Assembly: GCA_963741205.1 (NCBI GenBank)
Contig: CAVUHW010000016.1
Span: 1 to 31,318, forward strand
Origin: Nitrospirota bacterium
GTDB taxonomy: Bacteria; Nitrospirota; UBA9217
DNA length: 31,318 nt
Reading direction: 5' to 3'
Positions 1-31,318 of the stretch are shown here, piece after piece (within the stretch, counting starts at the first letter, position 1; each line of letters opens with the position of its first letter). The position numbers and the translations under genes are program-made. The notes under the pieces were generated by a model. The model did no database searches. It was not told the origin of the DNA and was given only the letters and a program-made list of their open reading frames with translations.

Positions 1-19
1 TAAGGAGAGGGTAGTGGTC

Positions 20-43
20 AATCCGCAATCCGAAATCCAAAAT
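20..43. repeat. Short heptamer tandem repeat (AATCCGC/AATCCGA/AATCCAA)
   Basis: aatccgc aatccga aatccaa aat immediately downstream of the mutS stop. Confidence 0.6.
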
Positions 44-47
44 TTGT

Positions 48-2715
48 CTACTTTCCCCCTACCCTCTTTGAGCCCTGCAGCTTGATCATGGCCTCAAGCG
101 GCGTCATGCGGTCGAGGCCATGTCCTGCAGTTCCTTGAACACGAGTCCCGCCTCGCTCGCGGAGAGCCCGAGCTGCGGCTCAATGAGTCTTCCGCTCTCT
201 CCAAGACCCTCGCCGTCCCCGTCGCCCCCTCGCCGTTCTCCCCTCCCCCTCCCCGTCTCCGGTCTTGGGCGCGGCCACGGCTCGCCCAGTTCGTTGAACT
301 CGGCCTTTTCCAGGTTCGCAGGATCTCCTTGGCCCGCTCGATCACCGCCTGGGCAGGCCGGCCAGCCGCGCCACCTGGATGCCGTAGGACTGGTCCGCCC
401 CGCCCGCGATGACGCTGCGCAGGAAGATGATCTGGTCGTTCCATTCCCTGACGGCCACGGTGTAGTTCTTGACCCGGTCCTGGTCACGGCGAGCTCGGTC
501 AGCTCGTGGTAGTGGGTGGCGAAGAGGGTCCTCGCCTGAGCTTCGTCGTGGATGTATTCGGCCACCGCCCAGGCGATGCTGATGCCGTCGAAGGTGGAGG
601 TGCCCCGGCCGATCTCGTCCAGGATGATGAGGCTCTTGGCCGTGGCGTTGTTCAGGATGTTGGCGGTCTCCATCATCTCCACCATGAAGGTGCACTGGCC
701 GCGGGCGATGTGTCCGAGGCGCCGACGCGGGTGAAGATGCGGTCGACGATGCCGATGCGCGCCTCCCGCGCCGGCACGAAGCTGCCCATCTGGGCCATGA
801 GCGTGATCAGGGCGACCTGGCGCATGTAGGTGGATTTCCCGGCCATGTTGGGGCCGGTGATGATGAGGAGCTGGTTCTCCTCGCAGTCGAGGAGGGTGTC
901 GTTGGGGACGAAGCGCTCCTCCGCTGCAAGCTGCTCGATGACCGGGTGCCGGCCCTCGACGATCCTGAGCGGTGTCGCCGTCCGGATCGCCGGCCTCGCG
1001 TAGTTGCCCTTCGCCGCGGCCTCGGCGAGCGAGCGAGACAGTCCAGGGCGGCGAGCCTCCGCGCCAGTCCTGGATGCGTACGGTCTGCGGCCGCGACCGC
1101 TTCGCGGACCTCCTGGAACAGGGGGTATTCCAGCTCGCGGATCTGCTCCTCGGCCCCCAGCACCTTCTCCTCGTATTCCTTCAGCTCCGGCGTGATGAAG
1201 CGCTCGGCGTTGGCGAGCGTCTGGTTGCGGATATAGTCCTGCGGGACGTTCGCGAGGTTCGCCTTGGTGACCTCGATGTAGTAGCCGAAGACCTTGTTGT
1301 AGCTGACCTTGAGCGAGCTGATGCCGGTGCGCTCCCGCTCGCGCTGCTCGATGCCCGCGATCCAGCCCTTGCCTTCGGAGCTGATGGAGCGCAGTTCGTC
1401 AAGCTCGGCGTCATGGCCTTTCTTGATCAGCCTGCCTTCCCGCAGCGTAAGGGCGGATCGTCGTGAATGGCCTTGTCGATGAGTTGGAAGACGTCCCTGA
1501 GGTCGTCCCAGTTCGATGCGAGATCGTATATCAGCTTCGCCTCGGAGGCCGCGAGCAGCCCTGATGTCCGGCAGAGAGGTAAAGGATTGCTTCAGCGCCA
1601 GAAGGTCCCGCGCGTTCGCCGCGCCGAGCGATACGCGGCTGATCAGCCGCTCCAGGTCGTAGACCTCGCCGAGCGAGCGTCCTGAGGTCGGAGCGGAGCC
1701 GGTGGTCGTCCTTCAGCCCGGCGACGGCGTCGAGCCGGCGTTCGATCTCCGCCGCATCCATGAGCGGGTTCAGGAGCCACTCGCGCAGCTTTCTGCCCCC
1801 CATGGAGGTGACGGTGAAATCGAGGACCGAAAGGAGCGTGCCGCGGGACGATCCGTCGTAGATGTTCCTCACCAGTTCGAGGTTGCGCTGGCACGACGCG
1901 TCGAGGACCAGGTATTCCCGGGCAGGAACGGTTTCATGCGGCGGATGTTCGCGAGGCCGGTCTTCTGCGTTTCTTCCATGTACCGGAGCGCGGCGCCCGC
2001 TGCCGAGATCCCCTTCTTCATGCCGCCGACGCCGAAACCTTCCAGCGACGCGGTCTTGAAGTGGTCGAGAAGAGCGCGGTATGCGGTCTCGTGGTCGAAG
2101 GTCCAGTCGTCGCAGGTATTGATCGCCTGCGTATACTGCCGGAGCAGTTCCGAAAGGCCCGGTGCGGGCTGGTGTCCCTTCGGCAGGACGATCTCCCGCG
2201 GCGTGAACCGGGAGAGCACGGTATCGAGTTCGGCGAGGTTGCCGGATCCCGCGACCTCGGCCAGGAAGAAATCGCCGGTCGAGATGTCGAGAAAGGCAAG
2301 GCCGTACCCGTCCTTTGCCGGGAGCGAGGGCGGCGAGGTAATTGTTGTCCTTGGCATCGAGCAGGTTCGAGTCCAGCACCGTGCCGGGCGTCACCACGCG
2401 GATGACCTCGCGCTTCACGATGCCTTTGGCGAGCTTGGGGTCCTCCACCTGCTCGCACACGGCGACCTTGAACCCGCGGCGGATGAGCTTGGCGATGTAG
2501 CCGTCGACCGCGTGATAGGGGAACCCGCAGAGCGGCGTCTCGATGCCTTTGGATTTGTTCCGGGCCGTGAGCGTGATCTCGAGGACCTTCGAAGCCGTCA
2601 CGGCGTCCTGGTCGAACATCTCGTAGAAGTCGCCCATGCGGAAGAGCAGGATCGCGTCAAGGTGCTGCCGCTTGATCTCGCGGTATTGCTTCATTAAAGG
2701 GGTTAAATCGGACAT
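48..2715 (-). CDS. mutS: DNA mismatch repair protein MutS (split by several apparent sequencing frameshifts)
   Basis: N-term [18 protein letters not shown]; [10 protein letters not shown]-loop (~830-860); [12 protein letters not shown] and FATHYHEL; C-term QLGL clamp-binding-like motif and MTPLEA...LKERVGGK* with TAG at 48-50. Confidence 0.96.
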
Positions 2716-2744
2716 TGATTAAATACTAGGGCCGCAGGGAGAAT

Positions 2745-3647
2745 TTATCGGCCAATTTTGCAATAACTCTTCTTAGCCCTTCGTTCCCGTGAAGTCGGAA
2801 GTCCATGCATTTGATGAGGGAAACAAGATTCAAAGACATGGATTCCCGATAGAACCATCGGCACTGACGAAGAAAAACATTTTAGTTGACTTCCCTCTCC
2901 TTCTTTATGCTTCACCTTCATTCCCAGCTTCTCCATCACCTGCTGAATGTCTTCCCAAACGAGTTTTTTGTCCCGGGGATTTCTGAGCAGGTAAGCGGGA
3001 TGGAACGTGGGCATGAGCGGAATGCCGTTGTAGGCGCGCCATTTCCCGCGGAGCGAGGTTATCCCCTCGCCGGTCTTGAGCAGCGTTTTAACGGCGACAT
3101 TGCCGAGCGCAACGATCACGCCGGGATTGATGGCCTGAAGCTGCTTTTTGAGGAACGGCTCGCATGCCTCGATTTCATCCGGTTCCGGGTTCCTGTTCCC
3201 CGGGGGCCTGCACTTCACGATATTGCAGATGTAAACGTCCTCCCGCGCGAGCTTCATCCCCTTGACGATGATGTCCGTCAGAAGCTGGCCCGCGGCGCCG
3301 ACAAAAGGCCTTCCCTGCTCGTCTTCTTCCTGCCCGGGGCCCTCGCCGACAAAGACGAGGACCGCTTTCGGGTCGCCCTCGCCGAACACGATGTTCGATC
3401 TGCCTTTGAACAGTTTGCAGCGCGTGCAGTTGCCGAGTTCCTGCGCGCACGGCTGCCAGACCGCCTGCCGGGCCTGCCGCTGCCGGGGATGTTTCGAAGT
3501 TCAACCTCCGGCGGGAAGGGGGCAGCCTTATTCGACCGCGCGCGAGCCTGAAGCCGTTTCAACATGACGCACCCCGAGCGCCTTTTGATACTCAAGGTGC
3601 GTCCTGACCTGGGTCACGATATCAAGAAACTCTTGTACGTATTTCAT
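2745..3647 (-). CDS. Uracil-DNA glycosylase, family 4 (frameshifted; true C-terminus probably near 2880-2910)
   Basis: VFGEGDPKA..FVGEGPG..ED..G.PFVG.AG, NIVKCRPPGNR, PTFHPAYLLRNP; N-term MKYVQEFLDIVTQVRTHLEYQKALG read from 3647; CTRCKL Fe-S motif near 3410-3430. Confidence 0.92.
2780..2870. repeat. Palindromic REP/MITE-like element (GTCAT..CCCG..CGGGAATCC / GGATTCCCG..GAC type)
   Basis: cgttcccgtgaagtcggaagtcca...tggattcccgatagaaccatcggcactgacg; related copy at 9986-10062. Confidence 0.65.
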
Positions 3648-3695
3648 CCATGGTAATGCTAACAGCGTTGTGTACCTCGAACCGCGCTCTCAATC

Positions 3696-3748
3696 TCCCC
3701 TTGAAGGGGGCTCAGCAGAATATGTCACCCTGCCCCTTCAAGGGCAGT
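3696..3748. repeat. Pair of inverted hairpins CCCCTTGAAGGGG / CCCCTTCAAGGG
   Basis: Two short palindromes that are reverse complements of each other, between nadK and udg. Confidence 0.5.
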
Positions 3749-3837
3749 GTTTTGGACTGCACCCTGTGATTACGAGTGCGTAAGCGCGAATGCAGGGTTT
3801 AAAAATGGGTAAATGTTTTGAACTCTGAACTTTATAT

Positions 3838-4690
3838 TTAATTCCCCCACTTGAGTTTCGTCCGGAGGATCTCGTAGTAGCTCTTTACGGGATGCTTGAT
3901 CAGTTTCATCTTGAAGCGGGACTTTTTGATCTCCACAACATCATGCTGCACGAGAGGAAATCCGATCTGTCCGTCGAGCGTGATGGACACGTCTTCGCTG
4001 GGCGAGGTAAGACAAACCTCGACAACGACCGTGTCGGGCAGGGCGATCGGCCTGTTTGACAGCGTGTGAGGGCATATGGGCGTCACGACGAAGCAGTGGA
4101 CCGTCGGATGGATGATGGGCCCGCCCGCGGAAAGCGAATAGGCGGTCGAGCCCGTCGGCGTCGCCACGATCAGCCCGTCGGCCCGCAGGGTCGTCAGATG
4201 ACCGTCGCTCACCGAGATCTTGAGCTCCATCATGCGCGCGAGCGCGCCCTTGTTGATCACCGCGTCGTTCAGCACCCGGTACCGCGCCAGGCGCCTGCCC
4301 TCGCGGATGACGCTCGCGGACAGCATCATCCGGTCCTCGGTCTCCAGTTTTCCGGCCATCGCCTTTTCGAGGTTGCCGTAGAGCTCGTCAAGAGACACCT
4401 CGGCCATGAACCCGAGGCTCCCGAGATTGACGCCGAAAATAGGGACGTCCGTGTGGGCGTCGGCAACGTGTCTGGCCGCGGACAGGAGCGTCCCGTCGCC
4501 GCCCAGGACGATCAGCATGTCCACGAGCGCCGGGATCTCCGCACGGTCATAGCCCCGCACCTTGATGCGCCGCGGCGGTCTCGTTGTCGATATAGACCTT
4601 CATGCCGCGCCGTTCAAGCCAGGCCGTCAGCTTCTTCGCCGCCTTCCGCGCCGCGGGGATGTTTTTTGCGATGATGCCGATTTTTTTCAT
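3838..4690 (-). CDS. nadK: NAD kinase (frameshift near 4560-4575)
   Basis: LGGDGTLL, GVNLGSLGF, LNDAVI, DGLIVATPTGSTAYSLSAGGP; start MKKIGIIAK at 4690. Confidence 0.95.
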
Positions 4691-4705
4691 AATCGATTAA
4701 GGCGA

Positions 4706-4860
4706 CGCTGATTTACGCAGACTGCAGTTCGCAGATCAGGCTTAATGCCTTCGTAAACGCCCTAAACTCTATGGATTGCATGAAGCCGCAGGTTTCAGCA
4801 TCAAAATACGTGCCGATTCTTCTAATGTTAATCTTGGTTCATCTGCGTCAATCTGCGTCC
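4706..4860. repeat. Intergenic element with inverted ACGCAGA(T)-type termini
   Basis: cgctgatttacgcaga at left, atctgcgtcaatctgcgt at right; the right arm supplies the tsaE stop codon. Confidence 0.55.
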
Positions 4861-5345
4861 ATAAGATCGTTTACGCCTTCAGGTTCCTGCCGCAGCTCTT
4901 CCAGCAGTTTCTGGTACCGCTCCCCTTCCGCGAGAAAACCGATCTCCCGGCTCTTGTCGTCGACATAGGTGAGATACACGCTGAGACGCTCCACGGGCAG
5001 GGCATCTTCCGCCCGGTCGGCCCACTCGATCACGGTAACTCCGTCGCCGCCGATATAATGTTCGAACCCGATATTCTCCAGTTCGTCGGGGTCCTTGATG
5101 CGGTAGAGGTCGATGTGGTAAAACGGCGTCCTTCCCTTGTATTCGTTCACAAAGGCGAAGGTCGGGCTCGTGATATATTGCGCGTCCACTTCGAGACCCA
5201 GCGCGATGCCGTAGGAGAAGTTCGTTTTGCCCGCGCCCAGGTCGCCGTAGAGGCAGACGGTGTCTCCGGGACCGAGCGCGCGGCCGAGCAGCTCGCCGAT
5301 CCGCCAGGTCTGTTCCGGCGTCGCGGTGATCACGCTGAACATCAT
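4848..5345 (-). CDS. tsaE: tRNA threonylcarbamoyladenosine biosynthesis ATPase TsaE
   Basis: GDLGAGKT, SPTF, HIDLYR, IEWA motifs. Confidence 0.96.
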   Translation of the reverse strand: MMFSVITATPEQTWRIGELLGRALGPGDTVCLYGDLGAGKTNFSYGIALGLEVDAQYITSPTFAFVNEYKGRTPFYHIDLYRIKDPDELENIGFEHYIGGDGVTVIEWADRAEDALPVERLSVYLTYVDDKSREIGFLAEGERYQKLLEELRQEPEGVNDLMDAD

Positions 5346-5800
5346 TCCGTCTGCCGCGCGCGGCCTTCACCATGTCGCGTTTTCCCACAATGCCCAGGAC
5401 CTTGCCGTTCCTGACGACCGGAAGCAGGTAGACCTTTTTCTCGTCCATGATCGTGGCGATGTCCACGATCGGAGGCGTCTTCCGTGATGGTGACCACCTT
5501 GCGCGTGCAGATCTCGCCGACCTTCGTGGCTGTCAGGCGCTTCACTTCCTGCTCGAATTTCTTCGAACTTTCGAGATAAATGGCGGCGTCAAGAAAGCTG
5601 ACCACCGTTGGGATGTGGAGCCGCTTGTTCCGGCTGATAAGATCGTTTTCCGTCACGATGCCGTAGAGATTGCCGGAATCGTCCACCACCGGCGCTCCGC
5701 TGATCTCGTTCTCGACCAGGAGGGAGGCCAGTTCCTCGATGGAGGTGTCGGGTTTCACGGTGATGACGTCTTTGGTCATGATGTCTTTCGCGGTAAGCAT
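5342..5800 (-). CDS. CBS-domain pair protein (frameshift near 5475)
   Basis: AKDIMTKDVITVKPDT..ISGAPVVD..GIVTENDL; second CBS continues as DIATIMDEKKVYLLPVVRNGKVLGIVGKRD. Confidence 0.9.
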   Translation of the reverse strand: MLTAKDIMTKDVITVKPDTSIEELASLLVENEISGAPVVDDSGNLYGIVTENDLISRNKRLHIPTVVSFLDAAIYLESSKKFEQEVKRLTATKVGEICTRKVVTITEDASDRGHRHDHGREKGLPASGRQERQGPGHCGKTRHGEGRARQTE

Positions 5801-5828
5801 AGTAACACCTCGATAGATAAGCTACTAT

Positions 5829-5949
5829 AACCACGGATGAACACGTGGACAAGATTAAAAATAATGATAGAAAATGCTTAAATTTCACTATCCTAGTCAA
5901 CATTTATCCAGCAATCAAACACGTGACTTTAACCGTGTTCATCCGTGCG
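5829..5949. repeat. Element with inverted CACGGATGAACACG termini around an AT-rich core
   Basis: aaccacggatgaacacg (5829-5845) and ccgtgttcatccgtg (5933-5947); the right arm contains the nnr stop codon. Confidence 0.65.
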
Positions 5950-7492
5950 TTATCACTATCGTTTCTTTCATCGCTTCCGGTATCTTCTCGATCAGGTCCC
6001 CGGCAATCATGGCCGCCTCGCCCTTTTCCTTTGCCGCAAGATCGCCCGCGAGCCCGTGGAGATACACGCCGAGGCAAGCGGCCTGCGCGGCAGGATGGCC
6101 CTGCGCCAGGAGCCCGCCGATCATGCCGGTGAGCACATCGCCGGTCCCGCCCGTGGCCATGCCGGGGTTGCCGGTCGAATTGATGAACATCTGTCCGTCC
6201 GGAAGCGCGACCACGGTCCCCGCGCCCTTGAGGACCACGATGACCTTGTGCTCCTTCGCGAACCGCGACGCGACGTCGAGGCGGTCCTTCTGCACGTCGG
6301 ACGATGACATGCTGACAAGCCTGCCCATCTCGCCCGGGTGGGGCGTCAGGATCACGGGCGCCTTTGCCTTTTTCAGGATGCCGGTGTAGCCGGCAAAAGC
6401 GTTCAAACCGTCGGCGTCGACGACCATGGGGACCGTCAGCCGCTGGACCATGTCTCGCACGACCTGTGCGGTCTCAAAGTGGGTCGAAAGCCCGGGGCCC
6501 AGCGCGACGGCGCTCATATGCTCCGCGGCCTTGAGCAGTTCCTCTTCGGACCCGACGCCCAGGGTGCCCTCGATGCTTTCCGCCGCGGGAACGCACATGG
6601 CTTCGGCGAGCTGCGACTGGATCACCGGGACGAGACCGTTCGGCGTTGCGACGCTCACGAGGCCGGCGCCGGCGCGGAGGGCGCCCCTGGCGGCCATGAT
6701 CGCCGCGCCTGCCTTGCCGGGCGACCCGGCAATGACCATCAGATGGCCGTAGTCTCCCTTGTGGCTGTCCCGCTTCCTCCGGTCTGCGGCGCCCCAGGCG
6801 GAGCCGCGGTCCAGCAGCCTGACCGCGATCTTTTCCTGCTCGATCACTTCCGGGGGGATCCCGATGTCCGCGACGCGGACCGTACCGGCGTACTCCGCCC
6901 CCGGATAAAGCACCAGCCCGCGCTTCAGGAGCGCCATCGTTACCGTGAGATCGGCCTTGATCGCCGCGCCCATGACCGCGCCGGTATCGGCGTCGATGCC
7001 CGTCGGGATATCGACGCTGACAACAGGCCTGCCCGATGCGTTCACCATGGCGACGGCCCGGGCATAGGCGCCCCTCAAGGGGGATGCGAGACCCACGCCG
7101 AGCAGGGCGTCCACCAGGACATCGGACCATGAGATGATGTCGGCAAGAGACCGGGCCGCGGCGTTTTCCCTGATTTCGACATCCGTCTTGCGAAGGATGG
7201 ACAGATTGACTTTTGCTTCGCCGGTTACCGCGGAAAAGGGTGCCAGGAGCGCCACGCGGACCGGCACGCCGCGGATCTTGAGCCTCCGGGCGAGCGCCAG
7301 GCCGTCGCCGCCGTTGTTGCCCTTGCCGCAGAGGATGCCGACCCTGACGCCGCCGAGACCGTCGAAGAACTTTTCCATCTCCGCCATGATCGCGGAAGCG
7401 GCGTTCTCCATCAAAACCGGGCCCGGGATGCCGAAACCCCTGATCGCCCTGCGGTCGATGTTTTTCATCTGCTGTGCGGTAACGATTTTCAT
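5939..7492 (-). CDS. nnr: Bifunctional NAD(P)HX epimerase/dehydratase (YjeF/Nnr)
   Basis: LMENA, GKGNNGGDG, DIPTG, SHKGDYG, DADGLN, LTPHPGEM, GGTGDVL; intact 517 aa. Confidence 0.96.
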   Translation of the reverse strand: MKIVTAQQMKNIDRRAIRGFGIPGPVLMENAASAIMAEMEKFFDGLGGVRVGILCGKGNNGGDGLALARRLKIRGVPVRVALLAPFSAVTGEAKVNLSILRKTDVEIRENAAARSLADIISWSDVLVDALLGVGLASPLRGAYARAVAMVNASGRPVVSVDIPTGIDADTGAVMGAAIKADLTVTMALLKRGLVLYPGAEYAGTVRVADIGIPPEVIEQEKIAVRLLDRGSAWGAADRRKRDSHKGDYGHLMVIAGSPGKAGAAIMAARGALRAGAGLVSVATPNGLVPVIQSQLAEAMCVPAAESIEGTLGVGSEEELLKAAEHMSAVALGPGLSTHFETAQVVRDMVQRLTVPMVVDADGLNAFAGYTGILKKAKAPVILTPHPGEMGRLVSMSSSDVQKDRLDVASRFAKEHKVIVVLKGAGTVVALPDGQMFINSTGNPGMATGGTGDVLTGMIGGLLAQGHPAAQAACLGVYLHGLAGDLAAKEKGEAAMIAGDLIEKIPEAMKETIVITHG

Positions 7493-7550
7493 AGAATTTA
7501 TGCTCCTGGCTCAAGCCTGCCGCTTACGTGTTCTCTGAACTTTGAGACTC

Positions 7551-7926
7551 CTATCCCACCAGCACCACCTGCGCCACGGCATACCCTTCGTCGTGCGAGT
7601 AGCTCAGGAGGATCTGTTTCACGCCTTTTAAGTCCATGAGGTCCTTCACCCTCCCCGAGATGTTCACGATCGGGCCCCCGCCCTCTCCGTGGAGCACTTC
7701 CATGTCCGTCCACTTGACGCCCGCGCTCCAGCCCGTGCCGATGGCCTTGAGCACCGCTTCCTTTGCGGCGAACCTCCCCGCGTAGTGCTGGGCGGGAAAT
7801 TTCTGCTCTGGCGCAGTACTCCCGTTCCCTCTGTGTAAACACCCGTTCAAGAAAGCCGGGATGGTCCTTTCCCGCTTTGTCGATGCGGCTGATCTTCACC
7901 AGGTCAACGCCGATGCCGACGATCAT
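7551..7926 (-). CDS. acpS: Holo-ACP synthase AcpS (frameshift near 7810)
   Basis: MIVGIGVDLV..RI..FLERVFT..E; AGRFAAKEAVLKAIGTG; LSYSHD; RBS GAGGGGGAG. Confidence 0.94.
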
Positions 7927-7957
7927 GATCTCCCCCTCGGTAAAACAAATTCCCAAT

Positions 7958-8049
7958 TCCACTCGCAGAGATGCTGAAACGTGGAAAATCAAAACACGAA
8001 TGAAATGGAAACGAATCTTCGCTTTGCGAACTCCGCGTCTCGGCGGTTA
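7958..8049. repeat. Intergenic element with inverted (C)GCAGAGA/CGCCGAGACGCGGAG-type termini
   Basis: ctcgcagagatgctga at left; ctttgcgaactccgcgtctcggcggtt at right. Confidence 0.45.
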
Positions 8050-8071
8050 GTATCGTTTCATTACGGTCTTA

Positions 8072-8776
8072 TCAAGCCCTCATATCCCTGACCGCCCGGT
8101 CCATACCCACCAGCGAGGCGCGCGAGATGATGCTGTGCCCGATGTTCAGCTCTTCCACTTCGGGAATGGCCGCGATCCTCGAAACGTTCACATAGTTCAG
8201 ACCGTGGCCCGCGCCCACGCGCAGCCCCAGGCCCGCGGCGAGCGTCGCAGCTTCGGCGAGTTTCGCGAACTCCCGTTCGCGGTCCTTCCCTTCCGGCGCG
8301 TTCGCATAAGAACCGGTGTGGAGCTCGACCCAGTCGGCGCCCGCCTTCCTGGCCGCGGCGATCTGTTTCTCATCGGGGTCGACGAAGAGGCTGACGGTTA
8401 TGCCGGCCTCTTTGAGGCGGCCGATGTAGGACTTCATGAAATCGATCCGCGAGGCGACTTCCAGACCGCCTTCGGTCGTGAGCTCTTCCCGTTTTTCCGG
8501 CACCAGCGTCGAAAAATCGGGCTTGACCTCCCGGGCGATCCGCTGCATCTCATCGGTCGCCGCCATCTCCATGTTCAGCAGGGTCTGGACGACGTCGCGC
8601 AGGAGGCGCAGGTCGCGGTCCTGCACGTGCCTGCGGTCTTCGCGGAGATGGGCGATGATGCCCCGGGCCCCGGCAAGCTCCGCAAGCGCGGCGGCGGCAA
8701 CGGGATCGGGCTCGACGCCTCTCCTCGCCTGGCGGATCGTGGCAATATGATCGATGTTAACGGACAAGCCGGGCAC
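8072..8776 (-). CDS. pdxJ: Pyridoxine 5'-phosphate synthase
   Basis: [54 protein letters not shown]; GTG start at 8776 after AGGAGG. Confidence 0.96.
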
Positions 8777-8852
8777 GCGGCAATTCCTCCTGACGATGTT
8801 CACATAACGATGAGGACGATTTTATCATCTCTCCGTCAAAATATCCAGAAGA

Positions 8853-9780
8853 ATGAACTACCCGCCACTGAACCATTTACATGGTTGCAGTGGGGGTTTC
8901 ACGGATCATAGAAGCATGCAGTCCCTGGGTAGTTCCCAAGGCGTGTCTTATCTGCTTCTCCCCGTGCGTAACTTCGGCCGGTTCCCGGCCTAGTGTTTCC
9001 TTCTTCCTTAGCCGCATGGCGCGTTTCTGATGCTTTACGGCAATTACGCCGGACACAAGCATTTCTATGCCGCGCTTCTTGATAACGAGAGACGCATTGG
9101 TATCGGCGTTTTCCGTAAAGCCACAGCTTTGGCAATCGAACACCGCCTGTGAGAAGGAGACATACCATTTCCCGGACTCCCGGGTAATGGTGATAGCCGC
9201 CGGAACCTCGTACTCGTCGTGAGCCTTGAACTTAAGTTCGCCCAGATCGACCGACTTTGTGCCAAGCATCAGCCGGTGCTCATATATTGTTTTGTCCTGC
9301 CGCTGTTTTGAACCTCCAGTAGGAACGAACCTGAATAGCTCGCTGGTAATCCAGACGGACTGCCGACCCGCCTTCTTTTGATAGAGCAGGGCGACCAGAC
9401 AGTCCTGTCAGGTACCTCTTGTAGGCGCCCATGAACCTGGTTGCGCCGTTTCTTAGCATCTTGAGATGGCACATCTAGAAACGGAGTGAGTTCCTTGTCC
9501 TTGAACTGGGCGTATTGCTGATCAATCGGCGGCTGTAGTCCGGTCAGCGACAGCGAATGATTCCGGAAAGTACGGAAATAACGCTCTTCGGCAACCTTGG
9601 CGTTGTAGATAAGCCGCTGGCAGCCCATCCACTGCGCGAGAATATCGGACTGCTCCGTTGTCGGGTAGCAACGGAATTTTATGCCGCTTGAAATGGCCAT
9701 GATCATAATATAGGTGAGGCTGCATGAAAGCGCAACTAAATAAAACGTTGCCGCCCTCAGCCTATATTGTGAGGCTAAAT
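8853..9780 (-). mobile_element. IS200/IS605-family (IS1341-like, tnpB-only) element, degenerate; left end approximate
   Basis: tnpB remnant followed by right-end hairpin GAAACCCCCACTG..CAGTGGCGGGTAGTTCA; candidate left-end hairpins at ~9757-9777 and 9800-9818; no tnpA recognised. Confidence 0.8.
8877..9700 (-). pseudogene. tnpB: TnpB (IS605 OrfB) with large internal deletion removing RuvC-I/II and the first Zn-finger CxxC
   Basis: GIKFRCYPTTEQ..WMGCQRLIYN, VPSQ.LRNG, SGKWYVSFS joined directly to QAVFDCQSCGFTENADTNAS; only ~270 codons. Confidence 0.85.
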
Positions 9781-9908
9781 ATCGTTTTCCGTAGCACAAG
9801 CATGGCACAAATCCATGCCCAAATCAGTCCGCTTGACCCCCTCCTGGCGCTTCGCCCCTAGCAGAGGGAATGCGCGGACTTTAGGTCATGCCGAAAAGTT
9901 TTTCATGG

Positions 9909-9937
9909 TTGACCAACAGCGCGACCTCTGGTATCAT
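9909..9937 (+). promoter_or_regulatory. Sigma70-type promoter for the FlgT-like gene
   Basis: TTGACC-17 bp-TATCAT with TG extended -10. Confidence 0.55.
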
Positions 9938-9985
9938 TTCAGCATTCTCAACCCATACAGCGGTTCCAGGCCGCAAACAAATAAA

Positions 9986-10062
9986 CCGTCATCCCCGAAC
10001 GATTCTATCGGGGATCCAGATTATGAAGAATTGGATTCCCGATCGAGGTACTCCGGAATGAC
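9986..10062. repeat. Palindromic REP/MITE-like element in a 5' leader
   Basis: gtcatccccgaacgattctatcggggatcca...tggattcccgatcgaggtactccggaatgac, terminal GTCAT/ATGAC inverted repeat. Confidence 0.75.
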
Positions 10063-10147
10063 AACCAGTGATAATACGCAAATGATAAAAAAAGCTCCAA
10101 CGTGTCTCGTTAATTCGAAGCAAAATTCCATCAGGAGGTGGGATATT

Positions 10148-11329
10148 ATGTTTCGTTCCCTGAAAGCACTCGCTCTAGTGTTCGGTATCATGGCCGCCGT
10201 GGCCGCCCTCGCCCTTGCGCAGGAAACAAGGTCCGTTTCCGCCGAAGGCGTGGCCGCTATCCAGGGCAACGCGAAAGACATCGCGCGCGACGCGGCGATC
10301 GAGGACGCGCAGAAGCGGGCCGTCGAACAGGCGATCGGCATTCTCATCGACTCGCAGACCCAGGTGGAAAACTACCAGTTGATCAGCGACAAGATCCTCT
10401 CGCAGACCAAGGGGTACATCACACACTACAGCATCGCGAAAGAGTCCGTGGACAGCGGGCTCCTGCGCGTCCTCATCAACGCCGATGTCTCCTTGGGCAA
10501 GCTGACGGACGACCTCTCGGGCATCGGAATCCTTCTGGGCCAGATGCACAAGCCCCGGACCATGATCATGATCGCGGAGCAGAATATCGGCCATGACTGG
10601 CACGCGTGGTGGTGGGGAACTCAGCACGAGCAGACCGACATGGGCGTCGTGGAAAACACCTTCGTCGATATCTTTACTCAGAAGGGGTTCGAATTCATCG
10701 ATCATGCGGCCGCGGCGAAAGAAATCGCGGTGACACCCGCCTACAAGACTCAAGACCTGAACGCCCAGCAGGCGCAGATCTTGGGCGGCCAGGCGGACGC
10801 CGAGGTGGTGATCGTGGGCAAGGCGCTGGCAAAGCTCTATGGGGACATCGGCGGCGGAATGAAGTCCGTCCAGGCCGACCTGTCGGCCAAGGCCGTCCGC
10901 ACCGATACGGGACAGGTCATCGCGGCGGCGACCACCCATGCGGCCGCCGTGAATATTACTCCCGAAACGGCGGGGATCGAGGCGCTGAAAAAAGCGTCAC
11001 AAAGCGCGGCCGATCAGATGATGCAAAAGATCCTCGCGGTCTATTCCAAAGAAGCAGGGGGCACGCGGTCCGTCAATATCACCATAAACGGACTGAACAA
11101 GACCCAGTTTGCACAATTCAAGGATGTTCTGAAGAACCAGATGAGAGGCATCAAGGACCTTCACGAGAGGAGCTTCACCGGGACCACGGCGAAGATATCA
11201 GTGGACTCCAAGGTCAGCGCGCAGACCCTTTCCGACGACCTGGTGCTCAAGGACTTCGGGACCTTTGCCGTGGAAGTCGTGGGCTCGACGGCCAATTCGC
11301 TCGAGCTGAAGGTAACGCCGAAACAATAA
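10148..11329 (+). CDS. Secreted protein with FlgT-like N-terminal domain
   Basis: AGGAGGTG RBS, signal peptide (ALA-Q), VSAEGVAAI...ARDAAIEDAQKRAVEQAIGILIDSQTQVENYQLISDKI pattern; 393 aa. Confidence 0.75.
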   Translation: MFRSLKALALVFGIMAAVAALALAQETRSVSAEGVAAIQGNAKDIARDAAIEDAQKRAVEQAIGILIDSQTQVENYQLISDKILSQTKGYITHYSIAKESVDSGLLRVLINADVSLGKLTDDLSGIGILLGQMHKPRTMIMIAEQNIGHDWHAWWWGTQHEQTDMGVVENTFVDIFTQKGFEFIDHAAAAKEIAVTPAYKTQDLNAQQAQILGGQADAEVVIVGKALAKLYGDIGGGMKSVQADLSAKAVRTDTGQVIAAATTHAAAVNITPETAGIEALKKASQSAADQMMQKILAVYSKEAGGTRSVNITINGLNKTQFAQFKDVLKNQMRGIKDLHERSFTGTTAKISVDSKVSAQTLSDDLVLKDFGTFAVEVVGSTANSLELKVTPKQ

Positions 11330-11333
11330 AAAT

Positions 11334-11462
11334 CAGGAGTCAGGAGACAGAATACAGAAGCCAGAAGAAAATCGCAGTCAGGGAAGCGTTCTCCTGACTC
11401 CTGACGGATGCCAGTCCCGACGAAGTCGGGAATTCCTGTCTACTGTCTCCTGACTCCTGTTC
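11334..11462. repeat. Inverted heptamer arrays (CAGGAGT / CTCCTGA) enclosing a TCCCGAC-GAA-GTCGGGA hairpin; likely terminator between convergent genes
   Basis: caggagt caggaga cagaata cagaagc cagaaga ... ctcctga ctcctga ... ctcctga ctcctgt. Confidence 0.7.
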
Positions 11463-11464
11463 TT

Positions 11465-12361
11465 TCACCCCACCCCCACCATTCTCTTCGCCGAGATCAC
11501 CGTGTTCTTAAGCAGGATAGCGATGGTGACCGGCCCCACGCCGCCCGGCACCGGCGTGATCAGAGACGCCCTGCGGGAGACCGATTCAAAATCAACATCA
11601 CCGACGGTCGCCCCGTCCGCGAGCACATTGATCCCGATGTCCACCACAACAGCCCCCTCTTTCACCATGTCGGCCTTGATCAGGCCCGGGCGCCCCGTCG
11701 CCGTGCAGAGGATGTCGGCCTGCCTCGTCTCCGCGCCGAGGTCCGCGGTCTCACGGTGACAGACCGTGACCGTGGCCTCCCGCATCAGCATCATCATGGC
11801 AAGCGGCTTGCCCACGGCGAGGCTCTTGCCCACGATGACGACCTTTTTACCCTTCGGATCTATGGTGTAGTGCTCCAGCATCCGCATCACACCGTAAGGC
11901 GTACAGGGCAGGAACGTTGACCGGACCGAAAGCGTGAAGCCCGGTTCGAAAAGCTGGGTCGTGGATTCATCGGCCGAGAGCCTGCCCACGGAAAAGGCGC
12001 CCTGGCCGTCTATGTCCTTTTCCGGCGCTATTGCATTCACGACCTTGCGGGTGTCGATATGGCGGGGAAGCGGCATAAAAACCAGGATGCCGGTTGCGCG
12101 TTCGTCATGATTGAGGTTTTTGATTAGGTTCAGAAGTTCATTCAGGGATGCCGCGGCCGGTATGGCATGGTTGAAGACATCGATTCCGGCCCGGACCGCC
12201 GCGCTCTGGATGGCCTGGTAATACATGCGGGACGACCGGTCGTCGCCCACCAGCAGAAGGGCAAGTCCGGCCCTGATGCCGTGTTTTGCCAGGCGGGAGG
12301 TTTCCTCCTTGACCGCCGCAATGATCTTCGCAGACAGCTCGTGTCCTTTCATCAACTGCAT
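11465..12361 (-). CDS. folD: FolD-family methylenetetrahydrofolate dehydrogenase (cyclohydrolase residues substituted)
   Basis: KDIDG, PCTP, VGKP, VVDIGIN, GDVDF, ITPVPGGVGPVT. Confidence 0.93.
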   Translation of the reverse strand: MQLMKGHELSAKIIAAVKEETSRLAKHGIRAGLALLLVGDDRSSRMYYQAIQSAAVRAGIDVFNHAIPAAASLNELLNLIKNLNHDERATGILVFMPLPRHIDTRKVVNAIAPEKDIDGQGAFSVGRLSADESTTQLFEPGFTLSVRSTFLPCTPYGVMRMLEHYTIDPKGKKVVIVGKSLAVGKPLAMMMLMREATVTVCHRETADLGAETRQADILCTATGRPGLIKADMVKEGAVVVDIGINVLADGATVGDVDFESVSRRASLITPVPGGVGPVTIAILLKNTVISAKRMVGVG

Positions 12362-12467
12362 GGTTGAACCTCCCCAATATTTTTTATGCGCACAGAAATG
12401 CGCCGTGAAACATTTCGGTCCTTACCCACGTTTTTGAAACGATGCAAGGGAGTACTCAGGCCTGCCT

Positions 12468-14084
12468 TCACTCCCGAAGGCACTCGAGCTCTTTTTGCAC
12501 GGTCTTCCTGAACTCCTTGACCTGACGCCGCCGTTCGTCCTCATCCCATTGAAGCTCAATCCCGGCTGCCTCGGCGATCTTTTCCGCTTGTCCCAGGCCG
12601 CGGGAGCCAGTCGTGCCGATATGCATCCTGCGCAGGATGATGTCCGAAAGCGTCCTGGCGCCCTCTTCCCGGACACTGTAAACGACCTGGGCGTATACGT
12701 CCGCGCTTTCAGGGGAGATCGTTTCACCCATCCCCCGCTTCGCAGCCGCGAGCCCAAGCACCCTGTCCGCGCGGGACCCGTAAAGGCCGATCAGGTGGCG
12801 CACGAGCTCGGGCCGCGCCTTATAGCGAGCCGACCACTCGGGCGTCGCCTCTCGAAGGAAAAGCTCATAGTCCATGGAAAGATGCCCGGCCAGCGGCTTC
12901 CGGGCGGTAACGCATGCGGCCCTTACACCCAGGGCCTTGCAAGCCATGTCGACCGCGTCCTGAGCCATTCCGCGGTAGGTCGTCAGTTTCCCGCCCGCGA
13001 TGGTGATGATCCGGCCCGATCTTCCCTCCCTGACGACCCGGTGCTTTCGGGATATCCTGGACTCGTCGTCGCCGGCGAACGCCAGGGGCCGTATGCCCGC
13101 GTAGGTGTAGAGGATCGCCTCGCGGTTCAGGGCGAGTCCCGGCAGGACCCGTCTGCTTTCCGTCAGCAAATAGTTTACCTCGTCCGCGTAGGCATGGACC
13201 TCGTCCAGATCGCCGCCATACTTCGTGTCCGTGGTGCCGATCAGCGAGCAGGCGCCGAAGGGAATGATGAAGAACATCCTGCCGTCGCGCGAGGCGACGA
13301 AGAGCGCCTGCTCCGTGAGCTTCGGCAGCACGAGGTGGATGCCTTTCGTCGGGTTAATGATCCGGGCATGGTCGAGCGAGGCGGCCTTTCGTACGTCGTC
13401 GATCCAGGGACCCGCCGCATTGATCAGCACTTTGGACCGGAAGGTATGCGAAACGCCCGTGAGCGCGTCCCGCGCCAGGACCTCCACACCGCCATCCGTC
13501 TCCTCGATTTTTTCCGCCCGGATATGGTTCAGAAGCGCGGCCCCGGCTTCCCTCGCCGACAGGACGTTTTCGATAACAAGCCGTTCGGGCATCGGCATCT
13601 GATGGTCGTAGAAAAGCGCGCTGCCTGCAAGGCCGTCCCGGTTCAGCCGCGGTTCGAACCCGAGCGTCTTTTCCCTGTTCGAGGTGAAGTAATGAGGGAT
13701 GTCCTTTTCGCGCGACAAAAGATCGTAGAGGCGTATCCCGATGGAGATCACGGCCCTGCCGTGCGGATCATCCCGGTAAATAGGGATCAGGATCGGCATG
13801 GGCCGGACAAGATAGGGGACCTGATCGCGGAGGACGGCCCGCTCGCGAAGCGATTCCGCGACCAGGTCCAGCTCGAAGTTGGCGAGATACCGGAGGCCGC
13901 CGTGGATCAAGCGGGTCGATTTGGACGAACTGCCGGAGGCGAAATCTCCCTTTTCAAGCAGCAGGCACGACAGCCCGCGAAGGGCCGCGTCCCGCGCGGC
14001 CCCCGCGCCGGTTATCCCGCCGCCGATGACGATGAGGTCGTAGATGTGATCTTGGTGTATTCGTCTCGTTTGCTCATGCGCCAA
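12468..14084 (-). CDS. glpD: FAD-dependent glycerol-3-phosphate dehydrogenase/oxidase (true start may be ATG 14077 with a frameshift)
   Basis: DLIVIGGGITGAG, DFASGSSSKSTRLIHGGLRYL, NAAGPW, KGIH, GTTD, AGIRPL, GGKLTTYR. Confidence 0.95.
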   Translation of the reverse strand: MAHEQTRRIHQDHIYDLIVIGGGITGAGAARDAALRGLSCLLLEKGDFASGSSSKSTRLIHGGLRYLANFELDLVAESLRERAVLRDQVPYLVRPMPILIPIYRDDPHGRAVISIGIRLYDLLSREKDIPHYFTSNREKTLGFEPRLNRDGLAGSALFYDHQMPMPERLVIENVLSAREAGAALLNHIRAEKIEETDGGVEVLARDALTGVSHTFRSKVLINAAGPWIDDVRKAASLDHARIINPTKGIHLVLPKLTEQALFVASRDGRMFFIIPFGACSLIGTTDTKYGGDLDEVHAYADEVNYLLTESRRVLPGLALNREAILYTYAGIRPLAFAGDDESRISRKHRVVREGRSGRIITIAGGKLTTYRGMAQDAVDMACKALGVRAACVTARKPLAGHLSMDYELFLREATPEWSARYKARPELVRHLIGLYGSRADRVLGLAAAKRGMGETISPESADVYAQVVYSVREEGARTLSDIILRRMHIGTTGSRGLGQAEKIAEAAGIELQWDEDERRRQVKEFRKTVQKELECLRE

Positions 14085-14708
14085 TCGTTGTTTACGGCTT
14101 CTCTGGCCAGTCCGGCAGCCAAAAGACAGCGTTCCACGTACAGATGAAGTCCGCTACCTGGGGAATATGATCGATCCACTGAAAGTCGCGTGGTGCTCAT
14201 CCAATACGCGGTATGTGATCTCGTGGGCCAGCCGGGTACAGAAAAAAACAACTATTGATGCTATGGACAGAAATCCCTGCCAGGTCTGTCGGGAAAATAG
14301 TCTCCGCGGTATGAATGAGCGGACCTACGTGACACTCCATTGCCCAATTCCTTCCGCAAGCCTTTCGCTGAGCCGTCTCGCGCATCATTTCCGGCCTTTT
14401 GCAGTACCCTCCCGCCGGGCAGCCCACCATCGGCCCTGCAGGCGGATTTTCCGCTCAGTACCAGAAGATGACCGATCCCCTGAGCCACGAACGGCGATAT
14501 CGACGCATCGCAATGGGAACATTTTCGAGGATTTGATGGTACAACTCTGTCCGGAATAAATCGTATCGACATAGATGAGATTCCTTTGCCTTGTTCAATC
14601 ATCTTGATTCGAACCGAAAGCGTTAATGGAAACTGGTTTCCCGATAGAAGCATTGTCGCTTATTACTCGGGTTCTGTTCTCGCACAAGATTGATCCGAGA
14701 GCCTGCGG

Positions 14709-15406
14709 CTACCTGCCCATTTCATCAACCACCTTTTTCAATACCCCCGGCCTGTTCGAATAGATCCCGTCCGCTCCCCAGGAGGTGAGCTTTTTCATCT
14801 CCTCTTCCTCATCCACGGTCCATACATACACCTGAATGCCCCGTTCATGGCAGGCCTCGATAAGCCTCTCGCTGACTGTCATCTTCCTGAGACTGATGAT
14901 CCGGTAGCCTTTATCCGCGTAGGCCGGGATATCCCGCGCCGTGAAAACGTCGAAAATCAGCGATACGGGCAACCTCGGCAGTATATGCCGGACGGCGAGC
15001 ACCTCTTCTTCCTTGAATGATGAAACGAGCACGTAGCCCTTGTAATCCGACGAGGCGAGGTATTCAGCAGTCGACAATCCCGAGCCTTCACTCTTAAGTT
15101 CCAGGTTCAGGCCCGCCTTGCCTGCAACGGCCTTAATGGCATCCGTCAGCGTCGGGACCGGCTCTCCGTTATTAAGCGACACGCCGGCGATCTCCGCGGA
15201 TGTCGAACGTTCGAGGTCGATATTTTTCCCGGCGGTCCGGTGTGTCGTCCGGTCGTGCATGACATAAAGCACGTTGTCTCGGCTCTTCCGTATGTCGAGC
15301 TCGATCATGTCCACGGGATATGAAGCGCGCGATGAATGGCTTCAAGCGAATTTTCGAGGGCGTTGGACGGATCTCCGCGGTGGGCAATCACGAGGGGAAT
15401 TGTCAT
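14709..15406 (-). CDS. Glycerophosphodiester phosphodiesterase (GlpQ/UgpQ family; frameshift near 15316)
   Basis: MTIPLVIAHRG..ENSLEA, IELDI, VMHD, NLELK, SSF, VWTVD, GADGIYSNRP. Confidence 0.93.
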
Positions 15407-15471
15407 GAAGGAAGTATACCAGATGATAAGAACAGCGTCTTACAAAGGCGACTTGAACGGAAGGGATTAAA

Positions 15472-15533
15472 TCTCCTGACTCCTGACTGGATGCCTACTT
15501 CTGACGTAGTCTGTAACTTCTGTACTTCTACTG
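15472..15533. repeat. Degenerate heptamer array (CTCCTGA/CTTCTGA)
   Basis: tctcctga ctcctga ctggatg cctac ttctga..cttctgta cttcta; same unit as 11334-11462; overlaps the patatin stop. Confidence 0.6.
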
Positions 15534-16487
15534 CTTCCCCCCCGTCACCTTTTCCATGATCTTGTCCTTGATCGACCGGATCTGATCGACGAGCCCTTTC
15601 TCCGGCGCGGCGGTCCTGTGAAGGATGGTCCGGATGGTGATCAACTTTGCGTGGGCGGCCGTCTCTCCCTGCTTGTAGAGCTCCCGGGGGTTGCTGAAAT
15701 CGGCCCAATGGATCTCGCCCACATCGGGGTGAATAACGAGGTCGGCGTCACGGGCCAGAAGTTCGTTCAGATAGATCCTCGATACCGCATCTGCGCGAAG
15801 GATGATGTCGAGCCCCGACTTGTCGTCAACAAAGGGCGCCACGTCGCTCGACACATCCACGGCGATCACGATGTCGGCGCCCATTTCGCGGGCGCAGATG
15901 ACGGGCACGCGCTCGACCCAGCCCCCGTCGATCAGGAGCATGCCGTTATGCTCGACCGGGGGGAATATCCCGGGCAGGGCGCAGCTCGCGCTGACCGCGG
16001 TCCTGAGACGCCCTGACGTGAACGCGATGCGCTTGCCATTCCTGATGTCCGTGGCCACGCAGGAGAAGGGTATTGAGGTTTCCTCGATGGCGATGTCCGG
16101 GATCAGGGGGTAGATGAGGTTCCGGTACTCCTCTTCGCCGATGAAGGCGGACTTTGTGGCCGTGACCCCCCAGAAATACCCCTTGCGGATCAGGGCCGCC
16201 GCGTCGCTGAAAAAACCGTGGCCGTTCGAGACCGGCTCTTCGAGCCTGCGGACAAACTCGAGGCGGGTCCTGCGGGAGCGGAAGCTTCGGAGAAAAATCT
16301 CCACCCGGTCCATCCAGTAGGAGGCGTCCGGCCGGGACGCATATTGAGCGCCGATCAGGGCCCCCAGGCTCGTGCCCGCGATCATGTGGACCGGGATCTT
16401 GGCGTCTTCGAAAACCTTTAATACGCCGAGATGGGCAAGCCCCCTTGCCGCCCCTCCTCCCAGTGCAAGACAAATCTTCGGCTCCAT
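15528..16487 (-). CDS. Patatin-like phospholipase
   Basis: LALGGGAARG, GTSLG nucleophile, DGG; ATG 16487 after GGAGGAG. Confidence 0.93.
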   Translation of the reverse strand: MEPKICLALGGGAARGLAHLGVLKVFEDAKIPVHMIAGTSLGALIGAQYASRPDASYWMDRVEIFLRSFRSRRTRLEFVRRLEEPVSNGHGFFSDAAALIRKGYFWGVTATKSAFIGEEEYRNLIYPLIPDIAIEETSIPFSCVATDIRNGKRIAFTSGRLRTAVSASCALPGIFPPVEHNGMLLIDGGWVERVPVICAREMGADIVIAVDVSSDVAPFVDDKSGLDIILRADAVSRIYLNELLARDADLVIHPDVGEIHWADFSNPRELYKQGETAAHAKLITIRTILHRTAAPEKGLVDQIRSIKDKIMEKVTGGKQ

Positions 16488-16605
16488 CAACTCCTCCGTC
16501 TGAGAAACCACCGGTTTGTGCCGCGTACCAGAGTTATTCAACAGCCTGTCACATCGCTCGCACGGACCTGCTCGGATACGGCAGAAATGCTGTCAAGGGA
16601 CGGGG

Positions 16606-16896
16606 CTATGCTCCAGCAAACCTCTTCAACGAATGCATGATATCATCGGTGTCAAGGTTGCCTTTGATGCCGTGCTCGGAAAACAGTTGCAGCGTCTCTA
16701 TCTGGTTGAGGCCAAGCAGTCTCGATGCGGCGGCAAGAGATACCTTGCCCGCTCTGTATCTCTCCGCCATATAGGTCTCGAAACCAATGGCGATCAATTT
16801 TCGTATCGCCGTCGTTTCCTCGATCTTCTCTTCTTTTTCAACAAGGGCCACGGCATCGAGGAGTTCGATCGGCATTCGTATCGACTTCGTTTTCAT
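16606..16896 (-). CDS. UPF0175-like putative antitoxin (RHH-like N-term, HTH C-term)
   Basis: MKTKSIRMP..; YRAGKVSLAAASRLLGL; overlaps the toxin stop (ATGA). Confidence 0.75.
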   Translation of the reverse strand: MKTKSIRMPIELLDAVALVEKEEKIEETTAIRKLIAIGFETYMAERYRAGKVSLAAASRLLGLNQIETLQLFSEHGIKGNLDTDDIMHSLKRFAGA

Positions 16897-17372
16897 CTGG
16901 CGCTCCCCTTCTCGATGAATAATTTAACGGTATGGTACTCGCTTTCACTGATATGCACGGCAAGGTCGTCAAGACCCTTCAATGCCTCAATTGATTTCAA
17001 TGAGCCCAGCTTATGCATGACCGCAATACAGGTAGCCGGCGTCAGATAGGGAATGCCGAACAGTTTCAATTGCCGGATGAATTGTTTGTCATCGCTGCCA
17101 ACGGCGTCGAAGCCCCCGGCCCGGAACAAAACCACTGCCTCTTGCTCCCCGTCGGCTTTTTTCGGTCCCTGCACTGCAAGGACCTTGATGCGGCCGCGCT
17201 CGATGTTGTCATCGATGATGACCGCATCGGGAAGCTCCTTCGCTTTCCCGTTATCAACGACTTCCTCTTTTACGCGACGCGGGATGCAAAGTGAAAAAGC
17301 CTGGCACACACGCTCCTTGAGGCCCGCCTTGGTCAGCTTGATGAGGCAGTCCGCATCCATGATAAGCTTCAT
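16893..17372 (-). CDS. PIN-domain (VapC/DUF3368-like) putative toxin
   Basis: LIMDADCLIKL, VKEEV, DGEQEA, SDD acidic PIN residues. Confidence 0.82.
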   Translation of the reverse strand: MKLIMDADCLIKLTKAGLKERVCQAFSLCIPRRVKEEVVDNGKAKELPDAVIIDDNIERGRIKVLAVQGPKKADGEQEAVVLFRAGGFDAVGSDDKQFIRQLKLFGIPYLTPATCIAVMHKLGSLKSIEALKGLDDLAVHISESEYHTVKLFIEKGSAR

Positions 17373-17407
17373 GTATTACATTGTAACTTATAGATGACAA
17401 ATGTCAA
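17372..17407 (-). promoter_or_regulatory. Sigma70 promoter of the TA operon with palindromic operators; leaderless start
   Basis: TTGACA-16 bp-TACAAT, 7 nt before ATG; palindromes TTACA-T-TGTAA and TGACA-AA-TGTCA. Confidence 0.65.
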
Positions 17408-17549
17408 GGAATTTTACAACGGCAAAGGGAGGAATCGTCGTAGCCCTCCGTGACAAAAAGGGGCTGGGGAGACGCTTAACCTCGGGGTGCGCCGTAGCGA
17501 AATTCGGACACCGGCTATTACAAAAAATGACCTCGCCAATGAAAAACCA

Positions 17550-17591
17550 TTGACAATACAACGTCCTCATGGTATGTTCATTCCATGAACA
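17550..17591 (+). promoter_or_regulatory. Sigma70 promoter plus inverted-repeat operator for the MarR-type EPS regulator
   Basis: TTGACA-17 bp-TATGTT (TG-extended); TGTTCAT-N3-ATGAACA covers the -10 end and the ATG. Confidence 0.7.
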
Positions 17592-18219
17592 ATGACCGCA
17601 CCGCCCCTCCCGGGGCGGACCAGCACCGGTCCCTGCAGATACTCGACGAGCTCGCAAACAACGATTCCCTCACCCAGCGCGACTTGAGCGGCAAGCTGGG
17701 CATCGCCCTCGGCCTGGTCAATTCCTATATCAAGAACCTCGTGGCCAAGGGATACATCACGGTCAAGGCCATTCCCCGAAACGGTACGCGTATTATCTCA
17801 CGCCCAAGGGATTCACCGAGAAGACCCGCCTTACCTACGATCTTCTCCATGACTACACCCGGATCTACCGCGAGGCGCGAAAGAACCTGAAACAGCTCTT
17901 CCATGACATGCAGAAAAGCGGCATAAAGCGGATCGTCTTCGCCGGGGCGGACGAGGTGGCCGAGATTGCGTACATCACGCTGCAGGAAACGACGCTGGAA
18001 CTTGCCGGCGTCGTTGATGGAGAGCATGCCGGCGAGAAATTCTTCGGCAGGGGGATACAGCCCCTCTCGGCCGTTAAACAGATGCAGTACGACAGCATTG
18101 TCGTTACGACCTATCTCAAACGGGATGCCGTTACCGCGGAGTTGATCGCGCACGGCGTGGCCAAGGAAACCCTGCGGGGGATCTTTAGCGCGCATGTAGA
18201 TGTGATGGTTCTCGTATAG
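17585..18219 (+). CDS. MarR-type winged-helix EPS-associated regulator with C-terminal Rossmann-like domain (frameshift near 17778)
   Basis: LTQRDLSGKLGIALGLVNSYIKNLVAKGYI..YYLTPKGF.EK.RL; IVFAGADEVAE. Confidence 0.88.
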
Positions 18220-18394
18220 TGAGCAAGTAGAACACCATGGGATATGCAACAGTGTAGAATTCCTTAATGCATTTGCCCTGCAGTTGATCCGCCCCAGGTG
18301 AGGTTAATATATCCCTGCAGCAACAGAATTTCATATGACTACCCGAAGACTGACCTTGTGTATTGCCACGTCATTGTTTTAAAGAGGAAGTTGG

Positions 18395-19520
18395 ATGTCT
18401 GAGCTTAAGAAAAGAACGGCGGTAAATATAGGAATTACCGGCATGACGGTACTTTCTACCTCCGCCGTTCAATTTTTTTCAAGTATCATCCTTGCGAGGC
18501 ATCTTCTACCCACGGACTACGGCATCGCAGGGTTCTCTCTCATATTCATCAATTTTATGGCCCAATTCAGCGATTTCGGCATGGCGAACGCCCTCATTCA
18601 AAAAACGGATGCTGATGATGATCTACTGTACACGGGCTTTACGCTCAAGATCCTGTTCAGTGTGCTTACCTTTGTGTTTCTGGTTACTCTTGCACCTATA
18701 TCCCAATTTTTTACTGACATCCCGGAGATTATCTCGGCAGTCCAACTGCTCTCTTTGGAATTTGCTCATCTCTGTGTTTACCTTTCTTCCACAGGTGACT
18801 CTCACGAAGGAAACTGGGATCTATAGAACTCTCCTACCCGCAAATTATAGGCGCGACAGGAGGCGCCTTTTGTGCCATCGTTATGGCTTACGCGGGGTTT
18901 GGCTTCTGGAGCATCATCGCAGGCTCTCTCATTAACAGCCTGGGCATCACGATGGCGTTGAATCTCATACGGCGACTCGAAATTTCATCTTCGCTTTGCA
19001 AAAGATCGTGCTCGTCACCTGCTTTCGTTCGGCAGCCATCTTTTTATACCAGGCGTCATAGCATTTTTCATCTTCAATGCTGACAATTTCGCCATCGGCG
19101 CCCTCAAAGGGTGCGGAACAGCTCGGCTACTATGCCATAGCTTTCAATTGGGGTTCGCTCATTTGTGTCCTTCTTGCAGGTATTGTTCATCAGGTGCTTT
19201 TCCCTACGTTCTCTAAGTTTCAGCACGACCTATTAGCAATGAAAGGGGCATACCTCGAATCGCTGAAATATGTTGCCTTCATCGCGGTGCCCTTCAATCT
19301 CTTTCTCGCCGTATTGGGCAGGGAGTTCCTCTATCATATCCTCGGCGGTAATACTGAGAGGTGGCTTCCGGCTCTGCAGCGCTGCAGATACTATGCCTGT
19401 ATGGAGTTTTTCGGGCATTGCTTGAGCCGTTGGCGAACGTAATCACCGGGATCGGAAAACCCAGCCTATTCATCAAGACTTCCCTTCTCGTTGCGGTGCT
19501 TCAACTGACACTCCTCTATG
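18395..19520 (+). CDS. wzx: Wzx/PST-family polysaccharide flippase, frameshifted and truncated at the junction
   Basis: ILARHLLPTDYG, FSDFGMANALIQ, GFGFWS, LGYYAIAF, VLFPTFS; sequence changes character after ...LQLTLLY. Confidence 0.85.
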
Positions 19521-19524
19521 CGCG

Positions 19525-20123
19525 GCCAGTCCGATAATGTTGCCGGCGCCGTTGAACACTGGAGAGACGCCGTGTAGAGGCCGCCCTCGACAACGGCTAT
19601 GCCGGGCTCGGCGGACGGCACCAGCGCCGGGCCTTGAACGAGATCAGCCCATCGCCGGGTACCGGAGCCCGGTCGCCCGGCCTGGCTGTCGAAGATTCCA
19701 GCGTGGGGTCGTCGGTGAGCTGGACCGCAATGAGGGTGTCATCACGCTGGCGAAGACTTCTCTTCTCTGGTCCGTTTCGATAGTCCTGGCCGGTGATACG
19801 CGTCGGACCTGACAAACCAGACGGTGGTTGTATGCGCAGCGGCCTGCTCGGAATCGCCAGCACTGCGACATACCCTCCGATCACGATCAGAGTTTTGTTG
19901 CCGCCGTCGGAGTTCATCGTGGTCGTAGTGGCTATCAGCGACCAAGGGCCGACGTGGTGATGAGTCCGCCGCCGGTATTTGGGGCTGAGATGCACCTGGC
20001 ACGGCGGCCAGCCCGGCGAATAGAACTAGAACTGATAGGAATTTGCTTTTTAGGCTTCGCGGAAGATAGGTGACGAGTGGGGGAAAGAGCTGCTCCGAGC
20101 AGGTGGTTGATGCTTTTTTTCAT
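19525..20123 (-). CDS. Secreted protein, possibly beta-propeller/TolB-like; heavily frameshifted, truncated at the junction
   Basis: MKKSINHLLGAAL signal-like start; fragments MNSDGGNKT, AVQLTDDPTLES, GDGLISF, EGGLYTA, FN..GNIIGL. Confidence 0.45.
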
Positions 20124-20202
20124 TGGTTTTGGTTTGGTTGCGAATATCGCCAAGCCCGGCCCCGGCCGGTGGCACAGCGTTGGATCGGATCATTTACTGG
20201 AG

Positions 20203-20233
20203 ACAGATTCGTGAGGCGCGCGGAAATCTTTCA
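20203..20233 (-). promoter_or_regulatory. Putative ECF-dependent promoter TGAAAGA-N15-CGAATCTGT
   Basis: Identical bipartite motif and spacing recur at 24672-24702. Confidence 0.7.
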
Positions 20234-20355
20234 GGAAAAGTGACAGGAAGCCCGTAACGCCGACTTTCCAGTCAGCGAGATGTGCGGTTTTACGCCAGGG
20301 TATCCGACCAAAACTCGCCGGTTCGAAACCAGCGTTAATCGGCTAGTCAGCGCTA

Positions 20356-23300
20356 TCAGGAGGGGATCGCGCTCTGGTGGTCATCGATGAAATTAATGCT
20401 CCAGACAGATTCAGCGGTTGGTGCCCCTCTGCCCGCTGCCGGAGCGCGTTGGTGCGAAGCCACGCGAGGTCGGTCTTGGTTCGCAGTGGCGGTTGAGGAC
20501 TTCGTCGAAAGCGTCTTTAGCTTCCTAGCCAGCGTTCCTTCGAAACGAGGGCCTTCGCGACAGGGGGCAAGCCAGAGTGATCGCATTATCTCCTGCCTCC
20601 CGCCCGGTAGTCCCCCTCCCTCCAGTAACCACGATTCACGCAAAGGATGGCGCATCGTCCACCAGGAAACCTACCTCGTCATCGTCCACCCGCCGAAGCC
20701 ACGCGCAATCCCGGCCATCGGGCGAGAACTCCAGCCAGAAGTAGGGCCTCTGTCCTGCATACGGTAACTGGGATTGCAATAGTTCACGCTCGTGGCGATC
20801 TGGAGGGCCGGACCGTGCGGTCGTCCCGATGCTGGCCAGGGTCCGCCCGTCGGGACTGAAGCGCGAGGCGAGGCGCCTTTACTCGTATGCCCCTTGAGCA
20901 CCGCGGGTCACCGTGGCCGAGGGTAGATGCCCAGACCGTAATGTCACCCATTCCGAAGGCGGCCAGCAGACGCCCATCGGATGAAATCACCTTGTCGTTG
21001 GGGTATCCATCAGTGGTTCGGAATCGTCTGAGAAGAGTTTGAGGTTCTCACCTTCGATGCGCCACAGTTGCAGATGAGTTGCCATCCTCACGTGAGCAGA
21101 TGTTCGCCATCGGCTGCGAAGAAATGGAGCGGTCAGGCGGTTAACGTTCGTAAGCACCCATTTGGCGACGCCCGTAGGCAACTGCCAGACGGTAGTGGCT
21201 TGTAAAACGCCGGCTGAATCTTTGGTGAGCGCGAGCGACCAGTTCGCACAGGGAGTCAAAGGAAAACAGGGAAAAGTGGGATGAACGACGGCCCGCAATG
21301 CAGGCTGGGATGGAGCAAAGCAATCGTTCAGAACGTCGATCCCAAATTTCCAGTCCTTGCTCGTCAACTCGCCCAGAGTCCCTGAAACTGTCCGTATAAT
21401 CGAAACGCTGCCTAACCGGAGTGGATAGGTGATTCCTCTGGCGGGCAGATTGGCACTTGCGCTACGGTCGTCTCCAGACTAAGATAGAGCACGGCCGGGC
21501 CGCATGCAACGCGCCAGATAAAAGTCACCAATCCTCCGACCGGAGCAGCCCACCGACCGGGACAGAGCCCACGGGGATGCGCGGATTGCGAACCGCTTCG
21601 CGCCGCGGTTGGCGTCGGATCCCACAACTTGACCATCCCATCGTAACCCCCAAGCGAGAGACAGCCGCTTCCCATCGGGGGAGAAGGCCACGTGAACACC
21701 TCGTCTGCCTGCCCTCGGAACGTGTTGAGCAGTTCCCCGGTATCCACTTTCCACATCATGGTCGTCTGATCTGGACTGCAGGTGGCCAGCATCGCGCCGT
21801 CCGGTGAGAATGCGCCGCGATGACCATGTCGGTGTGCCCGGTCCAGCACGTGGAGTTCCTTCTTGGTGTTGAATCCAGAGCCGAATCTCCAATCCGCGCT
21901 GACCGGGAATCGCCAAGGTGCGGTTGTCGGACGACAGCGCGATGAACGGTCGGGAATACCGCTTAATGGGAATCTTGTCGGGAAGCATGCCGATTTCCCG
22001 CAAATCTGGAAGCTTGAGCAGCCGGATCGTGTCGCCAACCAGCACGGCCAGCCGGCTGGGATCGTCCCGAAGGCAAGCTGCAGATACAAGTCCCTGCGCA
22101 CACTCGGCGGCCCCGACAAAGGGAATTTCAGCCGGTTACCGACCAATTTGAGATATCCCATACCATCAACGTCTGTTCCGCTTCCCACGGAGTTCTCCAA
22201 CTCGGCAGCTCGGCGGCTGCTTTCCAGTCAGGAGAACTTCCGTCGGGAGAGAAGATACCGGGGGCGGCGGCCTCTGGCAACCGGCGCAATTCGGTGAAGG
22301 AGCGGGCGTCCCACACGCGAACTTCGGTCAGGTAGCCGGCGGCCAGGAGATCGCCAGTGCGTGAAAACGACAGGGAAGAACTCGGTGGCATCTGAAGGAC
22401 GCGACCTCGCGGCGGAGTTGGAGGTCCAACATCTTGGTGATCCCCTTTTCCCCGCCTACCACAACGTTCCGGGCATCCGGAGCGAGCGCAAGGACCCAGA
22501 GCCATATTTGTGTGGCCCTGCATGCTGAACAGCTCTTCGCTCCAGCATTGTTCCGAGAGGTGGCGCCATTCGAAACCCCGCAGGTCTGGTTGGCCGGGCT
22601 GAGGAACGTGATTCTGAGCAGGGAGCGCGCGAGTCGAAGGTTGTCCGTCTTCAAGGCCTGGTGGGCGAGGTTGATGTCCGCGGCGTAAAGCCGCTCCCGC
22701 GCGGTTGCCTCATTGTTCTGCGCGAGCGTGGCATTGGCATCCGCCCGCTGGGCCAAAGTCAGGTTCTCGGTGGCGAGCTCGCGCACGATTTTCGTCTGGC
22801 GCGCCTGCCAGAGATAAAGCCCGGCGGCGAGCGCAGCGATGCGGTGACCACGGCACCGGCGCGCTGGACGAAACGAAGCCGGCGCTCGAGCGCGCATCCG
22901 GGCCACGGACTTGCCGCTTTGCAGCAGCGCCAGGTCGGCGTGCATTTCGGCGGCGGATTCGTAGCGCTGTTTCACGTCCGGCGCGCAGGCGCGGAGGAGG
23001 ACTTCGTTGAACTCGGCCAGCGCGGCGCGGTCGGGCAGTTCGGTGATGCCCGTGGGCAACTCGGGAAACTGCTGGCGGTCGTGGCCGGTGCTGATTTCGT
23101 AGAGCACCTTGCCCAGGCTGAAGAGGTCGGCCTGCACCGTGCCCGGGCCTTCCGGCGGCAGGTAGCCTTCGGTGCCGACGAACGACATGGTGGCTTCCGC
23201 CAGCGCGACGAGGCCGATGTCGGCGAGCTTGGGAATGCCGTTCACGAAGACGATGTTCGAGGGCTTGATGTCGCGGTGGACGAGGCCGTGGCGGTGGAGG

Positions 23301-23792
23301 TGCTCGAGCGCCGTGGTGAGGGCGAGGCCGAGGCGGAGGCATTCGTCCACCGGCAGGCGGCCGCGGAGGAGGAGTTCGCTGCGGAGATTGCGCGGGGTGT
23401 AGCTGGCTTCGTCAATCGCCTGCGCCGCGGCCCATGTCGTCGGCCAGTTCCATGACGTAGTAGAAGCAGTCCGGGCCGCGGCCGACGTGGAGGATGTTGA
23501 GCTGGCTCTCGTGGCTGCGCGAAACCGGCTCGAAGCGCTGCATGCCGGCGAACTCGCGCTCGAACGGGCGGTCGTCGTCGAAGGCGCTGCCGGTGGACGA
23601 TCTTCACCGCGCGGTAAACGCCGAGGACGTTGCGGGCGAGCCAGACCTCGCCATAGCTGCCCTTGCCGATGCGGCGGATGAGCGTGTGATCGGGGACGGG
23701 AATGGGCGGGACGTCGCCGGCGCTGCGCCGGAGGGGGCGTGGCGGAGCCCCACGGGGTCTTGATCGACGGGCAATGGATCGGGCTCAGGCAT
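20356..23792 (-). CDS. Ser/Thr protein kinase with C-terminal WD40 repeats (many frameshifts)
   Basis: IGKGSYGEVWLARN, RAVKIV, FYYVMELAD, HRDIKPSN, ADIGL, GTEGYLPPE, DLFSLG; one hydrophobic segment; RERLYAADINLA; multiple GH..V..AFSPDG..LA..D..W repeats. Confidence 0.88.
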
Positions 23793-23999
23793 GATGGTCA
23801 AAGCGTGGTGCCACGGCGCGGCGCGGGATCCGACGCGGAGCCGGAGCGGCGCAGTTCGCGGCGGATCGAGCGCGAACAGTTCACGACGGAGCGCGGCAGC
23901 GTTCGCGCGCTGGCGTGACGCGATAGCGTCGCCAGCGGCGTCCGCAGCGGCCAACGCGCGCGGAGCCAGCCCAACCAAGCGTTCGCGGAAAGGAGTCGT

Positions 24000-24667
24000 T
24001 CACGATTTGACCTCGGTTTTCTCCGCCTGCGCTTCGAGGCGTTTGACCTCCTTCTTGATCAGCGCGCCGACCCGGTGGCGGGCGAGATAAACCTGGGCGG
24101 CGTTGACTTTGAGCAGCTGCGTCACTTCCGCCACGGGCAGTTCACGCAAGCACGGAGAGATCGAAGATCTGAAACTGCTTCGGCGCGACCTGCTGCTTCA
24201 CGCGCTCGATGGCGGCGTCGAGCAGGTTCTTCTGCCATTCTTCCTCCCACACGGAGTCGAGTTCGAGGCTGGCCGGGTCGGGCACGCGGGCGATGGTGTC
24301 CGTGCGGCTGGTGTCGTCGCGAGCTCGCGGCGACGGGCGCAGCTTGGGTCGGTGCGTTTGCGGAAATGATCAATGATGCGCCGGCGGGTGATGAGGCAGA
24401 GCCAGTTCTTGAAGGAGCTCTTGGTGCGGTCGTAGCCGCCGTCGCGCATCTGTTTCGCCACGGCGACGACGGTTTCCTGCACCACGTCCGGGCCTCGGCT
24501 TCGGACAGCCCGGCCTTGATGGCGACGGCGTAGATCAGCTTCCAGTAGGTGTCGAAAAAATCCTGCCAACTGCCGTGGTCGTCCCAATTGCGCAGGCGCT
24601 TCACCAGACTGGACCGCGTGGCGGCCGGGTCTTCGGCGCCGAGCACCGGCACATCGGATTTGCGCAC
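24000..24667 (-). CDS. ECF sigma factor (TRxSLxxRL..W..F type, kinase-associated); frameshifted
   Basis: TRSSLVKRLRNWDDHGSWQDFFDTYWKLIY, DVVQET, SFKNWL..ITRRRIID, region 4 ELPVAEVTQLLKVNAAQVYLARHRV; GTG start just after the promoter motif. Confidence 0.9.
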
Positions 24668-24671
24668 AGAC

Positions 24672-24702
24672 ACAGATTCGCAGCAGCGGGAGATTTCTTT
24701 CA
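24672..24702 (-). promoter_or_regulatory. Putative autoregulatory ECF promoter TGAAAGA-N15-CGAATCTGT
   Basis: Directly upstream of the sigma gene; second copy at 20203-20233. Confidence 0.7.
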
Positions 24703-24819
24703 AGCTTTTCGAGGTCTGGAAGAGATGACTTAAAACATGCCAGCCGCTGCGGGGCAGTCGGACACGGTTTGCAATAGTCCAACTTGCTCGCAGGCTGCGA
24801 GGAAATCCCCTGCGGCATC

Positions 24820-24926
24820 GGAGCGCGGGATTTATCCCGCAGGACCGTCCGCATGGCTGGCACGCACCGGAAAAGACTGTCGCCGGTTTGCCATCCGACG
24901 TTCCTGCGGACTAAAGTCCGCGCTCC
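24820..24926. repeat. REP doublet (REPIN-like), GGAGCGCGG...CCGCGCTCC
   Basis: ggagcgcgggatttatcccgc ... gcggactaaagtccgcgctcc; related copy at 30845-30917. Confidence 0.75.
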
Positions 24927-25002
24927 TCGGTTGCGGCTTCGCCGCGCTGCGTCCACGTCGCCTCTGCGTTAAGATCCGCCCGCGTCAATCTGCCGGGTTC
25001 GG

Positions 25003-25746
25003 CTACGGAGCAAACGCGCTAAACAGCGCCTGCATTTCCTCCGCGACGTGTGCCGGATCGCTCAACGTCTGGGCAATTTCGTCGCGCAGCAGTTCGCGAT
25101 AACGCCTCCGCAGCCGATGCACCGCCGTGCGCACCGCGCCTTCGGAAACGCCCAGATCGGCGGCGGCCTGGGGATACGGGATTGCGCTCTTGCCGACCGT
25201 GAGAAACGGCTTCAACAGCTCGAACAACCGGTCATTGCCTTCCGCCGCGCACTCGGCGCGCAATCGTTCGATCACGCATGCCAGCAAGGCCAGCGCCCAT
25301 TCGCGGTCGAAGGCCTTGTCCGGACTCGGCTCGGTCGGTGGCGGCGATTTGAAATTGCGTGTCCGCCGTCTGCCAGTCGAGCGACAGATGCGTCGCGCCG
25401 CCGCCGCGTTTCTGGCGCTGCGACTTGTCCCATTCGTTGGCGAGAAAATGTTTCAGCGACGCCAGCAGGAACGCGCGAAACCGTCCGCGCTCGGCGCTCA
25501 AGCCTTCCAGATAATTCTTCTCCAGAAATCGCGCGAAGAAAGCCTGCGTCAGGTCCTCGGCGTCCTCCTTCGAGTGGCCGCGCCGCCGGACGTAGGCGTA
25601 GAGCGGAAACCAGTAAGTGCGGCAAAGCTCCTCCAGCGCGTGATCCGATTGCGGCGTGGACGTTTGCCCGCCGCGAGCACGACCGTCCAATGCGTCGTGG
25701 CGAAGACATCGCCGGGCGCGTGTGAGGTTCGCTGCGTCGAGGTCAT
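25003..25746 (-). CDS. ECF sigma factor (FxTTHWxVV type); frameshifted
   Basis: FATTHWTVVLAA, LCRTYWFPLYAYVRRRG, DAEDLTQAFF, GRFRAFLL, QKRGGG, FDREWA, AVRTAVHRLRRRYRELLR. Confidence 0.92.
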
Positions 25747-25883
25747 CGCAGATTGTCTGTTTTCATTGCAAATGCAATCACTTCTCCGGATGGGCGGGAG
25801 CGGTTGTGAGCGCTGCGGCCCTGCCAGGCTTGTCACTTTCGCAACGCGGTTTCGGGTGCGGCGCGACCGGCGGCGGGTTGGTT

Positions 25884-26606
25884 TCAATACCAAAAATCAA
25901 CCCCGATACCTGAGGTGCGCCGGGTCATCTGTTTGAATTTGCGCCAGCCCACGTGGCCGTCGAGGAAGAGGAGGTTGCCTCCCGCCGGGCGACTGCCTTC
26001 CAGGTGCGGGGCCCGCGCCGGCTTGTCCCAGTTCACAGGGATCTGTGCGAAGTTGTTATTAAGCGAGATCGTCGCGTCTGCGGCCAATTCCCGTTCGGAC
26101 ACACTGGGCGTGTAACGGTTCGTGGCCGTCACGATGGAAGTCGGCAGCAGGCTGACATTGAAGTTGGAACTGGCCAGCCCCGGTGCCTGATTGAGGGCTA
26201 ACACGCAACCCAGCACTTTGTAGGTGGTGCTGTTCCGGACATCGAAGTCCCAGATGTATTGCGTATTATTGAATTCATTGAAGGACGGACAATAAAGAAT
26301 ATCCCGGCTGAATCCCTGCTGCAGCAGGGGCGTGACGACCGTGCGGAGGTCGGCGTCCCATGGCCAGTAACCGGAGGCGCAGACGGGCAACCGCTCCCGG
26401 TTGTCGTTGGCGTACATGTGGAGGGCGAGACCCACCTGCCGGAGATTGCTGGAGCACTTGACCCGCCGGGCTTTCTCCTTGGCGCGGCTGAGCGCCGGCA
26501 ACAGCAGGGCGGCAAGAATCGCGATGATCGCCACGACCACCAATAACTCGATCAAGGTGAAACCCAATCGTCCGGCGCGCGTGGAAGAAGTGCGGGTTGG
26601 TTTCAT
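25884..26606 (-). CDS. Prepilin-type N-terminal cleavage/methylation protein with C-terminal H-X9-DG-type motif (DUF1559-like)
   Basis: [40 protein letters not shown]...[11 protein letters not shown]. Confidence 0.92.
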
Positions 26607-26635
26607 CACAAGTCAGTCAACTCAGGCTTTGGCGG

Positions 26636-26844
26636 TCAGTTTAGAACTCCTTCCGCGCGCCACGCAAGGTTGACCATTGATGAATGTCGCCGACGTTTGG
26701 GACGAAGAATAAGACCCATGAACCCGCCGCCGAGCTGATCAATCACATGCCATATTCGTCGCCCGGGAACTGGAAGTGAATCAACGAACCGAAGACCCAC
26801 AGCGTCGGGACGTGAAGCAGGTAGAACCAATGATTTGTTTTCAT
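26636..26844 (-). CDS. Small hydrophobic protein translationally coupled to the kinase (frameshifted/possibly truncated)
   Basis: ATGA overlap at 26841-26844; MKTNHWFYLLHVPTLWVFGSLIHFQFPGDEYG then a hydrophobic SWVLFFVP segment. Confidence 0.4.
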
Positions 26845-29800
26845 TGCGCTTTGCCTGCAAGCACCATCTTGTAGCGAAGCTTCACGCCGCGGGGCTTTTC
26901 GGTGAAGCCGGTGATCTGCAGCAGGCCCAGTCCGCCTTCGCGCGTGCGAAAAACCCAGGTGCTTGGCAGTTTCCCCCAGGTCTGAAGCGCGGGGGCATCC
27001 AGCTTTTCGACGTCTTGCAACCGACCGGCGATCGCGGTTGCTGGCAGGCGGTCCCAGTCCGTGAGCGAGGCGTCGGCAGCCGTCATGCCGGGGCACTCCA
27101 ATCCGTCCTGCCGCCACATCAAAGCGTCGAAACCCCGCTCTGCCATCCAATCATACTTGAGGGCATAATTGCCTTCCAAACCGCTCGGAAGATCACCCAC
27201 TTCTCCCCGGTCGAAGTCAATGCAGTCGGATTGTCCGCTGGTGACGGTGTAAATCACCCGCTCAGCCACGTGGGCCGAAGGCAATCTTTGGAGGAACGAT
27301 CGCCGCGGGAGGTGTGGCATTTTGCACCAGTTTGTAGCGCACCCTGACACCGCGCGGATTGTCGGTGAACCCGGTGACTTGCAGGAGACCGAGCCGGCCA
27401 TCCCGATTTTTGAAGCCGAAAGTGTAGAGCGTGGGATTGTCTTTTCCGAACTTCACCCGCAAATCGGGGGTGTTGTCGCGTAATGCTTCCACCAGTGCCT
27501 GCGGCTGGTAATTTCCCACTCGCTCCGCGGCAACGTGATCATGTTCTGCGCCAGTCCATAAAGCCAGCCGTCATCGGCATACGAGAAGTCCGCCCTGTGG
27601 CGTGGACCTTCAATCCAAGTGAATATTCTGTCTTCGGTTTGGACCGCTTGGTCGGGCTTGGTCAACGGAGTCCGGCAGTACTTCCACCTGTCCGGAAACC
27701 AGTATCCATCGCGCTGAAAATTGGGTATGGGTTCCGCTCGATCACCGGGCCGAATGATAATGCCGGCTCTCCGATTTCAGCTGGGGATTTCGCCGTTGGC
27801 GCTGTCAACGCAGCACCCATCGGAAACACCTGGCTGGGATAAATCGCGGCTGGCTTCCTGGTCGAGAAGCTCCACGCCGTCAGAAGCAAGGCAACCGCCA
27901 TCAGCAGACCAAGGATCAGGGTGGGTAACACCCAGCTCTGTCTCCGGTTCGGGTATCCGGCCGCCTTGCGTTTCGCTGAGACGACCTGTAGGGCGGCGAT
28001 CAAGGTGGCATTGATCAAGGCGAGCGCAAGAGCACCACGCAGCGGCACCCTCCCGCCCGTCAGCGCGGAAATAAAGAGGATCACGACGGCCATGAACCCG
28101 AATAGAATCGCCCAGAGGGTGAACGCTCCCGGCCAGAAAGTTGCGAGCCGCCCGTTTTTCTCTTCGACGAGTTGAATGGTTTGCCACGGCCGACGATTCT
28201 GATTTGCCTCCGCCTCGCCCATTGTCGGCGGGGTGCCGGCGGTGCTGCGCTGTTTGCCCCATGCGAGCCAGCCCGTGAGGAGGCCCGCGACGCCGCCGAG
28301 GAACAAGCCAGCCACTGCGCCCAGCGCCAGGTTCAACGGTTTGTTCGGTCGCACCGGCCGGCTGCCCGGCTGCGCGTGCTCGACAATCTCGATCATCGAG
28401 GTCTTCGGCAAAGCCCGGTCAATCCGTTCCGCTTCGAGCTTCATGTTTAGAATCCGACCAAAGGTGATCAACTCTTCCAATTCGCGTTTCTTGTCGAGCG
28501 AGTACGGGCGGCTCTTTTCCGAATTCTCCCGGTCCCATTTCTGCGCGTCCGGGACCGATTTCTTAAGTTCGTCCACTTGCGCCTGCGTCATGGTCACTTC
28601 AACCTCCAGCGCTGTCATAATGCCCTGGATATTTTCCTCCAATGTCCGACTTCAATTTTTCGATCTGCCCTTTTAACCCTCATATACGTGGGATGCGTGG
28701 GGGCGAAATCTTTCTCCAGACCTAGCATGGTCCACTCCGCCGAGCTTATCTGGTTTAGCAATTCCGTGAGGCGGGAGTCTTGTCGGGACCGAGGCAGCGC
28801 CTGCCGCAGTTCGTCCTTGGAGAGTTTCTTCAATTGGGCGAGTTCCGCTTGGAGCGAGACGAGGCGTGCCTCGTTCTCGATTTTCATCGCTGTGATCCTT
28901 CGCAGCGCCTCACCGTTCATCAACCGGGTCGGCCCGTTCCCGTCGGCATCCACGTCGCTGATATTCAACGCATCGCGCAGTGCTTCTAATTCCTTCCGGG
29001 CCTCGAGAATCTTGTCCTGCTGTTCCTGGTAACGAGCTGATCCCGCCGGAGCTTAGTTTGGCCGCTGCTGCGTCTGCTAATCGGAAGTCTTTGTAGGTTT
29101 CCGCAACCGCATTGGCAATTTTCGCCGCCTCCGCCCGGTCTTCACTGTAAACCGTGATTTCAATCAAACTGGTGTTACGAATCGGGCGCAGCGTCATGCG
29201 CCCCTTGAGCATCCCGATGTCGCGTTTGAGTTTTGACCCGGCCTCAATCTGGCGCCCGACAGGTTTTTCAAGTCAAGCTGTTCAACGACGTTGCTGAGGA
29301 CCATCTGGGATCGAATGGCTTCAAACTCGGTCTGGATGAAAAACGGGTCGTAACCGGAACCATGCGGCTGCCTGCCAAGCTTTCAAGTCGGTGGTGGCGT
29401 GTTCGATCTTGATGCGAGCCGTGCTGGCGAAAGACTCAGGCATGAGGAACGTCACGAGCGCCGCAACCAGAAAAATCAACAGCCAGACCAAGACTGCGAC
29501 CACCGCAGCACTCCGGAATGGAAACGCCCTTGTCACCATTGGCGGTTTCGCGGCGAGCAGTGGTGGATGGCCTTCCGAAGTTCGCGCGGCGTCGAGCGTT
29601 GCCCCACTTGATGCGTTTGGCGGGAAACAGTGGGCCCGGCTGGTTCCCGGGCACTCCGCAAGTCTGTCGCAATCGTCTCCACCTGCGTCTTGAGCATCGC
29701 TGGCTTGCTGGTAGCGGAGTTCCGGTTTCTTCTCCAACGCGCGCAACACGACTTCATCGAGGCGCACGTCAATCTGGACTTTCTTCGACGGCGGCTCGAG

Positions 29801-30762
29801 GCGTTTGCCGGGCAGTTCGCCGGTGAGCATCTGGTAGAACACCACGCCCAGCGCGTAGATGTCCGCGCGATGATCCACCTCGGCGGGATGCGCGACCTGC
29901 TCGGGCGCCATGTATTGCGGCGTGCCCATGACCTTGCCGGCGTCGGTGAGCGCGGCGGTCGCGCCCGTCACCCGGCTGTCGCCTCTCCCCATCCGATGGG
30001 CAGAGGGTGTCCGACGGACGGTGCGCGGTCCGCTCGCCACCATCTTCGCCAGGCCGAAATCCGCCACCTTCACCCGGCCCGGCGGTCCAGCAGGATGTTC
30101 TCCGGCTTGATGTCGCGATGGACGATGCCCTGGTCGTGGGCGAATTGCAGCGCGTCGCAAATCTGCGGCACGATGGCCAGCGCCTCGCGCGGCGAGACGC
30201 GGCCGGCGTGCAGCAGCTGCCGCAGGTTCACGCCGTCCACGAACTCCATGAGGAAGTAGTAGAGTGGGACAGGCTTCGCAGCCTGTCTCTGATCGACTGG
30301 CTGCCAGGCGTCTCAGCCAAGACAGGCTGGAAGCCTGTCCGCACCTTGCACCTGCCCGAATTCGTAGAGCGTCACGATGCCGGGATGATTCAGCTTGGCC
30401 AGCGCCTTGGCTTCGCGGGCGAAGCGTTCGGCAAACGCCGGATCGTCGCCGATGCCCGGCGGCAGGATCTTCAGCGCGACGATGCGGTCGAGTTGCTTCT
30501 GGCGCGCCTTGTAGACCGCGCCCATGCCGCCTTTGCCGATGAGTTCGAGGATTTCCAGTTGCGGGAACAGCGGCGCGAGTTCGGCCACGGGCGGCGGGCT
30601 GAAGGCGGCTTGCTGCGCCGCCGGTGACGGTGTCGGCCGCCGCGCCTTGCTGAGCAGGCAGGCCGGGCAAAGGCCGGCGAGCGCGCCGGTAGGCAGCGGC
30701 GTGCCGCATTGCGGGCATTTCCGGGCGTCGGGCGGGGGCGGATTCACTTCGCGGTCATTCAT
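26841..30762 (-). CDS. Large membrane Ser/Thr kinase with Wzc/GumC-like periplasmic module and duplicated C-terminal domain (multiple frameshifts)
   Basis: CPQC..CPACLL N-term; GKGGMG, ALKIL, HRDIKPEN, DFGLAK, GTPQYMAPE, DIYALG; TM; FASTARIKI, TEFE.I.S, RNTSLIEITVYS, AAKIANAVA.Y; AQP..PVRPNKPLNLALG; further TMs; two GLLQ.TGFT..PRGV..RYK units. Confidence 0.85.
29978..30030. repeat. Palindromic CCCTCTCCCATC.GATGGGAGAGGG-type element inside the kinase activation segment
   Basis: cctctccccatccgatgggcagagggtgtccgacggacggtgcgcgg between DFGLAK and LT..G..MGTP. Confidence 0.7.
30264..30344. repeat. REP doublet inside the kinase N-lobe
   Basis: gtgggacaggcttcgcagcctgtc ... gacaggctggaagcctgtccgcac, 81 bp, inverted arms each a hairpin. 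Confidence 0.8.
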
Positions 30763-30844
30763 ACACCAACCTCAGAAGCGAAACCGAGGATTTGTTACAC
30801 ACTATTTTCGGCAAGGAAGCATTGCGCAGCTGGTCGCAGCGGCA

Positions 30845-30917
30845 GGAGCGCGGACAGCTTTGTCCGCGCGATGCCTCTACGGTTCATGGAACTCGCGGAC
30901 AAGAATGTCCGCGCTCC
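30845..30917. repeat. REP doublet (REPIN-like)
   Basis: ggagcgcggacagctttgtccgcg ... cgcggacaagaatgtccgcgctcc. Confidence 0.8.
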
Positions 30918-31003
30918 GAAAACCAGACGGGCCGGGACATTTGCTTGACTGACTCCGGCGTCGAGGAAGAATCTCGGTCGAAGGATGACCTCATGAGGTT
31001 TCG

Positions 31004-31318
31004 ATGAAAACAACCATTTCCCTTCTCATCACTTGCCTGCTCGACGTGCGCGGGCACCGCGGTCGAACCGGCGCTCACGATTTACAACCAGAACTTTGCC
31101 GTCGTGCGCGAGACCATTCCGCTCGACCTCAAAGCGGGCGTCAACCAGGTGCGCTTTGCGGGCGCGACCACTTACCTCGAACCCAGTTCAGTGATCCTGC
31201 GCGACCCGGCGGGCAAGCGCCGCCTGCAAATCCTCGAACAGAATTTTCGCGGCGATCCCGTTTCGCAGGAGTTGCTGCTCGATTTGAACGAGGGGAAGAC
31301 AATCGAGTTTGAGCGCGT
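31004..31318 (+). CDS. DUF4139/DUF4140-like secreted protein, 5' partial (frameshift near 31045; runs off the window)
   Basis: MKTTISLLITCLL signal, then EPALTIYNQNFAVVRETIPLDLKAGVNQVRF..LEPSSVILRD..LQILEQNFRGD. Confidence 0.8.

Follow-up and report, generated by a model that had tools for sequence, protein, structure and literature searches.

A gene fusing a eukaryote-like kinase with the periplasmic portion of a capsule-export protein, and its partner ECF sigma factor gene

Gene organization and features

The window is the whole stretch of 31,318 nucleotides that was analysed (contig CAVUHW010000016.1 of the Nitrospirota assembly GCA_963741205.1). On its minus strand a single gene extends from an ATG at 30762-30760 to a TGA stop at 26843-26841, if reading continues across about 15 frame breaks and a single in-frame TGA (Table 1). 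The gene encodes one membrane receptor in which a eukaryote-like kinase is fused with the periplasmic portion of a protein of capsule export, and a sigma factor gene is its partner; the parts of the receptor are, in order, a CxxC pair, a Hanks-type kinase, a transmembrane span (TM1), a complete Wzz/GNVR-type polysaccharide co-polymerase (PCP) module, TM2, three further TM spans, and two periplasmic domains of about 140 aa. A preliminary description of this DNA, made from the letters alone, had joined the frameshifted pieces at 26841-30762 into one gene that comprised a Hanks kinase, a PCP module, TM2, three further TM spans and an outward-facing repeat; the ATG and TGA were found at those ends, intact relatives share the order, and the hydrophobic spans and two domain copies were located. 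The gene is more heavily broken than that description had implied (about 15 frame breaks, and the TGA at 30315-30313).

Table 1. Features of the receptor gene and its neighbours
Feature	Position	Strand	Remarks
Whole receptor gene	26841..30762	-	about 15 frame breaks and in-frame TGA read through
N-terminal CxxC...CxxC pair, zinc-ribbon-like	30652..30717	-	weak Pfam DZR/Zn_Ribbon matches below cut-off
Hanks-type kinase domain	29700..30555	-	Pkinase above cut-off on three pieces; frame break at about 30077
In-frame TGA in variable insert between kinase strands	30313..30315	-	insert length varies in L067 and P0074
TM1	29444..29509	-	hydrophobic span aligned to TM1 of P0001
Periplasmic PCP (Wzz/Wzc-type) domain, long coiled coil	28337..29443	-	six frame breaks; 64% identity to P0001
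GNVR match running into TM2	28283..28441	-	PF13807, 28.2-28.5 bits; cut-off 27.7
TM2	about 28259-28336	-	hydrophobic span
Three more TM spans (28138-28061, 28033-27974, 27934-27866)	27866..28138	-	hydrophobic runs, single frame
Periplasmic domain of about 140 aa, two copies (27766-27292, 27297-26862)	26862..27766	-	copy 2 85% identical to L067 domain
Prepilin-type/DUF1559 gene between kinase and ECF genes	25884..26609	-	TIGR02532 and GspG N-terminus, PF07596
ECF sigma factor gene	25003..25746	-	two frame breaks; TIGR02937 match; 86.7% nt identity to L067 ECF

The 10 stop-to-stop pieces of the receptor gene were searched against Pfam, for which matches to Pkinase, Wzz and GNVR had been expected. 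Pkinase was found on three pieces (40.6, 58.3 and 47.1 bits; cut-off 31.7), and GNVR on one, barely over its cut-off of 27.7 (28.2 bits, E 1.8e-6); Wzz, on a piece interrupted by a frameshift, reached 15.6 bits (E 0.021) and stayed below its cut-off of 25.5. Five pieces had no family, one had weak coiled-coil-type matches only, and no P-loop family was found on any of the 10.

Hanks-type kinases are marked by a Gly-rich loop, a VAxK lysine, and HRD, DFG and APE motifs. All five are present in the kinase translation, with HRD at 30120-30097, DFG at 30061-30044 and APE at 29926-29900 (minus strand), and the domain read through its breaks scores 94.5 bits with Pkinase. It shares 83-91% aa identity with the kinase of the closest locus, L067, and the CxxC pair is kept in L067, P0074 and P0097. 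The whole genome contains three Pkinase loci only.

In a frameshift-aware alignment, the PCP module (29515 to 28286) was matched to residues 24-441 of P0001, a canonical Wzz+GNVR+BY-kinase protein that served as reference, with 263 of 408 residues identical; the two TM spans flank the periplasmic domain collinearly with known PCPs. The region recognized earlier as Wzz/Wzc-type thus aligns over the whole module, and TM1, previously put at about 29450-29515, corresponds to a hydrophobic span at 29509-29444. The reported absence of a BY-kinase also holds, since no P-loop family was found on the pieces, further TM spans follow TM2, and a tblastn search of the genome with P0001 gave the receptor locus as sole match and left the BY-kinase part of P0001 unmatched. 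No further GNVR or Wzc-like genes were found in this genome, which is probably other than that of the gene's true host.

Among 1.84 billion representative proteins, the junction between TM2 and the three extra TM spans is covered only by the ORF of the window itself and, in part, by P0097, which makes this exact form a singleton. An AF2 model of the C-terminal domain (pLDDT 87.9) gave a weak match to an HmuY-like fold, and the two copies may be ligand-binding.

Relatives and neighbouring genes

A search for the same architecture, as the preliminary description had recommended, yielded intact relatives in Verrucomicrobiota, and a same-strand ECF homologue was present within 1.5 kb of 75 of 91 related kinase ORFs. 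The intact proteins that share the layout are P0074 (1460 aa), L067 (996 aa), P0145, P0148 and P0171-P0175. P0074 carries Pkinase, Wzz (27.4 bits; cut-off 25.5), GNVR just under its cut-off (27.4 vs 27.7 bits), and a full-length EpsF match (residues 566-982, E 4.9e-27). L067 is composed of a kinase, a short PCP and a C-terminal domain; in the closest kinase relatives the PCP modules are shortened and have no coiled coil. Precomputed annotations combine Pkinase and Wzz in 5 of the best 120 PCP relatives of L067, two of which are named in their source 'serine/threonine protein kinase/capsular polysaccharide biosynthesis protein'. The receptor family is real, and the window's copy is a poor exemplar of it.

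A search of 201 Verrucomicrobiota genomes with the whole kinase-PCP query with up to six candidates scored per genome, gave at least 18 matches in at least 11 genomes, each confined to the kinase part (no further than residue 442 of the 666-residue query), and is thus no guide to prevalence. Within the genus of the window's genome, a 329-aa piece had no close match in 40 relatives, and a DNA search gave short kinase matches only. No paper was found that describes a fusion of a Hanks kinase with Wzz/GNVR; the main text of PMC11032199 contains neither 'Wzz' nor 'GNVR', and its supplementary architecture tables, which lie outside that check, may list such a fusion.

The ECF gene of the window was classified by its match to TIGR02937, which is generic. 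The gene order kinase-DUF1559-ECF recurs at L090, and at L067 a distance of 73 bp separates the kinase gene from the ECF gene downstream. At the kinase loci, a match to the window's ECF at E<1e-50 is given by 22 of 30 downstream ECFs and by none of 43 upstream ones. From this synteny, the ECF at 25003..25746 is likely the output partner of the kinase, and to this extent the earlier proposal of signalling from the kinase to the downstream ECF stands; its second element, phosphorylation of the ECF by the kinase, is only an analogy. Kinase-associated ECF groups are in print (parts of PMC7826278 and PMC13147305), and for ECF43, uncharged residues and a phospho-threonine are described in place of the acidic sigma-2.2 DxxD (PMC13147305, in part). 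The acidic motif (DAEDLTQ or similar) is retained in the window's ECF and in nearly all neighbour ECFs, and the phospho-switch of ECF43 is therefore inapplicable to the window's ECF. The proposed co-assembly with, or sensing of, the capsule export machinery found no backing in gene neighbourhoods: at six PCP-bearing kinase loci, none of the 18 neighbouring ORFs scanned gave a match to a Wza, Wzy, Wzx or glycosyltransferase family.

Sequence quality and provenance

When the genes were re-framed and compared with L067, dN/dS was 0.105 for the kinase N-lobe, 0.157 for the kinase C-lobe, 0.121 for the C-terminal domain and 0.145 for the ECF, with differences concentrated at third codon positions. 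At the opposite end of the contig, a mutS copy contains 17 shifts, yet it shares 88.7% aa identity (dN/dS 0.174) with an intact copy on contig C17; rpoB, elsewhere in the genome, is unbroken. Because dN/dS is low and mutS is likewise shifted, assembly errors are the most probable source of the frame breaks, as far as can be judged from sequence comparison. Both contig ends are indel-rich, which calls for caution about genome quality; ORF-coverage per contig did not set error-rich contigs apart. The top share of the stretch's words in any run of raw reads was 0.06, and a search of four runs at 80% likeness recovered nothing beyond short stretches of kinase sequence that belong to other organisms. 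Among these foreign kinase reads, some have one extra base at 30077-30080, a site of frame shift in the window, which has no bearing on the organism studied here.

The last 10 kb or so of the contig is Verrucomicrobiota-like, within a Nitrospirota bin, and is therefore an island gained by transfer or the result of a chimeric join; the right end of the contig probably derives from another phylum, and the Nitrospirota genome is probably not the true host of the receptor gene. The tetranucleotide signature (left 0.92, right 0.81-0.85; background 0.846 +/- 0.128) is indecisive on chimerism. The junction of the foreign stretch is unplaced, because a Wzx-like gene at 18383 has at most 38% identity in the genus and is unmatched in genome G041. 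All foreign-type neighbour genes are broken except DUF1559, which occurs in one of 15 genomes of the genus, that of the window.

Origin of the PCP module

In a tree of 28 rows (all nine kinase-linked rows and representatives of each clade), the window's PCP groups with P0001-P0004 (support 100/99), nested among BY-kinase Wzc proteins; over shared columns its identity is 65.5% to P0001 and 48.8% to L067. An AU test rejected one clade of the window's and L067's PCPs (p 0.003), for a grouping that was defined with a tree already in view. The same grouping had gone unrejected (p 0.83) in a previous AU test, run on a quick tree of 64 rows, with the constrained search reaching a better likelihood than the free search; partial or rearranged envelopes (n=10: L028, L041, L045, P0106, P0113, P0139, P0141, P0156, P0057 and P0129) had been left out of that tree. 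At the DNA level, the PCP stretch is unmatched in L067, and its flanks match at 80-88%.

Because the window's PCP nests in BY-kinase Wzc proteins and has no sister relationship with the PCP of its nearest relative among the kinases, the phylogeny suggests a module swap. The source was probably a resident BY-kinase Wzc gene, whose module would have displaced a shorter PCP-like ectodomain, and PCP modules were probably gained at least twice by a family of ECF-coupled kinases whose ectodomains vary. The earlier view that a Hanks kinase takes the place of the BY-kinase describes the layout correctly and is probably wrong as history.

Proposed function and alternatives

We favor, at a probability of roughly 60%, a single-gene transmembrane receptor kinase of the ECF-coupled Hanks family common in Verrucomicrobiota and Planctomycetota, controlled through its PCP oligomer and activating the ECF. 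By analogy with Wzz and Wzc, the PCP module would form a ring-like periplasmic oligomer and gather the N-terminal kinase domains for trans-autophosphorylation; kinase activity would be set by the oligomeric state or by the state of the C-terminal domains, and the kinase would activate the ECF sigma factor, whose gene is the second one downstream.

The receptor might instead be a working polysaccharide co-polymerase, in which the Hanks kinase substitutes for the BY-kinase as a phospho-switch for oligomer cycling and export, with the ECF secondary. The PCP is indeed complete, close to canonical BY-kinase Wzc (64-65% identity) and nested in that clade, and the genome, though probably not that of the true host, has no other GNVR or Wzc-like gene. 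We consider this unlikely, however, given that the kinase family is defined by its ECF pairing whatever the ectodomain, that the closest relatives have a shortened PCP free of coiled coil, and that export or glycan-synthesis assembly genes are absent from the 18 ORFs examined.

Rather improbable is a decaying pseudogene within a horizontally acquired Verrucomicrobiota island of a Nitrospirota genome. The breaks and the TGA, the broken foreign-type neighbours, the DUF1559 gene found here alone in the genus, and the paucity of Pkinase loci would all fit; a dN/dS of 0.10-0.16 over the re-framed gene and ECF, however, leaves too little neutral time for about 15 indels, the kinase catalytic motifs are unbroken, and a housekeeping gene, mutS, is broken in the same way. 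We give still less credence to an assembly chimera, with the PCP insert produced by noisy Wzc-gene reads spliced into a kinase gene. An error-rich contig end, a contig that may itself join two organisms, the PCP stretch lacking a DNA match between matched flanks, and the nearness of the PCP to canonical Wzc proteins speak for it, but two switches exactly at TM1 and TM2 would be needed, with strand, order and topology preserved, and the full-length layout is intact in P0074.

Comparison with known systems

PCP proteins have been studied in capsule and O-antigen machines, controlled by their own BY-kinase or by none, and Wzc/PCP-2a proteins form an octameric ring that interacts with Wza/Wzy. With Wzc/PCP-2a (E. 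coli Wzc; GumC/ExoP-like) the receptor shares TM1, the periplasmic base and long coiled coil, the GNVR/Pro-Gly stretch and TM2, and its PCP nests, at 64-65% identity, in the clade of canonical Verrucomicrobiota-type members; unlike these, it has no C-terminal P-loop BY-kinase or tyrosine cluster and bears an N-terminal Hanks kinase, three extra TM spans and a periplasmic repeat. Wzz/PCP-1 and PCP-2b likewise stand without a BY-kinase but, unlike the receptor, have no cytoplasmic signalling domain. If the favored reading is true, the coupling of a PCP with a eukaryote-like kinase and an ECF would provide a direct path from envelope polysaccharide assembly to gene expression, and a natural experiment on the function of the PCP ring without its usual kinase.

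The published ECF-coupled Hanks receptor kinases (PknT/EcfP, PknS/EcfK and group ECF43; planctomycetal ECF59-62 and ECF217) resemble the receptor in a membrane kinase gene adjoining an ECF gene, no anti-sigma factor, and varying ectodomains, in the parts of PMC7826278, PMC13147305 and PMC8999054 that describe them. The receptor differs in its PCP ectodomain, found in no paper, and, from ECF43, in the acidic sigma-2.2 motif of its ECF. It would add, on sequence grounds, a type of ectodomain to those kinase-coupled sigma factors that are activated by a mechanism other than that of ECF43.

It is possible, though we hold this only tentatively, that the Wzc-type ectodomain is a mobile Verrucomicrobiota cassette for at least three outputs (Hanks kinase to ECF, BlaR1-type protease, and vWA), that the window represents a recent swap of the full cassette from a BY-kinase Wzc, and that polysaccharide status is read as transcription. 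The BlaR1/M56-PCP fusions (P0016 and kin) and vWA-PCP fusions (P0113, P0141) of Verrucomicrobiota resemble the receptor in that a PCP without BY-kinase is linked to a different domain for signalling or binding; at the N-terminus they carry a metalloprotease sensor or an unknown domain where the receptor has its kinase, and in sister families the PCP is wired to BlaR1-type proteases.

Reading path and domains of the receptor gene

The receptor gene is read on the minus strand and needs more than one frame; about 15 frame breaks in total were placed by guided alignment against intact relatives (see table). Pfam was run over the ten stop-to-stop pieces: Pkinase was found on three (40.6, 58.3 and 47.1 bits; cut-off 31.7) and GNVR on one (28.2 bits; cut-off 27.7), and five pieces were without any Pfam match. 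Wzz, the third family that the preliminary description had expected, reached 15.6 bits on a piece shortened by a frameshift, below its cut-off of 25.5. The kinase keeps all motifs (Gly loop, lysine, HRD, DFG and APE). The continuous path, the Pfam matches and the alignment confirm that a Hanks kinase and a Wzc-type module lie in one re-framed gene, and the predicted topology is as claimed, i.e. a cytoplasmic kinase with the polysaccharide co-polymerase (PCP) module and the C-terminal repeats in the periplasm.

Coordinates of features in the receptor gene and elsewhere in the window
Feature	Position	Strand	Basis or remark
Receptor gene, start ATG	30762	minus	reading path
Receptor gene, stop TGA	26843-26841	minus	reading path
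Frame breaks, kinase to TM1 part	~30650, 30613, 30077, 29692, 29531	minus	guided alignment
Frame breaks, PCP part	~29385, 29359, 29246, 29038, 28671, 28637	minus	guided alignment
Frame breaks, C-terminal part	~27615, 27512, 27496, 27267	minus	guided alignment
In-frame TGA	30315-30313	minus	within variable insert of kinase
Second sigma-like gene	24703-24000	minus	multiply frameshifted
Second Hanks kinase	23797 to ~20990	minus	WD40-like repeats; multiply frameshifted
Wzx/flippase-like gene	18383-19439	plus	broken over three frames; low-GC stretch
IS-like element	8850-9890		TnpB-like ORFs
Second mutS (mutS1) copy	51-2772	minus	seven pieces

P0001, a canonical BY-kinase protein of 723 aa (precomputed families Wzz, GNVR and P-loop BY-kinase), aligns with its residues 24-441, TM1 to TM2, to window 29515->28286 with 263/408 identical residues (64%; frameshift-aware alignment); judged by this alignment, the receptor gene has the entire co-polymerase part. 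Beyond TM2 the two differ: P0001 runs on into its BY-kinase, and the receptor gene has a short loop, three hydrophobic spans and two domain copies of ~140 aa. A BY-kinase is absent, as had been proposed: no P-loop family matched any of the ten pieces in Pfam, and tblastn with P0001 over the genome gave the receptor locus as sole match.

The C-terminal domain (window 26862-27766 and loci L024-L067) is periplasmic, comprises ~140-165 aa, is present in 1-4 copies in many such kinases, and has no Pfam family. A confident model based on 23 aligned copies (pLDDT 87.9, pTM 0.82) had HmuY-like haem-binding proteins as all nine best PDB matches, which were weak (E 0.01-0.15; TM 0.49-0.54); a HmuY-like fold is a lead only.

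Relatives and related architectures

An exhaustive search of 1.84 billion representatives with a 329-aa piece (27665-28651) yielded 518 proteins at E<=0.001; among these representatives, the three extra TMs were matched in full by the window's own ORF alone, and partly by P0097. Domain matches placed a kinase in four of 166 collected proteins (P0074, P0097, P0145, P0148), a BY-kinase in 29, a BlaR1/M56 N-terminus in nine and a vWA/YfbK tail in three. P0074 (1460 aa) carries, in order, a CxxC pair, Pkinase, Wzz and GNVR (full-length EpsF match at residues 566-982, E 4.9e-27), followed by one more TM, the C-terminal domain type of the receptor gene, and leucine-rich repeats. The best 120 relatives of the PCP part of L067, the closest locus, included ~110 ordinary BY-kinase proteins (several labelled Verrucomicrobiota), five with precomputed Pkinase and Wzz, and two further with Pkinase and a match to the PCP stretch; two of the 120 are source-named 'serine/threonine protein kinase/capsular polysaccharide biosynthesis protein'. 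The kinase-PCP architecture is therefore real and already seen by automatic annotation. A literature search, which covered PMC11032199 in its main text, found no paper on a Hanks kinase-Wzz/GNVR architecture.

Other arrangements were also observed. Nine proteins of ~690-760 aa (P0016, P0076, P0088, P0096, P0100, P0110, P0114, P0125, P0143), one labelled Verrucomicrobia, combine a BlaR1/M56 peptidase N-terminus with a full PCP module, without BY-kinase. The long P0113 and P0141 (also P0139, P0156) have an N-terminus of unknown type, a vWA + YfbK_C tail, and PCP-like stretches whose order is rearranged; in P0097 (1204 aa) the kinase is followed by apparently three tandem short PCP-like modules, with a TM pair on each.

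Sigma factor and capsule export

The receptor is a variation on known kinds, a Hanks kinase of the ECF-coupled type whose ectodomain probably derives from Wzc. The earlier interpretation is supported in part: synteny upholds the ECF link, and the capsule link finds no support among the 18 neighbours scanned, none of which is an export gene. In 80 loci with 91 kinase ORFs, 75 kinase ORFs have, on the same strand and within 1.5 kb, an ECF homologous to that of the window (45 upstream, 30 downstream), which supports the predicted coupling to the downstream ECF. Matches at E<1e-50 to the sigma-2 piece of the window's ECF were obtained for 22/30 downstream versus 0/43 upstream ECFs; by sequence, the window's ECF is of the downstream type. 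Kinase and ECF are separated by 73 bp in L067, and L090 has the gene order of the window (kinase, DUF1559, ECF). Published kinase-associated groups include ECF43, ECF59-62, ECF217, 267 and 283, and direct phosphorylation is described for EcfP and EcfK (PMC7826278, PMC13147305, PMC8999054). Unlike ECF43, the window-type ECFs retain the acidic sigma-2.2 motif; kinase action on the ECF, if any, would proceed through another site or route than in ECF43. The second sigma-like gene and the second Hanks kinase of the window form an 'ECF upstream of kinase' pair.

A PCP-like module was found in eight of the 91 kinase ORFs, the C-terminal domain in 12 and both in two; PCP is therefore one ectodomain of many. 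The 18 ORFs scanned next to kinases at six PCP-bearing loci gave no match to a Wza, Wzy, Wzx or glycosyltransferase family; beta-lactamase-family (2), TPR (2), PD40 (2), GH115, radical SAM, NTP_transf_3, UDPGP, RhaA and CN_hydrolase were represented, and six had no family. Co-assembly of the receptor with export machinery is a guess. Beta-lactamase-family genes adjoin two PCP-bearing kinase/ECF pairs (L067:8101-8844, L031:9143-10273).

Origin of the co-polymerase module

Kinase-fused PCP modules fall into three length classes: they are full in the window and P0074, intermediate in P0145 and P0148, and short, lacking the coiled coil, in L023, L031, L056, L067 and L074. In quick (52-row, 64-row) and careful (28-row) trees, the window's PCP sits with P0001-P0004 inside the BY-kinase proteins (support 100; 100/99), and that of L067 groups with P0145 and P0148; kinase-linked modules were united in 0/200 bootstrap trees. 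AU tests on the careful tree, with groups chosen after a tree had been seen, rejected a window+L067 clade (p 0.003) and a window+L067+P0145+P0148 clade (p 0.0028); a previous test with the 64-row quick tree, in which the unconstrained search did less well than the constrained search, did not reject window+L067 (p 0.83). Over columns shared with L067, the window's PCP shares 65.5% identity with P0001 and 48.8% with L067; the kinases of window and L067 are 83-91% and the C-terminal domains 85% identical. The simplest reading of these comparisons is that the module was exchanged with that of a resident Wzc gene, the junctions falling at TM1 and TM2.

Frame breaks and host of the contig end

The genome is not broken throughout, with rpoB an open 1358-aa frame; frame breaks in the window concentrate at both contig ends. 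The second mutS copy, at the left end, differs from the intact copy on contig C17 of the same bin by 17 frameshifts, with 809/912 residues identical (88.7%), dN/dS 0.174, and differences at codon positions 1, 2 and 3 of 67, 41 and 184. Window 1-9152 and C17 share 89.8% nucleotide identity, which suggests two related populations within the bin; outside mutS the indels are clustered, with several 500-bp bins free of them. Against L067, dN/dS of the re-framed receptor gene is 0.105 (N-lobe), 0.157 (C-lobe) and 0.121 (C-terminal domain), and that of the ECF 0.145. Since neutral time enough for ~15 indels would have wiped out such low-dN/dS signals, the breaks most likely arose as errors of assembly where coverage of the contig ends is poor, rather than by decay; we infer this, as no sequencing run containing the sequence was found.

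Over the final ~10 kb of the contig, the genes (two kinase-ECF pairs and the DUF1559 prepilin-type gene) form a set that is characteristic of Verrucomicrobiota and Planctomycetota. DUF1559 occurs in one of 15 genomes of the genus, i.e. the source genome itself, in which two of three Pkinase loci lie inside the window; most of the 80 loci retrieved with P0074 come from Verrucomicrobiota MAGs. L067 shares nucleotide identities of 80-88% (kinase), 83% (C-terminal domain) and 86.7% (ECF), and its genome has dozens of DUF1559 matches. The junction of the two gene sets falls somewhere within 18.2-21.0 kb, and composition does not discriminate between a chimeric join and a transferred island. The contig end is error-rich and possibly chimeric, and intact relatives are therefore better objects of study. 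Near the Wzx/flippase-like gene, whose best in-genus match is only 38% identical, the gene content changes from Nitrospirota-like to Verrucomicrobiota-like. Other contigs of the genome carry at least 15 more copies of the IS-like element (87-98% identity).
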